Positions 1-64,000 of a DNA stretch of 64,000 bases are shown here, piece by piece. The stretch comes from Acidimicrobiia bacterium. Lineage in GTDB: Bacteria; Actinomycetota; Acidimicrobiia; IMCC26256; JAENVU01. Positions within the stretch are counted from its first letter, which is position 1. The number at the start of each line of letters is the position of its first letter. The notes below the pieces were generated by a model. It did not search any database, had not been told where the DNA came from, and was given only the letters and a program-made list of their open reading frames with translations. A program made the translations under genes and the position numbers. The stretch covers positions 94,040 to 158,039 of the forward strand of contig JBBSAM010000005.1 of the NCBI GenBank assembly GCA_038252255.1, in the 5' to 3' direction.

Positions 1-840
1 TCGAAGCGGTTGCCCGACGACGAGCGGCGCCGGCTGCGCAAGGTGCTCGAGGGCATCCGGCCCGCGGACGCCGGCCTGATCGTGCGTACCGCGGCGGAAG
101 GCGCCACACCCGACGAGCTCGCCCGTGACCTGGCGCGGCTCCAGGACCAGTGGAAGCAGATCTCCGCACTCGCCGAGCGGGGCAAGCCGGCGAAGCTGCT
201 GTACCAGGAGCCCGCGCTCGTCGTCCGGGTCATCCGCGAGGAGTTCACCAAGGAGTACCGCTCGATCGTCATCGACGATCCCGCGCTCTACGAAGACGTG
301 AAGGGCTACGTGGAGGCGATCGCACCGGAGCTGGCGGAACGCGTCGAGCTGTACGACGACCCCGACCTTCCGGTGTTCGAGCGCTTCCACGTGCACGAGC
401 AGCTCCACAAGGCGCTCGATCGCAAGGTCTGGCTGCATTCGGGTGGTTCGCTCATCATCGAGCGCACCGAGGCCCTGACCGTGATCGACGTCAACACCGG
501 CAAGAACGTCGGCAAGTCGAACCTGGAGGAGACCGTCTTCGTCAACAACCTCGAGGCGGCCGACGAGGTGGCCCGCCAGCTCCGGCTGCGGGACATCGGG
601 GGCATCATCGTCATCGACTTCATCGACATGGAGATCCGCAAGAACCGCGACGAGGTGATCAAGGCCTTCCGGGAGGCGCTCGCGCGGGACAAGACCCGTA
701 CCCAGGTCTTCGACATCTCGGAGCTCGGTCTGGTCGAGATGACCCGGAAGCGGATCTCCGAGGGGCTGGTCGAGGCATTCTCCGAGACCTGCCCCAGCTG
801 CGCCGGGCGTGGTTTCCTGGTTGACGAGTCGATGCTGTAA
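1..840 (+). CDS. Ribonuclease E/G family protein, 3' part (5' end outside window)
   Basis: The frame is open from nt 1 (track ORF 10..840). The translation has RNase E/G catalytic-core style segments (TVIDVNTGK, DIGGIIVIDFIDM, CPSCAGRG). It sits in the conserved position upstream of rplU-rpmA-obg. Confidence 0.8.
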   Translation, partial: SKRLPDDERRRLRKVLEGIRPADAGLIVRTAAEGATPDELARDLARLQDQWKQISALAERGKPAKLLYQEPALVVRVIREEFTKEYRSIVIDDPALYEDVKGYVEAIAPELAERVELYDDPDLPVFERFHVHEQLHKALDRKVWLHSGGSLIIERTEALTVIDVNTGKNVGKSNLEETVFVNNLEAADEVARQLRLRDIGGIIVIDFIDMEIRKNRDEVIKAFREALARDKTRTQVFDISELGLVEMTRKRISEGLVEAFSETCPSCAGRGFLVDESML

Positions 841-882
841 AGTCCCCAGGTTCCCCCGCGAGTCTCGAGGATCTCACGCGCC

Positions 883-1191
883 ATGTACGCAGTGATCGCC
901 ACCGGCGGCAAGCAATACAAGGTTGAAGAGGGCCAGCGCCTCGACGTCGAGCGGCTCGGTGCCGCCGAGGGCGAGGTCGAGCTGCGCCCCGTGCTCCTCG
1001 TCGACGGGCCGTCCGTCCTCGCCACGCCGTCCCAGCTCGGCTCGGCGACCGTGACGGCCATGGTCGTGGGCGACGCCCGGGGGCCGAAGATCGACGGGTT
1101 CACCTACAAGCCGAAGACGAACAACCGGCGCCGGTGGGGCCACCGCCAGAAGTACACGACGATCGAGATCACGGCGATCACCAAGGGCTGA
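883..1191 (+). CDS. rplU: 50S ribosomal protein L21
   Basis: The N-terminus [17 protein letters not shown] is the classic bL21 signature. The protein is 102 aa and is followed directly by rpmA. Confidence 0.97.
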
Positions 1192-1211
1192 CCGGCCCGG
1201 AGGGAAGCACC

Positions 1212-1472
1212 ATGTCGAAGAAGAAGGGCGCCGCCTCCTCCCGGAACGGTCGCGACTCCAATGCGCAGCGGCTCGGGGTCAAGGTGTCGAGCGGTACCGT
1301 CGTGTCGGCCGGGACGATCATCGTCCGCCAGCGCGGCACGCGGTTTCACCCGGGCGAGAACGTCGGCCTGGGCAAGGACGACACGCTGTTCGCTCGCGCC
1401 CACGGCATGGTGCAGTTCGGGCACCGCAAGGGTCGCAAGCTCGTCGACGTGTTGCCCGCAACTCCTGCCTGA
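1212..1472 (+). CDS. rpmA: 50S ribosomal protein L27
   Basis: [24 protein letters not shown]... is the bL27 signature. The ATG at 1212 is preceded by GGAGGGAAG. The upstream extension of the track ORF (1134) was not used. Confidence 0.95.
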
Positions 1473-1504
1473 ACGGCTCGGAGGCGCAATAGCCTCTCTT
1501 CGTC

Positions 1505-2755
1505 ATGAGTAAGAGCGGGCACCGAGGTTTCGTCGACGAGGCGCAGCTCAACGTGCGCGGCGGCGACGGCGGCGCCGGGTGTGTCTCGATGCGGCGGGAA
1601 GCGCACGTCCCGAAGGGGGGTCCCGACGGCGGGGACGGAGGCAAGGGCGGCGACGTCTGGCTGAAGGCCGACCGCAACGTCGCGTCGCTGCTCGCGTTCC
1701 GCGATCACCCGCACCGCAAGGCGAAGTCCGGCACCCACGGCTCCGGGAACCAGCGCCACGGTGCGAGCGGCGAGGACCTCATCGTCCACGTGCCCGAAGG
1801 CACGACGATCAGGAACCATGAGACGCACGAGATCGTCGCCGACCTCATCAAGCACGGTGACACCTGGCTCGCCGCCCGCGGCGGCCGGGGCGGGCGGGGC
1901 AACACCCGTTTCCTCTCGAACGCGCGTCGCGCCCCGAGCTTCGCCGAGCAGGGTGAGTACGGCGAGCAGCAGTGGCTCGACCTCGAGCTGCGGCTCATGG
2001 CCGACGCCGCCCTCGTGGGCTTCCCCAACTCGGGCAAGTCGACGCTGATCTCGACGGTGAGCGCCGCCAAGCCGAAGATCGCCAACTACCCCTTCACCAC
2101 GCTCGAGCCGAACCTGGGCGTCGTGCGCTTCCAGGACCACGAGTTCGTCGTCGCCGACATCCCGGGGCTGATCGAAGGGGCGGCGGAAGGCAAGGGTCTC
2201 GGTCACCAGTTCCTGCGCCACGTCGAGCGGGCCCGGGTCCTCGTGGTGCTGCTCGACCTCGCACCCATGGACGACCGCAGCCCGCAGGAGCAGGAGCGCA
2301 TCCTGCTCGACGAGCTGCGCCGCTACCGGCCCGAGCTGCTCGGGCGGCCGCGGATCGTCGTGGGCACCAAGACCGATGTTGCGACGCATGAGTACGACGG
2401 CCTCTGCATCTCCGCCGTCGCGCACCAGGGTCTCGACGAGCTGCTCGGCCGGCTCGGCACCCTGATCGACGAGGCGCGCAACGTCGAGCCCGAGCCCGCA
2501 CCGTTCGTCGTGTACCGCCCCGAGGAAGAGGGCTTCGTCGTGCGGCGCGACGACGACGGTGCCTGGCGGATCAGCGGTCGCTCGGCCGAGCGGGTCGTCG
2601 CGGTCGCGGATCTCACCAACGAGGAAGCGCTGTCGTACGTGCAGGAACGGTTCCGGCGGATGGGCGTGGAGAAGGCGCTGGCCAAGGCGGGCGCGCAGGA
2701 AGGTGATCTGGTGCGCGTCGGGCCGGTCGAGCTCGAGTACGTCGAAGGCCTCTGA
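1505..2755 (+). CDS. obg: GTPase Obg/CgtA
   Basis: It has the Gly-rich Obg fold (GGDGGAGCVS, GGPDGGDGGKGG), the G1 motif GFPNSGKST, and a C-terminal OCT-like domain. Synteny follows rpmA. Confidence 0.95.
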   Translation: MSKSGHRGFVDEAQLNVRGGDGGAGCVSMRREAHVPKGGPDGGDGGKGGDVWLKADRNVASLLAFRDHPHRKAKSGTHGSGNQRHGASGEDLIVHVPEGTTIRNHETHEIVADLIKHGDTWLAARGGRGGRGNTRFLSNARRAPSFAEQGEYGEQQWLDLELRLMADAALVGFPNSGKSTLISTVSAAKPKIANYPFTTLEPNLGVVRFQDHEFVVADIPGLIEGAAEGKGLGHQFLRHVERARVLVVLLDLAPMDDRSPQEQERILLDELRRYRPELLGRPRIVVGTKTDVATHEYDGLCISAVAHQGLDELLGRLGTLIDEARNVEPEPAPFVVYRPEEEGFVVRRDDDGAWRISGRSAERVVAVADLTNEEALSYVQERFRRMGVEKALAKAGAQEGDLVRVGPVELEYVEGL

Positions 2756-2756
2756 C

Positions 2757-3842
2757 GTGCTCGCGGTGGTGAAGGTCGGTTCGTCGTCGGTCACGTCGGA
2801 CGCGGGCGAGATCGACGACGCGGCCCTCCGCAAGCTGTGCTCGGAGCTGGTGGCGGCCCGCCGCGCGGGTCACCACGTGCTGCTCGTGTGCTCGGGCGCG
2901 ATCTCGGCCGGATTGCCGGCCCTCGGTCTCGGACGCCGGCCGACCGACATCGGCACGCTGCAGGCACTTGCCGCGGTCGGCCAGCCGCGTCTGATGGAAC
3001 GGTTCGGGGCGATCCTCGCCGAGGAGCAGGTCGTCGTCGGTCAGGTCCTGGTCACGCCGTTCGACTTCGGGCACCGGACCCAGTACCTGCACGCGCGTGA
3101 GACGTTGCGCCGCCTGCTCGAGCTGGGTGTGCTCCCGGTCGTGAACGAGAACGACACGGTGGCCGACGACGAGATCCGCTACGGCGACAACGATCGCATC
3201 GCCGCACTGGTCGCGAACATGGTCCATGCCGAGGTGCTCGTGCTCCTGACCGACACCGCGGGTTTGTTCACCGCCGATCCGCGCCTCGACTCCGACGCCT
3301 CGCTGATCGAGGAGATCGCGGCGGTGGACGAGGCGCTCGAAGCCGTGGCGGGTGGCACCGGCTCGGCGCGGGGGAGCGGGGGCATGGCGAGCAAGCTCGC
3401 TGCGGCCAAGATCGCCTCCTGGTCGGGGGTCCGTGCGGTGATCGCGGGGGCGGACGAGCCGGGCGTGGTCATGGATGCCCTGGCCGGCAAGCCCGTCGGG
3501 ACCGTCGTGCAGCCCCACGCCGGACGCCTCCCGAGCCGCAAGCTCTGGATCGCGTTCGCGGTGGGCGCGGCCGGGCGGGTGGTCGTCGACGACGGGGCGC
3601 GCCGCGCGTTGGTGTCACAGGGGCGGTCGCTCCTGGCCGCAGGCGTGCGTGGCGTCGAGGGTGAGTTCGACGCCGACGACGCCGTCGAGGTCGTCGGCGA
3701 AGATGGCCGCCCGTTCGCCAAGGGGCTCGTGCGCTATCCCGCGGCCCGCTTGCGCGCGGTCGCGGGGTTGCGCTCCGGTGACTTGCCGGACGGCGCGCCG
3801 GCCGAGGTCATTCATCGCGACGACCTCGTCGTGCTCGCGTAG
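2757..3842 (+). CDS. proB: Glutamate 5-kinase (with C-terminal PUA domain)
   Basis: An in-frame GTG lies 1 nt after the obg stop. The N-terminus VLAVVKVGSSSVT... is amino-acid-kinase-like and the tail is PUA-like. The upstream part of track ORF 2559..3842 overlaps obg and was not used. Confidence 0.9.
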   Translation: MLAVVKVGSSSVTSDAGEIDDAALRKLCSELVAARRAGHHVLLVCSGAISAGLPALGLGRRPTDIGTLQALAAVGQPRLMERFGAILAEEQVVVGQVLVTPFDFGHRTQYLHARETLRRLLELGVLPVVNENDTVADDEIRYGDNDRIAALVANMVHAEVLVLLTDTAGLFTADPRLDSDASLIEEIAAVDEALEAVAGGTGSARGSGGMASKLAAAKIASWSGVRAVIAGADEPGVVMDALAGKPVGTVVQPHAGRLPSRKLWIAFAVGAAGRVVVDDGARRALVSQGRSLLAAGVRGVEGEFDADDAVEVVGEDGRPFAKGLVRYPAARLRAVAGLRSGDLPDGAPAEVIHRDDLVVLA

Positions 3843-4175
3843 CTGATCGTCCGTCGTCACGGCGGTTCCGGCGAGGACCGGACGCGATTCGCATGCAGCC
3901 GACCGCCAGCCACCCGGAGATCTTCTGAAGGCAGACGCGAGCGGGGCCGCAGCGACTGTGTCAGCTGCGACCCCGCGCTCCCCGACCTGCTGTGGGCCCG
4001 GTTACCCGTCTCCGCCCATTCCGTGCGATCCGGGTTCTTTCCGGGCCCTCCCCCCGTACCAGCAGGTGAGAACCACGCACAGTGTGACCTAGGCCACAAG
4101 AGAAGGCAACTACTTCCTTCTCTTCGACCGTGCTCCCGTCACGCTCCGAGGTTCTGCGGCGCCGAAATCTCAGGA

Positions 4176-4202
4176 CTTGACCGAGCGGTCAAGGATTACA
4201 CT
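4176..4202 (+). promoter_or_regulatory. Inverted repeat CTTGACC-GAGC-GGTCAAG plus TACACT -10-like hexamer 6 nt upstream of the proA ATG
   Basis: The 7+7 bp inverted repeat spans 4176-4193. TACACT lies at 4197-4202 and the ATG at 4209. The geometry fits an operator over a leaderless promoter. Confidence 0.3.
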
Positions 4203-4208
4203 CGGCCC

Positions 4209-5462
4209 ATGCCTGCTGCTGCCGTGACCGATCTGGGTCGCCGGGCGCAGCGGGCGGCGCGGGTCCTGGCGACGGCGTCCACCGGGGCCAAGGACGCCGG
4301 GCTCCTGGCCGCAGCCGAGGTGCTGGAGCAGCGGGCGCCGGAGGTGCTGGGCGCCAACCGGGCCGATCTGGATGCCGCGGCCGCAGCCGGGATCGAAGCC
4401 GGCCCCTTCGATCGGCTGCGCCTGACCGACGCCCGGATCGGGGCCATGGCCGCCGGCCTGCGCCAGGTCGCCACGCTGCCCGACCCCGTCGGGGAGATCC
4501 TCGACGGCTGGCGGCGGCCGAACGGGCTCGAGATCCAACGGGTCCGGGTACCCCTCGGGGTGGTGGCGATCATCTACGAGAACCGCCCGAACGTCACGTC
4601 GGACGCCGCGGGCCTGTGCCTCAAGTCGGGGAACGCCGCGCTGCTGCGCGGCAGCGGCACGGCACTGCGCTCCAACCTGGCCGTCGCGGGCGCGCTGCGC
4701 GAGGGGTTCGCGAAGGCGGGATTGCCCGAAGACGCGCTCGTGCTCGTGGACGACGTCTCGCACGAGACCGCGGTCGAGGTGATGCAGCTCACGGACTACG
4801 TCGACTGCCTCATCCCCCGCGGCGGTCCGGCGCTCATCCGCAGCGTCCGCGAGAACGCCACTGTCCCGGTCATCATCGATGGTGACGGCAACTGCCACGT
4901 GTACGTGGACGCGGCCGCGGATCTCGACACGGCGCTGGACATCGTGGTCAACGCCAAGACGCAGCGGCCCAGCGTGTGCAACGCGGCCGAGTCGCTCGTG
5001 GTGCACGAAGCCGTCGCCGATGCGTTCCTGCCCCGGGTCTGCGCGGCGCTGACCGCGGAAGGCGTGGAGCTGCGCGGGGATGCAGGGGCCCGCCGACGAG
5101 TCGCGAACATGGGCGTCGCAACCGATGACGACTTCGGGCGCGAGTTCTCGGCTCTGGTGCTCAGCATCGCGACCGTGCCGACCCTCGACGCGGCCATCGA
5201 TCACGTGAACCGGTTCGGGACCGGGCACACCGAGGCGATTCTCACGGGTGATCTCACGGCGGCCCGCCGGTTCACGCACGAGGTGGATGCCGCGGTGGTC
5301 GTGGTGAACGCCTCCACGCGGTTCACCGATGGTGAGGAGTTCGGCTTCGGCGCCGAGATCGGGATCTCGACCCAGAAGCTGCACGCGCGCGGCCCGATGG
5401 GACTGCGGGAGCTGACGACGTACAAATACGTCGTCTGGGGCGACGGACAGGTGAGGACTTAG
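4209..5462 (+). CDS. proA: Gamma-glutamyl phosphate reductase
   Basis: It starts at ATG 4209 (MPAAAVTDLGRRAQ...). It has aldehyde-dehydrogenase-like ProA sequence with the CNAAESLVVH active-site region. The 62 upstream codons of the track ORF look non-coding. Confidence 0.92.
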   Translation: MPAAAVTDLGRRAQRAARVLATASTGAKDAGLLAAAEVLEQRAPEVLGANRADLDAAAAAGIEAGPFDRLRLTDARIGAMAAGLRQVATLPDPVGEILDGWRRPNGLEIQRVRVPLGVVAIIYENRPNVTSDAAGLCLKSGNAALLRGSGTALRSNLAVAGALREGFAKAGLPEDALVLVDDVSHETAVEVMQLTDYVDCLIPRGGPALIRSVRENATVPVIIDGDGNCHVYVDAAADLDTALDIVVNAKTQRPSVCNAAESLVVHEAVADAFLPRVCAALTAEGVELRGDAGARRRVANMGVATDDDFGREFSALVLSIATVPTLDAAIDHVNRFGTGHTEAILTGDLTAARRFTHEVDAAVVVVNASTRFTDGEEFGFGAEIGISTQKLHARGPMGLRELTTYKYVVWGDGQVRT

Positions 5463-6365
5463 GTGGCCGAGCGTTTCAAGTCAGTCGACGACGTGGTCGA
5501 GCGCCTCCGCGGCGCGGACTACCTCGCGGATACCGGCATCGCGGGCGTCGTGTACCTCGCCGACCGGTTGGAGAAGCCGGTGCTCGTCGAGGGTCCGGCG
5601 GGGGTGGGCAAGACGGAGCTGGCCAAGGCGATCGCCGAGGTCACCGGCTCGCGGCTCATCCGGCTGCAGTGCTACGAGGGTCTGGACGAGTCCAAGGCGC
5701 TGTACGAGTGGAACTACAAGAAGCAGCTGCTGCGCATCCAGGCGGACCGTGAGCACGAGACGGACTGGGCCACGGTGGAGTCGGACATCTTCGCGGAGCC
5801 GTTTCTGCTCACGCGGCCACTGCTCGAGGCGATCCGCGCGGACGAGCCGATTGTGCTGCTCATCGACGAGGTCGACCGGGTGGAGATCGAGACCGAGGCT
5901 CTGTTGCTCGAGGTGCTCTCGGACTTCCAGGTCTCGATCCCGGAGCTCGGGACGATCGTCGGGAAGCAACGCCCGATCGTGGTGCTCACGTCGAACAACA
6001 CGCGCGAGCTGTCCGAGGCGCTGAAGCGGCGCTGCCTCTACCTCCACATCGACTACCCCGATCTCGAGCGCGAGAAGGAGATCGTGCGGGTGCGGGTGCC
6101 GGAGATCGACGAGGCACTCGCGGAGCAGATCGCGCAGGTGGTGCGTTCGATCCGGGCGCTGGACCTGAAGAAGGCCCCGTCGATCTCGGAGACGATCGAC
6201 TGGGCCCGTACGCTCCTGTACCTCGGGCACGGCGCGGTCGACCCGCAGGTGATCGGCGAGACGTTGCACGTCTTGCTGAAGTACCAGACCGACATCGCGA
6301 AGGCCCGCAAGGAGCTGGTCGAGCAGCCGAAGGTGGGCCCAGGTCTCCCGGCATCCCGGGGATGA
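5463..6365 (+). CDS. MoxR-family AAA+ ATPase (CoxD-like)
   Basis: It has Walker A GPAGVGKT and Walker B LLIDEVD, and is about 300 aa. The GTG start immediately follows the proA stop. A VWA/CoxE-like partner follows. Confidence 0.85.
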   Translation: MAERFKSVDDVVERLRGADYLADTGIAGVVYLADRLEKPVLVEGPAGVGKTELAKAIAEVTGSRLIRLQCYEGLDESKALYEWNYKKQLLRIQADREHETDWATVESDIFAEPFLLTRPLLEAIRADEPIVLLIDEVDRVEIETEALLLEVLSDFQVSIPELGTIVGKQRPIVVLTSNNTRELSEALKRRCLYLHIDYPDLEREKEIVRVRVPEIDEALAEQIAQVVRSIRALDLKKAPSISETIDWARTLLYLGHGAVDPQVIGETLHVLLKYQTDIAKARKELVEQPKVGPGLPASRG

Positions 6366-6375
6366 CTCGCGTGCG

Positions 6376-7899
6376 ATGCACTTCGAGAAGCTGACGGACG
6401 CAATGGCCCGGAACCAGATCGAGGTCGCGTCGGGCGTGGGCAGCGGCGTCATGCTCGACGTGCTGCAGGGATTCGTCCACGAGCTGCGCGCCGCGGGGCT
6501 CCCGGTCTCGATGACCGAGAACCTGGACGCGATGCGCGGGGTCGAGCAGATCCCGCTCACCGAGCGCGAGGCGTTCCGCGAGGTGCTCGCGGCCACATTG
6601 GTGAAGAGCTTCCGCCACCGCCGCGCGTTCGACACGGTGTTCGACGTCTACTTCTCGCTGTACACGGGCGGGGTGGACGGTGACGGCGAGCCGGGCTCCG
6701 AGATGGGCCAGGCGGACGAGCAGGGCGGGATCCCGGGCCAGCAGGGCAGCGGGGGGTCGGGCGAGGGAATGAGCAACGAGGAGCTCGCCGAGATGCTCCT
6801 CAACGCGCTCATGAACATGGACCAGGACCAGCTCCGCCAGATCGCGGCGATGGCCGTGACGCGCTTTGCCGGGATGGAGCCCGGGCGCCCGGTGGGCGGG
6901 ACCTACTACCTGTACCGAACGCTCCGTCAGCTCGACTACGACGGTCTGGCCGCGCGGCTGATGGAGCGCGCGCAGCAACAGGGACAGGGCCAGGGTGAGG
7001 GAGAAGGCGACGAGGGTGATCTCCAGGCCCGGTTCGCGCGCGACGAGTACGAGGCTCGCCTCCGTGAGCTGCGGGACATGATCGAGGCGGAGATCCGGCG
7101 CCGGCTCGTCGCCGATCGCGGGGTCGAGGCGATGGCGCGCACGCTGCGTAAGCCGCTCCCCGAGGACATCGACTTCATGCATGCGTCGCGCGAGGAGATG
7201 CAGCAGCTGCAGCGCGCAATCGAGCCGCTCACCCGCGCGCTCGCGGCCCGCCTGGCCCAGCGACGCAAGCGCAAGAACCGCGGACACCTTGACTTCCGCT
7301 CGACGGTCCGCCACTCACTGTCGTACGGGGGTGTGCCGGCCGAGCCGAAGTTCAAGAGCCCGCGACCGTCCAAGCCTGAGATCATGGTGGTCGCCGACAT
7401 CTCGGGCTCGGTCGCGAGCTTCGCCCGCTTCACGCTGCAGTTCGTCTACGCGATCGCGGGGCAGTTCTCGAAGGTGCGGTCGTGGGTGTTCATCGACGGC
7501 ATCGACGAGGTCACGCGCTTCTTCCAGGAGTCCGACGAGCTCACCGAGGCGGTGCAACGGGTGAACACGGAGGCGGACGTCGTCTGGGTCGACGGCCACT
7601 CGGACTACGGGCACGCGTTCGAGGTCTTCCGGGACCGTCACCTCGCCGAGATCACGCCCAAGACCTCGATCATCCTGCTCGGCGACGCACGCAACAACTA
7701 CCACGCCGCGCAGGCGTGGGTGTTGAAGGATCTGCGCCAGCGCGCGCGCAGGTTGTACTGGCTGAACCCCGAGCCGCGCGGCTACTGGGACACGGGCGAC
7801 TCGATCGTCTCCGAGTACGGCGTGCACTGCGACGGCGTCTACGAATGTCGCAACCTGCGCCAGCTCCAGCGCTTCGTGACGGCCGTCGTCGAGCAGTAG
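6376..7899 (+). CDS. VWA domain protein (CoxE-like)
   Basis: The C-terminal von Willebrand A domain has a MIDAS-like DISGS motif (VVADISGSV). There is a low-complexity acidic/Gly linker (QGQGQGEGEGDEGD). It is paired with MoxR. Confidence 0.8.
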   Translation: MHFEKLTDAMARNQIEVASGVGSGVMLDVLQGFVHELRAAGLPVSMTENLDAMRGVEQIPLTEREAFREVLAATLVKSFRHRRAFDTVFDVYFSLYTGGVDGDGEPGSEMGQADEQGGIPGQQGSGGSGEGMSNEELAEMLLNALMNMDQDQLRQIAAMAVTRFAGMEPGRPVGGTYYLYRTLRQLDYDGLAARLMERAQQQGQGQGEGEGDEGDLQARFARDEYEARLRELRDMIEAEIRRRLVADRGVEAMARTLRKPLPEDIDFMHASREEMQQLQRAIEPLTRALAARLAQRRKRKNRGHLDFRSTVRHSLSYGGVPAEPKFKSPRPSKPEIMVVADISGSVASFARFTLQFVYAIAGQFSKVRSWVFIDGIDEVTRFFQESDELTEAVQRVNTEADVVWVDGHSDYGHAFEVFRDRHLAEITPKTSIILLGDARNNYHAAQAWVLKDLRQRARRLYWLNPEPRGYWDTGDSIVSEYGVHCDGVYECRNLRQLQRFVTAVVEQ

Positions 7900-7910
7900 G
7901 TGGGTAGGGG

Positions 7911-8555
7911 TCAGCGGTCGAGGAGCTGCCAGGCGCGGTCGGCCACGCGGGCGAGCGCCATCAGCTGGGCGCGTTCGCGGAGCCGGAAGGTCTGGCCGGC
8001 CCGCCCGACGAGCAGCACCGCCCCCAGGTGCTCGAGTGCGGCGACCGCCAGGTCCACCGGCCCGGCCGCACCGTCGGCGACGGATGGCGACGCCAGCGTG
8101 CCGCGGGCGAGCGCCTCGAGCTGATCCGCGGCGGGCGCGTCACCGGCGACCGCGAGCAGCGCGGCGTCGCAGATCAGCGCGCTCCACTCCGCGAGGAACT
8201 CGCGACGGGTCTGGGCCACGAGCCGCTCGGCGAGTGCCATCGTGCTCTCCGCCTCGCAGAGCTTCGCCGCGGACTCGAGCGCATCGAGGCGCGGGTCGGG
8301 GAAGCGGCCGACGATCCGCACCTCCTCGACCGAGGCTCCGTCGACCTCTTCCACCTCGCGGACGAGGACCGAGAGCAGCTCGATGTCACCGAGGCGTACC
8401 GCGAACTCGTCGATGACGACACCCTCGCCGCGCTCCAGGACGTCGATGCCGACGATGTCGCCCCGCACCGCACCGATCCGAGAGGCCACGAGACCGAGCG
8501 CACCGGGCCGGTCCGGGAGCCAGACGCGCACGAGGACACTCGCTGCCTCACCCAT
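7911..8555 (-). CDS. ACT domain-containing protein (C-terminal GAF-like region)
   Basis: The N-terminal region LVRVWLPDRPGALGLVASRIGAVRGDIVGIDVL is typical of an ACT fold. Third-position GC bias is good. It is divergent from nadD. Confidence 0.65.
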   Translation of the reverse strand: MGEAASVLVRVWLPDRPGALGLVASRIGAVRGDIVGIDVLERGEGVVIDEFAVRLGDIELLSVLVREVEEVDGASVEEVRIVGRFPDPRLDALESAAKLCEAESTMALAERLVAQTRREFLAEWSALICDAALLAVAGDAPAADQLEALARGTLASPSVADGAAGPVDLAVAALEHLGAVLLVGRAGQTFRLRERAQLMALARVADRAWQLLDR

Positions 8556-8645
8556 CGCCCCACCTTACGGACTGCTGCAAATCGTCAGGGTTACGGCCCT
8601 GTGAACGGAATGCTCCCAGGAGTGTGACGGTCGTAGACTTCGGAC

Positions 8646-9224
8646 GTGCCGGAGCGACTGGGGATCCTCGGTGGCACCTTCGACCCGGTCCATGTCGGCC
8701 ACATCGTCGCCGCGGTCAACGTCCGAGCGGACCAGGGCCTCGATCGGGTGCTCGTGGTGCCGGCGGGGGATCCGTGGCAGAAGCGGGGCCTCGTCGTCGC
8801 CTCGCCGGAGCAGCGGCTCGCGATGGTCGAGCTCGCGTGCCACGGCCTCGAGGGGGTCGAAGCCTCACGGGTCGAGGTGGACGCCGCCGGGCCGTCGGTC
8901 ACCGCGGACACCCTCGAGCGGCTGGCGGCCCCGGATCGCGAGCTCTCCCTCCTGCTCGGTGCGGACGCAGTCGCGAACATGCCGACGTGGCGGCGGCTCG
9001 AGGAGACCCGAGACCTCGCCCGGATCGTGGTCGTGGAACGCGCCGGGGAGCACGCAGATCCTCCCGGCCCGGGTTGGCGATTCGAGCACGTGACGATTCC
9101 CAGGCTCGACGTCTCGTCCTCGGACATCCGGGACCGCGTCGCCGCCGGCCGGCCGATCGACGGCCTGACGGCGGCCGAAGTGGTGCAATTCATCCGGGAA
9201 CACGACCTCTACACTCTCGGCTGA
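8646..9224 (+). CDS. nadD: Nicotinate-nucleotide adenylyltransferase
   Basis: It carries GILGGTFDPVHVGH (the (H/T)xGH nucleotidyltransferase motif) and an SSSDIR (ISSTxxR-like) motif. Confidence 0.93.
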   Translation: MPERLGILGGTFDPVHVGHIVAAVNVRADQGLDRVLVVPAGDPWQKRGLVVASPEQRLAMVELACHGLEGVEASRVEVDAAGPSVTADTLERLAAPDRELSLLLGADAVANMPTWRRLEETRDLARIVVVERAGEHADPPGPGWRFEHVTIPRLDVSSSDIRDRVAAGRPIDGLTAAEVVQFIREHDLYTLG

Positions 9225-10507
9225 TGGCGCAACCCACGGGCCGTACGGTTCTCGAAGAGCCGGACCCGGGCACCCGGCGCCAGCGGCGCCAGCCGGCCCG
9301 TCCGGCCCGGGCTCACCGGCGCGGCGCTCGGGCGGCCGGCAGCCCTCCCGGTCCCGAGGGCAAGCGACAGGAGCGCCGGCTCGCCGCGGAGCGGCGCACG
9401 TTCTGGCTCGTGATCGTGCCCGCGGTCGCGATCGCGCTGGCGTTGACAGTCGCCGTGGGTGCCGCGATCCGATCGAGTGACGACGGCGGGAATGGTGCCC
9501 GCCGCGGTGCGGGCGCCGGTACCGGGACGCGCGGAACCAACACGCTGCTGCTCTCGCATCGCGGAGCCGACGGCCGGGTGGACCTTCTCGTCCTTACGGG
9601 GACGAACCGCCGGAGCGCGGCGATCCTGCTCCTGCCCACGGCGACCCAGGTCGAGGTCCCCTCCTTGGGGCCGACGGCGCTCGCAGACGTTCCGAACGAC
9701 GGCGGAGAGAGCCTGCTGCAGACGACGGTGGAGAACGTGCTCGGGGTCCGGATCACGAAGACGCTCTCACTCGACGACGCTGGGTTGAGCGCGGCGCTCG
9801 GCAAAGCGGAGCCGATCCCGACGGAGCTGCATCGCGCGGTGGCGTTCGACGAGACCTCGGGCGAGGTGTTCGCCGCCGGCAGCACGCATCTGACGGCTTC
9901 GGACGCGACGCAGCTGCTCGTCCACTCGCAGCCGGGAAGCGAGCTGGATCGGCTCGTCACGGTCCAGGACGTCCTCGATGGTTGGCTCGGCCAGCTCCGC
10001 CACGCCCGGGTGGCTCGGGCGACGGTCCGGGCGGACCCGCAGCTCGCGGCGTTGGTGGCGGTGGCCCGATCGCAGGATCGTCGTACCGACAGCCTCCCGG
10101 TCGAGTCGGTGGCCACCGGTGGCCCCGAACGGTTCGAGCCGCGGCTCAAGGAAGTCGCTCGCTACGTGTCCGGAGCGTTCGCCAACGCCCGGCTCGCCGT
10201 CGGCACGAGCCGGCCGCGGGTCGAGATCCTCAACGGCACCGGCGCCGTCGGGCTGGCCCAGTCGATCGCCGGCCGCATCGTGCCTGCCGGTGGCCAGGTG
10301 ACGCTCACGGGCAACGTGTCGAGCTTCGGGGTCGCGAGCACCCAGGTCGTGTACTACCGGGACTCGGCCCGGGCGGACGCGCAGCGGCTGCTCGGCGCGC
10401 TGGGCTGTGGTGTGCTCAAGAAGGCCGATCGGGCCCTCGGTGTGGTCGACGTGACGATCGTGGCCGGGGCAGACTGCTACGGAACCGGCGACTCGCCCGG
10501 TACCTAG
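9224..10507 (+). CDS. LCP (LytR-CpsA-Psr) family protein with LytR_C domain
   Basis: The ATG overlaps the nadD stop (TGATG). It has one TM helix, an LCP-like core (NTLLLSHRGADGRVDLLVL...) and a LytR C-terminal domain (VEILNGTGAVGLAQ...). The first 200 codons of track ORF 8624 overlap nadD and were rejected. Confidence 0.75.
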   Translation: MAQPTGRTVLEEPDPGTRRQRRQPARPARAHRRGARAAGSPPGPEGKRQERRLAAERRTFWLVIVPAVAIALALTVAVGAAIRSSDDGGNGARRGAGAGTGTRGTNTLLLSHRGADGRVDLLVLTGTNRRSAAILLLPTATQVEVPSLGPTALADVPNDGGESLLQTTVENVLGVRITKTLSLDDAGLSAALGKAEPIPTELHRAVAFDETSGEVFAAGSTHLTASDATQLLVHSQPGSELDRLVTVQDVLDGWLGQLRHARVARATVRADPQLAALVAVARSQDRRTDSLPVESVATGGPERFEPRLKEVARYVSGAFANARLAVGTSRPRVEILNGTGAVGLAQSIAGRIVPAGGQVTLTGNVSSFGVASTQVVYYRDSARADAQRLLGALGCGVLKKADRALGVVDVTIVAGADCYGTGDSPGT

Positions 10508-10544
10508 CTCGGAAGGAAACCACCTGGACGCGAATCGACGGGCC

Positions 10545-10889
10545 GTGATCGCCGCCAGAGCGGCCGCGGACAAGAAGGCCGAAGACACCCTTGCCCTCGA
10601 GGTGGGGGACATCATCGGCATTGCGGAAGTGTTCGTGATCACGAGCGGCACCAACACGCGTCAGGTGCGCACGATCTGTGATGAGGTGGAGCTGGCGCTG
10701 AAGCGCGAGGACGGCACCGCGCCGCGCAGCGTCGAAGGGCTGAGCGATGCGTCCTGGGTCCTGCTCGACTACGGCGACCTGGTCGTGCACGTGTTCCTCT
10801 CGGAGACCCGCGAGTACTACGCGCTGGAACGGCTGTGGACGGACGCCCCCCGCATCGCCTGGGAGCCGAGCTCCTCCGCCGCGCGCTGA
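10545..10889 (+). CDS. rsfS: Ribosome silencing factor RsfS
   Basis: It has AEVFVITSGTNTRQVRTI...DYGDLVVHVF...YYALERLW, the RsfS/iojap signature. Synteny follows nadD. Confidence 0.9.
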   Translation: MIAARAAADKKAEDTLALEVGDIIGIAEVFVITSGTNTRQVRTICDEVELALKREDGTAPRSVEGLSDASWVLLDYGDLVVHVFLSETREYYALERLWTDAPRIAWEPSSSAAR

Positions 10890-10890
10890 T

Positions 10891-10908
10891 CCCGAGATCT
10901 GTCTCGGG
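10891..10908. terminator. Short hairpin CCCGAGA-tctg-TCTCGGG between convergent rsfS and the hisF-like gene
   Basis: It is a perfect 7-bp stem 2 nt after the rsfS stop. There is no clear U-tract. Confidence 0.3.
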
Positions 10909-10949
10909 CGAGCTCCGGACCGCGATCGCCGGGCGCCCGTGAGCGGCCC

Positions 10950-11744
10950 CTAGTCCACCCAGGGACGCATCGGCACGCCCAGCTCACCGAGCGCATCCTT
11001 CAGCTCCCGGACACCCAGGTTCCGATCGAAGCGGGGCGAGTAGAGGATCGAGCTGATGATGGCAGCCGACGCGCCACCAGCTGTGAGGCCGTCGGCAATG
11101 TGCTCCGGCGTCCCCGCGCCACCGGACGCGATGACGGGCAGGTTGACGGCCGCGGCAACCGCACTCGTGATCTCGAGGTCGTAGCCCGACGCGGTGCCGT
11201 CCCGATCGATGCTGTTCACCACGATCTCACCCGCGCCCAGCTCCTCGCCGCGCTGAACCCACTGCAGCGCGTCCATCCCGGTCGCTACTCGCGCGCCGTC
11301 GATGAACACCTCGTATCCACTGGGGATGTCGCGGCTCGGCTCGACCCGCTTCACCTGCGTGCTCAGCACGATGCACTGGCGACCGAACGCTTCCGCGCCC
11401 TGGCGGATGATGTCGGGCTCGCGAACGGCCATCGAGTCGATGCTGATCTTCTCGGCGCCTGCCTTGAGGACCTCGAACATGTCGTCGATCGAGCGGATGC
11501 CCCCGCCGACCGTGAACGGGACGAACACGTGCTCCGCGACGCCGCGCACGGTGTCGAGATCGATCTTGCGCTTCTGGGCGCTGGCCGTGATGTCGTAGAA
11601 GACGATCTCGTCGATCTGATCCTCGTAGAGGAGCTGCGCGAGGTCCGAGGCGGGCGCGACGTCGATGTTGTCCTGGAACTGCCGGGCCTTGGTGACGCGG
11701 CCGTCCACCACGTCGAAGCAGGCGATCAGCCGCTTGGTCAGCAT
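10950..11744 (-). CDS. HisF-like (imidazole glycerol phosphate synthase cyclase-subunit paralogue)
   Basis: It starts at ATG 11744 (MLTKRLIACFDVVDGRV...). It has DITAS, TVGGGIRS and ASGGAG motifs. It is not in a his operon. The upstream 85 codons of the track ORF are Arg/Pro-rich shadow. Confidence 0.85.
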   Translation of the reverse strand: MLTKRLIACFDVVDGRVTKARQFQDNIDVAPASDLAQLLYEDQIDEIVFYDITASAQKRKIDLDTVRGVAEHVFVPFTVGGGIRSIDDMFEVLKAGAEKISIDSMAVREPDIIRQGAEAFGRQCIVLSTQVKRVEPSRDIPSGYEVFIDGARVATGMDALQWVQRGEELGAGEIVVNSIDRDGTASGYDLEITSAVAAAVNLPVIASGGAGTPEHIADGLTAGGASAAIISSILYSPRFDRNLGVRELKDALGELGVPMRPWVD

Positions 11745-12352
11745 TCGGCGCCGTCCCAGGCGGCGAAGCCGCGGAGCAGGCGCAACCCGAGCTCGCCGCT
11801 CTTCTCGGCGTGGAACTGGGTCGCGACGATGTTCTCCCGGGCGACGACGGAGCAGAACTCGACGCCGTACTCCGTCGTGCCGAGCACGTCGTCCTCGTCG
11901 GCCGGCGCCGCGTAGTACGAGTTGACGAAGTAGCAGTGGGTCGGGTCGGGCAGCCCGGCGACGACCGGGTGCTCCCGGCGGAAGCGCACCGCGTTCCAAC
12001 CGATCTGCGGCACCCGGTTTGTATCCGGGAACCGGCGCACCTCGCCTTTCAGCCAGCCGAGCCCGTCGGCGTCGCCCTCGGCGCTGCGTTCGAAGAGCAC
12101 CTGGAGACCGATGCAGATGCCAAGGAAGGGCACCTTGTCGTCGAGCACGCGACCGCGGAGGGGATCGAGCAGGTCCGACTCGGCGAGCGACGCCAGCGTC
12201 GCGCGGGCCGCGCCGACACCCGGGAGGATGAGCCGGTCGACCGGGGCCAGCTCGTCGGGCGCGGTGATGAGCCGCGCGTCGAGGCCCAGGCGCGAAAGTG
12301 CGTACATGACGCTCGGTGCGTTGCCGGCTCGATAGTCGATGACTCCGATCAC
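11738..12352 (-). CDS. HisH-like class-I glutamine amidotransferase
   Basis: The GTG at 12352 gives VIGVIDYRAGN... It has the GICIGLQ (Cys) and QFHAEKS (His/Glu) triad. It overlaps the hisF-like start by 7 nt. The remaining 450 codons of track ORF 11738..13723 are shadow over the next gene. Confidence 0.85.
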   Translation of the reverse strand: MIGVIDYRAGNAPSVMYALSRLGLDARLITAPDELAPVDRLILPGVGAARATLASLAESDLLDPLRGRVLDDKVPFLGICIGLQVLFERSAEGDADGLGWLKGEVRRFPDTNRVPQIGWNAVRFRREHPVVAGLPDPTHCYFVNSYYAAPADEDDVLGTTEYGVEFCSVVARENIVATQFHAEKSGELGLRLLRGFAAWDGAEC

Positions 12353-12420
12353 GGCGGCGAGTCTACGGAGCGCAGGCTGGAATGGGCACGAAGTATGGAA
12401 GCCGGAGCGACCATCGCCGG

Positions 12421-13989
12421 TCAGCGGGGTGTGATCGCGTAGACCTTCGCCCGGCCCTCGGTGTGCAGGAGCTGGAGCGGGTAGTGCGTGTCGGTGACGA
12501 GACACGTCGCGCCGTACCTGGCCGCGATGCGGTTGACCTGCTCGAGTGTGAGCGAGTTGAAGGCGTGCCGCATGTCCTCGAGGCCGCCGTGCCAGCCGCG
12601 ACCGTCGAAGTAGGACGCCCCGCCGACGAGCTGGTCGATGCGCCGCTTCCACTCGCCGAGCCGGTCGTAAGGGATCGCCTGCCAGTTCGCGACCTGAGGA
12701 ACTGCAGCCCGGTCGAAGGCGTCCTGGCGATCCACCGGAAAGATGCAGGTCGTGGTCGGCGGCAGGTTCCGGTGCACCCAGTCGAAGGTCATCGAGACGT
12801 TGTCGGAGGTGGTCCACGCCTGCACGTTGCGGCGGATCAGCCGCGGAGCCGCGAGGAGCGGGGCGGTGGGGAACACCGCGATGACGACGATGACGGCGAA
12901 AGCGAGGTAGCCGCGGCGCCGGGTCCGCCGTCTCCGCCGCCGGCTCGTGGTTTGCACACGCACCGCCTCGATCGCGAGCCGCACGGCTTGGAAGAAGAAC
13001 ACGAGTGGGACGATGAGCGGGAAGGAGCGCAGCGGCATCAGGCGCAGGTAGGCCCAGAAGTGAACCGCCCGCGCGAAGAACGCGAGCACGAACGGGACCG
13101 CGGCCGCGAGCTGGAACGCGGCGAAGAACCGTTGGGTGAGATCCCTGACCGACCGGCGGTACGCCCAGAGGTTGAACGCAAGCATCGCGACGAGCAGCAG
13201 CACGTGGAGCGTGATCTGGCCGAGGGGAAGCGTCGTGCCGCCGAAGAACGGATCGGTGTGGTACGGAATCGCCTGGAGCACCACGAAGCGCTGGACCGCC
13301 AGCGTCGTGCTCCCGAGGGCGGCGAGCGCCCCGACGATCCCGGGGATCGCGAGGATGGCCGCGAGCCAACACCATCGCAGGGTCGTGGCCCGGGTCTCGC
13401 GGAGGGCCAGCAGCGAGAGGCCGACGCCCCATGCTCCCCACATGCCCACCGCGGGATGGAAGCTCACGGTGAGGCCGAGGAGCGCGAGCGCGAGTGGGAT
13501 CCGCTTCGACGTGACGGCGAGCAACGCGCCGAGGAAGCAGACGTACGCCACCGTCTTGGCCTCGAACGTGCCGAGGATCCACTCGCCGCCCATCAGCGCC
13601 TGGTTGCTCACGATCCAGAGGCTCACCGCGGCCGCCGCGGGCCAGGGCTTCAGGCCGAGCCGGTTCCCGATCCGGATCAGCAACAGTCCGAGCACCGGCC
13701 AGAACACGAGACGGCCGATCCAACCGAACGCGGAGATCGAGACCGAGCCGGCGAGAGGTGCGAACAGGTGGTCGAAGAGCCAGTGCTCACCGAACGAGCC
13801 GGAGAAGGTCCAGTCGCCGGCGAGATAGGACGAGTCCGCGACCCGCCGTACGAGCGGGAGGTACAGCTCCTCGCTGAGCCGGGGAACCGGGCCGCCGTAG
13901 AGCAGCAGCGTCACGCCGAGCACGAGGAGGGTCGGGCCCAGGAGCCCCCGAGCGTCGGTCCTGCTTGCCGATTGGCCCCGCTCGATCAA
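12421..13989 (-). CDS. Large polytopic membrane protein (GT-C-like/O-antigen-polymerase-like topology; function unknown)
   Basis: It is 522 aa with about 11-13 hydrophobic segments followed by a C-terminal soluble domain of about 130 aa. Codon bias is good. It is co-oriented with the hisH/hisF-like genes. Confidence 0.7.
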   Translation of the reverse strand: MIERGQSASRTDARGLLGPTLLVLGVTLLLYGGPVPRLSEELYLPLVRRVADSSYLAGDWTFSGSFGEHWLFDHLFAPLAGSVSISAFGWIGRLVFWPVLGLLLIRIGNRLGLKPWPAAAAVSLWIVSNQALMGGEWILGTFEAKTVAYVCFLGALLAVTSKRIPLALALLGLTVSFHPAVGMWGAWGVGLSLLALRETRATTLRWCWLAAILAIPGIVGALAALGSTTLAVQRFVVLQAIPYHTDPFFGGTTLPLGQITLHVLLLVAMLAFNLWAYRRSVRDLTQRFFAAFQLAAAVPFVLAFFARAVHFWAYLRLMPLRSFPLIVPLVFFFQAVRLAIEAVRVQTTSRRRRRRTRRRGYLAFAVIVVIAVFPTAPLLAAPRLIRRNVQAWTTSDNVSMTFDWVHRNLPPTTTCIFPVDRQDAFDRAAVPQVANWQAIPYDRLGEWKRRIDQLVGGASYFDGRGWHGGLEDMRHAFNSLTLEQVNRIAARYGATCLVTDTHYPLQLLHTEGRAKVYAITPR

Positions 13990-14160
13990 TTCGCTCCTCC
14001 GGCTCGGACTTTACGTCCCCGGTGGCGCGAACCGGGACCACCGCGTCACCGCCCGCGCGCTGCGTAGGGGCGCTATCGGCAGGCGCGGGATCGTGACCGC
14101 GACCGGGTACCGGATACGGCATTCCTCGAAGCCGCGCAGGTCGCGTGGCGCGAGCCCCCA

Positions 14161-14238
14161 CGTCAACCGCAACCGTCAACCGCGACCGTCAACCGCGGGC
14201 GTGAACCGCGGTCGTTGACCGCGCTCGTTGACCGATGC
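14161..14238. repeat. Six tandem 13-bp units CGT-NN-ACCGC-NNN (central dinucleotide CA,CA,CA,GA,TG,TG)
   Basis: Units start at 14161, 14174, 14187, 14200, 14213 and 14226, an exact 13-bp period. They lie in the 545-bp spacer between the membrane-protein gene and tRNA-Ala. A (GCGTGC)x3 microsatellite follows at 14301-14318. Confidence 0.9.
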
Positions 14239-14534
14239 GGACGAAGCATCCCTCGGAGCCCAACACCGCGACGGCCCTCGGCCCCGAGCGGGTCGGGCGC
14301 GCGTGCGCGTGCGCGTGCTCACCGAGCGTGCGTCGCCACCGGTCGAACGGTGTGCGCTTTGCGGTGGGGCGCGGTATGCCGCTCCGGACGGGATGGTCAC
14401 CGCTCGGTTCGCGCCCGACGTGGGTTGACGGAGCCCACCGGCCGGATCGACGAGGAAGACCCATCGCCGGCAACGACGCCCGCGAGAGCAACCTATCGAT
14501 CGCCACAATCGATGAAGATCCGCCAATGGATCGG

Positions 14535-14607
<73 letters not shown>

Positions 14608-14754
14608 CGAAGGAGCCTCCAAGGTATCAGCCGTACCCTCGGGCAGCGGTGGCTCGCATACCGAGCGCATGCTCGGAACCCGGAGCTCGGGTAGGACAGC
14701 AGGTCCGCGCAATGACGGCAGCGCCACGCTGGGCTCCGCCTACGCTCGCCGACG

Positions 14755-17628
14755 ATGAGCGCTCCCGATGCAGACATCCCGCAGCACCGCTACGACGCGC
14801 GGCTCGCCAACGAGATCGAGGCGAAGTGGCAGGATCGCTGGCAGACGGAGCACACGTTCTGGGCCCCGAACCCGGCCGGCCTGCTGAGTGAGGGTTTCGA
14901 AGCGGTGGCGGACCGCAAGAAGCTGTTCGCGCTCGACATGTTCCCGTACCCGAGCGGTGCGGGGCTCCATGTCGGCCACCCGCTCGGCTACATCGGCACG
15001 GACGTCTACGCGCGGTTCAAGCGGATGACCGGCCACAACGTCTTGCACGCGATGGGCTACGACGCGTTCGGCCTGCCGGCCGAGCAGTACGCGTTGCAGA
15101 CGGGGCAACATCCGCGCGTCACGACCGAGTCGAACATCGCGACGATGCGTCGCCAGCTGCGCGCGCTCGGGCTCGGGCACGACCCGCGCCGGAGCATCGC
15201 GACGACCGACCCCGCGTACTACCGCTGGACGCAATGGATCTTCTTGCAGCTGTTCGGTTCCTGGTACGACGAAGACCTGGACCGGGCGCGGCCCATCGTC
15301 GAGCTGATCCCCGTCCTCGAAGCCGACCCCGAGAGCAACTGGGCCGCGTTGCCCTCGCGCGAGCGGCGCGAGCTCGTCGACTCGTATCGCCTCGCCTACC
15401 TCGACGATGCGCCGGTCAACTGGTGCCCGGCGTTGGGAACCGTCCTCTCCAACGAGGAGGTCACGCCGGAGGGGCGGAGCGACCGGGGGAACCACCCCGT
15501 CTACCGGCGCCCGCTGAAGCAGTGGATGTTGCGGATCACCGCGTACGCGGACCGGCTGCTCGCGGACCTGGAGCCACTCGACTGGACCGAGTCGATCAAG
15601 ATCATGCAGCGCAACTGGATCGGTCGCAGCGAGGGCGCGGAGGTCGACTTCGCGGTCGAGGGCCACGAAGACACGGTCATCACGGTGTTCACGACGCGCC
15701 CCGACACGCTCTTCGGCGCGACGTACATGGTGCTCGCGCCCGAACACCCGTTGGTCGACGAGATCACCCCGGCGGAGTGGCCGGGAGCGTCGATCGGGGA
15801 AGACATCAACGACATCCCGGCATCCTGGCGCGGGCTCTTCGGCGCGGAGGCCGGCCCGGCCGAAGCGATCCGCCGGTACCGTGAGTTCACCGCGCAGAAG
15901 AGCGAGCTCGACCGCCAGGCCGAGGGCAAGGAGAAGACCGGCGTCTTCACCGGCGCGTTCGCCACGAACCCGGTGAACGACGCGCCGATCCCGATCTTCA
16001 TCGCCGACTACGTGCTCATGGGGTACGGCACCGGGGCGATCATGGCGGTCCCGGCGCAGGACCAGCGCGACTGGGACTTCGCGCAGGAGTTCGATCTCCC
16101 GATCGTTCGTACCGTCGCGCCACCCGAAGGCTGGGAAGGCGAGGCGTTCCTCGGTGACGGGCTGGCGATCAACAGCGATTTCCTAGACGACCTGCCGGTC
16201 GCCGAAGCGAAGCAGGCGATGATCACGTGGCTCGAGGAGCAGGAGGTCGGGGTCGGCACCGTCACCTACAAGCTGCGTGACTGGCTCTTCAGCCGGCAGC
16301 GCTACTGGGGCGAGCCGTTCCCGATCGTCTACGACGAGGACGACCTGCCGGTCTCGCTCCCCGAGTCGATGCTCCCGGTCGAGCTGCCCGAGGTCACCGA
16401 TTTCGAGCCGGAGATCGTCGCCGACGATGTCGAGAGCGTGCCCGCACCGCCGCTCGCCCGAGCCGAGCAGTGGGTGACGGTGGAGCTGGACCTTCCGCAG
16501 CCCGAGTGGGCCGGCGACGCGGGCGGCGGGACGAAGACCTACCGGCGCGAGCTCAACACGATGCCGCAGTGGGCCGGGTCGTGCTGGTACTACCTGCGCT
16601 ACCTGGATCCCACCAACGAGAACGAGTTCGTCTCGCCGGCCGCCGAGCGGTACTGGATGGCGCCGGGGCCGGGTGGGGTGGACCTGTACGTCGGTGGCGT
16701 CGAGCACGCGGTGCTGCACCTGCTGTACGCCCGGTTCTGGCACAAGGTGCTGTTCGACCTCGGTCACGTGTCGACGCCCGAGCCGTTCCAACGCCTGTTC
16801 AACCAGGGCTACATCCTCGCTCCCACCTTCACCGACGCGCGCGGGATGTACGTCGAGGCGAGCGAAGTCGTCGAACGGGACGGGAGGTTCTTCCTCGGCG
16901 ACACGGAGGTGCAACGCGAGCACGGGAAGATGGGCAAGAGCCTGAAGAACGCGGTAGCCCCCGACGACATCTACCGCGACTACGGCGCGGACACGCTGCG
17001 GTTGTACGAGATGTTCATGGGGCCGCTCGACGCGAGCCGGCCGTGGAACACCTCGGACATCATCGGTGTGCACCGCTTCCTGCAACGGCTGTGGCGCAAC
17101 GTCATCGACGAGCAGACGGGCGAGCCGCGCGTCACGGTCGAACCCACCGATGACGAGACCCGGCGGCTGCTGCATCGCACGATCGACGCCGTGCGCACCG
17201 ACATGGACGACCTTTCGTTCAACACCGCGATCGCCCGGTTGTTCGAGCTCAACAACCGGCTCACCCAGGTGGTGGCCGAGACGGGAGACGCGCCCGAGGA
17301 GGTCGTAGTGCTGCTCGTGCTCATGACCGCCCCCTTGGCGCCGCACGCGGCCGAGGAGCTGTGGGAGCGGCTGGGGCACGAGCAGTCGCTCGCCCACGAG
17401 GACTTCCCGACCGCGGACCCGGCGTGGCTCACGGTCGAGACGGTCGAGATCGCGGTGCAGCTCAACGGCAAGGTGCGGGCGCGCCTCACCGTTGCGTCAG
17501 GTCTCGACGAAGCCGCTACCGAAGCCGCGGCGCGCGCTGACGCACGCGTCGCCGAGCTGCTCGACGGGAAGACGGTGCGCAAGGCGATCATCGTCCCCGG
17601 TCGGCTCGTCAACTTCGTCGTCGGCTGA
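14755..17628 (+). CDS. leuS: Leucyl-tRNA synthetase
   Basis: It is 957 aa with a HIGH-type motif ([12 protein letters not shown]) and KMSKS (GKMGKSLKN). Confidence 0.97.
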
Positions 17629-17637
17629 GTCCGTACC

Positions 17638-17982
17638 GTGCGGGCCCGTCGCCTGTCACCGGAGGCGGAGGCCGCATTCACGCACGTACCGACGATTGAT
17701 CGCGCCCGGGCCCGCGTCGTCGTGGTCCACCGGCTCACTCCCGGCGTGAGCGCGATGACGATCGGCCGCTGGATCTTCGTGCGTCGCGGTCATGAGCTCG
17801 ACGTCGGGCTCATCGCGCACGAGCTCGTGCACGTGGAGCAGTGGCGAGAGCAGCACGCGCTGCCGTTCCTGTTCCGCTATCTCGGTCAGTACCTTCGCTA
17901 CCGCGCTCGGGGGATGCGCCACTGGGCCGCCTACTCGGCCATCTCGTTCGAGCAGGAGGCCCGCGCCCGCAGCGGCGCCTGA
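17638..17982 (+). CDS. Small DUF4157-like protein with HExxH motif
   Basis: It is 114 aa. HELVHVEQW is the motif typical of the DUF4157 putative Zn-metallopeptidase-like domain. The GTG lies 9 nt after the leuS stop. Confidence 0.6.
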   Translation: MRARRLSPEAEAAFTHVPTIDRARARVVVVHRLTPGVSAMTIGRWIFVRRGHELDVGLIAHELVHVEQWREQHALPFLFRYLGQYLRYRARGMRHWAAYSAISFEQEARARSGA

Positions 17983-18139
17983 CCCCGCGTCCATTCCCCG
18001 CGACCCCCTCCCTCGTTTGTGCCATTCCGCTCCCTAGGGGCTCGATGCAGCACAAACGGGGGCGAGCAATGCGCTCTGGTACGGTCCTGGTCTTCCCCCC
18101 GCGCTTCCTCCGGTTGCCCTCACGCGCCCGGAGGTCGCG

Positions 18140-18868
18140 ATGCACGAGTCTTCTCCCACGGATCTACCGCCTGATCCGCGGCGTCTCGAGCTCCCGCGGC
18201 CGGTGCCGGCGCGCGGGCTCGAACGGCTACGCGAGCACTGGGACGACCCGCGGGTGCGGATCGGCGCGCTCCTCGTCGCCGCGCTGATCACCGGGCTCGT
18301 CTGGTACCAGCTCGGTGCCCACCAGAGTGCCGGGGGTGCGCCGCCCGCGCCGGCCGCGGCATCCACCTCGGATACTGCTTCCACCACCTCCACGCTCGCG
18401 GGCCCGCCGGCGTCGTCACGGCCGACGGGTGTCCTGCTGGTCCACGTTGCCGGCGCCGTCGCGCGACCGGGCGTGGTGCGCGTCTCGGCGGGCGACCGCG
18501 TCGTCGACGCGATCGATGCGGCCGGCGGCGGTCTGCCGGACGCGGACCTCGATCGGCTGAACCTCGCGGCCAAGGTCACGGACGGCGAAAGGGTCGCGGT
18601 GGCCAAGATCGGCGCGCCGGCCCCGATCGAAACCGGTGTGACGGGTGCCGGCGCGGGGGGAGATGGCGCCGCTGCCGGCCCGATCAACCTCAACTCCGCC
18701 ACCGCCGCGCAGCTCGAGGAGCTCCCGGGCATCGGTCCGAGCCTGGCCGCCGCGATCATCACCGAGCGGGACAAGCGGGGCGGCTTCAAGGCGGTCGCGG
18801 AGCTGCAGGATGTCCGGGGAATCGGGGAGCTCCGGTATGCCGACATCAAGGACCTGGTCTCGGTATGA
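18140..18868 (+). CDS. comEA: ComEA (helix-hairpin-helix DNA receptor)
   Basis: It has a C-terminal tandem HhH (INLNSATAAQLEELPGIGPSLAAAII...VRGIGE) and a SLBB-like middle region. Confidence 0.88.
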   Translation: MHESSPTDLPPDPRRLELPRPVPARGLERLREHWDDPRVRIGALLVAALITGLVWYQLGAHQSAGGAPPAPAAASTSDTASTTSTLAGPPASSRPTGVLLVHVAGAVARPGVVRVSAGDRVVDAIDAAGGGLPDADLDRLNLAAKVTDGERVAVAKIGAPAPIETGVTGAGAGGDGAAAGPINLNSATAAQLEELPGIGPSLAAAIITERDKRGGFKAVAELQDVRGIGELRYADIKDLVSV

Positions 18869-20328
18869 CGCGCGTCGGGCCTGCGTGCGCGCTCGGTGCG
18901 CTGGTTGCCGGCATTCTCGCGGGCGAGGCCCGTGGACCCGGTTCGGCGGGCCTGGCAGTCGGAGTCGCCGTCGCGCTGCTCGTCGCGGCGCTCCGGTGGC
19001 GCGGCGGGCGCGGGTTCCTGATCGCGTTGGTCGGGTGCGCGTTGCTCGGCGGCGCGGTGATGCAGCGCGCCTTGCACGGACTCGCGGTCTCTCCGCTCGT
19101 CACCGCGACCGAGCTCCGCACGCGGGTCGTGCTCGAGGGCACGCTCGCCGACGATCCGTCGGGCCCCCGGTTCGAGGTCCAGGTGCTGGTCCGGCTCGGA
19201 ACGGTCGACGGGGTATTGGCCGGCGATCGCACGGTGCTGCTCGTCGGCGGCGGAGACGTCACCTCGCGGCTCCGGGTGCTCGAGGCGGGCGACCACGTCA
19301 CGGTCGAGGGGACGCTCGAGCCCCTGTCCGGCTTCGACACCCGCTACCGGTGGCGGCACGCCGTCGCGCGCGTGCAGGTCACGGACCTCGTGGACTTCGG
19401 CCCGCCCCGCTCACCCCTTGGCCGGCTCGCGAACTCGGCGCGAGCGGCGGTCCTGGGCGGTGGTAGCGCCCTGCCGGCCACGGAACGCGCCCTGCTGGCC
19501 GGCTTTCTCCTCGGCGACACGCGTGCACTGCCCGACGACCTGGTCCACGACTTCCGTGACGCGGGGCTCAGCCACCTGCTCGCGGTCAGTGGCGCGAACG
19601 TGGCGTTCGTCCTCGCGATCGCCGGTCCGCTGCTGCGCCGGCTCCGGCTGGGCAGCCGGCTCGCGCTCGGGCTCGGGGTCCTGGTGCTGTTCGGCACGAT
19701 GACCCGCTGGGAGCCGTCGGTGTTGCGGGCTTCCGCGATGGCGGGCATCGCGATGGGAGCGACGTTCATCGGTCGCCCCGCCCCCGCGAGCCGGCTCCTC
19801 GCGTACGCCGCGTTCGGCCTGCTCGTCGCGGACCCGTTCCTCGTGCACTCGGTGGGGTTCCTGCTCTCCTGCGGCGCGGCCGCCGGCATCGTCGTGCTCG
19901 CACCCGCGTTCAGCGCCCGGATCCCCGGTCCCAGGGTCGTCGGCGAGGCCCTCGGCGTCACCGCCGCCGCGCAGATCGGGGTCCTCCCCGTCATCCTCTC
20001 GGTGTTCGGCACGATGCCGCTCATCGCGCTCCCGGCCAACCTGTTCGCCGCGCCGATCGTCGGTCCGCTCACGGTGTGGGGACTGGTCATGGGCGTGCTC
20101 GGTGGCCTCCTCGGCCCCGGCGTGGCCCGCGTGGTCCAGCTCCCGACGTACGCGCTGCTGCGCTGGGTCGAGACGGTGGCCCGGGTGAGCGCGTCCGAAC
20201 CGATCGCGATCGACGGCCGGGACCTCTGCGGGCTCGTCGCGCTCGGTTGCCTCGGCGCGGTGCTCCTCCGGATGCGGCGAGGGCGCCCCGGTAGGCTCGA
20301 TCGGGATGCCGCGCTTCCGCCTGGGTGA
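18865..20328 (+). CDS. comEC: ComEC/Rec2 family competence channel (no C-terminal metallo-beta-lactamase domain)
   Basis: It is a polytopic protein with the ComEC core (LLAGFLLGDT...LSHLLAVSGANV). Its start overlaps comEA. The ORF ends at 20328, inside the start of folP. Confidence 0.85.
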   Translation: MTRVGPACALGALVAGILAGEARGPGSAGLAVGVAVALLVAALRWRGGRGFLIALVGCALLGGAVMQRALHGLAVSPLVTATELRTRVVLEGTLADDPSGPRFEVQVLVRLGTVDGVLAGDRTVLLVGGGDVTSRLRVLEAGDHVTVEGTLEPLSGFDTRYRWRHAVARVQVTDLVDFGPPRSPLGRLANSARAAVLGGGSALPATERALLAGFLLGDTRALPDDLVHDFRDAGLSHLLAVSGANVAFVLAIAGPLLRRLRLGSRLALGLGVLVLFGTMTRWEPSVLRASAMAGIAMGATFIGRPAPASRLLAYAAFGLLVADPFLVHSVGFLLSCGAAAGIVVLAPAFSARIPGPRVVGEALGVTAAAQIGVLPVILSVFGTMPLIALPANLFAAPIVGPLTVWGLVMGVLGGLLGPGVARVVQLPTYALLRWVETVARVSASEPIAIDGRDLCGLVALGCLGAVLLRMRRGRPGRLDRDAALPPG

Positions 20329-21151
20329 CGTCGAGCACGACCTCACCACGCGCACGCTGGTGATGGGCATCCTCAACCGGACACCCGATTCCTTCTACGA
20401 CGCGGGGGAGACGTTCGCCCTCGACGCGCTCGTCGATCGGGCCGCGCGGCTCGTCGAGGACGGCGCGGACCTCCTCGACATCGGTGGCGTCAAAGCCGGT
20501 CCGGGGCCCGAGGTCGGCGAGCTGGAGGAGCTCGACCGGGTGATCCCGTCCATCGAGGCCGTCCGCGCCCGCTTCGACACCCCGATCTCGTGCGACACCT
20601 GGCGCGCCTCCGTCCTCGACGCGGCGTGCGCGGCGGGAGCCGTCGTCGGCAACGACATCAGCGGGTTCGCCGACCCCGAGTACCTCCCGGTCGCGGCGAA
20701 GCACGACGTGTCGGTCGTCGCGACGCACATCCGCCTCGCCCCACGGGTGCCGGATCCCGAACCGCACTACGACGACCTGGTGAACGACGTGCGGGACAAC
20801 CTGCTCGACCGCGCGCAGCGGGCCGAGGCCGCCGGTCTCTCTCCGAGCCAGATCTCGGTCGATGCCGGACTGGACCTTGGCAAGACGCCGGCGATGAGCG
20901 CCGTCCTGCTGCGCGAGAGCGAGTCCCTCGCGGGGCTCGGGTACGCCGTGCTCCTCTCCGCGAGCAACAAGCGGTTCCTCGGCGACACCCTCGGGCTCGA
21001 CATCGACGACCGGCGCGACGTGTCACTCGCGTCGGTGGCCTACGGGGTCGCGCACGGGTGCCGGATCGTCCGGGTCCACGATGTGGCAGGGTCGGCACAG
21101 GTCTGCCGGGTCGTGCAGGCCATCCTCGAGCAGCGCCGGGAGCGGCCGTGA
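20306..21151 (+). CDS. folP: Dihydropteroate synthase
   Basis: It has VMGILNRTPDSFYDAG and DIGG motifs and a pterin-binding TIM-barrel sequence. It overlaps comEC by 23 nt and holA by 4 nt. Confidence 0.88.
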   Translation: MPRFRLGDVEHDLTTRTLVMGILNRTPDSFYDAGETFALDALVDRAARLVEDGADLLDIGGVKAGPGPEVGELEELDRVIPSIEAVRARFDTPISCDTWRASVLDAACAAGAVVGNDISGFADPEYLPVAAKHDVSVVATHIRLAPRVPDPEPHYDDLVNDVRDNLLDRAQRAEAAGLSPSQISVDAGLDLGKTPAMSAVLLRESESLAGLGYAVLLSASNKRFLGDTLGLDIDDRRDVSLASVAYGVAHGCRIVRVHDVAGSAQVCRVVQAILEQRRERP

Positions 21152-22200
21152 CCTATCTCGTGAAGGCGGGTGATCCGACCCTGCGCTCCCGCGCCGCCCA
21201 GGCGCTCGTCGACGAGCTGGTCGGCGACGAGGACCGCACCCTCGTCGTCGAGGAGTTCACCGTGCCGTCGAAGGTGCGGGGCGGAGGCGACGACGACTCC
21301 GGCCCGCCGACCGACGAAGGCGCGCGCGGGCCCGTCGTCGCCGCGATTGTCAACGCGGCGCAGAGCCCACCCTTCATGACGAGCAAGCGGGTCGTGGTCG
21401 TCCGCGACTTCGAGCAGCTCACCGCCGACGAGTCGGCCCCGCTCGCCGCGTTGTTGACGGACCCGCTCGAGACGACGGTGTTCGTCTTCGTCGCGGGTGG
21501 TGGGCGGGCACCGAAGAGCCTGCTCGACGCACTGAAGGGCGCGGAGACGGTCGGGCCCGACTCCGAGAAGACGTCGGACGTCCTCGCCGCGGAGCTCGAG
21601 CGGGTGGACCTCGAGCTCGGCAATGATGCCGCCCGAGCAGTGGCGGTTCGCCTCGGCGACGACGCGGGCCGCGCCGCCGCGCTCGTCGACGTGCTCGTCG
21701 CCGCGTTCGGGCCGGGCGTCACGCTCAACGCCGCGGACGTCGAGCCGTATCTCGGCGAAGCGGGATCGGTTCCGGTGTTCCAGCTCACGAACGCGATCGA
21801 AGAGGGCCAGGTCGCGGGCGCGCTGAGCATCCTCGATCGGCTCCTCACGGTGACGAGCGCCCGCCAGCCCAAGCCGATGCACCCGCTGCAGATCCTCGCC
21901 ATGCTGCAGTCGCGCTACCGCAAGCTCCTGCACCTCGACGATCCGGCGATCCGGACGGTTGCCGAGGCCCACGCCGCGCTCGGCGGGAAGGGCAGCACCT
22001 TCCCGGCGAAGAAGGCGCTCGAGGCGTCACAGGCGCTCGGAACCGACGGGCTGCGCAAGGCGATCGACTCGCTGCACCGGGCCGACATCGATCTCAAGGG
22101 AGCGAGCGCGATGCCCGAGGACGCGGTGCTCGAGGTGCTCGTCGCCCGCCTCGCCGCGCTCCACGGCCGCAGCGCATCTCGCGCTGGCTCCCGCCGCTGA
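21148..22200 (+). CDS. holA: DNA polymerase III delta subunit
   Basis: GTG 21148 overlaps the folP stop (GTGA). The sequence is HolA-like (VTYLVKAGDPTLR...). Synteny is comEC-holA-rpsT. Upstream codons of track ORF 20590 overlap folP. Confidence 0.85.
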   Translation: MTYLVKAGDPTLRSRAAQALVDELVGDEDRTLVVEEFTVPSKVRGGGDDDSGPPTDEGARGPVVAAIVNAAQSPPFMTSKRVVVVRDFEQLTADESAPLAALLTDPLETTVFVFVAGGGRAPKSLLDALKGAETVGPDSEKTSDVLAAELERVDLELGNDAARAVAVRLGDDAGRAAALVDVLVAAFGPGVTLNAADVEPYLGEAGSVPVFQLTNAIEEGQVAGALSILDRLLTVTSARQPKPMHPLQILAMLQSRYRKLLHLDDPAIRTVAEAHAALGGKGSTFPAKKALEASQALGTDGLRKAIDSLHRADIDLKGASAMPEDAVLEVLVARLAALHGRSASRAGSRR

Positions 22201-22218
22201 CTCCTAAGGAAGAAACCG

Positions 22219-22262
22219 CCGGAGGGCACCGGCCAAATCCGGGTCGAGCGTTTGCCCTCCGG
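22219..22262 (-). terminator. Intrinsic terminator of rpsT (also closes holA)
   Basis: A perfect 10-bp stem CCGGAGGGCA/TGCCCTCCGG begins 7 nt after the rpsT stop. On the - strand it is followed by the U-rich CGGUUUCUUCCUU. Confidence 0.6.
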
Positions 22263-22268
22263 AGAACC

Positions 22269-22532
22269 TCAGGAGGCAGCCTTGTTCGCGGCCTTCATCA
22301 GGCGTGAGGTGCGGCGGGCCGCTTGGTTCTTGTGGATCATGCCCTTCGCGCCGGCTTTGCCCAACCGCTTCTGCGCGAGCGTGAGACGCTCCGACGCGTC
22401 CTCGCTTCCGTTCTCGAACGCCGTCGTGGCGGCCTTCGTCCGGGTCTTGAGCTCGGAGCGCACGGCGACGTTGCGTACCCGCCGCTTCTCGTTCTGAAGA
22501 TTCCGCTTCTTCTGACTCTTGATGTTCGCCAT
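22269..22532 (-). CDS. rpsT: 30S ribosomal protein S20
   Basis: MANIKSQKKRNLQNEKRR... is the bS20 signature. The protein is 87 aa. Confidence 0.96.
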   Translation of the reverse strand: MANIKSQKKRNLQNEKRRVRNVAVRSELKTRTKAATTAFENGSEDASERLTLAQKRLGKAGAKGMIHKNQAARRTSRLMKAANKAAS

Positions 22533-22657
22533 CGGGTGTCGCGACCTCGCAGTGCGTCTCGGGAACCGGGAAAGGCTATCAGGAGGCTCGGATCGGGCAC
22601 CGTTCGCCGCCCCGGGGCTCCCGCGAGGGACAATGAGCGCCCCGTTTCCGTCTGGAC

Positions 22658-24448
22658 GTGTCTGTGATCCCGCTCGACCACCTCCGCTGCCTGAGCATCA
22701 TCGCCCATATCGACCATGGGAAGAGCACGCTCGCGGACCGGATCCTCGAGATCACCGGCGCTGTCGAGATGCGGGACATGCGGGCCCAGTACCTGGACTC
22801 GATGGACATCGAGCGCGAGCGGGGCATCACCATCAAGGCCCAGAACGTGCGGCTGAACTGGAAAGACCACGTGATCAGCCTCATCGACACTCCGGGCCAC
22901 GTGGACTTCGGCTACGAGGTGTCCCGCAGCCTGGCCGCGTGCGAAGGCGTGATCCTGCTCGTGGACGCGAGCCAGGGGATCGAGGCGCAGACGCTGGCCA
23001 ATTGCTACCTGGCGATGGAGAACGACCTGGCGATCGTGGCCGCGGTGAACAAGATCGACCTGCCGGCTGCCGATCCCGACCGGGTCTCCGAGGAGATCGA
23101 GCGCGTGCTCGGCATCGCGGCCGAGGACGTGCTGCGGATCTCGGCGAAGTCCGGCGAAGGCGTGCCGGAGCTGCTCGACGCCGTGCTCGAGAAGATCCCG
23201 CCGCCGAAGGGCGATCCCGACGCGCCGCTCCAGGCGCTGATCTTCGACTCGTACTACGACCCATACCGCGGCGTCGTGAGTGCACTCCGCGTGTTCGACG
23301 GGACGTTGAACTCCGGCGCGCGGCTGCGCTTCCTCCAGGCGAGCTCGGTGTACGACGCGGAGGAGATCGGTGTCCGGCTGCCGGTACCGACGCCCGTTGC
23401 GACGCTCGGCCCGGGCGAAGTCGGGTACCTGATCGCGGGGATCAAGGACGTCGGTGAGGCGCGCGTCGGTGAGACGGTGACGACCAACGCCCGCCCCGGC
23501 GAGGTGCTCACCGGCTACCGCCACCCGAAGCCCATGGTCTTCTGCGGCCTCTATCCGGTGGAGGGCGACGAGTACGCCGACCTGCGTGAGGCGCTGGAGA
23601 AGCTTCGGCTCAACGACTCGTCGTTCACCTACGAGCCGGAGACGTCCGGCGCGCTGGGGTTCGGCTTCCGCTGCGGATTCCTCGGGCTGCTCCACATGGA
23701 GATCGTGCGCGAACGGCTGGAACGTGAGTACGACCTCGCACTCGTGGCGACCGCGCCGAACGTGGAGTACCTCGCGCACACCACGAATGGTGGCGTCGAG
23801 GTCGTGGACAACCCCTCGTCGCTCCCTCCCCTCAACGACGTCGTGTCGATCGAGGAGCCGTACGTCACCATCACGATCCTCACCCCGACCGACTACGTGG
23901 GGACGCTGATGGAGCTGTGCCAGGGGCGGCGGGGCGAGATGCAGAAGATGGACTACCTCTCCGAGGAGCGCGTCGAGCTCGTCTACGTCGTCCCGCTCGG
24001 CGAAATTGTCATGGACTTCTTCGACCAGATGAAGTCGCGCACCAAGGGCTACGCGAGCCTGGACTACGAGCGGGCCGGGTACCGCGAGTCGAAGCTGGTG
24101 AAGGTGGACATCCTGTTGAACAACGTGCCCGTCGACGCGTTCTCGTCGATCGTGCACCGGGACAAGGCGTACGACTACGGCAAGCAGATGACCGAGAAGC
24201 TGCGCGAGCTCATCCCGCGCCAGCTGTTCGACGTGCCGATCCAGGCCGCGATCGGCGGGCGCATCATCGCCCGCGAGACGGTGAAGGCGAAGCGCAAGGA
24301 CGTGATCGCGAAGTGCTACGGCGGTGACGTCAGCCGGAAGCGCAAGCTGCTCGACCGGCAGAAGGAAGGCAAGAAGAAGATGAAGCAGATCGGCCGGGTC
24401 GAGGTGCCGCAAGAAGCCTTCGTCGCCGCGCTGAAGCTCGGCGACTGA
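22658..24448 (+). CDS. lepA: Elongation factor 4 (LepA)
   Basis: It has the G domain [15 protein letters not shown] and DTPGHVDF, and the LepA C-terminal domain. Confidence 0.97.
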
Positions 24449-24460
24449 CCCCGAACCAGC

Positions 24461-24509
24461 TTTTTGGCGTCGCTACTTCACCGTAGAGGTGAAGAAACGA
24501 CGCCAAAAC
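24461..24509. terminator. Long AT-rich composite hairpin between convergent lepA and the acyl-CoA dehydrogenase gene
   Basis: The outer stem is TTTTGGCGTCG (24462-24472) / CGACGCCAAAA (24498-24508). The inner stem is CTTCACC (24476-24482) / GGTGAAG (24488-24494). There is a 3x3 internal loop and no free U-tail. Confidence 0.5.
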
Positions 24510-24539
24510 GTGAATGGGCCGAGAGAAGTGTTCCGAGTC

Positions 24540-25676
24540 TCAGTCGCGGGGGAGGCCCAGGATGCGCTCGGCGAGGATGTTGCGCTGCACCTCGCTCGTC
24601 CCGCCGCCGATGGTCAACGCGCGGCTGAAGAGGTATCCCTTCGCCCACATGCCGGTTGCCTCGCCGAAGGGGCCCTGGTCGAGGAGCAGGCCGCCGCTGC
24701 CCGCGAGCTCGACGGCGGCGGCCATCACGTGCTGGCCGTGCTCGTCGGCGAGGGCCTTGCGTACGGAAGCCTCCGGTCCCGGCTCGAGTCCCTGCACCTT
24801 GGCCGAGACGGTGCGCAGCCGGATCAACCGGAGGATCTCGGACTCGATGAAGAGCGCGGCGAGGCGTTGGCGCCGGATCGGGTCGGTGACCGTCCCGTGC
24901 GCGCGCACGAGGTCCAGCAGGTCGTGCGCGGTCGGGCCGATGCCCCAGAGCGCGCCTTCACCTGAGAGCGAGACCCGTTCGTTGCCGAGCGTCACCTTTG
25001 CCAGCCGCCACCCGTCGTTCTCGGTGCCGACGATGTCCGCCGCCGGGATGCGCACGTTGTCGAAGAAGACCTCGTTGAACGTCGCGTCGTGGTCCATCTG
25101 CTTGATCGGCCGGACCGTGATCCCGGGCGTCTGCATGTCGAGGGCGAAGTACGAGATGCCGCGGTGCGGCTCCGCGTCCGGATCGGTGCGCGCGAGCAGG
25201 ATGCCGTACCGGGCGAACTGCGCCAACGTCGTCCAGATCTTCTGGCCGTTGAGCACGTACTCGTCGCCGTCGCGCACCGCCGTCGTCCGCAACGACGCGA
25301 GGTCGCTGCCGGACTCCGGCTCGCTGAAGAGCTGGCACCAGATCTCCGAGCCGTCGAGCAGGCCGGGCAGGTAGCGCCGCTGCTGCTCGGGCGTTCCTGC
25401 GACGAGGAGCGTCGGGCCGGCCCAACCGATGCCGATCGGGTTCATCGGCTTCGGTGCGAGCGCCCGCTTCAGCTCTTCGTCGATCACGAGCTGCTCGATC
25501 GGTGACGCGTCACGCCCCCAGGGCCGGGGCCAGTGCGGGGCGACGTAACCGTTCGTGGCGAGACGATGTGTCCAATCGGCCGGGTACTTCCCGCCCGGCG
25601 CGTGCTCTTCGATGAACGCACGGATCCCGCCGCGGTACTCCTCGGCTTCGGGTGGCAGCTCGAACGTCAGGGCCAT
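24540..25676 (-). CDS. Acyl-CoA dehydrogenase
   Basis: It starts at ATG 25676 (MALTFELPPEAEEYR...). It has ACAD N/M/C-domain sequence, including the C-terminal TIGGGTSEVQRNI motif. Confidence 0.88.
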   Translation of the reverse strand: MALTFELPPEAEEYRGGIRAFIEEHAPGGKYPADWTHRLATNGYVAPHWPRPWGRDASPIEQLVIDEELKRALAPKPMNPIGIGWAGPTLLVAGTPEQQRRYLPGLLDGSEIWCQLFSEPESGSDLASLRTTAVRDGDEYVLNGQKIWTTLAQFARYGILLARTDPDAEPHRGISYFALDMQTPGITVRPIKQMDHDATFNEVFFDNVRIPAADIVGTENDGWRLAKVTLGNERVSLSGEGALWGIGPTAHDLLDLVRAHGTVTDPIRRQRLAALFIESEILRLIRLRTVSAKVQGLEPGPEASVRKALADEHGQHVMAAAVELAGSGGLLLDQGPFGEATGMWAKGYLFSRALTIGGGTSEVQRNILAERILGLPRD

Positions 25677-25707
25677 CGCCGTCCGAGGGTAGTGGGAGAC
25701 TGGCGGG

Positions 25708-26874
25708 ATGGCGCTCGGCGTGTACGTGCACATCCCCTTCTGTGCGACCCGCTGCGACTACTGCGACTTCGCCACGTGGACGGACCGGGCCCATCTGATC
25801 GACGAGTACGTGGACGCATGCGTCACCGACGCGCAGCGGCAGATGGAAGGAACGGCCCGCCCGGCCACGAGCATCTTCTTCGGCGGCGGCACCCCGTCGC
25901 TGATCCCGGCCAGGGGTCTCGCCCGGATCCTCGATGCGATCGAGCGGGAGCCCGGCGCCGAGGTGACCGTCGAGTGCAATCCGGACTCCGTCGAGCCGGA
26001 GCAGCTCGCGATCTATTCGGGCGCGGGAGTCAACCGGTTGTCCTTCGGGGTCCAGTCCTTGCAGCCCCACGTGCTCGCCGAGCTCGGGCGCACGCACGAC
26101 CCCGCCGGCGTGGCCCGGGCGGTGCAGTGGGCCAGGGAAGCCGGGTTCCGGCAGGTCAGCCTCGACCTCATCTACGGGACTCCGTGCGAGTCGATCGACG
26201 ACTGGCGGCGGACGCTCGACGGCGCGCTCGCACTCGCACCGGATCACGTGAGCGCCTACGCGCTGACCGTCGAGCCGGGCACTCCGCTCGGACGCGACGT
26301 CGCCGCGGGTGGGCGCCGCGCACCGGACGACGACGATCAGGCCGACAAGTACGAGATCGCGGACGACACCCTGCGCGACGCCGGGTTCGAGTGGTACGAG
26401 ATCTCGAACTGGGCCCGGCCGGGCGGGGCGTGCCGGCACAACCTCCTCTATTGGGAGCAGGGCGACGATCTCGCGATCGGTGGCGCGGCCCACGGTCACG
26501 CGGCGGGGCGACGGTCGTGGAACCTCCGCACGCCCGAGCGCTACATCGCCGCGATCCGCTCCGAAGCGTCCGCCGAAGCCGGGGCCGAGGTGCTCGACGC
26601 GGCGGGCCGGGCCGAAGAGGCGCTCATGCTCTCGATCCGCACCCGCTCCGGCGCCACGGTCCCGGCCGGCGCCACCGCGGTGGCAGCCGAGCTCGTAGCC
26701 GGCGGTCTCGTCGAGCGCATCGGGGACCGGGTGGTGCTGACCCGCCGGGGCCGATTGCTCGCTTCCGAGGTCACGACCCGACTCCTGGGCGCCCGCTCGC
26801 TCCAGCCTGTGCACTGCGTGCCCGCTCCTCCCACTCCTGGCGAGCGGGTAGCACTCGGTAGACTCGACTGCTAA
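25708..26874 (+). CDS. hemW: Radical SAM heme chaperone HemW (HemN-like)
   Basis: It has YVHIPFCATRCDYCDF, the CxxxCxxC radical-SAM motif. Synteny is lepA-hemW-hrcA. Confidence 0.92.
   Translation: MALGVYVHIPFCATRCDYCDFATWTDRAHLIDEYVDACVTDAQRQMEGTARPATSIFFGGGTPSLIPARGLARILDAIEREPGAEVTVECNPDSVEPEQLAIYSGAGVNRLSFGVQSLQPHVLAELGRTHDPAGVARAVQWAREAGFRQVSLDLIYGTPCESIDDWRRTLDGALALAPDHVSAYALTVEPGTPLGRDVAAGGRRAPDDDDQADKYEIADDTLRDAGFEWYEISNWARPGGACRHNLLYWEQGDDLAIGGAAHGHAAGRRSWNLRTPERYIAAIRSEASAEAGAEVLDAAGRAEEALMLSIRTRSGATVPAGATAVAAELVAGGLVERIGDRVVLTRRGRLLASEVTTRLLGARSLQPVHCVPAPPTPGERVALGRLDC
26848..26874. promoter_or_regulatory. CIRCE operator (HrcA binding site)
   Basis: The sequence is GTAGCACTC-N9-GACTGCTAA versus the consensus TTAGCACTC-N9-GAGTGCTAA (8/9 + 8/9). 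It lies 29 nt upstream of hrcA and its right arm contains the hemW stop codon. Confidence 0.85.
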
Positions 26875-26902
26875 CCGGGATCCCGCACCGCTAACGAACG
26901 AG

Positions 26903-27922
26903 GTGCACGACATGGACGTAGTCGACCGCCGAGCGGCGGTGCTGCGAGCGATCGTCGAGGAGTATGTCCAGACCGCCCAGCCGGTCGCCTCGCAAGCCAT
27001 CGCCCAGTCGCGCTCGTTGGGCGTCTCCAGCGCCACCGTCCGCAACGACATGACCCAGCTCGAGCGTGAGGGCTACATCGTCCAGCCCCACACCTCGGCC
27101 GGCCGGATCCCCACCGACCAGGGCTACCGCTACTTCGTCGACCACTTCACGAAGGCGGGCTCGCTCCCCGCGGCGCAACGCCGGGCCGTCGCCGAGTTCT
27201 TCGCTTCGGCGCACAGCGCGCTCGAGGACATGCTCCACGAGACGAGCCAGCTCCTCGCGCGGCTCACCCGGCACGCCGCGGTGGTCGTGGGCCCCCAGTT
27301 CGACGCCGCCCGGGTGCGCAGCGCCCAGCTCATCAACCTGCAGCCCGAGCTGGTGCTCGCAGTCGCGGTCCTCTCCAACGGCACGATCGAGAAGGAAGTG
27401 ATCTCGAACGCCGGCGACTTCAACGACGACCAGATCTCGCGCGCCAGCCAGACGTTCGACGCCGCGTTGCGGGAGTCGTCGCTCGGAGCCATCACCTCGC
27501 CCGAGCCCACGACGGATGCGGTGGTGGACCGGCTGGTGCAGCTCGGCGTCGAGGCGCTGTCCCGCCGGGCGACTTCGGGTGCCGAGCCTCTCTACGTGGG
27601 TGGCGCGAGCCGGATCGCCGCGGAGCACGACGCATTCGCGACGGCGGAACGCGCGTCCCGCCTGCTCGAGATGCTCGAGCAACAGGTGGTCGTGGTGTCC
27701 CTCGTCCGGGACCTGCTGGACCAGGGCGTCACCGTCAGCATCGGTTCCGAGAACGACGTGGACGAGCTGCGCGACTGCTCGCTCGTCCTCGCGCCCTACA
27801 GCGTCGACGGCCAGATGCTCGGCACCGTCGGCGTGCTCGGCCCGACCCGGATGGACTACCAGCAGGCGTTGGCCGCCGTCGCCGCAGTGTCGCAGCAGCT
27901 CGGCCGGCTGCTGCTCGGCTAG
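26903..27922 (+). CDS. hrcA: Heat-inducible transcription repressor HrcA
   Basis: It has a winged-helix N-terminus ([23 protein letters not shown]). Synteny is with dnaJ and a CIRCE lies upstream. Confidence 0.93.
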
Positions 27923-27930
27923 GCACCACC

Positions 27931-29037
27931 ATGGCTGCTGACCTCTACGCGCTGCTCGGTGTGGCACCGAACGCCACCGAAGACGAGCTGAAGCGCGCCT
28001 ACCGGCGGCTCGCGCGCGAGCTGCACCCCGACGCGAACCCCGGGAACCCGACCGCCGAGGCGCAGTTCAAGGAGATCACGGTCGCGTACGAGACGCTGCG
28101 CGACCCCGAGCGGCGCCGGCGCTACGACCAGTTCGGCGACGACGGGCGAGGAGGCGGCGCGCCCAACGCGGCCGACTTCGGGTTCGGCGACCTCTTCGAC
28201 GCGTTCTTCTCCGGGACGTTCGGTGGCGGTGGCGGAGCCGGCCCGGCCCGGGCGCCGGACGCCGAGGCGATCATCGAGCTCGATCTCGTCCAGGCGGCGT
28301 TCGGGATCACGGAGTCGCTCGAGCTGGTGCTGCCGAGCGAGTGCGACCGGTGCGAGGGCTCGGGCTGCGAACCCGGCACGCATCCCACGCGCTGCGAGAC
28401 CTGCGGGGGAGCGGGCGAGGTGCGCCAGGTGCGGCGGTCGGTCCTGGGCCAGCTCGTGACCGCGGCACCGTGCCACGCCTGCTCGGGAACCGGCCAGCGC
28501 ATCCCGAACCCGTGCAGCAGCTGCGGGGGTGACGGCCGGGTGCGCGCGACGCGCCACATCGAGGTGGAGGTGCCCGCGGGCATCGACGACGGCCAACGCC
28601 TGCGGCTCACCGGACGCGGCCCGGCCGCGCCGCGCAACGGCATGGCCGGCGACCTGTACGTCAGCGTGCGCGTGCGCCCGCATCCGACGCTCGAGCGCCA
28701 GGGCTACGACCTGGTGCACCGGCGCACCATCGCGATGACCCAGGCGGCGCTCGGGACGGTGCTCGAGGTCGAGACGCTCGAAGAGCCGGAAGCGGTCGCG
28801 GTGCCACCGGGGACGCAGCCCGGTCATGTCTTCCGGCTGAAGGGTCATGGCGTCCCGGTCCTCCAAGGCCGCGGGCGCGGCGATCTCCTGTTGCAGATCG
28901 ACATCGAGGTGCCCAAGCGCGTCTCGGACGAGGAGAGCGATCTCCTGCGCCGGCTCGCCGAGCTGCGCGGCGAAGACGTAGGTGCACCGCCCGAAGGTTT
29001 CCTCTCACGGATCCGGTCGACGTTCGGCGACCGGTGA
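27931..29037 (+). CDS. dnaJ: Chaperone DnaJ
   Basis: It has a J domain with HPD (ELHPDAN), a G/F region, and four CxxCxGxG zinc-finger repeats. Confidence 0.96.
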
Positions 29038-29825
29038 CCGTCGGCTTCAGCGCGACCGCGCCCGCGGTCGCGCACGTCTTCGTCGACGCTGAGACCGTCG
29101 ACCTCCACGACGACGGTGCGGTGACGGTCGACGGCGACGACGGGCACCATCTGCAACGCGTGCGGCGACTGCGGGTCGGCGAAGCAGTCACGGCGAGCGA
29201 CGGCCGAGGGTCGTGGCGCCTCTGCACGATCAGCGAGATCGGCGATGGTCGTGTGACCCTCACCCCGGCGGGGCCGATGACGCTCGAGCCGTCGTTGTCG
29301 CCACGGCTCACGGTCGCGTTCGCGCCCGCCAAGGGCGACCAGGCCGGTACCGTCGTGCACCAGCTGGTCGAGCTGGGCGTGGACCGGGTGATGCCGATCA
29401 CCCTCCGCCGATCGGTGGTGCGCTGGGACGAGTCCCGGGGGGACCGGGCCCGCGCCCGTCTGCGTCGCGTCGCCCGTGAGGCCGCGATGCAGTCCCGCCG
29501 GGCGCATCTTGCCGAGGTCGTGGAGGGCGAGCCGCTCGAGCTGCTCTGCCGCCATCCGGGCCTCGTCGTGGCCGATCCGGCCGGGACCGCGGCATCGGAG
29601 CTCGCTGCGCCACCGGGGGGCGAATGGCTCGTGATCGTCGGCCCCGAGGGCGGGTTCGACCCCTCCGAGTGCGCCGGCCTCGGGCCCGCGCCCCGGCTGG
29701 CGGTCGGCCCCTACGTGCTACGGGCCGTGACCGCGCCGGTGGCCGCCGCCGCCGCTTTGGTGGGGTTTCGGAGGGCGATCGCGGACACCCCTGGCGATTC
29801 GTCGCCTCTGGGCGAGTCGACCTAG
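29034..29825 (+). CDS. rsmE: 16S rRNA (uracil1498-N3)-methyltransferase RsmE
   Basis: It has a PUA-like N-terminus plus a SPOUT C-terminus ([10 protein letters not shown]). Its start overlaps the dnaJ stop. Confidence 0.85.
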
Positions 29826-29918
29826 ACGCGCTCAGCGCGCGAGATTGTCGACAAGCGGCGAGGTACGTGGGATAGTTTCGCCGGCCGGGGCGCACGAATA
29901 CGGGGGCAGCGGGAACCG

Positions 29919-30404
29919 ATGCATGGGGTCAACGTAGGCGAGCGGCTCCGGGCGATCCGTCGACAGAAGGGGCTTTCGCTCCACGACGTCGAAGCGCGAT
30001 CCGATCTCGAGTTCAAGGCGTCAGTCCTCGGCGCGTACGAGCGGGGGGAGCGCGCCATCTCCGTGCCGCGGTTGCTCCGCCTGGCCGAGATCTACGAGGT
30101 GCCGGCGGACCAGCTCCTGCCGCGCGACGCCGACATCGAGATCAACCTCACCGAAGGCACCGATCTCGATGCCGGTTTCACGATCGACCTCGTGAAGCTC
30201 CACGCCCTCGACGACCCCGAGGCCGCCGTCCTCTCGCGCTACGCCGCGACGATCCAGCTCCAGCGGCAGGACTTCAACGGTCGCCTGCTCACGATCCGGC
30301 GCGACGACCTGCGCGTGCTGGCCGCGGTGCTCGGTCGTCGGCCCGACGACCTGGGTGTGCGGCTCGACGAGCTCGGCCTGCGCGCCAGCACGACCACTGC
30401 GTAG
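29919..30404 (+). CDS. XRE-family helix-turn-helix transcriptional regulator
   Basis: It has the HTH_3 motif (GERLRAIRRQKGLSLHDVEARS...) plus a C-terminal domain of about 90 aa with unknown function. Confidence 0.75.
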   Translation: MHGVNVGERLRAIRRQKGLSLHDVEARSDLEFKASVLGAYERGERAISVPRLLRLAEIYEVPADQLLPRDADIEINLTEGTDLDAGFTIDLVKLHALDDPEAAVLSRYAATIQLQRQDFNGRLLTIRRDDLRVLAAVLGRRPDDLGVRLDELGLRASTTTA

Positions 30405-30457
30405 CGCAGCGTCTCTCGCGCTCCTCGCGCTCGCGCGACCGCTACCCTGATCTCGAC

Positions 30458-31420
30458 GTGACGCCAACGTCTTCGACTCAGGTCAAGATCCTCGTGCCGG
30501 GGAACCACCTCATGGTGGACCTACTGGGCCAACGCGACGAGCTGCTGCGGATCATCGAGGAAGCGTTCCCGGTGCACATTCTGGTCCGGGGCAACGAGAT
30601 CACCATCTCGGGTGAGCCGGCCGACTCCGAGTCCGTAGCGCGTCTGTTCGAGGAGCTCGTCGTGCTGCTCGAGCAGGGGCACACGCTGGACCGAGAGGGA
30701 ATAGGTCGGAGCATCGAGATGATGAAGTCGGATCAGATGCCGACCGCCGTGCTCTCGACCGAGGTGATGCGGGGCCGCAAGAGCGTGCGACCGAAGACCG
30801 CGGGGCAGAAGCGGTACGTCGACGCCGTCGCGACGCACACGATCACGTTCGGCATCGGTCCGGCCGGAACCGGCAAGAGCTACCTCGCGGTCGCGCTCGC
30901 GGTGCAGGCGCTTCAGGCCAAGGAAGTCCATCGCATCATCCTCACCCGACCCGCGGTAGAAGCGGGGGAACGGCTCGGGTTCCTACCCGGCGACATGCTG
31001 GCCAAGGTCGATCCGTACCTGCGTCCGCTGTACGACGCGCTCTACGACATGCTCGAGCCGGACGGGGTCGCGCGTCTGATGGAGCGTGGCGTGATCGAGG
31101 TCGCGCCACTCGCGTACATGCGCGGCCGGACGCTCAACGACTCCTTCATCATTCTCGACGAGGCGCAGAACACGACGGCCGAGCAGATGAAGATGTTCCT
31201 GACCCGACTCGGCTTCGGTTCCAAGGTCGTCGTCACCGGTGACGTGACCCAGATCGACCTGCCCGACGGACGGAGCCGCTCCGGGCTGCTCGCGGTGCGG
31301 GAGGTGCTCGAGGGGATCGACGGCCTGGCGTTCGTGGAGCTCGGCTCGCGTGACGTGGTCCGCCACAAGATCGTCCAGGACATCGTCGACGCCTACGAGC
31401 GGAACACTTCGCGACCGTGA
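30458..31420 (+). CDS. phoH: PhoH-like ATPase (YbeZ)
   Basis: It has Walker A GPAGTGKSYLA and the PhoH signature ILDEAQN. Synteny is with ybeY. Confidence 0.93.
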   Translation: MTPTSSTQVKILVPGNHLMVDLLGQRDELLRIIEEAFPVHILVRGNEITISGEPADSESVARLFEELVVLLEQGHTLDREGIGRSIEMMKSDQMPTAVLSTEVMRGRKSVRPKTAGQKRYVDAVATHTITFGIGPAGTGKSYLAVALAVQALQAKEVHRIILTRPAVEAGERLGFLPGDMLAKVDPYLRPLYDALYDMLEPDGVARLMERGVIEVAPLAYMRGRTLNDSFIILDEAQNTTAEQMKMFLTRLGFGSKVVVTGDVTQIDLPDGRSRSGLLAVREVLEGIDGLAFVELGSRDVVRHKIVQDIVDAYERNTSRP

Positions 31421-31558
31421 CGTCGGTGGGTGTGAAGCGGCGAGCGGCCCCAGGCCGGCACGCGGTCCAGCCTGGAGGGCTGCGAGCGTGACGTCGGTGG
31501 GTGTGAAGCGGCGAGCGGCCCCAGGCCGGCACGCGGTCCAGCCTGGAGGGCTGCGACC
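31417..31558 (+). repeat. Tandem duplication, 2 x 71 bp (70/71 identical), exactly at the phoH stop / ybeY start junction
   Basis: The units are 31417-31487 and 31488-31558. The 19-mer GCGA(C/G)CGTGACGTCGGTGG recurs at 31411, 31482 and 31553. Each unit encodes a 24-codon GTG...TGA mini-ORF (31417-31491, 31488-31562). Confidence 0.95.
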
Positions 31559-32074
31559 GTGACGTCGGTGGAGGTGTTCGGGGCGGATGAGCAGTCGGCG
31601 GTAGTGGTCGACGTCGTGCGGTGGATCCGGCTGGCCCGGCTCGTGCTGGCCGAGGAGCGGGTGCCGGGCGTCGCCGAGCTCTCGTTGATCTTCGTGGACC
31701 AGCAGTCGATCACGGACCTCAACGAGCGGTTCCTCGGCGGGACCGGTCCCACGGACGTTCTGGCCTTCCCGATGGACGACGACGTCGTGCTCGGGGGGCG
31801 CCAGCCGGACCAGGGCGGCCGGGGTCCCGGGGCGCCGGCAGAGGCGGGGGAGCCCCCCAGCCTGATCGGCGATGTCGTGATCTGCCCCCAGGTCGCGGCG
31901 GAGCAGGCACCGGAGCACGGATGGGGCACCGATGACGAGATCGCCCTCCTCGTCGTCCACGGTGTGCTGCATCTGCTCAACTATGACCATGCCGATCCGC
32001 GTGAGCATGCGGCGATGCAGCGGAGAGAGCGCGAGCTGCTCGCCCGCTTCCGCGAGCTCGAGCAGGGGGACTGA
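31559..32074 (+). CDS. ybeY: rRNA maturation endoribonuclease YbeY
   Basis: It has the HGVLHLLNYDH zinc-binding motif and is 171 aa. Confidence 0.93.
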   Translation: MTSVEVFGADEQSAVVVDVVRWIRLARLVLAEERVPGVAELSLIFVDQQSITDLNERFLGGTGPTDVLAFPMDDDVVLGGRQPDQGGRGPGAPAEAGEPPSLIGDVVICPQVAAEQAPEHGWGTDDEIALLVVHGVLHLLNYDHADPREHAAMQRRERELLARFRELEQGD

Positions 32075-32133
32075 CCACTGAGCACCGGTCCGCTGCCAAG
32101 TCCCGTGCCCCATCCGGCCAGTAGGGAAGCCAA

Positions 32134-33450
32134 GTGAGCGGAGCAGACTGGGCGATCCTCGTCGCAGTCATCGTGCTGTTCCTGGTGTCGATCGTCCTCG
32201 CGATGGCCGAGACCGCGTTCACGCGCATGAGCCGCATCCGCGCCCTCTCGCTCGAGGAAGAGGGCAAGAAGGGTGCCCGACGGCTCGCGCAGATGCTCGA
32301 GAAGCCCGAGCAGACCCTCAATGTGGTGCTGCTGCTCGTCCTGGTCTCGCAGCTGACCAGCGCGTCGCTGCTCGGTGCGCTCCTCGAGCGCTCGTTCGGC
32401 AGTGCCGGATTGTTCGCCGGCCTCGTGATCCAGATCGTCGTGTACTTCGTGATCGGCGAGGTCGCGCCGAAGACGTACGCGATCCAGAACCCGGACCGCG
32501 CCGCGTTGCGCGTCTCCGGGTTCCTCTGGGCCGTGACCAACTTCCCACCGCTGCGCCTGCTCTCACGCGGCTTGATCGGCCTCGCCAACGTCATGCTGCC
32601 GGGCAAGGGCTTGAAGCAGGGCCCGTTCGTCACCGAGGAGGATCTGCGCACGATGGCGGACGTCGCCGCCGACGAGATGGAGATCGAGCGGGAGGAGCGC
32701 CGTCTCATCCATTCGATCTTCGAATTCGGTGACACCGTCACGCACGAAGTGATGCGTCCACGGCCGGACATGGTCGCGATCGACTGCAACGAGACCGTCG
32801 AGGCGGGGATCGAGACCGCGATCGAAGGTGGGTTCTCACGTATCCCCTGCTACGAGGACGACACCGACAACATCATCGGGATCGTGTACCTGAAGGACCT
32901 CGTGCACCGATCCCGAGAGGGCGGTGGCAACGACCCGGTCCGCGTCGCCGTGCGCGACGCCGTGTTCGTCCCGGAGTCGAAGCGGGTGGCGGAGCTCCTG
33001 CGCGAGATGCGCACGCAGAAGTTCCACATGGCGATCGTCGTCGACGAGCACGGCGGCACCGCGGGCCTGGTGACGCTCGAGGACCTGCTCGAGGAGATCG
33101 TCGGCGAGATCGTGGACGAGTACGACACCGAGGAGCCCGGCGTCGAGCCGCTCGCGGGCGGCGGCATCCGGGCGCCGGGGCGCACGCCGATCGACGAGGT
33201 GAACGAGGTGCTCGGGGTCGAGCTCCCCGACACCGAGTGGGACACGGTCGGCGGGCTCGTCTTCAACCTGCTCGGCCACGTGCCCGAAGCCGGTGAGACC
33301 GTGAAGTTCCAAGGCCTGGAGTTCCGCACCGAACGGGTCGAGGGACGGCGGATCGCGTCCGTGGCGATCATCCCCGTGGCCGGCAACGGGAAACGCGTCG
33401 AGGGCAGCCCGGACCAGGCCGAGCCCCAACGCGCCGCCGGCCACCAGTAG
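32134..33450 (+). CDS. Hemolysin/CorC/TlyC family protein (DUF21-CBS-CorC_HlyC)
   Basis: It has an N-terminal DUF21 membrane domain, a CBS pair and a CorC_HlyC C-terminus. It sits in the conserved position between ybeY and era. Confidence 0.88.
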   Translation: MSGADWAILVAVIVLFLVSIVLAMAETAFTRMSRIRALSLEEEGKKGARRLAQMLEKPEQTLNVVLLLVLVSQLTSASLLGALLERSFGSAGLFAGLVIQIVVYFVIGEVAPKTYAIQNPDRAALRVSGFLWAVTNFPPLRLLSRGLIGLANVMLPGKGLKQGPFVTEEDLRTMADVAADEMEIEREERRLIHSIFEFGDTVTHEVMRPRPDMVAIDCNETVEAGIETAIEGGFSRIPCYEDDTDNIIGIVYLKDLVHRSREGGGNDPVRVAVRDAVFVPESKRVAELLREMRTQKFHMAIVVDEHGGTAGLVTLEDLLEEIVGEIVDEYDTEEPGVEPLAGGGIRAPGRTPIDEVNEVLGVELPDTEWDTVGGLVFNLLGHVPEAGETVKFQGLEFRTERVEGRRIASVAIIPVAGNGKRVEGSPDQAEPQRAAGHQ

Positions 33451-33457
33451 CGCTGCG

Positions 33458-34366
33458 ATGACCGAGCGCGAGTTCCGGTCGGGTTTCGTCAGCCTCGTGG
33501 GCCGGCCGAACGTGGGGAAGTCCACGCTCGTCAACCAGATCGTCGGGTCGAAGGTCTCGATCGTCTCCAGCCGGCCGCAGACGACGCGCACGCAGATTCG
33601 CGGCGTGCGCACCACCGCCGAGTCGCAGATCGTGCTGCTCGACACCCCGGGGATCCACAAGCCGCGCACGCTGCTCGGCGAACGGTGCAACAGCCGCTCC
33701 GTGCAGACGCTCGCGGAGGTGGATGTCGTGTGCCTCGTGGTCGAGGCGAACGCGGTGATCGGTGGGGGTGACCGGTTCATCTCCGAGCTCGTGCACCAGG
33801 TCCGCACCCCGAGCGTGCTCGTCCTGAACAAGATCGACGTCGCGAGCCACGCCGACGTCGCCGACCATCTCGGGCAGGTGACGGCCGAGCTGGGGGACTT
33901 CGAGGCGTTCGTCCCGCTCTCGGCCCGCACCGGTGAGGGCGTGCCCGCGCTCGTGGCCGAGCTCGAGGCCCGGCTCCCACCGGGTCCGGTGTACTACCCG
34001 GACGGGATCGTGAGCGACCAGCCCGAGACGTCGCTCGTAGCCGAGCTCGTGCGCGAGAAGCTCCTCGCGATCGCTCGCGACGAGCTGCCGCACTCGATCG
34101 TGGTGACGGCCGAGCCGCTCGACGAGGAGGGACCGGACGCGGGGGACGACGACATCCTGCGCTACCGGGTCGTCGTGCGGGTCGAGCGGGACTCCCAGAA
34201 GGGGATCGTGATCGGGAAGGGCGGGACGGTCATCCGCGACGCCGGCACGAAGGCCCGCCAGGAGCTCGAGATCCTCCTCGGCGCCAAGGTCTATCTGGAG
34301 ACCAAGGTCCGGGTGGATCCGGACTGGCAGCGCCGGGCCCACTCTCTCGACCGGCTCGGCTTGTAG
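33458..34366 (+). CDS. era: GTPase Era
   Basis: It has G1 GRPNVGKST, DTPG, NKID, and a KH C-terminal domain. Confidence 0.96.
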   Translation: MTEREFRSGFVSLVGRPNVGKSTLVNQIVGSKVSIVSSRPQTTRTQIRGVRTTAESQIVLLDTPGIHKPRTLLGERCNSRSVQTLAEVDVVCLVVEANAVIGGGDRFISELVHQVRTPSVLVLNKIDVASHADVADHLGQVTAELGDFEAFVPLSARTGEGVPALVAELEARLPPGPVYYPDGIVSDQPETSLVAELVREKLLAIARDELPHSIVVTAEPLDEEGPDAGDDDILRYRVVVRVERDSQKGIVIGKGGTVIRDAGTKARQELEILLGAKVYLETKVRVDPDWQRRAHSLDRLGL

Positions 34367-34486
34367 ACCTTGGCCCCAGAGTTGCCGCTCGCGAATCGGC
34401 CGGGGATAGAGTCGCCCGGCGCGCGTTCGGGGGTCGTTTCGGGGGGCCCTTCAGCTCCCGGCTCCGGTCCGCATAGGGAAGAGGGC

Positions 34487-35581
34487 ATGACGGATCCGCA
34501 GATCGGGAGACGCCTTCGACTGGCCGGTCTCCTCGTCGGCGCCGCCGCCGTCCTCACTGCCTGTGGGAACGACAACGGCCAGAATTCGCTCGATCCCAAA
34601 GGCCCCGCGGCCCAGAAGATCGACAACCTCTTCATCCCGATCCTGATCCTCGCCATCGTCATCGGGGTCGCGGTCATCACTGCGACCGTGGTCTTCGCCC
34701 TCAAGTTCCGCCACCGTGAGGGGAAGCCGGACAACCCGAAGCAGATCCACGGCAGCACACCGCTCGAGATCGGCTGGACGATCGTGCCGGCGCTGATCCT
34801 CGCCGTCGTCGCGGTCCCGACGATCGCCACGATCTTCGACCTCGCGAAGGTGCCGAAGGGTCCCCACGTCCTGCAGGTCCAGGTGGACGGCAAGCAGTGG
34901 TGGTGGCAGTTCCAGCTGCCGAAGCAGCCGATGGTCGACAAGAAGGTCGTCACCAGCACCGAGCTCCACATCCCGATCAAGACGAAGGTGTACCTGTCCG
35001 AGCAGTCGGACAACGTGATCCACTCGTTCTGGGTACCGGAGCTCGCCGGCAAGAAGGACGTCGTGCCGAATCACGACAACCACAACACGATCGAGGCCGA
35101 CAAGCCGGGCACGTTCCTCGGCGCGTGCGCGGAGTACTGCGGTCTTTCGCACGCCGACATGCGGTTCCGCGTCATCGCGCAGACGATGGACGACTGGAAG
35201 GCGTGGTTGGCCAGCGAGCAACAAGGCCCGGCTCAACCGTGGTCCGGCGAGATCAAGGACCTCACCGCCACGAAGTACTCGTGTACCCAATGCCACGTCT
35301 TCGACGACTCGACGAAGGACACGGGCCGCCCGAACCTCACGCACCTGGCCAGCCGCTCCACGTTCGCCGGTGGTACGTACACCGTGAACCGCAAGAACCT
35401 CACCAACTGGGTGATGGACGCGCCGTCGATGATCGCGATGGAGTCGCAGAAGTGCCGTCAGCCACCGGAGACGCCGTGCGTCGGCATGCCGTCGTTCACC
35501 AAGAACACGCCGAAGGGTCAACCCGTGATGACGCGAGCGGATGCGGACACGATCGTGACGTACCTGTTGGGAGAGAAGTAG
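34487..35581 (+). CDS. ctaC: Cytochrome c oxidase subunit II with fused C-terminal cytochrome c domain (caa3-type), lipoprotein signal
   Basis: ATG 34487 follows GGGAAGAGGG. It has the lipobox LTAC, the CuA site CAEYCGLSHADM, and the heme-c motif CTQCH. Confidence 0.9.
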   Translation: MTDPQIGRRLRLAGLLVGAAAVLTACGNDNGQNSLDPKGPAAQKIDNLFIPILILAIVIGVAVITATVVFALKFRHREGKPDNPKQIHGSTPLEIGWTIVPALILAVVAVPTIATIFDLAKVPKGPHVLQVQVDGKQWWWQFQLPKQPMVDKKVVTSTELHIPIKTKVYLSEQSDNVIHSFWVPELAGKKDVVPNHDNHNTIEADKPGTFLGACAEYCGLSHADMRFRVIAQTMDDWKAWLASEQQGPAQPWSGEIKDLTATKYSCTQCHVFDDSTKDTGRPNLTHLASRSTFAGGTYTVNRKNLTNWVMDAPSMIAMESQKCRQPPETPCVGMPSFTKNTPKGQPVMTRADADTIVTYLLGEK

Positions 35582-35600
35582 TGACGAAGGGAGCTCGCCG

Positions 35601-37592
35601 ATGACGGCCGTCCCCGAAGTCCTGGCCCCGCCCCGTCCGCGCCGGCTGGATCTCCTCCACCGGCCGACGCGAACAACTGGGTTCTGGTCGTGGTGGACGA
35701 CGGTCGACCACAAGAAGATCGCGATCCTCTACGGGGGGACCGCCCTCATCTTCTTCCTGATCGCGGGCATCGAGGCGCTGCTGATCCGCCTCCAGCTGGC
35801 CGGGCCGAACGGCACCGTCCTGACCCAGTCGCAGTACAACACGCTGTTCACCATGCACGGGACCACGATGGTCTTCCTCGTGGGAATGCCGCTCGCCGTT
35901 GCGTTCGGCAACTACTTCATCCCGCTGATGATCGGTGCGCGCGACGTCGCGTTCCCCCGGCTGAACATGTTCGGCTTCTGGGCGTTCCTGATCGGGGGCC
36001 TGTTCATCTACTCCGGCTTCGTGCTCGGCGGGGCGCCGAACGGCGGCTGGTTCGGCTACACGCCGCTCACGAGCACCCCGATGAGCCAGGGTGCGCTGCC
36101 CGGCCACGGTCCCGACTTCTGGACCGTCGGGCTGGTGATGCTCGGGTTCGGGTCGGTCACCTCCGGCATCAACTTCATCGTGACGATCCTGAACATGCGC
36201 GCGCCCGGCATGACGCTGATGCGGATGCCCGTGTTCGTGTGGATGATGCTCGTCACCGCGTTCCTGACCGTGTTCGCGATCCCGTGCGTGACCGCGGCCT
36301 TGATCATGGTCTTCTTCGACCGCAACTTCAGCACGAACTTCTTCCTGGCGGCCAACGGCGGTGACCCGTTGCTGTACCAGCATCTCTTCTGGCTGTTCGG
36401 CCACCCCGAGGTGTACATCCTGATCCTGCCGGGCATGGGCATCATCTCCGAGATCCTCCCGGTCTTCGCGCGCAAGCCGCTGTTCGGCTACGCGGTCGTG
36501 GTGTTCTCCGGGATCGCGATCGGGTTCCTCGGCTGGGGTGTGTGGGCGCACCACATGTTCGCGACCGGTCTCGGTCCCGTTGCCGTCTCCGCGTTCAGCC
36601 TGGCGACGATGCTCATCGCCATCCCGACCGGCGTGAAGATCTTCAACTGGCTCGGCACCGTCTGGGGCGGGTCGGTGCGCCTGAAGACCCCGATGCTCTT
36701 CGCGCTCGGGTTCATCGCGATGTTCACGATCGGTGGGCTCTCCGGTGTCACCCACTCGATCGTGCCGGCCGACACGCAGCAGACCGACACGTACTACGTG
36801 GTGGCGCACTTCCACTACGTGCTCTTCGGCGGACTGATCTTCGCGATCTTCGGCGGCTTCTACTACTGGTGGCCGAAGATCTTCGGCAAGATGCTCGACG
36901 AGCGGCTGGGCAAGCTGAACTTCTGGCTCATGCTCATCGGGTTCAACGTCACGTTCTTCCCGATGCACCTGCTGGGCCTCGAAGGTCAGCCGCGCCGCAC
37001 GTACACCTACGCCAAGGGCATGGGCTGGGACAACATCAACCTGCTGGTCTCGATCGGGTCGTTCATCATCGCCGCCTCGGTGCTGGTGTTCCTCGTCAAC
37101 GTGGTCCTCACGACCATTCGGGGCGAGCGAGCGCCGGCCGACCCGTGGGACGGCCGCACACTCGAGTGGTCGATCCCCACGCCGGTGCCCGAGTACAACT
37201 TCGCCGAGATCCCGGTGGTCCACGCCCGTGACGACTTCTGGGCCCGCAAGTACACCGAGGACGACCAGGGCCGCCTGGTGCGGTTGCCCGCAGGTGGCTC
37301 GGACAGCGGCACGACGGGTGCGGTCGCGGTAGCCGAGATCGAGCCGGACTCGGACTCCGGCGCCGGTGAGGGCGGCGACCTCGGTGGGCACGGCGAAGAG
37401 CCCGGTGGGACCGGTGGCCACGGCTTCCACATGCCGTCACCGTCCTTCTACCCGCTCATCCTCACCCTCGGTCTCCCGATCCTCGGGTACGCCGCGGTGT
37501 TCAAGAGCCCCTTCCTCGCGATCCCCGGGTTCATCGTCCTGCTGTTCGGCATGTACGGCTGGGCCATCGAGCCCGGCACGGCGGAGGACTGA
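35601..37592 (+). CDS. ctaD: Cytochrome c oxidase subunit I (with C-terminal two-helix extension)
   Basis: It has typical heme-copper oxidase sequence (WFFGHPEVYILILP-type: LFWLFGHPEVYILILPGMG). It is 663 aa. A Gly/Asp/Ser linker is followed by an extra hydrophobic module. Confidence 0.95.
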   Translation: MTAVPEVLAPPRPRRLDLLHRPTRTTGFWSWWTTVDHKKIAILYGGTALIFFLIAGIEALLIRLQLAGPNGTVLTQSQYNTLFTMHGTTMVFLVGMPLAVAFGNYFIPLMIGARDVAFPRLNMFGFWAFLIGGLFIYSGFVLGGAPNGGWFGYTPLTSTPMSQGALPGHGPDFWTVGLVMLGFGSVTSGINFIVTILNMRAPGMTLMRMPVFVWMMLVTAFLTVFAIPCVTAALIMVFFDRNFSTNFFLAANGGDPLLYQHLFWLFGHPEVYILILPGMGIISEILPVFARKPLFGYAVVVFSGIAIGFLGWGVWAHHMFATGLGPVAVSAFSLATMLIAIPTGVKIFNWLGTVWGGSVRLKTPMLFALGFIAMFTIGGLSGVTHSIVPADTQQTDTYYVVAHFHYVLFGGLIFAIFGGFYYWWPKIFGKMLDERLGKLNFWLMLIGFNVTFFPMHLLGLEGQPRRTYTYAKGMGWDNINLLVSIGSFIIAASVLVFLVNVVLTTIRGERAPADPWDGRTLEWSIPTPVPEYNFAEIPVVHARDDFWARKYTEDDQGRLVRLPAGGSDSGTTGAVAVAEIEPDSDSGAGEGGDLGGHGEEPGGTGGHGFHMPSPSFYPLILTLGLPILGYAAVFKSPFLAIPGFIVLLFGMYGWAIEPGTAED

Positions 37593-37595
37593 TCC

Positions 37596-38231
37596 ATGGC
37601 GCAGGCCACTCTCCCTGTCCCGAGCGGTTCGCAGCACGACGACCACGGCCACGGGCACGGTCACCCGGAAACGACGACGGGCACCACGAACACCAAGCTC
37701 GCGATGTGGGTGTTCCTCTCTTCCGAGTGCCTGTTCTTCGGTGCCTTCATCGCGACGTACCTGCTGTACCGCGGTCGGAGCTTGAAGGGCCCGACCCCGA
37801 AGGACGTCTACAACATCCCGTTCACCTCGGTGACGTCGTTCATCCTGCTGATGAGCTCGCTGACGATGGTGCTCGCGCTGGCCGCGATCCAGCGCGGCGA
37901 CCACCGGCGGTTCCGCGTCTGGCTCATCGCCACCGCGCTCTTCGGCCTCACCTTCATCTCCGGTCAGATCTACGAGTTCACGGAGTTCTACCGCGAGGGC
38001 CTCTCCCTCTCCACGAACACGTTCGGCTCGAGCTTCTTCGTCCTCACCGGAATCCACGGCATGCACGTGACCGTCGGCATCATCTGGCTCCTGTCCCTGT
38101 GGGGCCTCTCGATGCAGGGCAAGATCGAGGTGCAGCACTCCGAGAAGGTGGAGATCGCGGGCCTCTACTGGCACTTCGTGGACGTGGTGTGGATCGTGAT
38201 CTTCACCGTCGTCTACCTGATCCCGGCGTAG
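37596..38231 (+). CDS. ctaE: Cytochrome c oxidase subunit III
   Basis: It is 211 aa with 5 TM segments and subunit III-like sequence (FFVLTGIHGMHV, YWHFVDVVW). Confidence 0.92.
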   Translation: MAQATLPVPSGSQHDDHGHGHGHPETTTGTTNTKLAMWVFLSSECLFFGAFIATYLLYRGRSLKGPTPKDVYNIPFTSVTSFILLMSSLTMVLALAAIQRGDHRRFRVWLIATALFGLTFISGQIYEFTEFYREGLSLSTNTFGSSFFVLTGIHGMHVTVGIIWLLSLWGLSMQGKIEVQHSEKVEIAGLYWHFVDVVWIVIFTVVYLIPA

Positions 38232-38238
38232 GGGAGTC

Positions 38239-38334
38239 ATGAGCGCAGCGGGAACATCAAGCGGCTACGGCCGAGGAACCAGCGGAGCGTGGCCCGAGCG
38301 GCCCGGGCCGCAGGGCCGAGAGCGGGAGTCATGA
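38239..38334 (+). CDS. 31-codon mini-ORF / leader element, copy A (MSAAGTSSGYGRGTSGAWPERPGPQGRERES)
   Basis: ATG 38239 follows GGGGAG. Its TGA overlaps the next gene's ATG (ATGA). The 3' 54 nt are 47/54 identical to 44661-44714. Coding status is unproven. Confidence 0.35.
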   Translation: MSAAGTSSGYGRGTSGAWPERPGPQGRERES

Positions 38335-38729
38335 ACGGCGACGACCAGGCACTGCTTCCGGGGACCGTGGCGGAGCGGGAGGACGAGCTGGAGCACGGCC
38401 TCTCGGTGATCTCGCCCGACGAGGTGCCGCTGCTGCCGGGGGAGGAGCGGGCGCACCCGTCGCCGTTCCAGTACGTGATCATCTTCGTGATCCTGTGCGT
38501 GATCACCGCCCTCGAGATCGGCTTGTACTACCTCGAGGACGACCTGCCCTGGAGCCTGATCGTCGGGCTGCTCCTCGTCATGGCGCTCATCAAGTTCGTG
38601 ATGGTCGCGAGCTGGTTCATGCACCTGCGCACGGACAAGCCCATCTTCCGGCGCTTCTTCATCATGGGCGGCGTCGCGGCCATCACCCTCTTCACGATCG
38701 TCCTGACGACGTTCCGCGTCTTCGACTGA
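38331..38729 (+). CDS. Cytochrome c oxidase subunit IV family protein (prokaryotic COX4 type)
   Basis: It has three hydrophobic helices (YVIIFVILCVITALEIGLYY..., LLLVMALIKFVMVASWFMHL). I preferred the ATG at 38331. GTG 38289 is an alternative start. Confidence 0.8.
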   Translation: MNGDDQALLPGTVAEREDELEHGLSVISPDEVPLLPGEERAHPSPFQYVIIFVILCVITALEIGLYYLEDDLPWSLIVGLLLVMALIKFVMVASWFMHLRTDKPIFRRFFIMGGVAAITLFTIVLTTFRVFD

Positions 38730-38733
38730 CTGC

Positions 38734-39597
38734 TTGACTGACGTGATGGCCGCGCAGTTCCCTGCCTGGCAGCCGCACCCCGACGTTCTGCTGCTCGTCG
38801 GCCTGGTCGTCGCTGGCTACACGATCGCGCTCACCAGGATCGGTCCCCGGTACCTCCCGGGCGGCGCGGCGGTGGCGACGCGCTTCCAGGTCGTGTGCTT
38901 CGGGCTCGGCGCGTTCGGGATGCTGCTCGCGGCCGAGTGGCCGATGCACGACGTCGCCGAGGACTCCATGTACAGCGTCCACATGGTGCAGCACCTGTTG
39001 CTCACCATGGTGGTGGCGCCGCTGCTCCTGCTCGGCACTCCCGGCTGGCTGGCCCGCTGGCTGCTCCGCCCGGCGTGGTTCTTCCGGTCGGTCCGCTGGC
39101 TGTCCCGATTCGTCCCGGCCCTGATTCTGTTCAACGTCGTCATCGTGCTGGTCCACTGGCCGGCCGTCGTGGATCTGACCCTCCGTTCCGGCCTGGCCCA
39201 CTTCTTCGCCCACGCCGTGTTGCTGCTATCAGCGTTCATCATCTGGATGCCGATCGTGAGCCCGCTGCCGGAGATCCCGCGCCTCGTGGCGCCCCTGCGG
39301 ATGGCCTTCCTGTTCCTCCAATCCGTGGTGCCGACCATCCCGGCCTCGTTTCTCACTTTCGGGACCCACCCGCTGTATCGTCGCTACGAGTCGTTGCCGA
39401 AGCTGTGGGGAATCTCCGCGCTCGACGATCAGCTCATCGCCGGCCTCATCATGAAGATCGGGGCGGGACTGCTGCTCTGGGCGCTGATCGCGGTGATCTT
39501 CTTCCGGTGGGCAGCTGCTGAAGAGCGCCGGAACCGACCCGGCCCCGGAGTCCGGGACCTGGATCGGGAGCTGACCGAGATGGGACTGCGCGCGTAG
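38734..39597 (+). CDS. ctaG: Cytochrome c oxidase assembly factor CtaG (caa3_CtaG family)
   Basis: It is a polytopic protein with VHMVQHLLLTMVVAPLL typical of caa3_CtaG. The start is ambiguous (TTG 38734, GTG 38743, ATG 38746). Confidence 0.82.
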   Translation: MTDVMAAQFPAWQPHPDVLLLVGLVVAGYTIALTRIGPRYLPGGAAVATRFQVVCFGLGAFGMLLAAEWPMHDVAEDSMYSVHMVQHLLLTMVVAPLLLLGTPGWLARWLLRPAWFFRSVRWLSRFVPALILFNVVIVLVHWPAVVDLTLRSGLAHFFAHAVLLLSAFIIWMPIVSPLPEIPRLVAPLRMAFLFLQSVVPTIPASFLTFGTHPLYRRYESLPKLWGISALDDQLIAGLIMKIGAGLLLWALIAVIFFRWAAAEERRNRPGPGVRDLDRELTEMGLRA

Positions 39598-40581
39598 ATG
39601 ACCGACGAAGCAACGCCAGGGAAAAGCGAGAGCGGCGAGCCGGAGACCCCGGCCACGCCGGAGACGCCCGACGCGCCCGAGTCGCCGGCGGCTGACGCGC
39701 CGGCCGCGGCGGAATCCACCGCGACGGAATCCAGCGCGACGGAACCCAGCGCGGCGGAACCGGAAGCTGCGGTCCCGGCCCGGCGCGAAGAGGGTGCCGT
39801 TCCGGCGGCCGTCGAGATGGGGCCCGCGGCCGACCCGAGAGCGGAGGCCCGCAAGACCCGGATCGTGCTCCCGTTCCTGCTCCCGATCGCTGCGATCGGA
39901 GTCGTCGCGTTCTATTCGTTCAACATCTCGCGGATCTTCATCGCCGCGGCGGAGAGCGACACCACGGCGGCGGTGATCATCGCCGCGGGCATCACGCTCT
40001 CGATCCTCATCGGTGCCACCGTGATCGCCGCGCTCCCGGACATCCGCACCTCGTCACTCGTCGTCGGTCTCTCCGGAGTCATGCTCGTCGTGATGCTCGC
40101 GGGCTCACTCGTCCTGGGGACGAGCCAACCGAAGACCGAGGCGGCCGCGGGCTACGTCGAGCCCGCCGGCAAGGCGATCAACACGCTCGAGATCGATGCG
40201 CTCCCGGAGCTGAAGTTCCAGGCGACGAAGTTCAACGTCCCCGGCGGGATCAACCTCGTCAAGTACGTCGACAAGGGCGGCACGCACACCCTGGTCTTCG
40301 ACAACAACAAGGTGCCGGGCTTCGAGCTCCAAGTACCGAACGGGCAGAGCGCCGCGAAGGTCGACCTCACGGCCGGTCAGACCTACACGGTGTACTGCAC
40401 GATTCCCGGCCACCGGGCCGCCGGCATGCAGGCCGACATCATCGTCGGCCCGAACGGTGGGGCCCCGGAGCCGGGAACGCAGAGCCCGACGCAGACGACC
40501 GGCCCGGGCACCACGCAGACGACGGTCGCGCCCGGCACGAGCAACACCGACAAGGCGTCGCAGGCGAGCACGGGGTCCTGA
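39598..40581 (+). CDS. Membrane-anchored type-1 (blue) copper protein / cupredoxin with disordered N- and C-terminal tails
   Basis: It has an acidic Pro/Ala/Glu-rich N-terminus, 3 TM helices, and a cupredoxin domain with ligands H (GGTHTLVF) and C-x4-H-x4-M (YCTIPGHRAAGM). The tail is Thr/Gln/Pro-rich. Confidence 0.8.
   Translation: MTDEATPGKSESGEPETPATPETPDAPESPAADAPAAAESTATESSATEPSAAEPEAAVPARREEGAVPAAVEMGPAADPRAEARKTRIVLPFLLPIAAIGVVAFYSFNISRIFIAAAESDTTAAVIIAAGITLSILIGATVIAALPDIRTSSLVVGLSGVMLVVMLAGSLVLGTSQPKTEAAAGYVEPAGKAINTLEIDALPELKFQATKFNVPGGINLVKYVDKGGTHTLVFDNNKVPGFELQVPNGQSAAKVDLTAGQTYTVYCTIPGHRAAGMQADIIVGPNGGAPEPGTQSPTQTTGPGTTQTTVAPGTSNTDKASQASTGS
39706..39765 (+). repeat. In-frame 4 x 15-nt tandem repeat (AAEST/ATESS/ATEPS/AAEPE) in the cupredoxin N-terminal tail
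   Basis: The units are GCGGCGGAATCCACC / GCGACGGAATCCAGC / GCGACGGAACCCAGC / GCGGCGGAACCGGAA. Confidence 0.85.
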
Positions 40582-40584
40582 TCG

Positions 40585-40986
40585 ATGCTGAAGCCGGCAA
40601 CGAAGCGTTTCGTCGCGTCCGCCGCCCTCGCGCTGGGGCTGGTCGTGGCGCTCGCGGCGTGCGGAGGCGGCGGCTCCGGCGGTAGTGGGTACAAGCCGCC
40701 GACCGGCCCGGCCATCGCGACGGTGAAGCTCGAGTCGGGCAACACCTTCTTCAAGCCGAACAAGGTGACGGCTCCCGCGGGGATCATCAAGATCCAGGTG
40801 ACGAACATCGAGAGCGGCATCCACGACCTCGTGATCCGGAACATTCCCGGCTTCCAGGTCGAGGTGAGCGGCGAGGGTGACGTCGAGTCCCAGAAGGTGG
40901 AGCTCGCGAAGGGGAAGTACGAGTTCTATTGCACGATCCCCGGCCATGAAGAGGCAGGGATGAAGGGCACGCTCACCGTCTCGTGA
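40585..40986 (+). CDS. Lipoprotein cupredoxin (type-1 copper protein)
   Basis: It has the lipobox LAAC plus a Gly-rich tether. The ligands are H (GIHDLV) and C-x4-H-x4-M (YCTIPGHEEAGM). It is 133 aa. Confidence 0.82.
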   Translation: MLKPATKRFVASAALALGLVVALAACGGGGSGGSGYKPPTGPAIATVKLESGNTFFKPNKVTAPAGIIKIQVTNIESGIHDLVIRNIPGFQVEVSGEGDVESQKVELAKGKYEFYCTIPGHEEAGMKGTLTVS

Positions 40987-41711
40987 TCGACGGGATCGAT
41001 CCCGGTCGCGTTCCTCGTCACGTCGCGATCGTGATGGACGGCAACGGCCGTTGGGCGCAGAAGCGCGGTCTCAAGCGGACGGAAGGGCACGCGGCGGGAG
41101 AAGAGGCGCTGTTCGACGCGGTCGAGGGCGCGCTCGAGCTCGGGTTGAAGTGGATGACGGTCTACGCGTTCTCGACCGAGAACTGGCGGCGCCCGCTCGA
41201 CGAGGTCCGGTTCCTCATGCGGTTCAACGAGTCGCTGCTGCTCCGCCGCCGGGACGACCTGAACGAGCGGGGCGTGCGGGTGCGCTTCATCGGCCGGCGC
41301 GGCGGGCGCGTGCCGAAGCGGGTGGTGAGGCACATCGAGGACACCGAGGCGCTGACCGCGCGGAATCGGCGGATGACGCTCACGTTCGCGTTCAACTACG
41401 GCGGGCGGGCCGAGCTCACCGACGCGATGCAAGCCATCGCCCACGAGGTCTCGGCGCGACGGCTCAAGCCGGACCAGATCTCGGATCGCACGATCGCCAA
41501 GCACCTCTACGCCCCGGACATGCCCGACCCCGACCTGATGGTGCGAACGTCGGGGGAGTACCGCATCTCGAACTACCTCCTGTGGCAGAGCGCGTACTCG
41601 GAGTTCCTGTTCACCGACGTCCTCTGGCCCGACTTCCGTCGCGAGCATCTCTTCGACGCCGTGCGCGAGTTCCAGCGGAGGGACCGTCGCTTCGGCGCGG
41701 TCGACACCTGA
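40983..41711 (+). CDS. uppS: Isoprenyl transferase / undecaprenyl diphosphate synthase
   Basis: It has HVAIVMDGNGRWA and the SNYLLWQSAYSEF motif. The GTG overlaps the upstream stop. Confidence 0.94.
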   Translation: MIDGIDPGRVPRHVAIVMDGNGRWAQKRGLKRTEGHAAGEEALFDAVEGALELGLKWMTVYAFSTENWRRPLDEVRFLMRFNESLLLRRRDDLNERGVRVRFIGRRGGRVPKRVVRHIEDTEALTARNRRMTLTFAFNYGGRAELTDAMQAIAHEVSARRLKPDQISDRTIAKHLYAPDMPDPDLMVRTSGEYRISNYLLWQSAYSEFLFTDVLWPDFRREHLFDAVREFQRRDRRFGAVDT

Positions 41712-41729
41712 CGTGGCTGACCGGATCGG

Positions 41730-42291
41730 CTAACGCGGGTCGTCGCGGTCGAGGTTCCAGTGCCGCGACGCCGACGTCAGCCAGTCGGAGTCGCCGGCGG
41801 GGATGACGGCAAACCTGGTGATGACGCGCTGGCCGCCCTCGCCGTCGCCGTAGAGCATGCTGACCGTGAGGCTCTCGCGGTTCGTGATGGCCTCGACGAT
41901 CGCGTCGTGGTCGGGATCGTTCGTGTCGCGGATCGCGCCCTGCCAGAAGCCGGTGTCGCCGGCCGGGATGTTCGACGCGCCAGCCGCGCGGCACCGCGAG
42001 CCCGGTCCCCACGTTGCGCACCCCGATGATGAGGAAGACCATCCCGTCGTTCTGCTCGGCGACCGCGCGGCCACCGGCGAGCCGGAACCACCGCAGGTCC
42101 TGGAAGAGGACCTTCTCCTCCGGGTCGCCGAGGCGGGAGGGCACGAGCACCGGTCGGAGGCCGGCCAGCAGCGCGCGTTCCGCGACGCGAGCCGATCGGT
42201 TCGACGACCGGACCGCGCTGAAGGTCGCTGCCGCGAGCACGAGGGTCCCGCCCGCGGTGGCGAGCGACGAGATGGTGGTCCAATCGGCCAT
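41730..42291 (-). pseudogene. Frameshifted hypothetical membrane-anchored protein
   Basis: The N-terminal 100 or so codons are coding-like in the frame of ORF 41611..42291 (MADWTTISSLATAGGTLVLAAATF...IGVRNVGTGLAV). The C-terminal 80 or so codons are coding-like in the frame of ORF 41730..42299 (SNIPAGDTGFWQGAIRD...NLDRDDPR). The switch lies near 41975-42000. Confidence 0.5.
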
Positions 42292-42372
42292 GGGCGCAAC
42301 CTACGTGCGCTCCGGACATTTCCGTGCGCCCGAGACGGCTTCGACTTGCACGGTTGTAGTTACACTGTGGGC

Positions 42373-43092
42373 GTGCCGGGGCTGTATCGGGATCAGGGAG
42401 TCGTGCTCCGGACATGGAAGCTCGGCGAGACCGACAGGATCGTCACCTTCCTGACCCAGGGCCACGGCAAGGTCCGGGCGGTGGCCAAGGGCGTTCGCAA
42501 GAGCGGGAGCCGGTTCGGCGCCCGGCTCGAGCCCACCAGTCACATCGCGCTGCAGTGCTACCGGGGCCGCGAGCTCGACGTCGTCACCCAGGTCGAGACG
42601 ATCGACGCCAACCGGGCGCTGCGGGAGAGCTACGCGTGCCTCACCCATGCGGTGCCGATGCTCGAGGCGGTCGACCAGGTCGCCCAGGAACGCGAGCCCG
42701 CGCCGGCGTTGTACCGGATGCTCGTCGGGGCGCTGCGGACCCTGAGCGACCGCCCGTCACCGGTGGTGACCCCGGCGTTCTTCTGGAAGCTGCTGAGCCT
42801 CGAGGGATTCCATCCGTACCTCGACCTGTGCGTCCGTTGCGGCGAGGCCGGGCCCTTCATCGCCTTCGACCTCGTCGAGGGCGGGGTCCTCTGCGCGGGG
42901 TGCGGCCGTCTCGGAGGATGCCGGGTGGAGCCGGAGGCACTCGGCTTCCTCGGCCAGATCGTGGGCGGTGGGGTGCACCGGGCGATCACCGAGCCTCCGG
43001 CGGCCGAGCACGTGCACGAGATCGAGCGTCTCGGTGTCCTCGCGCTCGAGTACCACTCCGAACGCCGCCTCCGCTCAGCCGCCTTGCTCTGA
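42373..43092 (+). CDS. recO: DNA repair protein RecO
   Basis: GTG 42373 gives VPGLYRDQGVVLRTWKLGETDRIVTFLT... It has the Cys4 motif (CVRCG...CAGC). TACACT lies 6 nt upstream. The upstream part of track ORF 41857 was rejected. Confidence 0.88.
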   Translation: MPGLYRDQGVVLRTWKLGETDRIVTFLTQGHGKVRAVAKGVRKSGSRFGARLEPTSHIALQCYRGRELDVVTQVETIDANRALRESYACLTHAVPMLEAVDQVAQEREPAPALYRMLVGALRTLSDRPSPVVTPAFFWKLLSLEGFHPYLDLCVRCGEAGPFIAFDLVEGGVLCAGCGRLGGCRVEPEALGFLGQIVGGGVHRAITEPPAAEHVHEIERLGVLALEYHSERRLRSAALL

Positions 43093-43293
43093 GGATCCCC
43101 GGCGATCACTCTGAAGATCTCCGGCGGCCGAATGTTGGACCGTGATTGCCGCGCGGCCGCCGGCGGCCTCTATCTCCCGCGTGTTGTTTGTGTCATTACC
43201 CGTCGGAATCACGAGTTTTCGCACCAACGGCGGGCACGGTCGGCGAGCCAATGCTTCGGGCCGAATTGGGCCGCCCGACTACCCTGAACGGCT

Positions 43294-44622
43294 GTGGCCC
43301 GTCCCGACTTGATGGACCGCGTCGTCAACCTCGCGAAACGACGTGGCCTGGTCTTCCCCTCCAGTGAGATCTATGGCGGATTCCGTTCGACGTGGGATTA
43401 CGGACCCCTCGGCGTGCTCTTGAAGCGCAACGTCAAGGAGGCGTGGTGGCGGTCCATGGTCCAGCTCCGCGACGACGTCGTCGGCCTCGACGCCGCCATC
43501 CTCATGGCGCCCAGGGTCTGGGAGGCCAGCGGGCACCTGAAGACCTTCACGGACCCCCTCGTGGACTGCCGGAGCTGCCAGGAGCGCTTCCGGGCGGACC
43601 AGCTGCCCGATTCCGGCGCGTGCCCCAACTGCGGGGCCAAGGGCTCGTTCACGGAAGCCCGGAACTTCAACCTGATGTTCAAGACGTTCGTGGGCCCGGT
43701 GGAGGACGACACGTCCGTCGCCTACCTGCGCCCGGAGACGGCGCAGGGCATCCTCGTCAACTTCAAGAACGTGCAGACCACGACGCGCAAGAAGCCACCG
43801 TTCGGAATCGCGCAGATCGGCAAGTCGTTCCGCAACGAGATCACCCCGGGAAACTTCGTCTTTCGCACCCGTGAGTTCGAACAGATGGAGATGGAGTACT
43901 TCGTCCCGCCCGAAGACGCGCCGCACTGGTACGAGTACTGGTGCCAGCAGCGCTTCCACTGGTACCAGGACCTCGGAATTCCCGAGGAGATGCTGCGGCT
44001 CCGACCGCACGATCCCGACGAGCTCTCGCACTACAGCGTCGCGACGAGCGACGTGGAGTTCGACTACCCGTGGGGCTGGGGCGAGCTCGAGGGCATCGCG
44101 AACCGCACGGACTACGACCTCAAGCAGCACAGCGAGTTCTCCGGCGAGGACCTCTCCTACTTCGACCAGGAGGGCGACCGCCACTACGTCCCGTACGTGA
44201 TCGAGCCCGCCGCCGGCGCCGACCGCGCCACCCTCGCCTTTCTCCTCGCGGCCTACCACGAGGACGAAGCGCCGACCGCGGACGGCAAGGTCGAGAAGCG
44301 GACGGTGCTCCGCCTCGACCACCGGCTCGCGCCGAACAAGGTCGCGGTCCTGCCGCTGTCGAAGAACGAGAAGCTCGTTCCTACTGCCGGCGAGGTCGCC
44401 GCGGATCTCCGGCGGCACTTCCAGACCGACGTCGACGTCGCGGGGGCGATCGGCCGCCGCTACCGCCGCCAGGACGAGGTCGGTACCCCGTACTGCGTCA
44501 CGATCGACTTCGACACCCTCGACGATCGGGCGGTGACGGTGCGCGATCGCGACTCGATGGGCCAGGACCGGGTGTCGCTCGACCGCCTCGTCAACCATCT
44601 GCGGGAGCTGTTGCCCACATGA
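43294..44622 (+). CDS. glyQS: Glycyl-tRNA synthetase (class II, dimeric type)
   Basis: It has [17 protein letters not shown]... and class II motifs. ATG 43312 is an alternative start. Confidence 0.93.
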
Positions 44623-44714
44623 GTGAAGCGGACACCATTCCGATCCTCCGCCGTGTGTCGAGCGGAGCGGGGCCCGAGCGGCCCGGACCGAAGGGACGAG
44701 AGCGGAAGCGATGA
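44619..44714 (+). CDS. 31-codon mini-ORF / leader element, copy B ([31 protein letters not shown])
   Basis: Its ATG overlaps the glyQS stop (ATGA) and its TGA overlaps the next ATG (ATGA). It has the same 96-nt length as copy A. Coding status is unproven. Confidence 0.35.
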
Positions 44715-45802
44715 CCTCTGACCACTACGAGATCCTGGGCGTGGAGCCTGATGCGTCGAAGGACGAGATCAAGGCGGCGTACCGAGCCGAGATCGCCAAC
44801 GCCGACAGCGCGCAACGAGCGGAGCTGAACCGGGCCTGGAACATCCTCTCGGACCCGATGCAGCGCCAGCGCTACGACGCCGCCCGGATGGTGGGTGAGG
44901 ACGTCGACGACGCCGACGGGTTCGCGGAAGAAGCGCCGGGCGTCCCGGCCCGCCGGTTGACCGGTGCGCGTCGCGGTCCGGAGGCGACGGAGGTCGTCGG
45001 TCGCGGCAAGGACGGGGGCAGCTCGAACGGCTCGGGCTCCAACGGGAACGGCAAGGGTGCGAGCGGTGACGACGGGCGGCGCCGGCCGCCGCCTCCGACG
45101 GTCGAGCTCCCGGGCAACCTCGAGATGGCCGCGCCCAAGACACGCAGCCTCGCGATGCTCTTCGACTTCTCGGTCCTGCTCGTGATCTTCCTCGTGGTGC
45201 AGTTCGCCGGCGTTGCGCTGATCCAGAACCAGTACCCGAAGCAGACCGACCGGATCGACGCGCTGAGCAAGCAGCTCGACAAGGCCGACACGGCCAAGAG
45301 CAAGGCCGACGACGCCAAGAGCAAGGCGGACGACGCCCTCACCGCGGCGAAGAAGTCGCACGACACCGCGAAGGAAGCGGACGCGAAGGCCGCGGCCGAC
45401 CGCGCGGCGGCGAAGGCGAAGGCCGCGGACAAGAAGGACAAGGCCCTGAGCGACAAGCTCGTCAAGGCACAGGACGAGCTCAGGCCGATGTACCTGCTCA
45501 TCACCGGGGCGGTGCTCGTCCTGGCGCTGCTGTACACCGTGCCCATGTCTGCCAGAACGGGGCAGACGCTCGGCAAGAGGCTGCGCAAGTTGAAGCTGGT
45601 CAAGGTCGACGGCTCGGAGCCGGGTTGGAGCGCGTCGCTCATCCACTACGGCGTGCCGATCGTCCTGACGCTGGCGCTGTCGGGGTTCCTGGGCCCGATC
45701 GCCCTCGTCCTCGGCCTCGGCGGGGTCCTGTGGAACATTCGCGACCGGAACCGCCAGGGCATCCACGACAAGCTGGCCAAGACGTTCGTCGTCGACGCCT
45801 GA
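44711..45802 (+). CDS. J-like domain (no HPD) + coiled/low-complexity linker + RDD-family membrane domain protein
   Basis: The N-terminus is J-like (YEILGVEPDASKDEIKAAYR...WNILSDPMQRQRYD) but shortened and without HPD. The C-terminus is RDD-like (GKRLRKLKLV...RDRNRQGIHDKLAKTFVV). A 2 x 21-nt in-frame repeat lies at 45293-45334. Confidence 0.75.
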   Translation: MTSDHYEILGVEPDASKDEIKAAYRAEIANADSAQRAELNRAWNILSDPMQRQRYDAARMVGEDVDDADGFAEEAPGVPARRLTGARRGPEATEVVGRGKDGGSSNGSGSNGNGKGASGDDGRRRPPPPTVELPGNLEMAAPKTRSLAMLFDFSVLLVIFLVVQFAGVALIQNQYPKQTDRIDALSKQLDKADTAKSKADDAKSKADDALTAAKKSHDTAKEADAKAAADRAAAKAKAADKKDKALSDKLVKAQDELRPMYLLITGAVLVLALLYTVPMSARTGQTLGKRLRKLKLVKVDGSEPGWSASLIHYGVPIVLTLALSGFLGPIALVLGLGGVLWNIRDRNRQGIHDKLAKTFVVDA

Positions 45803-45827
45803 GCCGAGAAGAGACCGGAGAACGAAG

Positions 45828-48506
45828 ATGAAGTACGTCTACGCCTTCCACGAAGGCGGCAGGGAGCAGAAGTTCCTGCTCGGCGGCAAGGGCGCCAACC
45901 TCGCCGAGATGACGAAGCTGGGACTCCCGGTACCGCCCGGCTTCACGATCACCACCGAGGCCTGCAACGCGTACATGGCTGCGGACGAGACCCTTCCCGA
46001 CGGCCTGATGGACGAGGTCGCCGACGCTCTCCGGGCGCTCGAGGCGAACATGGGCAAGAGCCTCGGCGACGACGTGGACCCGCTCCTGGTCTCGGTCCGT
46101 TCGGGTGCGCCGTTCTCGATGCCCGGGATGATGGACACGGTCCTGAACCTCGGGCTCAACGACGCTTCGGTGCAGGGCCTGGCGAAGCAGACCGGCAACG
46201 AGCGTTTCGCGTTCGACTCCTACCGGCGCTTCGTGCAGATGTTCGGCAAGATCGTGCTCGACGTCCCCGGTGACGATTTCGAAGAAGCGCTGCACGAGCT
46301 GATGGAGGACCGCGGCGTCACCGTGGACACCGACCTCACCGCAACGGACCTGCGCGGTCTGGTGGGCACGTTCAAGGACATCGTGCAACGCGTCGCGGGC
46401 GTCGCGTTCCCCGACGAGCCGCACGCACAGCTCGGGTACGCGATCGAAGCGGTCTTCAAGTCCTGGAACGGCCGGCGGGCGCGCGACTACCGCCGGATGG
46501 AGCGGATCCCCGATGACCTCGGGACCGCGGTGAACGTCCAGACGATGGTGTACGGCAACAAGGGCGAGGACTCCGGCACGGGAGTCGCGTTCACCCGCAA
46601 CCCGTCGACGGGGGAGCGGGTTCCGTACGGCGACTTCCTCACCAACGCGCAAGGCGAAGATGTGGTGGCCGGCATCCGCATGACCGAGCCGCTCGACGCG
46701 ATGGCGAACGACTTCGCGGAATGCCACCGCCAGCTGCTCGACGTGATGGAGCTGCTCGAGCGGCACTATCACGACATGTGCGACATCGAGTTCACGATCG
46801 AGCAGGGCCGGCTGTTCATCCTCCAGACGCGCGTCGGCAAGCGCACGGCGATGGCGGCGCTGCGGATGGCCGTCGAGATGCAGTCCGAAGGGCTCATCGA
46901 CAAGCGGGAGGCGATCCTGCGGGTCCAGCCCGCGCAGCTCGATCAGCTTCTGCACCCGCAGTTCGATCCCGGGGCGAAGTACGACGTTCTGGCTACCGGG
47001 TTGAACGCGTCACCGGGCGCGGCCGTGGGCAAGGTGTCGTTCACCGCAGATGACGCGGAAGCGTCTGCCGCGGCCGGTGAGGCGGTCATCCTCGTGCGCC
47101 CGGAGACCTCGCCCGAGGATCTGCACGGCATGATCGCGGCCGAAGGGATCCTCACGTCGCGCGGCGGGCTCGTGAGCCACGCCGCGGTCGTCGCCCGCGG
47201 GATGGGCAAGCCCGCCATCTGTGGTGCGGACGCGTTGCAGATCGATCTGGCGAAGAAGGAGTTCCACGTTCTCGTCAACCGCGAGGTCGGCGGCGTGGTC
47301 AGCCCGGTGCGGGTCACCGTCCACGAGGGCGAAGTGATCTCGATCAACGGCGGCACCGGTGAGGTCGTGGTCGGCGAGGTGCCGGTCGTGACTCCCGAGC
47401 CGACCGGTCCGTTCGGCATCGTGCTCGGGTGGGCGGACGAGGTCCGCACGATGAAGGTGCGAGCGAACGCGGACCTTCCCGAGGACTCGTTGAAGGCGAG
47501 GGAGTTCGGCGCGGAGGGCATCGGGCTGTGCCGCACCGAGCACATGTTCCTCGGCGACCGGCTGCCGACGGTGCAGCGGATGATCCTGGCCGAGACCCCG
47601 GACGAGGAAGCCGCGGCGCTCGACGCGCTGCTCCCGGTCCAGCGGGCCGACTTCATCGGGATCCTCGAGGCGATGGACGGGCTGCCGGTGACCATCCGGC
47701 TGCTGGACCCGCCGCTGCACGAGTTCCTGCCCCGCCACGAGGAGATCCTCGGCCGCCAGGTCGACGCGTTCATCAACGGCGTCGGCGACCCGGAGGCAGA
47801 CCGTCTCATGGCCGCGCTGAAGCGATGGGAGGAAGCGAACCCGATGCTCGGCACCCGGGGGTGCCGGTTGGGGATCCTGAAGCCGGGCCTGTACCGGATG
47901 CAGGTGCGTGCCATCATCGAGGCCGCGGTCGAGCGCAAGCGGGCCGGCGGCGACCCGCAGGTCGAGATCATGATCCCGCTCACCGTCGCGAGGACCGAGA
48001 TGGCGATGCTGGACGGCTGGGTCCGTGAGGAGGCCGAGAAGGTCTTCACCGACCAGGGCGTCCGGGTGGACTACCTGGTCGGCACGATGATCGAGACGCC
48101 GCGCGCCGCGCTCGTGGCGGAGGAGATCGCCGAGATCGCGGAGTTCTTCTCGTTCGGCACGAACGACCTGACCCAGATGACGTTCGGCTTCTCGCGTGAC
48201 GACGTCGAGGGCCGCATGATGCCGGCGTACCTCGAGCAGGGCCTGCTGGCCGTGAGCCCGTTCGAGCAGCTCGATCGGGACGGGGTCGGCAAGCTGGTCG
48301 AGTGGGCGAAGATGCGTGGGCGTGCGGTGCGCCCGGATCTCAAGCTGGGCATCTGCGGGGAGCACGGCGGCGACCCGGCCTCGGTGCACTTCTGCCACGA
48401 GGTCGGCCTCGATTACGTGTCGTGCTCGCCGTACCGCGTCCCGCTCGCTCGCTTGGCCGCCGCGCATGCCGCGCTCGGTGAGGGTGGGCCCGGTACCACG
48501 GCCTGA
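45828..48506 (+). CDS. ppdK: Pyruvate, phosphate dikinase
   Basis: It is 892 aa with an ATP-grasp N-terminus, the phosphohistidine segment (TSRGGLVSHAAVVARG) and the PEP-utilizing TIM barrel (GICGEHGGDP). Confidence 0.96.
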   Translation: MKYVYAFHEGGREQKFLLGGKGANLAEMTKLGLPVPPGFTITTEACNAYMAADETLPDGLMDEVADALRALEANMGKSLGDDVDPLLVSVRSGAPFSMPGMMDTVLNLGLNDASVQGLAKQTGNERFAFDSYRRFVQMFGKIVLDVPGDDFEEALHELMEDRGVTVDTDLTATDLRGLVGTFKDIVQRVAGVAFPDEPHAQLGYAIEAVFKSWNGRRARDYRRMERIPDDLGTAVNVQTMVYGNKGEDSGTGVAFTRNPSTGERVPYGDFLTNAQGEDVVAGIRMTEPLDAMANDFAECHRQLLDVMELLERHYHDMCDIEFTIEQGRLFILQTRVGKRTAMAALRMAVEMQSEGLIDKREAILRVQPAQLDQLLHPQFDPGAKYDVLATGLNASPGAAVGKVSFTADDAEASAAAGEAVILVRPETSPEDLHGMIAAEGILTSRGGLVSHAAVVARGMGKPAICGADALQIDLAKKEFHVLVNREVGGVVSPVRVTVHEGEVISINGGTGEVVVGEVPVVTPEPTGPFGIVLGWADEVRTMKVRANADLPEDSLKAREFGAEGIGLCRTEHMFLGDRLPTVQRMILAETPDEEAAALDALLPVQRADFIGILEAMDGLPVTIRLLDPPLHEFLPRHEEILGRQVDAFINGVGDPEADRLMAALKRWEEANPMLGTRGCRLGILKPGLYRMQVRAIIEAAVERKRAGGDPQVEIMIPLTVARTEMAMLDGWVREEAEKVFTDQGVRVDYLVGTMIETPRAALVAEEIAEIAEFFSFGTNDLTQMTFGFSRDDVEGRMMPAYLEQGLLAVSPFEQLDRDGVGKLVEWAKMRGRAVRPDLKLGICGEHGGDPASVHFCHEVGLDYVSCSPYRVPLARLAAAHAALGEGGPGTTA

Positions 48507-48545
48507 GTCGGCGTTGCTGTCCCACCCCGTCGGTATCCTCGCGAC

Positions 48546-49730
48546 ATGAGTGGGGAACGAGATCTGCCTGATGTGCCTGATCTGACCGATCGGGCGCGGG
48601 GCTGGGCCGCCACGATGGACGGCTTCGCGACCGGGTCGTTCCGTCGGGCCCACGCGGACTCCGCCGCGAAGATCGGCGCGGTCGAGCTCTCGGACCGCCG
48701 CGCGCGCGAAGACCGGGAGGATGCCGACCTCGCGCCCGGCGCCACCCGCGCCCGCGGGTCCGGTCACCGCGCCCGCGCCGAGGAGCCGGACCGCGTGCGC
48801 ACGTGCTTCGAGCGCGACCGGGACCGCATCCTCCACGGCACCACAGCGTTCCGCCGGCTCGCGGGGAAGACACAGGTCTTCGTGTTCCCCGAGGATCATC
48901 AACGCACCCGCCTCACCCACGCGCTCGAGGTCGCGCAGGTGGCGTCGAGCATCGCCCGCGCGTGCCGCCTGAACGTCGCGCTCACCGAGGCGATCGCGCT
49001 CGGCCACGACTGCGGCCACGGCCCGTTCGGCCACGCGAGCGAGGATGCGTTCACGCCGTACGTCCCCGGTGGGTTCGATCACGCGGTCTGGGGCGCGGAC
49101 GTCGTGCTCGAACCCGTGAACCTCTGTTCCGAGACGCTGGACGGCATCCGGAACCACTCGTGGTCCCGGCCGGCGCCGAGCACGCCGGAGGGGGAGGTCG
49201 TCTCGTGGGCCGACCGCATCGCTTACGTGTGCCACGACTTCGAAGACGCGGTCCGGGCGGGGATCGTGAGCGCGGCGATGCTGCCCGCGTCCGTGTTGGC
49301 GCTCTGCGGTGAGCGCCGGAGCCGCCAGCTCGGCGCGTTCATCTCGTCCGTCGTGGATACCGCGTTGCGCACCGGTGAGATCGGCATGGACGGCGGGATG
49401 GCCGAGGCGCTCGCGGAGTTCCGTGCCTTCAACTACGAGCAGATCTACATGCGGCCGGCCTCGGTCGCTCAGGGTCAGGCCGTGGTCAGGGTGCTGCACG
49501 CGCTCGTCGAGTACTACGCCGACCGGCCGAACACGCTTCCGCTGCCCGAGTTGGCGGGTCACGCCCACCATTCCGGGGGCGCGAGCGCCGGGAGCAGCGC
49601 CGCGCTCCTCGAAGCCGTGACCTACGTCGCGGGAATGACGGACCGTTTCGCGTTCACGCAGGCCGTCGCCCATCTCGGCTGGGATCCCGCTTCGCTGCCG
49701 GCCGGTCTCGATGTCGCGATCGGTCGGTGA
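48546..49730 (+). CDS. dgt: dGTPase-like HD-domain triphosphohydrolase
   Basis: It has the HD motif (HALEVAQV...GHDCGHGPFGH). dgt-dnaG synteny is conserved. Confidence 0.88.
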   Translation: MSGERDLPDVPDLTDRARGWAATMDGFATGSFRRAHADSAAKIGAVELSDRRAREDREDADLAPGATRARGSGHRARAEEPDRVRTCFERDRDRILHGTTAFRRLAGKTQVFVFPEDHQRTRLTHALEVAQVASSIARACRLNVALTEAIALGHDCGHGPFGHASEDAFTPYVPGGFDHAVWGADVVLEPVNLCSETLDGIRNHSWSRPAPSTPEGEVVSWADRIAYVCHDFEDAVRAGIVSAAMLPASVLALCGERRSRQLGAFISSVVDTALRTGEIGMDGGMAEALAEFRAFNYEQIYMRPASVAQGQAVVRVLHALVEYYADRPNTLPLPELAGHAHHSGGASAGSSAALLEAVTYVAGMTDRFAFTQAVAHLGWDPASLPAGLDVAIGR

Positions 49731-49774
49731 ATCGCCACCCCGCGTGTTCGCGGCCTGACCTACCCTGAGGCGCG

Positions 49775-51574
49775 ATGGGAATTCTCGACGACGACGTCGT
49801 CCAGGTCAGGGAAGCCACCGACATCGTCGGGCTCATCAGTGAACGCCTCGCGCTGAAGCGTGCCGGTCGGCGCTTCGTCGGTCTCTGCCCGTTCCACACC
49901 GAGAAGTCGCCGAGCTTCTCGGTGAATCCCGAGCTCGGGCTGTACTACTGCTTCGGCTGCCAGGAGAGCGGCGACGCGATCACGTTCATCCGCAAGCTCG
50001 ACGGACTCGACTTCCCCGAAGCGGTCGAGCGACTCGCGGCCCGAGCCGGCATCACGGTGCGGTACGACTCCACCGCGGTCTCCCAGGACCGCCAACGCAA
50101 GGACCGGCTCTCCGCCGCGGTAGGCGCGGCGATCGACTTCTACCACCGCATCCTGCTCGAGCAACCCGAAGGCGGGCGGGCGCGCGGCTATCTGCGCAGT
50201 CGCGGCTTCGACGGCGACGCGGCGCGTCGCTTCGTGATCGGGTGGTCACCCGACAGCTTCGACACCCTGAGCAATCACCTCCAGGCCGAGAAGCACCGGC
50301 GTGACGACATCGTGGCCGCCGGGCTCGCGTTCGTGAACAAGTCGAACCGCTTGCAGGACAGCTTCCGGTCGCGCCTGATGTTCCCGATCTACGACCGGGC
50401 CGGGGTGGCGGTCGGGTTCGGTGGGCGCTCGCTGTCGGCCGACGGGCCGAAGTACAAGAACACCGCGGAGACGCCGCTGTACCACAAGAGCCGGTTGCTC
50501 TACGGCCTGAACTGGGCCAAGGCGGAGATCGGGGCGCGCGACGAGGTCGTGATCTGCGAGGGCTACACGGACGTGATGGGGTTCGCCCTCGCCGGCATCC
50601 CGAACTCGGTGGCCACCTGTGGAACGGCGCTCACCGAGCAGCACGTCCAGCTGTTGAAGAACTTCACCCGCAAGATGGTGCTCGCCTACGACGCCGACAG
50701 CGCGGGACAGAGCGCGGCGGAGAAGTGGTACGAGTGGGAGCAGCGATTCGACATCGAGGTGAAGGTCGCCGCGCTGCCTCCGGGGCGCGATCCCGGCGAT
50801 CTCTGGCGCGACGATCCGGACGTGCTGGTGAAGGCGGTGGAGGGAGCGCAGCGGTTCATGCAGTTCAAGATGGGCCGGGTGCTCTCGGCCGCGGATCTCA
50901 CCGGGCCGGAAGGCCGCGCCCGCGCGGCCGAAGCGCTCGTGCCGGTGTTGCGCGAGCACCCGAGCGAGCTCGTGCGCGAGCAGTACATCCAGACCGCGGC
51001 GGGAACACTCGGCATCGACCACGCGTGGTTCAAGCAGGCGATCTCGCGCAGCCCGGCGCCGCGGCGCGGCGGTGGTGGCGAGGAAGACGCGGTCTTCGAG
51101 AGCCGGGAGGAGCGAGCGGAACGGCCCCGGCCGGTCGTCGTCGATCCTCGCGAGGAGGACGTGCTGCGGTGGACGATCCATTCGCCGGAGCTCGTGCACG
51201 ACTGGCTCGACGCGACGCTGTTCGTCGACCCGGTGGCTCGCGCGGCTTTTGTGCAGCTCTCGAGCTCGGCCGAGCTCCATGAAGCGCTCGCGACGAGCGA
51301 GGGCGAGGTACGCGCACTGCTCGAGCGACTCGCGGTGGAGGAGCCGGAGGTGGACGACGAGCCCGAGACCGTTCGAGCCCGGCTCGTCGTCAATCTCGTC
51401 GAGCCGGCCGCCGAACGCCTGTTGCGTCAGCTCCTGGCGGACGGCGACGACCGCGCGAGCCAGGTGAAGGTCCAGCTCGACATCGTGCGGGGCCAAGCCG
51501 CGAGCGGATGGGCCTCCGGCGAGGAAGCAGCGATGCAATTGGTACGCTGGATCACTCAATGGACGCCCCGATGA
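49775..51574 (+). CDS. dnaG: DNA primase
   Basis: It has the CHC2 zinc finger ([11 protein letters not shown]...CFGC) and a TOPRIM domain ([10 protein letters not shown]). Confidence 0.96.
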
Positions 51575-52941
51575 CCTCCCCCGAACCGGACCCCATACCG
51601 GCGCCGCCGCTCGGTGCGGTCGCCACGTCGAGCGACGCGTCTCCAGCCGACATCGAGGCGTTGATCGCACGAGTCAAGGATCGCGGGTTCGTCACGACAG
51701 GCGAGATCTTCGCCGCGCTGCCGGACCTCGAGCCCGAGACGGCAGAGCTCGCGGCGATCTACGCAAGCATGGAGAGCAACGGCGTCCAGGTCGTCGACGA
51801 GATTCTCGAAGAGCTCAAGCGCGAGGACGAACGGCGACACGGACGTGGCGAAGCGCCGTCGAGCACCGTGACCGACGCGGTGGACGCCGCAGTCGAACGC
51901 GCGCGGAAGCCGGCAACCCGGCCGGGCGCCGCGGCTGCTCCCGTGTCCGAGGAGCCACTGCCGGTTCCGGTGCCCGCGGTGCGGCCGAGCCGGGCGCGCG
52001 CGGAACGTCCGAGTGGCTTGGGCGAGGGCAGCTTCGACCCGGTGCGGATGTACCTGAAGGAGATCGGGAAGGTCCCGCTCCTCACGGCCGGGCAGGAAGT
52101 GAGCCTGGCCAAGCGCATCGAGGCCGGTCTCGACGCGGTGGACCGGGTGGAGCAGGAACAGCACCTCACCGAGTCGCAGCGGGCGAGCCTCCGCGCAGTG
52201 ACGCGTGACGGTGAGCTCGCCAAGAGGCAGCTGACCGAAGCCAACCTTCGGCTCGTGGTGTCGATCGCCAAGCGCTACGTGGGTCGGGGGATGGCGCTGC
52301 TCGACCTGATCCAGGAGGGCAACCTCGGTCTCATCCGTGCGGTCGAGAAGTTCGACTACACGAAGGGCTTCAAGTTCTCGACCTACGCGACGTGGTGGAT
52401 CCGCCAGGCGATCACTCGAGCGATCGCGGACCAGGCGCGCACGATCCGGATTCCCGTTCACATGGTCGAGACCATGAACAAGGTGATGCGGATCCAGCGC
52501 CAGCTCCTCCAGGAGCTCGGTCGAGAGCCGACGGTCGAGGAGATTGCCGCGAAGGTGGAGCTCACCCCGGACCGCGTGCGCGAGATCCAGCGCCTCGGTC
52601 AGGAGCCCGTGTCGCTCGAGACGCCGGTGGGAGACGACGACGACTCGTTCCTAGGTGACTTCGTCGAAGACCCCAACGCGACCGCGCCGGCAACGGCCGC
52701 AGCCCGCGCGCTGCTCACCGAGGCGATCGAAGAGGCGCTCGAAGAGCTGAACGACCGCGAACGGCAGGTCGTGCGCCTGCGCTTCGGTCTCGACGACGGT
52801 CAGGTGCGCACGCTCGAAGAGGTGGGCAAGGAGTTCGGCGTGACGCGGGAGCGGATCCGCCAGATCGAGTCGAAGACACTGGCGAAGCTGCGTCACCCGA
52901 CGCGTTCCCAGCGCCTGCGCGACTACCTCGAAGAGCCCTAG
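51559..52941 (+). CDS. rpoD: Principal (group 1) RNA polymerase sigma factor
   Basis: Regions 1.2-4.2 are present ([56 protein letters not shown]). The start is ATG 51559 or ATG 51571, the latter forming an ATGA overlap with dnaG. Confidence 0.93.
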
Positions 52942-53165
52942 AGAGAGTCGGCGACCGGGTCGACGAGACGGAGGTGCTCCGTCTCGTCGTCGGGCCGGAG
53001 GCGTTCCACGCCGAGCTCCACGGCCGCCTGGAGGCGATCGAAGAGCCGGCTGTCCCGGAGCCGCTCGAGCCGGCGGCGGATCTGCTCGTAGCGAGCCCGC
53101 CCGGCCTTGGCGCCGAGGTAGTAGCCAATGCCGAAGCCGAGCACGAGACCGATCCGGAACTTCAT
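52938..53165 (-). CDS. Small single-pass membrane protein (75 aa)
   Basis: ATG 53165 follows AGGAAGAGAG. It has an N-terminal TM segment ([17 protein letters not shown]) followed by a charged helical tail. GC3 bias is good. A LexA box lies 46 nt upstream. Confidence 0.65.
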
Positions 53166-53210
53166 GCTCTCTTCCTACCGCATCCATCGACCGCGCGCGG
53201 GTTTCGGGTG

Positions 53211-53228
53211 AACGAACATATGTTCGTT
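53211..53228. promoter_or_regulatory. LexA SOS (Cheo) box, perfect 18-bp palindrome AACGAACATATGTTCGTT
   Basis: The core CGAAC-ATAT-GTTCG (53213-53226) matches the Gram-positive/actinobacterial LexA consensus CGAAC-N4-GTTCG. It abuts the TATGCT -10-like hexamer (53228-53233), which lies 6 nt before ATG 53240. It sits between the divergent genes. Confidence 0.8.
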
Positions 53229-53239
53229 ATGCTCCGACC

Positions 53240-53890
53240 ATGGGCTACCGCGGCAAGGTCGAGCAGCAGGAGCAGGCGCGGTTGCTACGCGCGCAGAACC
53301 GGACACTCGCCGACATCGCAGCCGAGCTGGATGTCAGCAAGTCCTCGGTATCCCTCTGGGTACGTGACGTCCCCTTCACCGCATCCAAACGCCGCTACGG
53401 TCCCCGCCGCCGCCCGCATCCACAGCAAGCAGCCAAGATTCTGGAGATCGAGAAGTGCGCCGCTGAAGGCCGAACCCGCTTCGAGGCATTGAGCGAAGAC
53501 GCGTTCTTCGCCGCTGGAGTTGCGCTCTATGCGGGCGAGGGTTCGAAGACCGATGGTTCGGTGTCGTTCGCGAACTGCGATCCCGACATGATCCGGTTCT
53601 TTGCTGCGTGGCTCCGCCGGTTCTTCGATGTCGATGAACCCCGACTACGGGTGCAGGTCTATCTGCATCAGGGGCTCGATCTCGATGCAGCACACCACTT
53701 CTGGTCTTCGGTCACGGGTGTTCCGCTCGGCCAGTTCCGCAAGGGTCATCGTGCGGTCGCGGATCCGACGATCCGGCACAACAAGCATGAGAATGGCTGC
53801 TGCTACCTGAGATACCACTGCTCGCATACCCACCGGAAGGTCATGGGTCTGGTGCGGGCGCTGCTATCGTCAGACGCCATTCCGGGGTAG
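53240..53890 (+). CDS. HTH + LAGLIDADG-like (homing-endonuclease-like) protein; stop codon inside tRNA-Asn
   Basis: It has an N-terminal HTH (RTLADIAAELDVSKSSVSLWVRDV) and a central motif AGVALYAGEGSKTDGSVSF resembling a single LAGLIDADG helix. It is visibly less GC-rich, with more A/T-ending codons than its neighbours. The functional call is tentative. Confidence 0.6.
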   Translation: MGYRGKVEQQEQARLLRAQNRTLADIAAELDVSKSSVSLWVRDVPFTASKRRYGPRRRPHPQQAAKILEIEKCAAEGRTRFEALSEDAFFAAGVALYAGEGSKTDGSVSFANCDPDMIRFFAAWLRRFFDVDEPRLRVQVYLHQGLDLDAAHHFWSSVTGVPLGQFRKGHRAVADPTIRHNKHENGCCYLRYHCSHTHRKVMGLVRALLSSDAIPG

Positions 53891-53956
53891 CTCAATCGGC
53901 GGAGCAGCGCACTGTTAATGCGACGGCTGAGGGTTCGAGTCCCTCCCCCGGAGCCA
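53881..53956 (+). tRNA. tRNA-Asn (anticodon GTT), CCA encoded
   Basis: Hand-folded: TCCGGGG/TA/GCTC-AATCGGCG-GAGC/A/GCGCA-CTGTTAA-TGCGA/CGGCT/GAGGG-TTCGAGT-CCCTC/CCCCGGA/G/CCA. Confidence 0.92.
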
Positions 53957-53957
53957 T

Positions 53958-54545
53958 CTACGCGAAGCCGAAACGGGACTGCTCGCCTCGCGGGCCGGCT
54001 CGGCCGGGCCGTTCGATCTCGTCGATGAGCCCGTAGGCGAGCGCCTCCTCGGCGTCCAGCCAGGCGCCGCGCTCGAGATCGGCTTCGACGCGCTCGAAGG
54101 GCCGCCCGGTGGCGCTCGCCAGCCGGTTGACGAAGACCTCGACCGTGCGCTGGTGCTCGCGCGCGTTGCGTTCGACGTCAGTGGCACCGCCGGCGAAGGC
54201 TACGTCGGGCAGGCCGAGCCGGAATCGCGCATGGGGTGTCGCGGATCGATGAGGCGCGACCGCGACGATGCCGACGGCGGCGTTCTCGGCGCGCACGCAG
54301 CGGGCGCGGACAGGCACGCCGAGCAGGTCGATCACGTCGATGACCATGAGCGCGGCCTGAATCGTTCCGCCCGCGCAGTCGACCTGCAACGTGATGCCCT
54401 CGTCGCCGGCCGCGTCGAGCGCCATGAGCTCCGTGGTCGCAGTAGTGGCGGACACGTCGTCGAGCTGGCCACTGAGGAGAACGACCCGCCGGTCCCACAG
54501 CTGCGCTCGCATCCACTCCACCCCACCGAACTGCTCTTGGTTCAT
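53958..54545 (-). CDS. ClpP-family paralogue lacking the Ser-His-Asp triad (ClpR-like pseudoprotease)
   Basis: It aligns along its length with the adjacent ClpP. In my hand alignment the catalytic Ser motif GMSAAA becomes ENAAVG (S->A), MIHQG becomes RLGLP (H->G), and DRDYFM becomes ERGAWL (D->G). Its ATG overlaps the XRE stop (ATGA). Confidence 0.75.
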   Translation of the reverse strand: MNQEQFGGVEWMRAQLWDRRVVLLSGQLDDVSATTATTELMALDAAGDEGITLQVDCAGGTIQAALMVIDVIDLLGVPVRARCVRAENAAVGIVAVAPHRSATPHARFRLGLPDVAFAGGATDVERNAREHQRTVEVFVNRLASATGRPFERVEADLERGAWLDAEEALAYGLIDEIERPGRAGPRGEQSRFGFA

Positions 54546-54808
54546 CGAGGCTTCCGTTGCAGGCGCCAGTCGAGCTGGTGGCCCAGTGCGGCGACATAGC
54601 GCTCCAGGGTCGAGAGGCGGACGTCCGCGTCGCCCGACTCGAGGCGCGCCACGGCGGACTGGGACGTCCCCATGCGGGCGGCCACCTCGGTCTGGGAGAG
54701 CCCGAGCGCGACGCGCTCGCCGGCCAACGTGCCGGCCAGGTCGCGGCGGCGCGCGGCCGCTTCCTTGAACCCCGGGAAGACCGGGTCATGTCTCCGCTCA
54801 CTCGTCAC
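54542..54808 (-). CDS. XRE-family HTH regulator (ClgR/PopR-like by context)
   Basis: It has the HTH_3 motif (LGLSQTEVAARMGTSQSAVARLESG). I preferred GTG 54808, which follows GAGAGGTG. TTG 54823 is an alternative. It is divergent from clpP. Confidence 0.75.
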   Translation of the reverse strand: MTSERRHDPVFPGFKEAAARRRDLAGTLAGERVALGLSQTEVAARMGTSQSAVARLESGDADVRLSTLERYVAALGHQLDWRLQRKPR

Positions 54809-54827
54809 GCGAACACCTCTCAACCTA

Positions 54828-54850
54828 TCGAATATGGTATCTCGAATATG
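54828..54850. promoter_or_regulatory. AT-rich direct repeat TCGAATATG (x2, 14-bp period) with embedded ATCTC-N6-GAGAT, in the XRE/clpP divergent promoter region
   Basis: The copies lie at 54828-54836 and 54842-54850. This is the most AT-rich stretch in the window and is flanked by CTATC...GATAG. Confidence 0.45.
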
Positions 54851-54892
54851 AGATAGTCACCAGGACCCGACTGCGGAGAAAGGCGTGACCCC

Positions 54893-55540
54893 ATGGACCT
54901 TCGCCAATCGCTCATCCCGACCGTCCTCGACGAGTCGGCCCGGGGAGACCGGGCCTTCGACATCTTCTCGCTGCTGCTCCGCGAACGGATCGTCTTCCTC
55001 GGCCAGGAGGTCGACGACCACATCGCCAACCTCATCATCGCCGAGATCCTCCACCTCGAGGCGCGTGATCCGGACAAGGAGATCCAGCTCTACATCAACT
55101 CGCCCGGGGGCGTGGCGTACGCCGGGATGGCGATCTACGACGTGATGCAGCACGTCAGGCCGCCGGTCTCCACGATCTGTGTCGGGATGGGGATGTCCGC
55201 CGCCGCGATGATCCTGTGCGCGGGTGCCCCGGGGAAGCGATTGGCGCTGCCGAGCGCCAAGATCATGATCCACCAGGGCTCCGCCGGGACACGCGGCGCG
55301 CCGAGCGACATGGAGATCCAGCTGCGCGAGGTGCTGTCGACGACGAAGCGGATGGCGCAGATCATCGCCTTCCACTCGGGTCGCTCATTGGAGCAGGTGG
55401 AGCGCGACCTCGACCGCGACTACTTCATGACCGCGCACGAGGCGCTCGAGTACGGGATCATCGACGAGGTGCTCACGCCACGTCGCGGTGTCTCGGCCGA
55501 GCTGTTGGAGCTGGCGGACCAAGCCGCGACCGGGTCGTGA
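54893..55540 (+). CDS. clpP: ATP-dependent Clp protease proteolytic subunit (catalytically competent)
   Basis: It has the Ser (GMGMSAAAM), His (IMIHQG) and Asp (DRDYFMTA) motifs. The RBS GGAGAAAGG lies upstream. Confidence 0.92.
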   Translation: MDLRQSLIPTVLDESARGDRAFDIFSLLLRERIVFLGQEVDDHIANLIIAEILHLEARDPDKEIQLYINSPGGVAYAGMAIYDVMQHVRPPVSTICVGMGMSAAAMILCAGAPGKRLALPSAKIMIHQGSAGTRGAPSDMEIQLREVLSTTKRMAQIIAFHSGRSLEQVERDLDRDYFMTAHEALEYGIIDEVLTPRRGVSAELLELADQAATGS

Positions 55541-55584
55541 TCAGCAGCCCGACTCGCGGCACGCGTACTAGACATTGGTGTTTC

Positions 55585-55657
55585 GGGGCCGTAGCTCAGT
55601 GGTCAGAGCAGGGGACTCATAATCCCTCGGTCGAAGGTTCGATCCCTTCCGGCCCCA
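55585..55657 (+). tRNA. tRNA-Met (anticodon CAT; elongator type, could be lysidine-modified tRNA-Ile2)
   Basis: Hand-folded: GGGGCCG/TA/GCTC-AGTGGTCA-GAGC/A/GGGGA-CTCATAA-TCCCT/CGGTC/GAAGG-TTCGATC-CCTTC/CGGCCCC/A. The 1:72 positions are paired and 31:39 is A-U, so it is not an initiator. Confidence 0.88.
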
Positions 55658-55702
55658 CGCAGGCTATGGACTGGCCCGCCAGATGGTCGACGGCGGCGAT
55701 GG

Positions 55703-56752
55703 CTACTCGGGGAGGAGTCCGCCGCCAGGGCGGATGACTTCGGCGACCGTCGTTCGCGTCACCATCCATCGCTCGCCTGAGTGGACGACCGTCCCGACGA
55801 ACGAGAACCGGGCTCCCGTGTTGAGGACCAGCACGAAGCCGGCTGATGCGGCCGTGTCAGTCGTGAAGCGCACCCGGTCCACGACCACCTCGGAGACGCG
55901 GACGTCGCCGAAGCGCGCCCCGAACTCCAGCATGATCGGGACGAGGTGCTCGCCGTCCTCCAGGAGCTCGATGGCCTCATCGTCGAGTGCGGGACCAAAG
56001 ACGACGGTCAGCGCGTGGACGATCTCTTCGACGGCACGTGGATCGTCCGCCGGCGGGCTCCCGAACACTCGCGGCGGCAACACCAGGAGGCCGGTGTCGT
56101 CGGGCGCGGCTTCGAGGGCGACGTGCGCCGCGATGATGCACACCTCGCACATGAGTGCTGCGTTCGCGGCGACGTAGTGGCGGACTTCCCAGAGGTCTCG
56201 ACCGCAGAACGAGCAGGACGGCGCCAGCCCGCCACCAACGACACTGCCGATCGGTCGGTGCACTTCGAACGGAGCTTCCACGCCGGTCGCGGCACCAGCT
56301 GCGGGCTCGACTCCCGGATTGCCCGACAGCAGCTGGATCACGCGTTTCCGCACCACCGCCAGATCGGCGCCGAGGTTCGCGAGCGCCTGCGCGCCCACGC
56401 CCTCTCCCTCTCGGATGAGGCCCAGCAAGATGTGCTCGGTGCCGATGTAGTTGTGGCCGAGCTCCAGCGCCTCTCGCAGCGAGAGCTCAAGAACCTTCTT
56501 GGCCCGCGGTGTGAAGGGGATGTGACCCGACGGCGCTTGACCGCCATGACCGATGATCTCGTGGACCTGTGTGCGCGCGTCGTCGAGCGAGATCTCGAGC
56601 GATTCGAGCGCCTCGGCTGCGACGCCCTCACCTTCGTGGATCAGACCAAGCAGGATGTGCTCGGTGCCGATGTAGTTGTGGTTGAGCAGGCGTGCTTCTT
56701 CCTGCGCCAGAACCACAACGCGTCGGGCCCGGTCGGAGAAGCGCTCGAACAC
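55703..56752 (-). CDS. ClpC1-type N-terminal domain (2 Clp_N repeats) + ClpX-type C4 zinc ribbon + unknown C-terminal domain; no AAA+ module
   Basis: Residues 1-143 (MFERFSDRARRVVVLAQEEARLLNHNYIGTEHILLGLIHEGEGVAA...VIQLLSG) closely track the canonical actinobacterial ClpC1 N-domain. CSFCG-x18-CEVC (C180, C183, C202, C205) matches the ClpX zinc-binding domain pattern. The C-terminal 130 aa or so are unassigned. Confidence 0.8.
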   Translation of the reverse strand: MFERFSDRARRVVVLAQEEARLLNHNYIGTEHILLGLIHEGEGVAAEALESLEISLDDARTQVHEIIGHGGQAPSGHIPFTPRAKKVLELSLREALELGHNYIGTEHILLGLIREGEGVGAQALANLGADLAVVRKRVIQLLSGNPGVEPAAGAATGVEAPFEVHRPIGSVVGGGLAPSCSFCGRDLWEVRHYVAANAALMCEVCIIAAHVALEAAPDDTGLLVLPPRVFGSPPADDPRAVEEIVHALTVVFGPALDDEAIELLEDGEHLVPIMLEFGARFGDVRVSEVVVDRVRFTTDTAASAGFVLVLNTGARFSFVGTVVHSGERWMVTRTTVAEVIRPGGGLLPE

Positions 56753-56832
56753 ACCTGGATCCTACGTCCGTCGCCGGTGCAACGGACCGGCCGATCCGCC
56801 CCCAACACGCGCGAGGAAGGAAACGACCTCCG

Positions 56833-58251
56833 TCACGGTGCCGTGAGATCCAGGACCGCGCGCGCCCAGGCGTCGGAGCTCTGGCGCGCTTCCTCGTACC
56901 GGTCGACGAGCTCGGGATCGGGTTCGACCCGGGCGATGATCGGGTTCAACGTGTCGAGGTCCACTGGCGCTCCGACCGCGTCACCCACGACGACCCGGGC
57001 GCCGACCGATGCCGCGTCGTCGATCTCCCGCCGCACGAGCGGGAGCTGGGTCGTGGCGGCGAGGACCTCGCGCCAGAGCATGCCCTTCGCCCCGCCACCG
57101 GCGATGACGAGCGCGGTCGCGCCGCGCGCGATCAGCTCGAGGCAGCGGGACACGTCGTAGGCCACGGACTCGATGACTGCACGGGTGAGCTCTCCCGGTC
57201 CGTGGGCACTGGTCAGGCCGGCAAACGCCGCGTGCGCGTCGGGCTGCCACCAGGGCGCACGCGCTCCATGGAGCCACGGCAGCGCGATCACCCCGTTGGC
57301 GCCCGGGGGAGAGGCCGCGGCTTCGGTGAGCAGGACCTCGGTAGGTCGCCCGGTGAGGCGCTCCAGCCAGTCCAGCGCGGCGCCGCTCGCGGACAACCCG
57401 GCTTCGACGACGTACCCGCGCCGGGCACCCCGGGACACCGCGGCCACCATCGGGAGCATGCCGATCGGACCGGGGTGAGGGATCGAGACATTCGTCGTCG
57501 TGCCCCAGGAGACCATCGGGGTCTCGTCACCTGCGCCGGTTCCCACGACCTCGCAGGCCCGGTCGCCGCCTCCGAGCACGACGGTCGTGCCGGACCCGAG
57601 GCCGAGATCGGCGAGGCCGTTGGCGGAGCCATCCAGTGCGACGACCGTCGTCGCGGTGACCACCGGGGGAAGCAGTGAGCCGATCTCATCGGCCACGCCC
57701 ACGGTGCCGTCCAAGCCGTACAGGCCGGTGCGCGACGCCAGGGTCTCGTCCGTCAGCACCTGGCCGGTCAGGCGCGCGGCAACGAAGTCGCGCGGTGCGA
57801 GCAGCCAGCGAGCGGACTTGACGAGATCCGGTTCGTGGTCGACCAGCCAGGCCACCTTGGCCGCGCAGCACGCGGCGTTGAGCACGACGCCGGTACGGGC
57901 GCGGAAGTCGTCCGGGTCGCCGAAGTGCAGCACTCCCATACCGCCGCGTTGGTCGGACCACAAGATTCCCGGCCCGAGAGGCTCGAGATCCCGGCCGAAC
58001 AGCGCGAACGTCTCACGCGCGGCCGAGAAGCCGATCGCCTCCACCTGCTGATACGCGTCGGGCGCGTCGTCGCGCAGCTGCGCGCACGCGTCGACGACCG
58101 AGCCCCACCAGTCCCGCGGGTCCTGCTCGGCCCAACCCGCTCGCGAATGGGTGGTGTCGATCTCGCTGCGGGCGATCGCGACGAACCCGTCGTCGTCCCA
58201 GAGGGCTGCCTTGGTCGCGCTGGTACCGAGGTCGAGCGTGAGCACCGTCAT
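56833..58251 (-). CDS. FGGY-family carbohydrate kinase
   Basis: ATG 58251 gives MTVLTLDLGTSATKAALWD... FGGY N- and C-domains are present. The 232 upstream codons of track ORF 56833..58947 overlap the next gene and were rejected. Confidence 0.85.
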   Translation of the reverse strand: MTVLTLDLGTSATKAALWDDDGFVAIARSEIDTTHSRAGWAEQDPRDWWGSVVDACAQLRDDAPDAYQQVEAIGFSAARETFALFGRDLEPLGPGILWSDQRGGMGVLHFGDPDDFRARTGVVLNAACCAAKVAWLVDHEPDLVKSARWLLAPRDFVAARLTGQVLTDETLASRTGLYGLDGTVGVADEIGSLLPPVVTATTVVALDGSANGLADLGLGSGTTVVLGGGDRACEVVGTGAGDETPMVSWGTTTNVSIPHPGPIGMLPMVAAVSRGARRGYVVEAGLSASGAALDWLERLTGRPTEVLLTEAAASPPGANGVIALPWLHGARAPWWQPDAHAAFAGLTSAHGPGELTRAVIESVAYDVSRCLELIARGATALVIAGGGAKGMLWREVLAATTQLPLVRREIDDAASVGARVVVGDAVGAPVDLDTLNPIIARVEPDPELVDRYEEARQSSDAWARAVLDLTAP

Positions 58252-59132
58252 CGCGCGGCGAGAGCTCGGATCACCTTCGCCATGGCAGAGAAGTCCTCCC
58301 GGCCGTACCCGGCCGCGCTCGCCGAACCGAGGATCTGGCGGACGATCCCGGATGTGAACAACGGCGTACCGGATCTCGCGGCGTAGTCGATCGCCAGGTC
58401 GAGGTCCTTCGCCATGAGGTCGGTCATGAACCCGGGCGCCCACCCGTTGGAAGCCGGGCTGTCCGGGATCGCGCCCTCGGCGGGCAGGCGGGTCCGCACA
58501 GCGACGCAGTCGCCCGTCGCGTGCGTGAGGATCTCGTACAGCTGCGCCATCTCTACGCCGGCTTGCTGTGCCATGACGGTTGCCTCGGAGGTCGCGAGCA
58601 TCTGCGCGGCGTAGATGAGGTTGTTGCAGAGCTTGACCACTTGGCCCATTCCCGGCCCGCCGACGTGGACGACCAGTCCGGCGAACGGGTCCAGCGCCGG
58701 TCGCGCCGCGGCCAGTGTCGCTTCCTCGCCTCCGACCATGAGCGTGAGCTGACCCTTCTGCGCACCGACCGTCCCGCCGGAGAGAGGAGCCTCGAGGTAG
58801 CCGGCTCCGGTGGCGGACACCCGTTCGTGCTGCTCGCGTTCCACGTCCGGATCGATCGTCGAGGTGTCCACCACGACCTTTCCCGGACCCAGCGCGCGGA
58901 GCGCGACATCGAGCACGGCGACGACATCGGGCGAGCTCGGCAGGCACAGGATCGTGACGTCGCTCACGTCTACGACATCCGCCGCGTCGGTGCCTTCCCG
59001 CGCGCCGAACGCCAACGCGGCTTCGATCGGCGACCGGCTTCGCGACGCGATCGTGACATCGTGTCCGGCCTCGACGATGTGGCGTGCCATCGGCAGACCC
59101 ATGGCGCCCAATCCGATGAATCCGACGTTCAT
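58248..59132 (-). CDS. NAD(P)-dependent beta-hydroxyacid dehydrogenase (3-hydroxyisobutyrate/tartronate semialdehyde reductase family)
   Basis: ATG 59132 gives MNVGFIGLGAMGLPMA (Rossmann GxGxxG). The catalytic Lys region is GQVVKLCNN. It forms an ATGA overlap with the kinase gene. Confidence 0.85.
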   Translation of the reverse strand: MNVGFIGLGAMGLPMARHIVEAGHDVTIASRSRSPIEAALAFGAREGTDAADVVDVSDVTILCLPSSPDVVAVLDVALRALGPGKVVVDTSTIDPDVEREQHERVSATGAGYLEAPLSGGTVGAQKGQLTLMVGGEEATLAAARPALDPFAGLVVHVGGPGMGQVVKLCNNLIYAAQMLATSEATVMAQQAGVEMAQLYEILTHATGDCVAVRTRLPAEGAIPDSPASNGWAPGFMTDLMAKDLDLAIDYAARSGTPLFTSGIVRQILGSASAAGYGREDFSAMAKVIRALAAR

Positions 59133-59214
59133 AGACCCACTCCGACCCACGGCGCGACTGGTGGTGCGACCAGCGATCTTGACGCTACCAGCGGCCCTCC
59201 GTACGGTGACGTCC

Positions 59215-59706
59215 GTGTCAGGCTCTGATCGCCAGATCGCACCCACGAGCATCGCCGCGCGATTGGCCGAGCTCGGGCTCGAGCTCCCGGGTCCGTACCT
59301 GCCGCATGAGCCATTGGACGCGGTCGTGATCCATGAGGGTGTGGCGCGCACCTCGGGCCAGCTTCCCCGGGACGCATCCGGGAACCTGGTGCATCCCGGT
59401 CGGCTGGGCGACCCGCTCACGGTGGAGCAAGGCGCAGAAGCCGCGCGCTGGTGCGCGCTCAACGCACTCTCCGTGCTGAACGCGGAGCTGGGTGGCCTCG
59501 ACGGCATCAAGCGCGTCCTCACGGTGCTTGGTCTGGTCGCGTGCGAACCCCACTTCCTCGAGCAGCCCGCGGTGATCGATGGTGCGAGCCGCCTGCTCTA
59601 CGAGGTGTTCGGCTCCGCGGGTCGGCATTCGCGTTCAGCAATCGGGGTTGCCGCGCTGCCGCGTGGTGGCGCCGTCGAGATCGAGGTCGCGGTTGCGCTC
59701 CGGTGA
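59215..59706 (+). CDS. RidA/YjgF-family protein
   Basis: It has YjgF/L-PSP-like sequence (...ARTSGQLPRD...RSAIGVAALPRGGAVEIEV). GTG 59215 is preceded by TTGACG-17 nt-TACGGT. GTG 59206 is an alternative start. Confidence 0.7.
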   Translation: MSGSDRQIAPTSIAARLAELGLELPGPYLPHEPLDAVVIHEGVARTSGQLPRDASGNLVHPGRLGDPLTVEQGAEAARWCALNALSVLNAELGGLDGIKRVLTVLGLVACEPHFLEQPAVIDGASRLLYEVFGSAGRHSRSAIGVAALPRGGAVEIEVAVALR

Positions 59707-59763
59707 CCCCGGGTACCGGCGAGTCGACGCGCTGGCCGCTGGCCACCGACTGCTACACCTCAG

Positions 59764-60525
59764 GTGAACGACCTCGCGTGCACCGTCGTGGTCGAGAGCG
59801 ATCTCGACGTGCTCGCTCGGCACGCAGCGCGAACCGCCGCTGACGCGATCGGCGCAGGCATCGCCGAGCGCGGTACCGCCAACGTGATGTTCGCGTCCGG
59901 CACGTCGCAGCTCGCATTTCTCGCCGAGCTCGCGAAGCTCCCAGAGGTCGAGTGGTCCTCCGTCACCGGGTTCCACATGGACGAGTACGTCGGCGTGGGA
60001 TCGGATGAGCCGCCGAGCTTCGCCCGCTACATGCGGGAGCGCGTCGCGGAGACGGTGCATCCGCGCGAGTTTCACTACCTCGACGGTGCCGCGCTGGACC
60101 CGACCGCCGAGTGCGCCCGCTACGGGGCCCTGCTCGCCGACCACCCGCTCGATCTCTGCTGCCTCGGCATCGGCGAGAACGGTCATCTCGCGTTCAACGA
60201 TCCGCCGGTTGCGGACTTCGAGGATCCCCAGACCGTGAAGGTCGTCGAGCTCGACGACGCCTGCAAGCGCCAGCAGGTGGGGGAGGGGCACTTCCGCTCG
60301 GTCGACGCGGTGCCACCGTACGCGATGACCGTCACGATCCCCGCCCTGCTGCGGGCGACGGTCGCATTGGCGATCGTGCCCGAGCGCCGCAAGGCGGTTG
60401 CGGTCCGTGACGCGCTCGAGGGACCGGTGAGCACTCGCTGCCCAGCTTCGATCCTGCAGCGCACCCCGCACGCCGTCCTGTATCTGGACTGGGACTCGGC
60501 GTCGCTCCTTAGACTCGATCGATGA
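59764..60525 (+). CDS. Glucosamine-6-phosphate deaminase/isomerase family protein (NagB/6-phosphogluconolactonase-like)
   Basis: It has the ASGTSQ, MDEYVG and GIGENGHLAFNDP motifs. Confidence 0.82.
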   Translation: MNDLACTVVVESDLDVLARHAARTAADAIGAGIAERGTANVMFASGTSQLAFLAELAKLPEVEWSSVTGFHMDEYVGVGSDEPPSFARYMRERVAETVHPREFHYLDGAALDPTAECARYGALLADHPLDLCCLGIGENGHLAFNDPPVADFEDPQTVKVVELDDACKRQQVGEGHFRSVDAVPPYAMTVTIPALLRATVALAIVPERRKAVAVRDALEGPVSTRCPASILQRTPHAVLYLDWDSASLLRLDR

Positions 60526-61208
60526 GCACCCGCCGCGATCGGATCCGCGCGGCGAACCCGGACCTGACCGTCCTCGGCTTCCCCGGCGTCGTCGAGCTCC
60601 GCCGCCGGCTGCCCCGCCTCGCCGTGGGTCTGCTCGCGCTGGGTGTCGGGATCGCGCTGATGGTAGAGGCGCGACTGGGCGTGAGCCCCTACGACGTGTT
60701 GCACCAGGGTCTCGCTGACCTCACCGGCCTGAGCTTCGGCACCGTCGTGATCGGGCTCGGCGTGATCGTCCTCTTCCTCTGGATCCCGCTCGGTCAGCGC
60801 CTCGGCATCGGGACGGTGATCAACACCCTCACCGTCGGTCTCATCGTCGACGCGTTCCTGGGCTGGACCCCGGATCCGCACACGATCGGCCTGCGCTGGG
60901 TGTACCTGCTCGGCGGGATCGTGATCATCGCGTTCGGGGTCGGGCTGTACATCGGTGCGGGGCTCGGTCCGGGTCCACGGGACGGGTTGATGACGGGCAT
61001 CGCGGCCAAGGGGTACCCGCTCTGGCTCGTCCGCACCGGGCTCGAGCTCACTGCGCTCGTCGCGGGTTGGGTCCTCGGCGGTGACGTCGGTGTCGGGACG
61101 CTGCTGTTCGCGTTCGGGATCGGCCCGCTCGGCCACTTCTTCCTGCTCCGGCTCCACCTGGGGGTCGGCGGCGGTGACCCCGACCCGACCGCGACCATCG
61201 GCGAGTAG
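60522..61208 (+). CDS. YczE/YitT-like integral membrane protein
   Basis: It has about 6 TM segments and a GVSPYDVLHQGL motif. It overlaps the upstream stop. The family assignment is tentative. Confidence 0.6.
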   Translation: MSTRRDRIRAANPDLTVLGFPGVVELRRRLPRLAVGLLALGVGIALMVEARLGVSPYDVLHQGLADLTGLSFGTVVIGLGVIVLFLWIPLGQRLGIGTVINTLTVGLIVDAFLGWTPDPHTIGLRWVYLLGGIVIIAFGVGLYIGAGLGPGPRDGLMTGIAAKGYPLWLVRTGLELTALVAGWVLGGDVGVGTLLFAFGIGPLGHFFLLRLHLGVGGGDPDPTATIGE

Positions 61209-61220
61209 CCCGATCTCAGG

Positions 61221-61268
61221 TTCTCGGCACGCTGAAGGGGCTCTGGGGCCCTTTGAGCGTGCCGAGAA
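61221..61268. terminator. Bidirectional hairpin between convergent genes
   Basis: It has a perfect 13-bp outer stem, TTCTCGGCACGCT (61221-61233) / AGCGTGCCGAGAA (61256-61268), with an inner AAGGG...CCCTT stem. Confidence 0.55.
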
Positions 61269-61278
61269 GGGCCTTGGT

Positions 61279-64000
61279 CTAGCCGGGGGTGCCGGCCATG
61301 AGGGCGAAGGCGGTCTCCCAGCCGATCGCCCGCTGCTCGTCGGCCGGCGCGGCGCTGTCGAGTGCGGCGCGGGCGAGCCGTACGACGAACTGGTCGAGCG
61401 GTGAGTGCGTGGATTCGACGACGTTCGCGGCGCGGTCGAATGCTGCGTGTGCGGCACCCGTGTCGCCCATGCGGTGCAGCGCGAACCCTCGCGCGAGCTC
61501 CAGGCGGTAGCGGTCCACGAACGTGACCACCAGGTCGTCGGCCTCCGCGCAGATCTCGAGTGCCTCCTCGGCGTCCCCGTGCGCGACGAGCGCCGCCGCG
61601 AACGCGACATCGGCAGCGGCTTCCGGTCCGCGGCTCTCGGTAGCCGCGCGCGCGGATCGGAGCGTGGAGACGGCGCCGGCGACATCACCGTGCTGCAGCT
61701 GGGCGAGCCCCCAGAGCGTGTGTTGCTCGTCGGTGAGGAACCGGTCCTCGACGGCACGGAGCTCCTCGAGCATGCCGGCCGCCAGCTCGAACGCTTCGGG
61801 ATCTCCGGCTTGGACGGCGAGCGCGACGCGCAGCACGGTGGCCAGGCGTCGCATGGACTGATCCGGCACCCGTCGGGCGACCACGTCTGCGTCGTCGACC
61901 AGCGCCCGGGCCTCGGTCGTCCGGAGGCACGCGTTGAATGCGATCGTCGCCGGTCCGACCGATTGGAGCTCGCCCCACGGGTCGCCGAGCTCCTGGAAGA
62001 CCGTGCGCGCCTCGGCGGCAAACGAGATCGCATCCATCGGCTCGCCCCGCCAGAGCGACACGTTGGCGAGCAGCACCCGCATGATCGCCGCAGCCCAGCG
62101 ATTCCCCAGCTCGGTGGCCTCCTGCAGGATCCGTTCGGCGAGCACGGCGGCTTCGTCGAGTCGGCCCTGAGTGAACCGGACCCACGCGAGGAGACCGAGC
62201 GCCCAGCTCATCCCGCCCCAGTCCCCGAGCTCCCCAAACGCGGTTGCGGACGCGTCGAGCCGCCGTTCGGCTTCTTCGGCGTGGCCGCGTACGAACGAGA
62301 TCCACGCGAGGTTCTGCAGGGCCCAGGCCTCACCGCGCAGGTGCTCGATCGCGCGGAAGATGTCCAGCGCCTCGTCAATGAACACCGCCGCACCATCCGG
62401 GTTCCCACCGAACAGCTCGGTGAGCCCGCGGAAGCGCAGCGCGTCGCCCAACCCCCGCTGGTCGCCGAGCTCACGCCAGCGGGCGACCGCGTCGTCGAGT
62501 GACTTCGCCGACCCGACGAGGTCGCCCTCCTTGTACTGCACGTCGCCGAGAACGGTCCGCGCCGCGGCCATCGCGGGGCGGTCGTCCAGGTCCTCGGCGG
62601 TCGCGAGCACGGTGACGAGGTCTTCGCGCGCACCGGCACAATCGCGCAGCTCGGCGCGCGCCCTGGCGCGCGCGAGTCGGAGCGCAAGCTGGCTGACGAC
62701 GTCGCCGTGGTCGATGAGAGGGATCGCGTGACTCAGGTACTTGTCGGCGGTGGTCCAGTCGTCGCGACGCTCGGCCTTCTCGGCCGCGCGCGTGAGGAAG
62801 CGGATACCGGCCGGGACCATCCCGCTGGGCAGGCCGTCGATCGGGCCGAGCTCGGCCATGAGCGACGCCGCGAGGTTGAAGTGGTATGCGAGCCGATCGA
62901 GCACCTCCTCGATCCGGTCGTTGGCTTCCGCGTCCTCGGCAAGCAGCTTCGACACCGAGCCGTGGCGCCGCGCGCGTTCGGCTTTCGTGAGCGTCCCGTA
63001 GGCGACGTCCCGGGTGAGCTCGTTGCGGAAGCGGAACTCGTCGCCGTCGATCTCGAGCAGATCCCGCTCGGCGAGGCGGGCGAGCGGGGGATCGGCCTCG
63101 TTGCCGCGGCCGTGGGCCAGGGCGCGCACCAGGTCCAGCGGGCCTGTGTTGCCGATGACCGCGGCATCTTCGAGCGTGACCCGATCGAGCGGCTCCAGCC
63201 GGTCGAGGCGGGCGGCGAGGAGGCCGTGCAAGGTGGCAGGGAGCTCGCGGGCGCCATCGGTGGCCGGCGCCTCGCCGAGCATCGCGACGAGCTCCTCGAT
63301 GAAGAACGGGTTGCCGCCACTGCGCTCACGGAGGATGGTCACGAGCTCGGTGTCCGCATCGGGCAGCAGCGAGCGGAGCAGCTCGTCCGTGTCTTCGTTC
63401 GCGAGCGGGTCGAGGTTGACGTGCAGCGTGTTGTGGCGGCCCGCTGTCGGCGTCCAGCGGTCGGTCAGCTCCGGTCGCGTCGTGCCGACGAGCACGACCG
63501 GAGCCGAGGCGAGATGGGCGAGCAGGCGCGGGAGGAACTCGAGCACCTGGTCGTCGGCCCAGTGGAGGTCGGAGAGAACGAGGAGGAGCGGCCGATCGCT
63601 CGCGAGCCCGGCGAAGAACGTCAGCGCGGCGCGCGATGCCTCTTCACGCGCCCGCGTGGGATCGACACCCTCGCCCGGGTCGCCCTCGAGCATCAGGTAG
63701 AGGAGCCCTTCGGTGATCCGGCCGATCTCGGGGTCGGATTCCTCCAGCGCCAAGCTCCGCTGCACCGCACTGCGGGTGCATGTCGGCACCTGCGCGCCGG
63801 TGTCGGTGAGATCCACCTCGCACGCGTCGGCCACCATCGCCGCGATCGGCCACCAGATGTTCGTCTCTCCGTACGGGATGCACTGCCCGTTCAGGACCCG
63901 CGCCCCCTGCTCGCACTGTGCGATCGTGCCGAGCTCGGATGCGATCCGCGACTTGCCGACGCCGGCCTCGCCCGTCACGAGGACGAGGTGGGCCCGCTTG
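61279..64000 (-). CDS. STAND-type P-loop NTPase with long TPR-like C-terminal region (N-terminus outside window)
   Basis: The Walker A motif GEAGVGKS lies at the window edge and the frame continues past 64000. It has Walker B-like LLLVLSDLHWAD and more than 500 aa of TPR-like helical repeats. Confidence 0.8.
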   Translation of the reverse strand, partial: KRAHLVLVTGEAGVGKSRIASELGTIAQCEQGARVLNGQCIPYGETNIWWPIAAMVADACEVDLTDTGAQVPTCTRSAVQRSLALEESDPEIGRITEGLLYLMLEGDPGEGVDPTRAREEASRAALTFFAGLASDRPLLLVLSDLHWADDQVLEFLPRLLAHLASAPVVLVGTTRPELTDRWTPTAGRHNTLHVNLDPLANEDTDELLRSLLPDADTELVTILRERSGGNPFFIEELVAMLGEAPATDGARELPATLHGLLAARLDRLEPLDRVTLEDAAVIGNTGPLDLVRALAHGRGNEADPPLARLAERDLLEIDGDEFRFRNELTRDVAYGTLTKAERARRHGSVSKLLAEDAEANDRIEEVLDRLAYHFNLAASLMAELGPIDGLPSGMVPAGIRFLTRAAEKAERRDDWTTADKYLSHAIPLIDHGDVVSQLALRLARARARAELRDCAGAREDLVTVLATAEDLDDRPAMAAARTVLGDVQYKEGDLVGSAKSLDDAVARWRELGDQRGLGDALRFRGLTELFGGNPDGAAVFIDEALDIFRAIEHLRGEAWALQNLAWISFVRGHAEEAERRLDASATAFGELGDWGGMSWALGLLAWVRFTQGRLDEAAVLAERILQEATELGNRWAAAIMRVLLANVSLWRGEPMDAISFAAEARTVFQELGDPWGELQSVGPATIAFNACLRTTEARALVDDADVVARRVPDQSMRRLATVLRVALAVQAGDPEAFELAAGMLEELRAVEDRFLTDEQHTLWGLAQLQHGDVAGAVSTLRSARAATESRGPEAAADVAFAAALVAHGDAEEALEICAEADDLVVTFVDRYRLELARGFALHRMGDTGAAHAAFDRAANVVESTHSPLDQFVVRLARAALDSAAPADEQRAIGWETAFALMAGTPG

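What the first reader, a model, noticed from the sequence alone, without database searches (positions are those of the whole stretch)
31411..31571. Near-identical 2 x 71-bp tandem duplication at the phoH/ybeY junction creates a relay of GTGA-coupled mini-ORFs
The 19-mer GCGACCGTGACGTCGGTGG contains the phoH stop and a GTG start in GTGA overlap. It occurs at 31411, at 31482 (with one C->G change) and at 31553. These copies bracket two 71-nt units (31417-31487 and 31488-31558, 70/71 identical). Each unit begins with the ybeY start context (GTG ACG TCG GTG = MTSV) and ends in a TGA overlapping the next GTG. This yields two 24-codon ORFs (MTSVGVKRRAAPGRHAVQPGGLRA and ...LRP; 31417-31491 and 31488-31562). 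Ribosomes finishing phoH would have to pass through three successive GTGA restart sites to reach ybeY, each shifting the frame by -1. The 52-nt non-flank core (GTGTGAAGCGG...CCTGGAGGGCT) has an imperfect hairpin (CCAGGC/GCCTGG plus GCCC/GGGC) and no obvious source in this window. The near identity indicates a very recent event: slippage, or insertion of a small element with a 19-bp target duplication that was then duplicated.
Basis: seen in the sequence. Interest (0 to 1): 0.6.

Follow-up and report, generated by a model that had tools for sequence, protein, structure and literature searches.

The report
Duplicated relay cassette between phoH and ybeY
A 71-base cassette with a tiny reading frame and a hairpin sits on the start of the ribosome-maturation gene ybeY and has recently doubled in this soil bacterium; it is an old, genus-specific counterpart of the MIRU repeats of mycobacteria, so it is modestly interesting, not a new principle.

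Summary
Window 31411-31571 holds 2.3 copies of a 71-nt unit (70/71 identical) between phoH and ybeY. It forms a chain phoH -GTGA- 24-codon ORF -GTGA- 24-codon ORF -GTGA- ybeY, and each step shifts the frame by -1.

The unit is not a new insertion. A diverged homologue sits at the same junction in four other species of this uncultured Acidimicrobiia genus: two units in G008, one each in G010 and G005, a truncated one in G004. Six species and the nearest database relatives have a tight junction. On the locus tree, carriers are mixed with non-carriers, which indicates an old cassette gained, lost and doubled through its flanking direct repeats.

Conserved features:
- the 3n-1 length
- the mini-ORF with its TGA stop(s) and new GTG
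- a 7-bp stem with compensatory changes that encloses a GGAGG 9 nt before the next start
- a 19-nt 5' block far more conserved than neutral sites

There is no other copy in any genome searched, no Rfam match, and no match to the 96-nt relay-repeat family in the same genome.

Best reading: an orphan MIRU-like translational relay cassette, recently duplicated by slippage.

The parts
30458..31420 (+). phoH (PhoH-like ATPase, 320 aa). Its TGA stop (31418-31420) overlaps the GTG of mini-ORF 1.
   Evidence: ORF list; Pfam PF02562 at E 2.8e-96.
31411..31429 (+). Flank copy 1 of the 19-mer GCGACCGTGACGTCGGTGG. It holds the phoH stop and a copy of the ybeY start context.
   Evidence: Sequence; TRF.
31417..31491 (+). 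Mini-ORF 1: 24 codons (M)TSVGVKRRAAPGRHAVQPGGLRA, with GTGA overlaps at both ends. Unit 1 is 31417-31487.
   Evidence: GC1/2/3 is flat at 0.84/0.68/0.72, against 0.69/0.40/0.88 for phoH.
31425..31443 (+). Conserved 5' block of unit 1 (GGTGGGTGTGAAGCGGCGA). Mean identity among units of four species is 87%, against 52-68% at four-fold degenerate sites.
31444..31483 (+). Hairpin of unit 1. The outer stem pairs 31444-31450 with 31477-31483 and the inner stem pairs 31451-31455 with 31470-31474. GGAGG (31474-31478) lies in the 3' half, 9 nt before GTG 31488.
   Evidence: Covariation count gives 35/35 cells paired and 3 of 7 pairs with changes on both sides. RNAalifold picks the same helix. Local fold is -23.2 kcal/mol.
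31482..31500 (+). Flank copy 2 (GCGAGCGTGACGTCGGTGG, one C->G change). It holds the stop of mini-ORF 1 and the start of mini-ORF 2.
31488..31562 (+). Mini-ORF 2: 24 codons ending ..GGLRP. Its TGA overlaps the ybeY GTG. Unit 2 is 31488-31558.
   Evidence: In one search it appears as the tail of the longer ORF 31350-31562.
31515..31554 (+). Hairpin of unit 2, with stem 31515-31521 pairing with 31548-31554. GGAGG (31545-31549) lies 9 nt before the ybeY GTG at 31559.
   Evidence: Same sequence as unit 1.
31553..31571 (+). Flank copy 3 of the 19-mer. It holds the stop of mini-ORF 2 and the true ybeY start.
31559..32074 (+). ybeY (endoribonuclease YbeY, 171 aa; N-terminus MTSVEVFGADEQ).
   Evidence: Pfam PF02130 at E 4.7e-33; 80 related loci.
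32134..34366 (+). Rest of the operon: a CNNM/CBS/CorC (YbeX-like) gene at 32134-33450 and era at 33458-34366.
   Evidence: Pfam.

Best explanation
The array is two copies of an old, genus-specific, single-locus cassette of 71 nt (3n-1) that sits on the start of ybeY and works like a mycobacterial MIRU. The cassette has six elements in order: the displaced original ybeY start, a 22-24-codon mini-ORF, a conserved 5' block, a hairpin whose 3' half holds a Shine-Dalgarno-like GGAGG, one or two in-frame TGA stops, and a new GTG that restores the ybeY N-terminus.

Inferred mechanism: a ribosome that finishes phoH restarts at the overlapping GTG and translates the mini-ORF through the hairpin, which frees the GGAGG. 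It stops at a TGA that overlaps the next GTG (or lies 2 nt before it in relatives) and restarts there. With two units this happens twice before ybeY is reached, so ybeY stays translationally tied to phoH despite 142 extra bases.

In this genome the cassette went from one copy to two very recently, by slipped-strand or unequal recombination between the 19-nt flanking direct repeats. The same repeats allow precise loss, which explains the 0/1/2-copy pattern among species.

Shown: the anatomy, the homologues, the conservation pattern, the covariation and the patchy distribution. Inferred: that the mini-ORFs are translated, that the hairpin masks the SD, and that coupling depends on them.
For: - Anatomy and phase.
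- Homologous units sit at the same junction in G008 (2), G010 (1), G005 (1) and G004 (truncated). They align without gaps over the 71-nt period despite 61-75% identity.
- A mini-ORF is kept in all full-length units that are reliably assembled. It ends TGA-NN-GTG in G008 and G005. In G000 the first of the two in-frame TGAs has become CGA, which creates the -4 overlap.
- The stem pairs in 35/35 cells, with 3 of 7 pairs changed on both sides. Slid controls pair only 34-51%, and 11 of 500 shuffles reach the observed values. RNAalifold finds the same helix.
- Isolated hairpins fold at -13.5 to -23.3 kcal/mol, and the stretch 5-16 nt before the next start is mostly paired (P unpaired 0.30-0.42).
- The 5' block (87%) and the stop/start tail (95%) are far more conserved than four-fold degenerate sites of the flanking genes (52-68%). 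The loop region (47%) is at or below that neutral level.
- On the locus tree G008 (2 units) is sister to G003 (0) at 100/100, G010 (1) pairs with G001 (0), and G000 (2) pairs with G004 (truncated).
- The flat GC1/2/3 of the mini-ORFs fits a frame whose product is irrelevant.
- The same genome has another chain with identical grammar: 180 aa, then 23, 23 and 17 codons, all -4 overlaps (C40:20705-20886).
- In other genera the same junction carries members of dispersed repeat families.
- MIRUs are described as inserting at start codons with an internal ORF coupled at -4 nt (PMC12548453), and as 40-100-bp units with variable copy number (PMC2734929).
Against: - Only five distinct full units from four species support the covariation. 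I first saw the stem by eye in these same sequences, and 11 of 500 shuffles is suggestive, not decisive.
- Whole-unit minimum free energies are no better than shuffled sequence (z from -0.9 to +1.4).
- An open frame of 22-24 codons is expected by chance at this GC content, so the ORF alone proves nothing.
- G008 unit B has only a weak SD-like motif.
- G004 has lost the 5' arm, and its unit is 43 nt as assembled (not 3n-1). G010 as assembled is also out of phase. Both are low-completeness long-read bins with evident G-run errors, so these cases neither support nor refute the model.
- The strong conservation of the 5' block is not explained by a simple relay.
- There are no expression or ribosome-profiling data, and copy number in the reads could not be checked.
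Confidence: 0.6

Rival explanations
1. Tolerated junk. The cassette and its duplication have no role. ybeY is translated independently from the GGAGG in front of it, the mini-ORFs are not translated or do not matter, and the repeat persists only because it is harmless and comes and goes by slippage.
For: Six of eleven species and the nearest database relatives do well without it. G004 carries a decayed unit. The loop region evolves neutrally. Fold energies are no better than shuffles. An open 24-codon frame is expected by chance in GC-rich DNA.
Against: The 5' block and tail are much more conserved than neutral sites. The stem keeps pairing through three double changes. Units of 61-75% identity show no indel over 71 nt. 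The stops and the restart codon are kept in every reliably assembled full unit.
Confidence: 0.2
2. A cis-regulatory RNA element. The conserved 5' block plus hairpin would be a binding or processing site, for an RNase or for a ribosome-assembly factor of the same operon, that sets the level of ybeY, ybeX and era. The mini-ORF would be incidental.
For: The 19-nt 5' block is 87% conserved with no role in the relay model. The stem shows covariation. The location is inside a ribosome-biogenesis operon: phoH, ybeY, a CorC-like gene and era.
Against: There is no Rfam match. The element is present in only 4-5 of 11 species and has been lost repeatedly. It can be doubled without apparent harm. No partner or second conserved structure was found, and the covariance model finds nothing elsewhere.
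Confidence: 0.1
3. The two-copy state is an assembly artefact of a short-read metagenome bin, and the true copy number is one or some other number.
For: The genome is a 304-contig bin. The array (161 nt) is about as long as a typical short read. Reads could not be inspected.
Against: The middle flank carries a G variant with core sequence on both sides, which needs a real core-flank-core junction. G008, a 7-contig assembly, also has two units. The same assembly resolves many other short arrays.
Confidence: 0.05
4. The mini-ORF encodes a functional micropeptide with a conserved N-terminal half (SVGVERRTAP).
For: In the 5' block, three of five substitutions are synonymous in the mini-ORF frame (GTG/GTA, GAG/GAA, CGA/AGA).
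Against: Three of five is not significant. There is no coding-type GC periodicity. The C-terminal half is unconserved. The amino-acid changes at codon 10 follow the base pairing of the stem, not the peptide. The cassette has been lost repeatedly.
Confidence: 0.03

Closest known systems
MIRUs, mycobacterial interspersed repetitive units (Supply et al. 1997, 2000, as described in PMC12548453 and PMC2734929)
   Same: A short unit (40-100 bp) lies between co-oriented operon genes, on a start codon. An internal small ORF is coupled at -4 nt to the neighbouring genes. The units form tandem arrays whose copy number varies between relatives, while close relatives without the repeat have only a few bases between stop and start.
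   Different: This cassette is not interspersed: one locus only, in every genome searched. It comes from a different class (Acidimicrobiia). Sequence relatedness to MIRUs was not tested. It also carries a stem with covariation around the SD and a 5' block under purifying selection; whether MIRUs have these I did not check.
Dispersed 96-nt relay repeat of this same genome (window 38239-38335 and 44619-44714; earlier notes e1-3525293 and e1-3525295)
   Same: The grammar is the same: a 3n-1 unit (92 nt from ATG to ATG), RTGA overlaps at both ends, and a G+C-rich hairpin containing GAGCGGCC.
   Different: That family has 20 copies in this genome. Its nhmmer profile does not detect the phoH/ybeY cassette even at E <= 100, so the two are not demonstrably homologous.
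Translational coupling by RNA unfolding, for example phage f1 genes VII/IX and E. coli rpmI-rplT (reviewed in PMC12548453)
   Same: A hairpin covers the ribosome-binding site of the downstream cistron. The upstream reading frame runs through the hairpin and ends at or next to the downstream start.
   Different: Here the upstream frame is a 24-codon relay that is itself fed by termination-reinitiation, and the whole device is a repeatable cassette. The dependence of ybeY translation on it is inferred, not measured.

Membership tests
MIRU (mycobacterial interspersed repetitive units) | Unit of 40-100 bp able to form tandem arrays | tested here: met
   The unit is 71 nt, with 2.3 copies here and 0, 1 or 2 units in relatives.
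MIRU (mycobacterial interspersed repetitive units) | [quoted passage not shown] | tested here: met
   It lies between phoH and ybeY on the + strand. In G010 the upstream flank is the ancestral ybeY start, MPSTSV.
MIRU (mycobacterial interspersed repetitive units) | Internal small ORF whose start and stop overlap those of the neighbouring genes (-4 nt) | tested here: met
   All three junctions in this genome are GTGA. In G008 and G005 the spacing is TGA-NN-GTG, that is +2.
MIRU (mycobacterial interspersed repetitive units) | Interspersed: many loci per genome (41 in M. tuberculosis H37Rv, per PMC2734929) | tested here: not met
   Only the phoH/ybeY locus was found: in the own genome, in 11 genomes of the genus, in 34 genomes of the family with a covariance model, and in the metagenome pattern scan.
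MIRU (mycobacterial interspersed repetitive units) | Sequence similarity to the MIRU consensus | not tested
   No mycobacterial MIRU sequence was fetched, and I did not type one from memory.
MIRU (mycobacterial interspersed repetitive units) | Copy number polymorphic among strains of one species | not testable with these tools
   Variation between species is shown.
96-nt relay-repeat family of this genome | Match to the family profile | tested here: not met
   The nhmmer profile, iterated four times, finds 20 copies. It gives no hit at C5:125450-125610 even with --max and E <= 100.
RNA-unfolding type of translational coupling | Secondary structure covering the RBS of the downstream cistron | tested here: inconclusive
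   The stem has covariation and GGAGG lies inside its 3' half. However, there are only five sequences, and whole-unit folds are no better than shuffles.
RNA-unfolding type of translational coupling | Downstream translation depends on translation of the upstream frame | not testable with these tools
   This needs reporter fusions or ribosome profiling.
Described cis-regulatory RNA families (Rfam 15) | Score at or above a family's gathering threshold | tested here: not met
   The best matches score 10.9-20.1 bits against thresholds of 45-100, all to unrelated families.
Intrinsic terminator or attenuator | G+C-rich stem followed by a run of T | tested here: not met
   No terminator-like site was found in 29800-32300, and no T run follows the hairpin.

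The most novel reading that the evidence does not exclude
The cassette is a domesticated regulatory leader instead of a passive relay. On this reading the strongly conserved 5' block plus the covarying hairpin is recognised by a product of the same ribosome-biogenesis operon (YbeY, PhoH or Era) or by the ribosome itself. ybeY translation would then be fed back on ribosome-assembly state, and copy number (0, 1 or 2) would set the gain of that feedback.
Probability: 0.08. Interest if true: 0.7.

Novelty: new variant of a known kind. Interest (0 to 1): 0.33.

Why it matters
The finding adds a clean natural example of how a bacterium tolerates extra DNA placed exactly on an essential gene's start. 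The insert brings its own start, stops, SD and phase (3n-1), so ribosomes are handed on to the next gene. It also shows that such a cassette can outlive its family as a single-locus orphan, stay under selection, and behave as a variable-number tandem repeat.

Together with the different inserts at the same junction in other genera, it marks the phoH|ybeY overlap as a recurrent landing site in Acidimicrobiia.

Practically, the 0/1/2-unit series is a ready-made natural experiment for measuring the cost of each termination-reinitiation step, and the array is a possible strain marker. It does not reveal a new principle.

Tried and rejected
- **Dispersed mobile element (MITE or REP):** rejected for this genus. 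There is no second copy in the own genome, in 11 genomes of the genus or in 34 genomes of the family with a covariance model. The three weak hits lie inside long ORFs.
- **More copies in metagenomes:** a degenerate pattern of the conserved block gave 30 hits, all in unrelated contexts.
- **Origin as a degenerate duplication of the ybeY 5' end or the phoH 3' end:** local alignment scores were 12 and 18, against a null mean of 16.2 (sd 2.9) from random genome windows. Not supported.
- **Membership of the 96-nt relay family of this genome:** the profile does not detect the cassette.
- **Known RNA family, terminator or promoter at the junction:** none found.
- **Thermodynamic stability as evidence:** uninformative at this GC content.
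- **More strains through exact YbeY proteins:** the nearest database proteins (P0001, P0002, P0012, P0020) have tight junctions. The window's own YbeY and those of G008 and G005 are not on record.
- **Functional micropeptide:** there is no codon periodicity, and the synonymous excess is not significant.

Full report
**Observation.**
- Tandem Repeats Finder reports one array at 31411-31571, with period 71, 2.3 copies, 97% matches and score 315.
- The 19-mer GCGACCGTGACGTCGGTGG is at 31411 and 31553, and at 31482 with one C->G change.
- phoH ends at 31420 and ybeY starts at 31559. Both identities are confirmed by Pfam, and the downstream genes are a CNNM/CBS/CorC gene and era.
- Two 24-codon frames (31417-31491 and 31488-31562) bridge the gap with GTGA overlaps at all three junctions. 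The start coordinates modulo 3 run 2, 1, 0, 2, so each step shifts the frame by -1.
- The unit has no other copy in the 5.19-Mb, 304-contig genome.

**Organism and normal state of the junction.**
- The nearest records are uncultured soil Acidimicrobiia bins.
- In 80 related loci the phoH stop and ybeY start usually overlap or lie a few bases apart (ATGA, GTGA).
- Several separate lineages carry inserts of 70-220 nt exactly at this junction.
- In G035 the insert belongs to a hairpin repeat with at least 35 hits genome-wide. In the genome of L090 the central part of the insert has four further partial copies. The junction is therefore a recurrent landing site for small repeats in this class.

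**The unit is old.** Within the genus (11 species genomes):
- G008 has two diverged units at the same junction.
- G010 and G005 have one unit each.
- G004 has a truncated unit.
- G001, G002, G003, G006, G007 and G009 have none.

The full units align without a single gap over the 71-nt period, apart from two one-base gaps in G-runs of the error-prone G010 assembly, although they are only 61-75% identical to the G000 unit. The closest YbeY relatives in the protein collection (P0001, P0002, P0012, P0020) also have tight junctions.

On a tree of the flanking phoH and ybeY DNA, carriers do not form a clade. G008 (2 units) is sister to G003 (0) with 100/100 support, G010 (1) pairs with G001 (0), and G000 (2) pairs with G004 (truncated). 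The two basal species have none. The simplest reading is a cassette present in the ancestor of nine species, then lost precisely or doubled by recombination between its flanking direct repeats. In G010 the upstream flank is the ancestral ybeY start (MPSTSV...). So the mini-ORF begins at the original ybeY start, and the cassette supplies the stops and a new GTG that restores MTSVEVFG.

**What is conserved.**
- Four-fold degenerate sites of the flanking genes are 52-68% identical between G000, G008, G010 and G005.
- Within the cassette, the 19-nt 5' block is 87% identical, the stop/start tail 95%, the two stem arms 74-77%, and the 26-nt middle 47%. Parts of the cassette are therefore under purifying selection while the loop drifts.
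- The arms (window 31444-31450 with 31477-31483, and 31515-31521 with 31548-31554) pair in 35 of 35 cells. Three of the seven pairs have changes on both sides. Partners slid by 1-3 columns pair in only 34-51% of cells, and 11 of 500 column shuffles reach the observed values. RNAalifold predicts the same helix on its own.
- The isolated hairpins fold at -13.5 to -23.3 kcal/mol.
- In G000, GGAGG (31474-31478 and 31545-31549) lies in the 3' half of the hairpin, 9 nt before the next GTG. Most other units have a G-rich SD-like motif at 9-13 nt; G008 unit B has only a weak one.
- All reliably assembled full units keep a 22-24-codon frame that ends at TGA. G008 and G010 have two in-frame TGAs (TGA GCG TGA), and G008 and G005 have a 2-nt spacer before the GTG. 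In G000 the first TGA has become CGA, which creates the -4 overlap.

**Caveats.**
- Five distinct units are few, and I found the stem by eye before testing it.
- Whole-unit fold energies are no better than shuffles.
- An open 24-codon frame is expected by chance at this GC content.
- G004 (43 nt as assembled) and G010 (out of phase as assembled) come from bins of 57-63% completeness. G010 has a G-run indel inside ybeY itself, so their phase cannot be trusted.
- The mini-ORFs have flat GC1/2/3 (about 0.7-0.84 / 0.65-0.74 / 0.72-0.76), against 0.69/0.40/0.88 for phoH. They do not look like protein genes, which fits a frame whose translation matters and whose product does not.

**What it is not.**
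- It is not a dispersed element in this genus, and it was not found in the metagenome pattern scan.
- It is not a known RNA family.
- It is not a terminator.
- It is not detectably derived from the neighbouring coding sequence.
- It is not a member of the 96-nt relay family. Earlier notes of this scan reported that family in the same window; I confirmed it has 20 copies in this genome, and its profile does not detect this cassette.

**Mechanism proposed.** The cassette works like a MIRU. MIRUs are described as inserting at start codons so that an internal ORF is coupled at -4 nt to the target gene (PMC12548453). They are 40-100-bp units with variable copy number, absent from close relatives that have only a few bases between stop and start (PMC2734929).

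Here a ribosome finishing phoH would restart at the overlapping GTG, translate through the hairpin and expose the GGAGG. It would then stop at the TGA on the next GTG and restart. With two units this occurs twice before ybeY is reached. This combines the two published models of coupling, termination-reinitiation and RNA unfolding.

The same genome holds at least one other chain with this grammar but unrelated sequence: a 180-aa gene followed by frames of 23, 23 and 17 codons, all with -4 overlaps (C40:20705-20886).

The near-identity of the two units (70/71) dates the doubling in G000 after its split from G004. Slippage or unequal exchange between the 19-nt flanks is the obvious route. All functional steps are inferred; none is measured.

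**Unexplained.** The 5' block (GGTGGGTGTGGAGCGGCGA) is more conserved than a simple relay requires. Three of its five substitutions are synonymous in the mini-ORF frame, which is not significant. It may be a peptide constraint, a binding site or an alternative pairing partner. This leaves a small probability for a regulatory role.

**Verdict.** This is a sequence-unrelated, single-locus variant of a known kind of element, with modest interest.

Noticed in passing
L090, L098, L103 versus L091, L106 (phoH/ybeY junction, about 990-1200 in each locus): A palindromic insert of about 200 nt with long terminal inverted repeats (GAGGGCACGGGGGGTCGACGGCCCGGCGCCGGGC...) sits at the same phoH/ybeY junction in one orientation in three genomes and in the reverse orientation in two others. 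This suggests either inversion in place or independent insertions. Its central part has four more partial copies in the genome of L090.
   Followed up: partly
L020 (G035:C4:1634352-1634463): The phoH/ybeY spacer of G035 holds two tandem units of a hairpin repeat (GCGAGCGAGCGGCC-CGCGGGTCGGG-TAT-CCCGACCCGC-AGCGAGCG). The repeat has at least 35 hits across that 2.6-Mb genome, on both strands and partly in tandem. G026 and G029 carry related GGGTAWCCC-loop sequences at the same junction.
   Followed up: partly
G000:C40:20705-20886 (outside the window): A 68-nt x 2.7 array at 99% identity forms a chain of a 180-aa gene followed by frames of 23, 23 and 17 codons, all with -4 overlaps. The grammar is the same as the phoH/ybeY array but the sequence is unrelated. 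C6:62020-62228 (68 nt x 3.1, unit starting ATGA) looks similar by period and motif, but my chain test did not pick it up.
   Followed up: partly
G000 whole genome, e.g. C3:123741-124083, C6:20591-20833, C27:55943-56126: There are dozens of high-identity tandem arrays with periods of 54-67 nt, built from palindromic units of the type CCGCCGGAGGGCG...CGCCCTCCGGAGATCT. They look like a REP-like hairpin family that is often tandemly amplified (up to 5.1 copies).
   Followed up: no
window 38239-38335 and 44619-44714: The 96-nt relay repeat noted by earlier agents has 20 copies in this genome by an iterated nhmmer profile, most of them full length at 96 nt.
   Followed up: partly
window 31401-31420, compared with relatives: In G000 and G004 the ancestral phoH stop (..AAC ACG TGA) is lost. 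phoH reads 3-4 codons further to the TGA of the GTGA overlap (C-termini ..NTSRP and ..KKSPSP against ..KNT). The repeat flank has therefore overwritten the end of phoH.
   Followed up: no
window 29919-30404, with a promoter-like site at 29848-29876: A BldD-like HTH regulator gene (PF21179 and PF01381) lies directly upstream of phoH. The only sigma-70-like promoter match in the region is in front of it.
   Followed up: no

What the first reader, a model, noticed from the sequence alone, without database searches (positions are those of the whole stretch)
38239..38335. A 96-nt, 31-codon mini-ORF/leader between ctaE and the subunit IV gene has a same-length paralogue 6.3 kb away
Copy A has its ATG at 38239, right after GGGGAG, and its TGA at 38332-38334 overlaps the subunit IV ATG as ATGA. 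Copy B (44619-44714) is also exactly 96 nt. An ungapped alignment gives 68/96 identities by my count, rising to 47/54 over the 3' part (38281-38334 versus 44661-44714). The peptides are MSAAGTSSGYGRGTSGAWPERPGPQGRERES and [31 protein letters not shown], sharing MS.A...SGA.PERPGP.GRER. Of the 7 differences in the conserved part, 2 are synonymous in this frame. The conserved part holds three GAGCGG motifs and a GGCCCG/CGGGCC hairpin (imperfect in copy B). It also supplies both the purine-rich SD-like GAGAGCGGRAG and the start codon of the downstream gene. The two downstream genes (an oxidase subunit and a J-like/RDD protein) are unrelated, so this behaves like a portable translation-initiation leader. 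It could be a conserved micro-protein, a Pro-rich coupling or regulatory uORF, or a REP/MITE-like element.
Basis: seen in the sequence. Interest (0 to 1): 0.7.

Follow-up and report, generated by a model that had tools for sequence, protein, structure and literature searches.

The report
Mobile MIRU-like repeat between operon genes
The two 96-base "mini-genes" are copies of a widespread mobile repeat that inserts at the junctions between operon genes and carries a small relay reading frame, probably so the next gene is still translated; this kind of element is known from mycobacteria (MIRUs), but this sequence family appears undescribed.

Summary
Copies A (38239-38334) and B (44619-44714) share 68/96 bases and 47/54 in the 3' core.

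They are not a private pair. A core pattern hit at least 120 metagenome contigs, where copies occur singly or in head-to-tail arrays. A covariance model scores A at 42.8 bits and B at 40.9 bits, and nothing else in the window scores.

Full-length members are about 86-92 nt. They form four helices, three of them with compensatory changes.

Copy A is a recent 92-nt insertion. Contigs whose CtaF is 92% and 85% identical have the empty site TAGGGGAGTCATGAACGG. The window has that site plus the insert, flanked by the repeat GGGAGTCATGA.

Elements mostly point the same way as both neighbouring genes (50 versus 10). They usually begin with RTGAG and end with RTGA on the downstream start codon. Their lengths keep a phase of 2 mod 3 (36 of 45).

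The conserved core is read in all three frames across members, so the peptide is not conserved, but the open, phased ORF is. This is the architecture described for mycobacterial MIRUs. There is no detectable sequence similarity to an M. tuberculosis MIRU.

Verdict: a new member of a known kind. The translational-coupling relay is inferred, not shown. The insertion mechanism is unknown.

The parts
38239..38334 (+). Copy A: 31-codon relay ORF (ATG 38239, TGA 38332-38334) between ctaE and ctaF
   Evidence: Covariance model R1 scores 38253-38329 at 42.8 bits, E 4e-7.
38243..38334 (+). The 92 nt absent from the empty site of relatives. The boundary can be slid anywhere within the 11-nt repeat, so 38232-38323 is equally valid.
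   Evidence: L171 and L172 read ...CCGGCGTAGGGGAGTCATGAACGGCGACGACC. The window with these 92 nt removed matches L171 at 118/128 positions across the junction.
38232..38242 (+). Left copy of the direct repeat GGGAGTCATGA (native ctaF ribosome-binding site plus start codon)
38324..38334 (+). Right copy of the direct repeat GGGAGTCATGA. It holds the working ctaF start codon at 38331.
   Evidence: CtaF homologues are 131-132 aa and start MNGDDQ, MSGDDQ or MSDDQ.
38290..38304 (+). Hairpin H2 of copy A: (T)GGCC-CGAGC-GGCC(C)
   Evidence: Family consensus structure. One member, L130:9702, carries a compensatory GGGGC/GCCCC variant.
38305..38317 (+). Hairpin H3 of copy A: GGGCC-GCA-GGGCC, with one G.G mismatch
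   Evidence: In the family, H3 pairs 73-85, 74-84 and 77-81 covary: CG:53 with UA:6, GC:43 with CG:18, and CG:42 with GC:6.
38318..38330 (+). Conserved GAGAGCGG box plus the 5-nt spacer GAGTC before the start codon
   Evidence: The start codon lies 5-6 nt after GAGAGCGG in 40 elements, and 39 of those read RTGA.
44619..44714 (+). Copy B: 31-codon relay ORF. Its ATG overlaps the upstream tRNA-synthetase stop (ATGA at 44619-44622), and its TGA overlaps the DnaJ/RDD ATG (44711-44714).
   Evidence: R1 scores 44620-44709 at 40.9 bits, E 1e-6. The site is empty in L003-L008 and filled in L002.
44670..44684 (+). Hairpin H2 of copy B: GGGCC-CGAGC-GGCCC, five perfect pairs
44685..44697 (+). Decayed hairpin H3 of copy B: GGACC-GAA-GGGAC, 3 of 5 pairs. 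The intact version in L081 is GGACC-GAA-GGTCC.
44698..44710 (+). GAGAGCGG box plus the 5-nt spacer AAGCG
37596..38231 (+). ctaE (COX3), the gene upstream of copy A
   Evidence: Pfam PF00510, E 3.8e-20
38331..38729 (+). ctaF (prokaryotic oxidase subunit IV), the gene downstream of copy A
   Evidence: Pfam PF03626. Identical to P0001, 132 aa.
43294..44622 (+). Class-II aminoacyl-tRNA synthetase gene upstream of copy B. It is probably glycyl-tRNA synthetase, but the specificity was not tested.
   Evidence: Pfam tRNA-synt_2b and HGTP_anticodon
44711..45802 (+). DnaJ-domain/RDD protein gene downstream of copy B
   Evidence: Pfam DnaJ at residues 4-56, plus RDD

Best explanation
Copies A and B are two independent insertions of a short (about 55-100 nt, typically 86-92 nt) repeat element. 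The element is non-autonomous and apparently mobile, and is carried by Acidimicrobiia-related bacteria.

It lands at gene junctions, most often exactly on a start codon followed by A (RTGA). That tetranucleotide then sits at both ends of the element.

The element carries its own small ORF. The ORF begins at the 5' RTG, which often overlaps the stop codon of the upstream gene. It ends at the TGA that overlaps the start codon of the downstream gene. A ribosome that translates the relay ORF therefore melts the element's GC-rich hairpins, terminates on the downstream start codon and re-initiates there. In this way the insertion does not break expression of the operon.

What is shown:
- family membership;
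- dispersal and tandem arrays;
- filled and empty sites;
- orientation bias;
- conserved secondary structure;
- phase-locked lengths;
- a stop-free coupling frame;
- non-conservation of the peptide.

What is inferred:
- that the ORF is actually translated and couples the two genes;
- that the hairpins serve mobilisation or an RNA function. The mobilising enzyme is unknown.
For: Family:
Several hits form head-to-tail arrays.
- Model R1 finds 116 copies in 100 of those contigs, including copies that do not match the search pattern.
- In the window it finds only A and B. The next hit scores 18.8 bits with E 0.03.

Structure, on 62 full-length members:
- 81.7% of cells are paired, against 71.3% after shuffling.
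- 151 cells changed on both sides of a pair, against 52.7 +/- 5.1 in shuffles (0 of 500 shuffles reach the observed value) and at most 32 in slid controls.

Mobility:
- The ctaE-ctaF site is empty in L171, L172, L176, L002 and L170, and filled in the window. The flanks match L171 at 118/128 positions.
- The same junction is filled independently in the distant relative L007 but empty in its sister L004.
- The ctaF-ctaG junction is filled in L173-175 and empty in L172, although all four encode the identical CtaF protein.
- The B site is empty in L003-L008.

Coupling architecture:
- Flanking genes are co-oriented with the element in 50 cases and oppositely oriented in 10.
- The start codon lies 5-6 nt after GAGAGCGG in 40 elements, and 39 of those read RTGA.
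- The upstream gene's stop is the TGA of the 5' RTGA in at least 15 of 50 co-oriented cases.
- The distance from the 5' RTG to the 3' RTG is 2 mod 3 in 36 of 45 elements. This holds across 11 different lengths from 56 to 101 nt. Changes in H3 length are offset by changes in the spacer.
- Internal stop codons occur in 1 of 41 elements in the coupling frame, against 6 and 17 of 41 in the other two frames.
- L002's copy B gained 12 nt and lost hairpin H2, yet kept the ORF and its phase.

Peptide: the core is read in three different frames among members.

Precedent: MIRUs are described as inserting at start codons, with an internal ORF coupled at -4 spacing (PMC12548453). They also show filled and empty sites with tetranucleotide direct repeats and are transcribed within polycistronic mRNA (PMC3184786).
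Against: - There is no expression, Ribo-seq or reporter data, so translation of the relay ORF is inferred.
- In copy A the 11-nt duplication also recreates ctaF's own ribosome-binding site (GGGAG-TC-ATG). Coupling may therefore be dispensable at that site.
- Copies A and B fold no better than shuffled sequence (z +0.47 and -0.19). Both lack the family's first hairpin, so any structure-dependent role is weak in these two copies.
- About a third of family members lie in other contexts: opposite orientation, convergent or divergent gene pairs, directly after a stop codon without a start codon, or in frame inside ctaG in L121. The relay ORF is therefore not a universal feature.
- The element as a whole is not depleted of stop codons on its sense strand.
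- The phase statistics count related copies, which are not independent events.
- The family alignment was collected with a pattern that fixes H2 and the outer pairs of H3.
Confidence: 0.8

Rival explanations
1. It is a conserved 31-aa micro-protein, encoded at two loci, that acts as a peptide.
For: Both copies are open ORFs of identical length with a start codon. They share SGA.PERPGP.GRER, and 2 of the 7 core differences are synonymous.
Against: The same core nucleotides are translated as RGPSGP in 31 members, PERPGP in 6 and ARAAR in 4. In the +1 frame, 4 of the 7 A/B differences would be synonymous (my reading). Contigs whose CtaF is 85-92% identical lack copy A. L002 replaced PERPGP with a different sequence at the B site. 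Neither peptide is on record as a called gene.
Confidence: 0.03
2. It is a cis-acting structured RNA whose main role is regulatory, such as a leader, attenuator, processing site or mRNA stabiliser. On this view its spread reflects recruitment of a useful module rather than selfish mobility.
For: Three helices (P0, H1, H3) show strong covariation. The element has a strong bias towards the transcribed orientation. It sits inside operons.
Against: It precedes unrelated genes. Presence or absence varies among near-identical strains, and the copy number of tandem arrays varies. Some members lie in the opposite orientation or inside an ORF. The window copies have lost most of the structure. No Rfam 15 family matches, either at the gathering threshold on the window or at E <= 1 on 20 carrier contigs. 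There is no T-run that would make a terminator.
Confidence: 0.1
3. It is a REP- or MITE-type DNA element whose hairpins are recognition sites for a trans-acting transposase. On this view the ORF, the RTGA ends and the phase are by-products of target choice and are never translated.
For: The family is dispersed and forms tandem copies. It shows filled and empty sites and short direct repeats with a modal length of 4. Its hairpins are GC-rich. The orientation bias could follow the replication strand, as it does for IS200/IS605-type elements (my own knowledge).
Against: There are no terminal inverted repeats (observed score 5.2, shuffled 5.2). Arrays are head-to-tail rather than the alternating orientation seen in BIMEs and REPINs. 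Target choice alone does not explain why length variants stay at 2 mod 3 through offsetting indels, or why only the coupling frame is stop-free. No partner gene has been identified.
Confidence: 0.07

Closest known systems
MIRUs (mycobacterial interspersed repetitive units; Supply et al. 1997, Mol Microbiol 26:991, as described in PMC12548453 and PMC3184786)
   Same: Units are 40-100 bp and occur dispersed or in tandem arrays. They lie between co-transcribed genes in the same orientation. An internal ORF has ends that overlap the neighbouring genes. Insertion is at start codons with a tetranucleotide direct repeat, and filled and empty sites exist. Unit lengths are 2 mod 3: 77 nt in the M. tuberculosis senX3-regX3 array I fetched, and 59 to 101 nt here. 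Both have internal GC-rich inverted repeats.
   Different: There is no detectable sequence or structure similarity. R1 gives 3.1 bits on the MIRU array. The local alignment score is 19.4 against 20.3 +/- 2.2 for shuffles. The host lineage differs: Acidimicrobiia-related MAGs and soil metagenomes rather than Mycobacterium. This family has a well-defined architecture of helices supported by covariation. It also has members without a start codon and at least one in-frame insertion inside a gene.
REP / BIME / REPIN elements with RAYT transposases
   Same: Both are short, GC-rich, hairpin-forming intergenic repeats. Both are abundant, lie close to stop codons and sit within operons. REPs are known to affect mRNA stability (PMC3184786).
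   Different: REPs are 21-65 nt single palindromes. They are usually arranged in alternating orientation and carry no ORF. This family has about 90-nt units in head-to-tail arrays, is biased towards the sense orientation and carries a phased ORF. No RAYT association was tested.
Rickettsia palindromic elements (RPEs; my own knowledge, Ogata et al. 2000)
   Same: Both are structured repeats that can sit in frame inside protein-coding genes and be translated as a peptide insert. L121 carries an intact element as a 31-codon in-frame insertion in ctaG.
   Different: RPEs are mainly intragenic. Here intragenic copies are the exception and the intercistronic relay ORF is the rule.
Engineered bicistronic designs (a short leader ORF whose stop overlaps the start of the gene of interest; mentioned in PMC12548453)
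   Same: The logic is the same. A short upstream ORF delivers a ribosome to an overlapping start codon and removes the effect of local RNA structure.
   Different: Those are synthetic, single-copy and non-mobile.

Membership tests
MIRU-type intercistronic repeat (architectural class) | Unit of 40-100 bp, dispersed in the genome and also found in tandem arrays of variable copy number | tested here: met
   At least 120 contigs were hit. Arrays have 2-3 units with periods of 43-90 nt. There are 116 R1 hits.
MIRU-type intercistronic repeat (architectural class) | Located between genes of an operon, in the same orientation as those genes | tested here: met
   Flank strand calls give 50 co-oriented, 10 opposite, 9 divergent and 8 convergent. 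Both window copies are co-oriented.
MIRU-type intercistronic repeat (architectural class) | Internal ORF whose start and stop overlap the stop and start of the neighbouring genes (-4 or -1 spacing), with unit length 2 mod 3 | tested here: met
   39 of the 40 start codons that lie 5-6 nt after the box read RTGA. 36 of 45 elements are in phase. The upstream stop falls at the 5' RTGA in at least 15 of 50 cases. Copy B has ATGA at both ends. The M. tuberculosis control has 77-nt units ending TGATGA.
MIRU-type intercistronic repeat (architectural class) | Filled versus empty sites in relatives, with a short (tetranucleotide) direct repeat | tested here: met
   Empty sites were found at ctaE-ctaF, ctaF-ctaG and the B junction. 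The modal direct repeat is 4 nt (RTGA). Copy A has 11 nt and copy B has 4 nt.
MIRU family proper (homology) | Sequence similarity to the mycobacterial MIRU consensus | tested here: not met
   On the senX3-regX3 MIRU array of M. tuberculosis (L177), R1 gives 3.1 bits and nhmmer gives no hit. The alignment score is no better than for shuffles.
MIRU family proper (homology) | Transcribed as part of the polycistronic mRNA | not testable with these tools
   No transcriptome is available for the source organism.
REP/BIME (RAYT-associated) | Single short palindrome, typically paired in inverted orientation (REPIN/BIME) | tested here: not met
   Units have several helices, are about 90 nt long and form head-to-tail arrays.
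REP/BIME (RAYT-associated) | Co-occurrence with a RAYT (Y1 transposase) gene flanked by the repeats | not tested
   This needs whole genomes. Only loci of about 20 kb or less were available.
MITE | Terminal inverted repeats | tested here: not met
   Comparing the 5' 25 nt with the reverse complement of the 3' 25 nt gives a mean score of 5.2, equal to the shuffled value of 5.2 +/- 1.2.
MITE | Target-site duplication of fixed length | tested here: inconclusive
   Direct repeats range from 3 to 42 nt with a mode of 4. Some long ones are partial tandem units.
Curated RNA family (Rfam 15) | Match to a covariance model | tested here: not met
   The window at gathering threshold gave only 3 tRNAs. 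Twenty carrier contigs at E <= 1 gave no match.
Conserved small protein | Peptide conserved in one reading frame across members, with coding-type substitutions | tested here: not met
   Three frames are used: 31, 6 and 4 members.

The most novel reading that the evidence does not exclude
This is a previously undescribed and widespread family of structured mobile elements in uncultured soil and sediment Actinobacteria. It evolved the MIRU strategy independently: it targets start and stop codon junctions (RTGA) and carries a phase-locked relay ORF. If so, 'insertion made harmless by translational coupling' would be a general, convergent lifestyle for bacterial repeats. The lack of inverted termini, the variable direct repeats and the codon-junction targeting would point to an insertion mechanism that has not been characterised.
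Probability: 0.45. Interest if true: 0.72.

Novelty: new member of a known kind. Interest (0 to 1): 0.58.

Why it matters
1. It gives comparative, sequence-only support for an idea that rests on one family (MIRUs): a mobile repeat can neutralise its own insertion into an operon by carrying a translationally coupled relay ORF. The supporting signals are offsetting indels that keep the phase, a stop-free coupling frame and free drift of the peptide.

2. It is an annotation hazard. Gene callers can extend the downstream gene into the element, as with the window ORF from GTG 38289. The same thing happens with M. tuberculosis RegX3, which is recorded at 245-347 aa instead of 227 aa. Callers may also report spurious 'conserved' small proteins.

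3. Presence or absence of elements and the copy number of arrays differ between near-identical strains (L172 versus L173-175). These loci could therefore serve as VNTR-like markers for uncultured Acidimicrobiia.

4. The element is a natural, portable bicistronic coupler that works in GC-rich genomes.

Tried and rejected
- Exact look-up of both 31-aa peptides as called genes: not on record.
- The listing of cluster members, tried for organism names: returned no names.
- Rfam at the gathering threshold on the window and at E <= 1 on 20 carrier contigs: nothing.
- Plasmid collection searched with blastn using the consensus element: no match.
- Full-text search for the core sequence strings: only chance primer-like hits.
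- Search for literature on MIRU-like elements in other Actinobacteria: nothing relevant.
- Homology to MIRUs: rejected.
- The idea that the ORF is just the N-terminus of the downstream genes in another frame (GTG 38289): rejected. CtaF homologues start at the ATG equivalent, and the DnaJ domain starts at residue 4.
- G.U versus A.C counts to decide between RNA and DNA structure: inconclusive, 20 versus 45, with the second figure inflated by an alignment shift.
- Hypothesis that all three sense frames are kept open: rejected, with 41 sense stops against 39 expected.
- A regex attempt to test stop-codon (TAG/TGA) duplication in the members without a start codon: the pattern was poorly designed and gave no usable result.
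- Thermodynamic stability of copies A and B: no better than shuffles.

Full report
**1. The observation**

- Copy A runs from ATG 38239 to TGA 38332-38334. It lies 7 nt after the ctaE stop codon, and its stop overlaps the ctaF start codon as ATGA.
- Copy B runs from 44619 to 44714. It has ATGA overlaps at both ends, with the stop of a class-II aminoacyl-tRNA synthetase gene and with the start of a DnaJ/RDD gene.
- Identity is 68/96 overall and 47/54 in the 3' part. Random 96-mers from this 69% G+C window give 27.6 +/- 5.2.
- A degenerate 38-nt core pattern occurs only at these two places, with 0 expected by chance.
- Small corrections are listed in the observation check.

**2. The two copies belong to a large family**

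Several contigs hold head-to-tail arrays of 2-3 units.
- Conservation extends about 55 nt upstream of this core and stops 4-6 nt after GAGAGCGG.
- A typical full-length unit reads RTGAGCGAGCGTC-GCGAGCCGGGTATCCCGGCGAGC-AGCGAGCGGGGCCCGAGCGGCCCGGCGCGCAGCGCCGAGAGCGG-N5-6-RTGA.
- I aligned 62 full-length members (A2) and specified four helices: an outer stem P0 enclosing hairpin H1, then hairpins H2 and H3.
- Of all cells, 81.7% pair, against 71.3% after shuffling. In 151 cells both partners changed, against 52.7 +/- 5.1 in shuffles (0 of 500 shuffles reach this) and at most 32 when the 3' partners are slid.
- H2 and the outer pairs of H3 were fixed by my search pattern, so they cannot count as evidence. 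One copy found only by the model has the compensatory H2 variant GGGGC/GCCCC.
- The MFE fold of one full-length member (L072) reproduces the specified helices. Folds of two others (L111, L007) recover H1 and some of the other helices, but their energies are not unusual for such GC-rich sequence.
- The covariance model R1 scores copy A at 42.8 bits and copy B at 40.9 bits. Nothing else in the window exceeds 18.8 bits.
- Both window copies lack H1, and their H3 stems carry mismatches.
- A's core is closer to several metagenome copies (92-96% identity) than to B (87%). The two are therefore independent family members, not a local duplication.

**3. The element is, or recently was, mobile**

- *ctaE-ctaF junction.* Contigs L171 and L172, whose CtaF proteins are 92% and 85% identical to the window's, read ...CCGGCGTAGGGGAGTCATGAACGGCGAC... 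The window is this sequence plus 92 nt, flanked by the 11-nt repeat GGGAGTCATGA. With the insert removed, the window matches L171 at 118/128 positions across the junction.
- L176, L002 and L170 are also empty at this junction.
- A distant relative, L007, carries a full-length element (81.7 bits) at the same junction, while its sister L004 is empty.
- *ctaF-ctaG junction.* L173-175 carry a short family member (29.6 bits). L172 is empty there, although all four encode the identical CtaF protein. L002 has a decayed copy at that junction.
- *Copy B site.* The site is filled in L002 and empty in L003-L008. In those relatives the synthetase gene ends at or just before the dnaJ ATG, as an ATGA overlap in L004, L005 and L007.
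- *Inside ctaG.* In L121 an intact element (80.4 bits) sits in frame inside ctaG and adds about 31 residues to the protein.
- *End repeats.* Among single elements the terminal direct repeat is most often 4 nt (RTGA) and ranges from 3 to 42 nt. The longest are partial tandem units.
- There are no terminal inverted repeats.

**4. Evidence for a relay ORF rather than a protein**

- I inferred the strand of flanking genes from third-codon-position GC content. Elements are co-oriented with both neighbours in 50 cases and opposite in 10. Another 9 lie between divergent genes and 8 between convergent genes.
- Of 81 elements or arrays with a co-oriented downstream gene, 40 have the start codon 5-6 nt after GAGAGCGG. 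In 39 of those it reads RTGA.
- In at least 15 of 50 co-oriented cases the upstream gene stops at the TGA of the 5' RTGA.
- For 45 elements bounded by RTGAG and RTGA, the distance between the two start codons is 2 mod 3 in 36. That is the phase needed for the relay stop to overlap the next start.
- The phase holds across lengths of 56, 59, 62, 65, 74, 83, 86, 89, 92, 95 and 101 nt. A 2-nt change in H3 is offset by a 1-nt change in the spacer.
- Internal stop codons occur in 1 of 41 elements in the relay frame, against 6 and 17 of 41 in the other two frames.
- The encoded peptide is not conserved. The invariant core is read as RGPSGP in 31 members, as PERPGP in 6 (including both window copies) and as ARAAR in 4.
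- In L002, copy B gained 12 nt that destroy H2, yet the ORF stays open and in phase.
- Together these results indicate selection on the existence and phase of the ORF, not on its product.

**5. How the two window copies probably work (inferred)**

- At the B site the ancestral junction was probably a direct stop/start overlap, as in L004, L005 and L007.
- The insertion turned that single overlap into a chain: synthetase stop/relay start (ATGA), then the relay ORF, then relay stop/dnaJ start (ATGA).
- Ribosomes should therefore still be handed to dnaJ by termination and re-initiation.
- At the A site the duplication also recreates ctaF's native GGGAG-TC-ATG ribosome-binding site, so ctaF may be translated both by coupling and on its own.
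- No expression data exist for this organism.

**6. Comparison with known elements**

- The architecture matches published descriptions of MIRUs. They are reported to insert at start codons with an internal ORF coupled at -4 spacing, which is thought to limit the effect on expression (PMC12548453, citing Supply et al. 1997).
- MIRUs are also described as 40-100 bp, at 40-50 copies per genome, co-transcribed with their operon, with filled and empty sites, tetranucleotide direct repeats and GC-rich internal inverted repeats (PMC3184786).
- As a control I fetched the M. tuberculosis senX3-regX3 spacer. It holds three 77-nt units, each with an ORF ending in TGATGA.
- Neither R1 (3.1 bits), nhmmer nor a shuffle-controlled local alignment (19.4 versus 20.3 +/- 2.2) detects similarity between that MIRU and this family.
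- The family therefore works like a MIRU but is not a sequence member of the MIRU family.
- It has no Rfam match and no match in plasmids. Its core sequence does not appear in the searchable literature.
- R1 found nothing in about 730 kb of non-Acidimicrobiia control loci.
- Several carrier contigs encode proteins 48-75% identical to window proteins. This points to relatives of the window's organism, an Acidimicrobiia-related MAG.

**7. Limits**

- The family alignment was collected with a fixed core pattern.
- Copies are related by descent, so the counts are not independent events.
- Strand calls for the flanking genes are heuristic.
- It is unresolved whether the conserved structure acts in RNA or in single-stranded DNA.
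- The mobilising activity and the taxonomic range are unknown.

**8. Verdict**

The finding is real and more than chance. The micro-protein reading is rejected. The element is a new, apparently undescribed member of a known kind.

Noticed in passing
window 33458-44622: The whole cta operon lies between era (33458-34366) and recO (41857-43092) plus a class-II tRNA synthetase gene (43294-44622). The operon comprises ctaC (assigned by position only; no domain search run), ctaD, ctaE, ctaF, ctaG and a cupredoxin gene, at 34370-40581. Relatives L002-L008 show the same ctaE-ctaF position relative to the DnaJ/RDD gene.
   Followed up: partly
L173:453-537, L174:443-527, L175:443-527 versus L172:799-812; also L002:4449-4541: The ctaF-ctaG junction is a second insertion site for the same repeat family. 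It is filled in three contigs and empty in a fourth, although all four encode the identical CtaF protein. L002 holds a decayed copy there, and the window is empty (38729-38734).
   Followed up: yes
L121:1236-1341 (minus strand): A structurally intact element (80.4 bits) lies in frame inside the ctaG coding sequence. It adds about 31 residues (AETNARGAGTLRRSEPGPERPGAVGAESGKA) between conserved parts of CtaG. This resembles Rickettsia palindromic elements.
   Followed up: partly
L170:1501-2190: In ENA contig ERZ25039530:contig_2200, the 3' part of ctaE (PF00510 COX3 match) and ctaF are called as one 229-aa protein (P0017). There is no in-frame stop at ...CCCGCAGTAAGGACG.... This may be a real fusion or an indel in a long-read assembly.
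   Followed up: no
L007:6026-6165: A partial element with only hairpin H1 (R1 34.7 bits) is flanked by a direct repeat of about 20 nt, GTGCC(C)GGAGGGCGGGACGG. It may lie inside an ORF.
   Followed up: no
L177:555-793 and proteins P0122-P0127: M. tuberculosis RegX3 is recorded in the protein database at 245-347 aa as well as at 227 aa, so some gene calls start upstream of the 227-aa start, towards the 77-nt MIRU array. The window ORF from GTG 38289, which starts inside copy A, poses the same annotation hazard.
   Followed up: partly
alignment A2, columns 16-17/50-51 and 26-27/43-44: The element is built from repeated GAGCG and GCGAGC words. In many members GCGAGC pairs with itself through tandem G.A/A.G mismatches. 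Other members have Watson-Crick pairs at the same positions.
   Followed up: partly
L105 (JAABUN010000089.1), 13.4 kb: This contig holds six model-detected copies of a short (about 59-nt) subfamily within about 10 kb, so some genomes carry the family at very high density.
   Followed up: no

What the first reader, a model, noticed from the sequence alone, without database searches (positions are those of the whole stretch)
53166..53239. Perfect LexA box between a 75-aa single-pass membrane protein and an HTH/endonuclease-like gene: candidate SOS-induced effectors
AACGAACATATGTTCGTT (53211-53228) is an 18-bp perfect palindrome. Its core CGAAC-N4-GTTCG is the Cheo/SOS box of Gram-positive and actinobacterial LexA. 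On the + strand it abuts a TATGCT -10-like hexamer 6 nt before ATG 53240, giving a leaderless geometry. On the - strand the box itself contains TATGTT about 45 nt upstream of the small gene, which has a strong AGGAAGAGAG RBS. LexA would therefore repress both genes. SOS-controlled small membrane proteins are the cell-division inhibitors in several lineages (YneA, DivS, ChiZ, SidA), and they are not homologous to one another. The 75-aa protein (an N-terminal TM segment plus a charged tail) is a reasonable candidate for that role in this lineage.
Basis: partly seen in the sequence, partly recalled or inferred. Interest (0 to 1): 0.6.

Follow-up and report, generated by a model that had tools for sequence, protein, structure and literature searches.

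The report
SOS-controlled endonuclease-like gene abutting tRNA-Asn
The palindrome is very probably a real DNA-damage (LexA) switch, but comparative evidence ties it to the 216-aa HTH/endonuclease-like gene, which looks like a mobile element docked on the 5' end of tRNA-Asn, and not to the small membrane protein proposed as a cell-division inhibitor.

Summary
AACGAACATATGTTCGTT (53211-53228) matches this genome's SOS box: the same CGAAC-N4-GTTCG core precedes lexA, recA, dnaE2, imuA', two dinB, ruvC and radA.

- The box is locked to the + strand gene. The layout box + 1 nt + TATGCT + 6 nt + ATG is the same as at dnaE2, imuA' and an alkB-like gene.
- In relatives the box appears only where the 216-aa gene is present (7 of 8 filled sites, 0 of 20 empty sites).
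- The 75-aa gene is an old, highly conserved neighbour of tRNA-Asn. It has its own -10-like element next to its ATG, and the box lies about 54 nt upstream of that start.
- A ChiZ-like gene already sits divergent from lexA.

The 216-aa gene belongs to a patchy, often decayed family. Its actinobacterial members sit directly 5' of a tRNA gene, and three protein clades match tRNA-Asn, tRNA-Gln and tRNA-Lys. In the orthologues its stop codon usually lies inside tRNA-Asn. Orthologues carry either a LexA box or a PafBC-type promoter. Its C-domain weakly matches the I-DmoI LAGLIDADG motif, but fold searches did not confirm that fold.

Best reading: a damage-induced, tRNA-targeted homing-endonuclease-like element.

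The parts
53211..53228 (.). LexA operator (SOS box): 18-bp perfect palindrome, core CGAAC-N4-GTTCG at 53213-53226
   Evidence: One search gives the sequence. The same core lies upstream of lexA, recA, dnaE2, imuA', dinB, ruvC and radA in this genome. It is conserved at the same offset in orthologous loci.
53228..53233 (+). -10 hexamer TATGCT of the 216-aa gene, 1 nt after the box core and 6 nt before the ATG
   Evidence: The layout box + 1-2 nt + TAnnnT (+ 6 nt + start) recurs at dnaE2, imuA', the alkB-like gene, recA, the exonuclease gene and the HNH genes and in orthologues. Promoter function is inferred.
53240..53890 (+). 216-aa gene: N-terminal HTH (residues ~4-40), helical linker, and a C-domain (86-210) with a LAGLIDADG-like motif GVALYAGEGSK. 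Probably translated from a leaderless mRNA
   Evidence: ORF. There are 3736 homologues, most exactly 216 aa. Pfam finds only weak HTH matches. AF2 models have pLDDT 89.6 and 92.0. The profile matches the I-DmoI C-terminal domain at E = 1.2e-3 and 3.4e-4, with E100 and K103 aligned to the E and K of I-DmoI's AEGDK motif. GC3 is 0.74 against 0.82-0.92 in the neighbours.
53862..53870 (+). TGcTATCGT, an extended -10-like element inside the last codons (A-L-L-S) of the 216-aa gene, 10 nt before tRNA-Asn +1. Probable own promoter of tRNA-Asn
   Evidence: It is conserved at the nucleotide level, including the CTA codon (rare in high-GC genomes, by general knowledge), in filled loci. It is retained in loci that have lost the rest of the gene (L041, L045). 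Empty sites carry TGnTAnnnT in the equivalent place. Function is inferred.
53881..53956 (+). tRNA-Asn(GTT). Its first 10 nt encode the last two residues (P, G) and the TAG stop (53888-53890 = U8-A9-G10) of the 216-aa gene
   Evidence: ARAGORN and sequence. The same overlap occurs in 13 of 17 orthologous tRNA-Asn loci.
52938..53165 (-). 75-aa glycine-zipper TM protein with a basic helical tail. It is an ancestral neighbour of tRNA-Asn and not part of the SOS cassette
   Evidence: One search gives the ORF. Homologues are 80-92% identical. The gene is divergent from tRNA-Asn in 28 of 30 loci across the class, with no LexA box in the 20 empty sites. YtxH-like matches are sub-threshold.
53172..53177 (-). 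TAGGAA, a -10-like hexamer 6 nt before the ATG of the 75-aa gene.
   Evidence: A hexamer sits at the same offset in most relatives: TATGAC, TATAAC, TACAAC, CAGAAT, GACAAT and others. Inferred. The missing final T makes this copy atypical.

Best explanation
The palindrome is a LexA operator on the promoter of the 216-aa gene. It fills the spacer immediately upstream of the -10 (TATGCT), and transcription would start at or next to the ATG, giving a leaderless mRNA. Without DNA damage LexA would block RNA polymerase. After damage, RecA-stimulated LexA self-cleavage would release the promoter.

The gene is a cassette sitting between two old neighbours, the 75-aa membrane-protein gene and tRNA-Asn. 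It ends inside the tRNA, whose U8-A9-G10 supplies its stop codon. Its last codons appear to carry the tRNA's own promoter, so tRNA-Asn supply would not depend on LexA.

The protein combines a transposase/resolvase-type HTH with a domain that carries a LAGLIDADG-like helix and a conserved acidic residue and lysine. The family is patchy, often decayed and horizontally moved. Its actinobacterial members lie at tRNA 5' ends, with three clades specific for Asn, Gln and Lys tRNA genes. It most likely is, or descends from, a free-standing homing endonuclease that targets tRNA genes and is expressed only during the DNA-damage response. In sister lineages the same promoter carries a PafBC-type -26 element instead of the LexA box.

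Shown: the motif, its calibration in this genome, its geometry, its co-inheritance with the gene, the tRNA linkage, and the decay and patchiness of the family.
Inferred: LexA binding, damage induction, leaderless starts, the embedded tRNA promoter, nuclease activity and homing.
For: Motif calibrated in the same genome:
- Boxes lie upstream of lexA (two) and recA.
- Boxes also lie at radA, two dinB, ruvC, dnaE2, imuA', an exonuclease gene, an alkB-like gene and DUF222/HNH genes.

Identical geometry at dnaE2 (gTAAGGT cggggg ATG), imuA' (gTAGGGT gcccga GTG), the alkB-like gene (cTAGACT cgagcc ATG) and this gene (tTATGCT ccgacc ATG).

Co-inheritance with the 216-aa gene:
- 7 of 8 filled sites carry the box, against 0 of 20 empty sites.
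- The box-to-start distance is fixed in orthologues.

Order-level census:
- 76 of 201 genomes carry the gene.
- Of 26 loci with enough upstream sequence, 10 have a LexA box plus -10, 14 have a PafBC-like promoter and 2 have neither.
- The PafBC consensus tGTCgg(N10)tA(N3)T is taken from PMC8635444.
- This genome has pafA followed by tandem WYL genes.

tRNA linkage:
- All 33 loci from the phylum lie next to a tRNA gene; 31 lie directly 5' of it on the same strand, and in two (L014, L021) ARAGORN called the tRNA-Asn on the opposite strand.
- Three protein clades equal three tRNA identities, with support 95-100 and 0 of 200 label shuffles as good.
- Four distant low-GC homologues also sit 5' of tRNA-Asn. 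In three of them the tRNA carries a group I intron.

Selfish-element signs:
- Presence and absence vary within genera, and at least 14 copies are split or carry stops.
- Remnants keep only the promoter and/or the 3' end.
- The protein tree disagrees with taxonomy.
- GC3 is 0.74.

LAGLIDADG-like motif: profile matches to I-DmoI at E = 1.2e-3 and 3.4e-4, with E100 (E or D in nearly all aligned homologues) and K103 (invariant in A2) aligned to the E and K of I-DmoI's AEGDK.
Against: - There are no expression or binding data.
- Foldseek on two confident models returned no LAGLIDADG structure. The best matches were OmpA-like/YfiB domains at TM about 0.4.
- No Pfam, NCBIfam, PHROG or PADLOC family covers the C-domain.
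- No homologue was found in the phage or plasmid collections.
- Thousands of intact copies of exactly 216 aa at about 70% identity indicate purifying selection. That fits a domesticated host function as well as an active selfish one.
- If the enzyme cut tRNA-Asn DNA, the adjacent intron-less tRNA-Asn would need protection. tRNA variants in filled sites are suggestive only.
- Two distant homologues (L074, L077) have the tRNA upstream instead of downstream.
Confidence: 0.6

Rival explanations
1. One LexA box represses both divergent genes, and the 75-aa TM protein is the lineage's SOS-induced cell-division inhibitor.
For: - The box lies between the two genes, and TATGTT inside it could serve as a -10 on the - strand.
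- The protein is small with a single TM segment, like YneA, SosA and DivS (PMC6851548).
- LexA bound near -54 could still dampen a weak promoter.
Against: - There is no LexA box upstream of the 75-aa gene in 20 of 20 relatives that lack the 216-aa gene. The box is also absent where the 216-aa gene uses a PafBC-type promoter.
- The distance from the box to this gene varies from 47 to 67 nt.
- A -10-like hexamer next to the ATG is conserved.
- In the 75-aa direction no -10 follows the box, unlike every calibrated SOS promoter of this genome.
- Homologues are 80-92% identical, the tail is basic and probably cytoplasmic, and there is no LysM domain.
- The slot divergent from lexA is taken by a 134-aa protein with a TM segment and a weak LysM match, next to nrdR.
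Confidence: 0.08
2. The LexA box is real, but the 216-aa protein is a domesticated DNA-binding factor of the damage response. It would be a WhiA-like regulator derived from a homing endonuclease, no longer mobile and no longer a nuclease. Its position at the tRNA would be a fossil of the original insertion.
For: - Thousands of intact copies of constant length at about 70% identity.
- Damage-response promoters at 24 of 26 loci in the order.
- Precedent: WhiA is a LAGLIDADG-derived transcription factor (PMC3984707).
- The fold search did not retrieve nucleases.
Against: - Presence and absence vary within genera, and pseudogenes and remnants are frequent.
- The phylogeny disagrees with taxonomy, and three clades each keep to their own tRNA gene even within one host family.
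- The acidic residue and lysine that align with I-DmoI's AEGDK motif are conserved.
Confidence: 0.25
3. The protein acts on the RNA and not the DNA. It would be a damage-induced factor that cleaves, processes or binds its cognate tRNA (Asn, Gln or Lys), or a maturase for tRNA group I introns. The gene-tRNA linkage would then reflect function.
For: - The protein clades match tRNA identity.
- Three distant homologues lie next to tRNA-Asn genes that carry group I introns.
- LAGLIDADG proteins can be maturases (PMC3984707).
Against: - The actinobacterial tRNA-Asn genes next to the gene have no intron.
- No RNA-binding or anticodon-nuclease domain was detected.
- Empty, filled and remnant sites fit insertion and loss of DNA better.
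Confidence: 0.05
4. The palindrome is a chance match, or the site of another regulator, and has no role in the SOS response.
For: - 13.6 exact cores are expected by chance under a Markov model, and several of the 31 lie inside genes.
- There are no experimental data.
Against: - It is the only 18-bp perfect palindrome with this core in the genome.
- Its geometry is the same as at dnaE2, imuA' and the alkB-like gene.
- It is conserved at the same offset in more than 15 orthologous loci despite divergent flanks.
Confidence: 0.02

Closest known systems
Actinobacterial / Gram-positive SOS (Cheo-type) box, as at lexA, recA and dnaE2
   Same: The CGAAC-N4-GTTCG palindrome is placed over the promoter. 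In this genome it sits 1-2 nt upstream of the -10, as at recA, dnaE2 and imuA'.
   Different: The target gene is not a repair gene. It is a tRNA-abutting HTH/LAGLIDADG-like gene that I could not find in any described LexA regulon. I did not compare published regulon lists.
Free-standing homing endonuclease genes and 'collaborative homing' with group I introns (phage T4 mobE and seg genes; reviewed in PMC3984707 and PMC2790892)
   Same: - A stand-alone nuclease-like ORF sits next to a conserved target gene.
- Its distribution is patchy, with empty, filled and degenerate sites.
- It has an extra HTH domain.
- In three distant loci the adjacent tRNA-Asn carries a group I intron in its anticodon loop.
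   Different: - It is chromosomal in bacteria, with no phage or plasmid copies.
- It is docked exactly on the tRNA 5' end and shares its stop codon with the tRNA.
- It seems to carry the tRNA promoter.
- It is under host damage-response control (LexA or PafBC).
- Nuclease activity is unproven.
I-DmoI and other LAGLIDADG homing endonucleases
   Same: A profile match covers the second LAGLIDADG helix, the following hairpin and the next helix of I-DmoI. E100 and K103 align with the E and K of AEGDK; from memory these are the catalytic E117 and K120. The predicted order of secondary-structure elements fits alpha-beta-beta-alpha-beta-(insert)-beta-alpha.
   Different: There is a single domain, so any active form would need to be a homodimer. 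About 45 residues are inserted between strands 3 and 4. No Pfam LAGLIDADG match was found, and Foldseek found no LAGLIDADG structure.
PafBC-dependent (RecA-NDp) promoters of mycobacteria: tGTCgg(N10)tA(N3)T (PMC8635444)
   Same: Orthologues of the 216-aa gene carry [t/c]GTCAYAC-N8-TAnnnT followed 6-7 nt later by the in-frame start codon. This genome has pafA plus tandem WYL genes.
   Different: The window's own copy has no -26 element. A LexA operator occupies that position, so a repressor site and an activator site alternate at one promoter among close relatives.
SOS cell-division inhibitors YneA, ChiZ, DivS and SosA
   Same: The 75-aa protein is small with one TM segment and lies next to a LexA box.
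   Different: - It is not divergent from lexA.
- The box is not inherited with it.
- It is highly conserved.
- Its tail is basic and has no LysM domain.
- A better candidate lies divergent from lexA at C8:133033-133437 of the genome.
LexA-regulated REP13E12 (DUF222/HNH) elements of mycobacteria (from my own knowledge of the M. tuberculosis LexA regulon, not checked here)
   Same: They are nuclease-like, probably selfish genes under SOS boxes. This genome has at least four DUF222/HNH-like genes (judged by eye from translations) with boxes of the same layout.
   Different: The nuclease family is different, and those elements have no tRNA docking.

Membership tests
LexA (SOS) operator of Actinobacteria / Gram-positives | Palindrome CGAAC-N4-GTTCG | tested here: met
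   Exact core inside an 18-bp perfect palindrome.
LexA (SOS) operator of Actinobacteria / Gram-positives | The same motif lies upstream of lexA and recA and other repair genes of the same genome | tested here: met
   Two boxes at lexA and one at recA, plus radA, two dinB, ruvC, dnaE2, imuA', an exonuclease gene and an alkB-like gene.
LexA (SOS) operator of Actinobacteria / Gram-positives | Operator overlaps the core promoter of the regulated gene | tested here: met
   For the 216-aa gene the layout is box + 1 nt + TATGCT + 6 nt + ATG, as at dnaE2, imuA' and the alkB-like gene. The promoter is inferred, not mapped. For the 75-aa gene the box lies about -54 from the probable start.
LexA (SOS) operator of Actinobacteria / Gram-positives | Conserved in orthologous promoters | tested here: met
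   Present at the same offset in L003, L005, L012, L037-L039, L048, L049, L081, L084, L086, L088, L092, L093, L095, L096, L104 and L105. In other orthologues a PafBC-type element takes its place.
LexA (SOS) operator of Actinobacteria / Gram-positives | LexA binding and damage induction | not testable with these tools
EMSA, ChIP or RNA-seq is needed.
LAGLIDADG homing endonucleases | LAGLIDADG helix ending in a conserved acidic residue | tested here: met
   GVALYAGEGSK. Residue 100 is E or D in nearly all aligned homologues, and K103 is invariant in A2. Family profiles match the I-DmoI C-terminal domain at E = 1.2e-3 and 3.4e-4. The statistical support is marginal.
LAGLIDADG homing endonucleases | alpha-beta-beta-alpha-beta-beta-alpha fold | tested here: inconclusive
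   The AF2 models are confident (pLDDT 89.6 and 92.0; pTM 0.86 for the domain). Foldseek found no LAGLIDADG structure in the PDB top 50, and the best matches were OmpA-like domains at TM about 0.4. The order of elements fits the fold only if an insertion of about 45 residues lies between strands 3 and 4.
LAGLIDADG homing endonucleases | Match to a curated LAGLIDADG family model | tested here: not met
   No Pfam, NCBIfam or PHROG model matched the C-domain of the query or of 38 homologues.
LAGLIDADG homing endonucleases | Selfish-element population pattern: site-specific insertion, empty and filled sites, decay, horizontal transfer | tested here: met
   All 33 phylum loci lie next to a tRNA gene, 31 of them directly 5' of it. 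There are three tRNA-specific clades. The class sample gave 20 empty, 8 filled and 3 remnant sites. Presence varies within genera, and many copies are split or carry stops.
LAGLIDADG homing endonucleases | Site-specific DNA cleavage | not testable with these tools
   Needs an in vitro cleavage assay.
SOS-induced cell-division inhibitors (YneA/ChiZ/DivS/SosA class), applied to the 75-aa protein | Gene under LexA control, typically divergent from lexA | tested here: not met
   The gene lies next to sigA and tRNA-Asn, not lexA. No box in 20 of 20 loci without the 216-aa gene. Another gene occupies the slot divergent from lexA.
SOS-induced cell-division inhibitors (YneA/ChiZ/DivS/SosA class), applied to the 75-aa protein | Single TM segment with an extracellular C-terminus, usually with LysM | tested here: inconclusive
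   The TM-like glycine zipper (residues 5-22) is present. The tail is Arg-rich, so by the positive-inside rule it is probably cytoplasmic. No LysM domain was found, and YtxH-like matches are sub-threshold.
PafBC-dependent promoters | tGTCnn-N10-tAnnnT with no -35 | tested here: not met
   Absent from the window's promoter, where positions 53212-53217 read ACGAAC. Present in 14 of 26 orthologous loci of the order and in 13 loci of the phylum sample.

The most novel reading that the evidence does not exclude
A large, undescribed family of free-standing LAGLIDADG-like homing elements that dock on the 5' end of specific tRNA genes (clades for Asn, Gln and Lys). They take their stop codon from the tRNA and supply the tRNA's promoter. 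They are licensed by the host DNA-damage response, swapping a LexA operator for a PafBC -26 element at one promoter among close relatives. In other phyla the same family sits beside tRNA-Asn genes split by group I introns, which would be a bacterial chromosomal case of collaborative homing.
Probability: 0.4. Interest if true: 0.75.

Novelty: new variant of a known kind. Interest (0 to 1): 0.6.

Why it matters
1. It corrects a tempting annotation. The small membrane protein is not the SOS division inhibitor. The ChiZ-like gene next to lexA is the better candidate.

2. It defines a tRNA-docked, endonuclease-like gene family with thousands of members in uncultured Actinomycetota and beyond. The family has no curated model, and I found no literature on it.

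3. It offers a natural experiment in regulatory evolution. Orthologous promoters alternate between repression by LexA and activation by PafBC, the two actinobacterial damage-response systems.

4. If the protein is an active nuclease, it would show a selfish element that restricts itself to the window when recombinational repair is induced. It could also provide tRNA-gene-specific LAGLIDADG scaffolds.

5. The overlap with the tRNA raises a testable question about expression control. RNase P cleavage at tRNA +1 would remove the mRNA's stop codon.

Tried and rejected
- Foldseek on the full-length model against PDB and BFVD, and on the C-domain model against PDB, returned only weak OmpA-like/YfiB matches (TM about 0.3-0.4). 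I do not take these as homology.
- Pfam, NCBIfam, PHROGs and PADLOC found only the HTH.
- tblastn against the phage and plasmid collections found nothing.
- The search for related loci with the single protein returned only 3 loci. The genome search was used instead. Its loci are not re-oriented, which at first made me read downstream tRNAs as upstream ones (corrected).
- I tested whether filled sites protect themselves through tRNA changes. In 6 of 8 filled sites of the class sample the D-arm differs from the GGCAGAGC found in all 23 empty or remnant sites. Many filled sites elsewhere keep the canonical D-arm, so this remains a lead only.
- I considered a SigF/SigB-type GGGTAT -10 for the 75-aa gene. 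No matching -35 was found, so I dropped it.
- I considered that the 216-aa ORF might be spurious because of its low GC3. The deep, conserved protein family rules this out.
- The second tRNA-Asn, on contig C69, is an unrelated atypical copy of 72 nt.
Full report
**1. Observation**

The sequence is as described.
- AACGAACATATGTTCGTT lies at 53211-53228.
- TATGCT lies at 53228-53233, followed by 6 nt and ATG at 53240, which opens a 216-aa ORF ending at 53890.
- On the other strand a 75-aa ORF (53165-52938) is preceded by ggtAGGAAGAGAGc.

The core CGAAC-N4-GTTCG occurs once in the window. With one mismatch allowed it is not enriched (7 found, 5.6 expected), so I calibrated the motif on the whole genome (5.19 Mb, 69% GC, 304 contigs).

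**2. This is the organism's SOS box**

There are 31 exact cores in the genome. About 5 are expected from base composition and 13.6 from a first-order Markov model.
- lexA (Pfam LexA_DNA_bind, 96.6 bits) has two boxes just upstream. recA has one.
- Further boxes sit at radA, two dinB, ruvC, dnaE2, an imuA'-like gene, a DnaQ-like exonuclease gene, an alkB-like gene and several DUF222/HNH genes. Apart from lexA and recA, these names come from reading the N-terminal translations by eye.
- The promoters share one design. The box is followed after 1-2 nt by TAnnnT, and in several cases by 6 nt and the start codon.

| Gene | After the box |
|---|---|
| dnaE2 | g TAAGGT cggggg ATG |
| imuA' | g TAGGGT gcccga GTG |
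| alkB-like | c TAGACT cgagcc ATG |
| 216-aa gene | t TATGCT ccgacc ATG |

In the direction of the 75-aa gene the box is followed by ttcacccgaaaccc, with no -10. The site is also the only 18-bp perfect palindrome with this core in the genome.

**3. Which gene owns the box**

I searched 151 genomes of the class for the 75-aa gene and examined 30 loci.
- The gene is divergent from tRNA-Asn(GTT) in 28 of them, so this is the ancestral arrangement. One locus (L047) has the tRNA in the other orientation and one (L051) is cut short.
- Twenty loci are empty sites. The tRNA lies 38-225 nt upstream of the 75-aa ATG and none has a LexA box.
- Eight loci have the 216-aa gene between the two neighbours. 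Seven of them carry the box (two with one mismatch). The eighth carries a PafBC-type element.
- Three loci are remnants. L041 keeps a degraded box, a -10, the first codons (MPGKV) and the last 15 or so codons. L045 and L047 keep only the 3' end.
- The box-to-start distance for the 216-aa gene is 13-16 nt. The distance to the 75-aa ATG varies from 47 to 67 nt.

**4. The 75-aa gene**

Homologues are 80-92% identical and share an invariant G-zipper/[14 protein letters not shown] core. Only sub-threshold YtxH-like matches were found.

Most relatives have a -10-like hexamer 6-8 nt before the ATG: CAGAAT, GACAAT, TATAAC, TACAAC, and TAGGAA in this genome. The gene is therefore probably leaderless, and the supposed RBS is probably promoter. 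The box centre then lies near -54, upstream of the -35 region.

Known Gram-positive SOS division inhibitors are divergent from lexA and have a single TM segment and an extracellular C-terminus, usually with LysM (PMC6851548). In this genome that slot holds a 134-aa protein with a TM segment and a weak LysM match, followed by nrdR. From memory, this is the chiZ arrangement of M. tuberculosis. The division-inhibitor proposal for the 75-aa protein is not supported.

**5. The 216-aa gene**

Family size and structure:
- It has 3736 homologues at E <= 1e-3 in the word-indexed search. Most of the best 120 are exactly 216 aa and 67-80% identical, and the few named ones come from Acidimicrobiia.
- The exhaustive search gave 3692 cluster representatives at E <= 1e-3.
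- Pfam sees only a weak HTH (HTH_23, HTH_38) at residues 7-43.
- AF2 gives a confident model: pLDDT 89.6 for the full length, and pLDDT 92.0 with pTM 0.86 for the C-domain.
- Family profiles match one thing in the PDB, the second LAGLIDADG domain of I-DmoI (E = 1.2e-3 and 3.4e-4). GLYVAEGDKTLKRLRIWNKNKALLEIVSRWL aligns with aLYaGeGsKtdgsvkfaNsdpelikfflawL. This places E100 and K103 on the E and K of AEGDK, which from memory are the catalytic E117 and K120.
- Foldseek did not retrieve LAGLIDADG structures. The order of secondary-structure elements fits the fold only with a long insertion between strands 3 and 4. I rate membership as suggestive, not shown.

tRNA linkage:
- The ORF's last two codons and its TAG (53888-53890) lie inside tRNA-Asn (53881-53956).
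- All 33 homologous loci from 401 genomes of the phylum lie next to a tRNA gene. In 31 the gene is directly 5' of the tRNA on the same strand, mostly with the same overlap. In two (L014, L021) ARAGORN called the tRNA-Asn on the opposite strand; I did not examine these further.
- A maximum-likelihood tree of 26 copies splits into three clades that match the adjacent tRNA exactly: Asn(GTT), Gln(TTG) and Lys(CTT). Support is 95-100, the number of label changes is the minimum possible, and 0 of 200 shuffles did as well. One host family carries both Gln-type and Lys-type copies. A Frankiaceae copy nests among Acidimicrobiia copies, while copies from the same class are basal.
- Four distant low-GC homologues also lie directly 5' of tRNA-Asn. 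In three of them the tRNA carries a group I intron at CUGU^UAA.
- Two other distant homologues instead have a tRNA-Arg upstream.

Signs of a selfish element:
- In the order, 76 of 201 genomes carry the gene. Presence varies within genera, and at least 14 copies are split or carry stops. Some of these could be MAG assembly errors.
- GC3 is 0.74 against 0.82-0.92 in the neighbours.
- No copy was found in the phage or plasmid collections.

**6. Promoter turnover**

Of 26 orthologous loci in the order with enough upstream sequence:
- Ten have a LexA box + 1 nt + TAnnnT. Five are leaderless. Five have a leader of about 45 nt whose CTTCCCCC/GGGGGAAG hairpin covers the SD.
- Fourteen have [t/c/a]GTCAYACCCC...TACCGT followed after 6 nt by ATG.
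- Two have neither. One of these is a pseudogene in which GTC has become GAC.

The second type matches the PafBC motif tGTCgg(N10)tA(N3)T in its GTC triplet, its spacing and its -10 (PMC8635444). It recurs, with the start codon in frame, in 13 loci of the phylum sample. G000 has dop, pafA and tandem WYL genes, so it has pafBC by synteny.

The gene is therefore a damage-response gene almost everywhere. It is wired to LexA in this genus and to PafBC in sister lineages, at the same promoter position.

**7. The tRNA keeps its own promoter**

Empty sites carry TGnTAnnnT 10-30 nt before the tRNA. In filled sites the codons for A-L-L-S read gcgCTGCTATCGTca. This gives TGcTATCGT (53862-53870) 10 nt before tRNA +1. 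It is conserved at the nucleotide level, and the remnants retain it. This is an inference.

**8. Verdict**

The LexA assignment is strongly supported by comparative evidence, although no experiment was possible. The target is the 216-aa gene.

The best reading of that gene is a damage-licensed, tRNA-targeted homing-endonuclease-like element. A domesticated damage-response DNA-binding factor is the main rival. The 75-aa division-inhibitor idea is not supported.

**Limits**
- The nuclease fold and nuclease activity are unproven.
- PafBC dependence is inferred from motifs alone.

Noticed in passing
Genome contig C8:133033-133437 (- strand), outside the window; locus L001: The gene divergent from lexA encodes a 134-aa protein with a probably disordered N-terminus, one TM segment (RRRLAVALGAVIVVLVAG) and a C-terminal stretch with a weak LysM match (E = 0.15). 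It is followed by nrdR. From memory this is the nrdR-chiZ-lexA arrangement of M. tuberculosis. It is the better candidate for the SOS division inhibitor.
   Followed up: partly
window 53862-53870: TGcTATCGT inside the last codons of the 216-aa gene looks like the promoter of tRNA-Asn. It is conserved at synonymous positions, including the CTA codon (rare in high-GC genomes, by general knowledge), and it is kept in loci that lost the rest of the gene (L041, L045).
   Followed up: partly
window 53881-53890: The stop codon of the 216-aa gene is U8-A9-G10 of tRNA-Asn. RNase P cleavage at tRNA +1 of a read-through transcript would leave the mRNA without a stop codon, which could route the protein to tmRNA tagging. 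This is speculation and was not tested.
   Followed up: no
L036, L037, L046, L048, L049, L053 versus L040-L065 (tRNA-Asn genes): In 6 of 8 filled sites of the class sample the tRNA-Asn D-arm differs (GGCGGAGC, GGTGGAGC, GGTRGCGC, GTTC/GAAC) from the GGCAGAGC found in all 23 empty or remnant sites. This could be target-site immunity. However, filled sites in other lineages keep the canonical D-arm, and the cases are not phylogenetically independent.
   Followed up: partly
L070:2190-2460, L073:808-1066, L076:1563-1838: In low-GC relatives, tRNA-Asn(GTT) genes are interrupted by a group I intron (Rfam RF00028, 79-86 bits) between U and U of the anticodon loop (CUGU^UAA). They lie directly downstream of distant homologues of the 216-aa gene. 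L070 also has a 91-aa GIY-YIG ORF just after the tRNA. L076 has a degenerate copy of the tRNA 5' part between the ORF and the tRNA.
   Followed up: partly
L081, L084, L086, L092, L093 (upstream of the 216-aa orthologue): A variant of the LexA-type promoter has a leader of about 45 nt. Its inverted repeat CTTCCCCC...GGGGGAAG would sequester the Shine-Dalgarno sequence (GGGGGAAGGGAG). This may be a second, translational layer of control.
   Followed up: no
Genome contigs C10:61341, C26:50637, C38:339 / C230:339, C6:11186: At least four DUF222/HNH-like genes (resembling mycobacterial REP13E12, judged by eye from the translations) carry SOS boxes with the layout TTGACn-box-tgTAGGGT. SOS control of nuclease-like, probably selfish genes is a theme in this genome.
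   Followed up: no
Genome contigs C1:~22934 (-) and C22:~39761 (-): TTGTCGCACCC-N-TACGCT and TTGTCACACC-N-TAGGTT lie 6-7 nt before the starts of a 575-aa and a 200-aa ORF. From their N-termini by eye these look HerA-like and ComF-like. They are candidates for the PafBC regulon of this organism.
   Followed up: no
L005:3001-3652; also G632, G551, G560, G624, G683: Many orthologues are frameshifted or carry internal stops. L005 is frameshifted after FANT, and G560 has 3 TGA codons. Some of this may be MAG assembly error.
   Followed up: partly
Genome contig C69:7175-7246: A second, atypical 72-nt tRNA-Asn(GTT) with a different acceptor stem (TCACCCG...) lies on a 7.7-kb contig. Its origin was not examined; it could come from a prophage, an island or contamination.
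   Followed up: no
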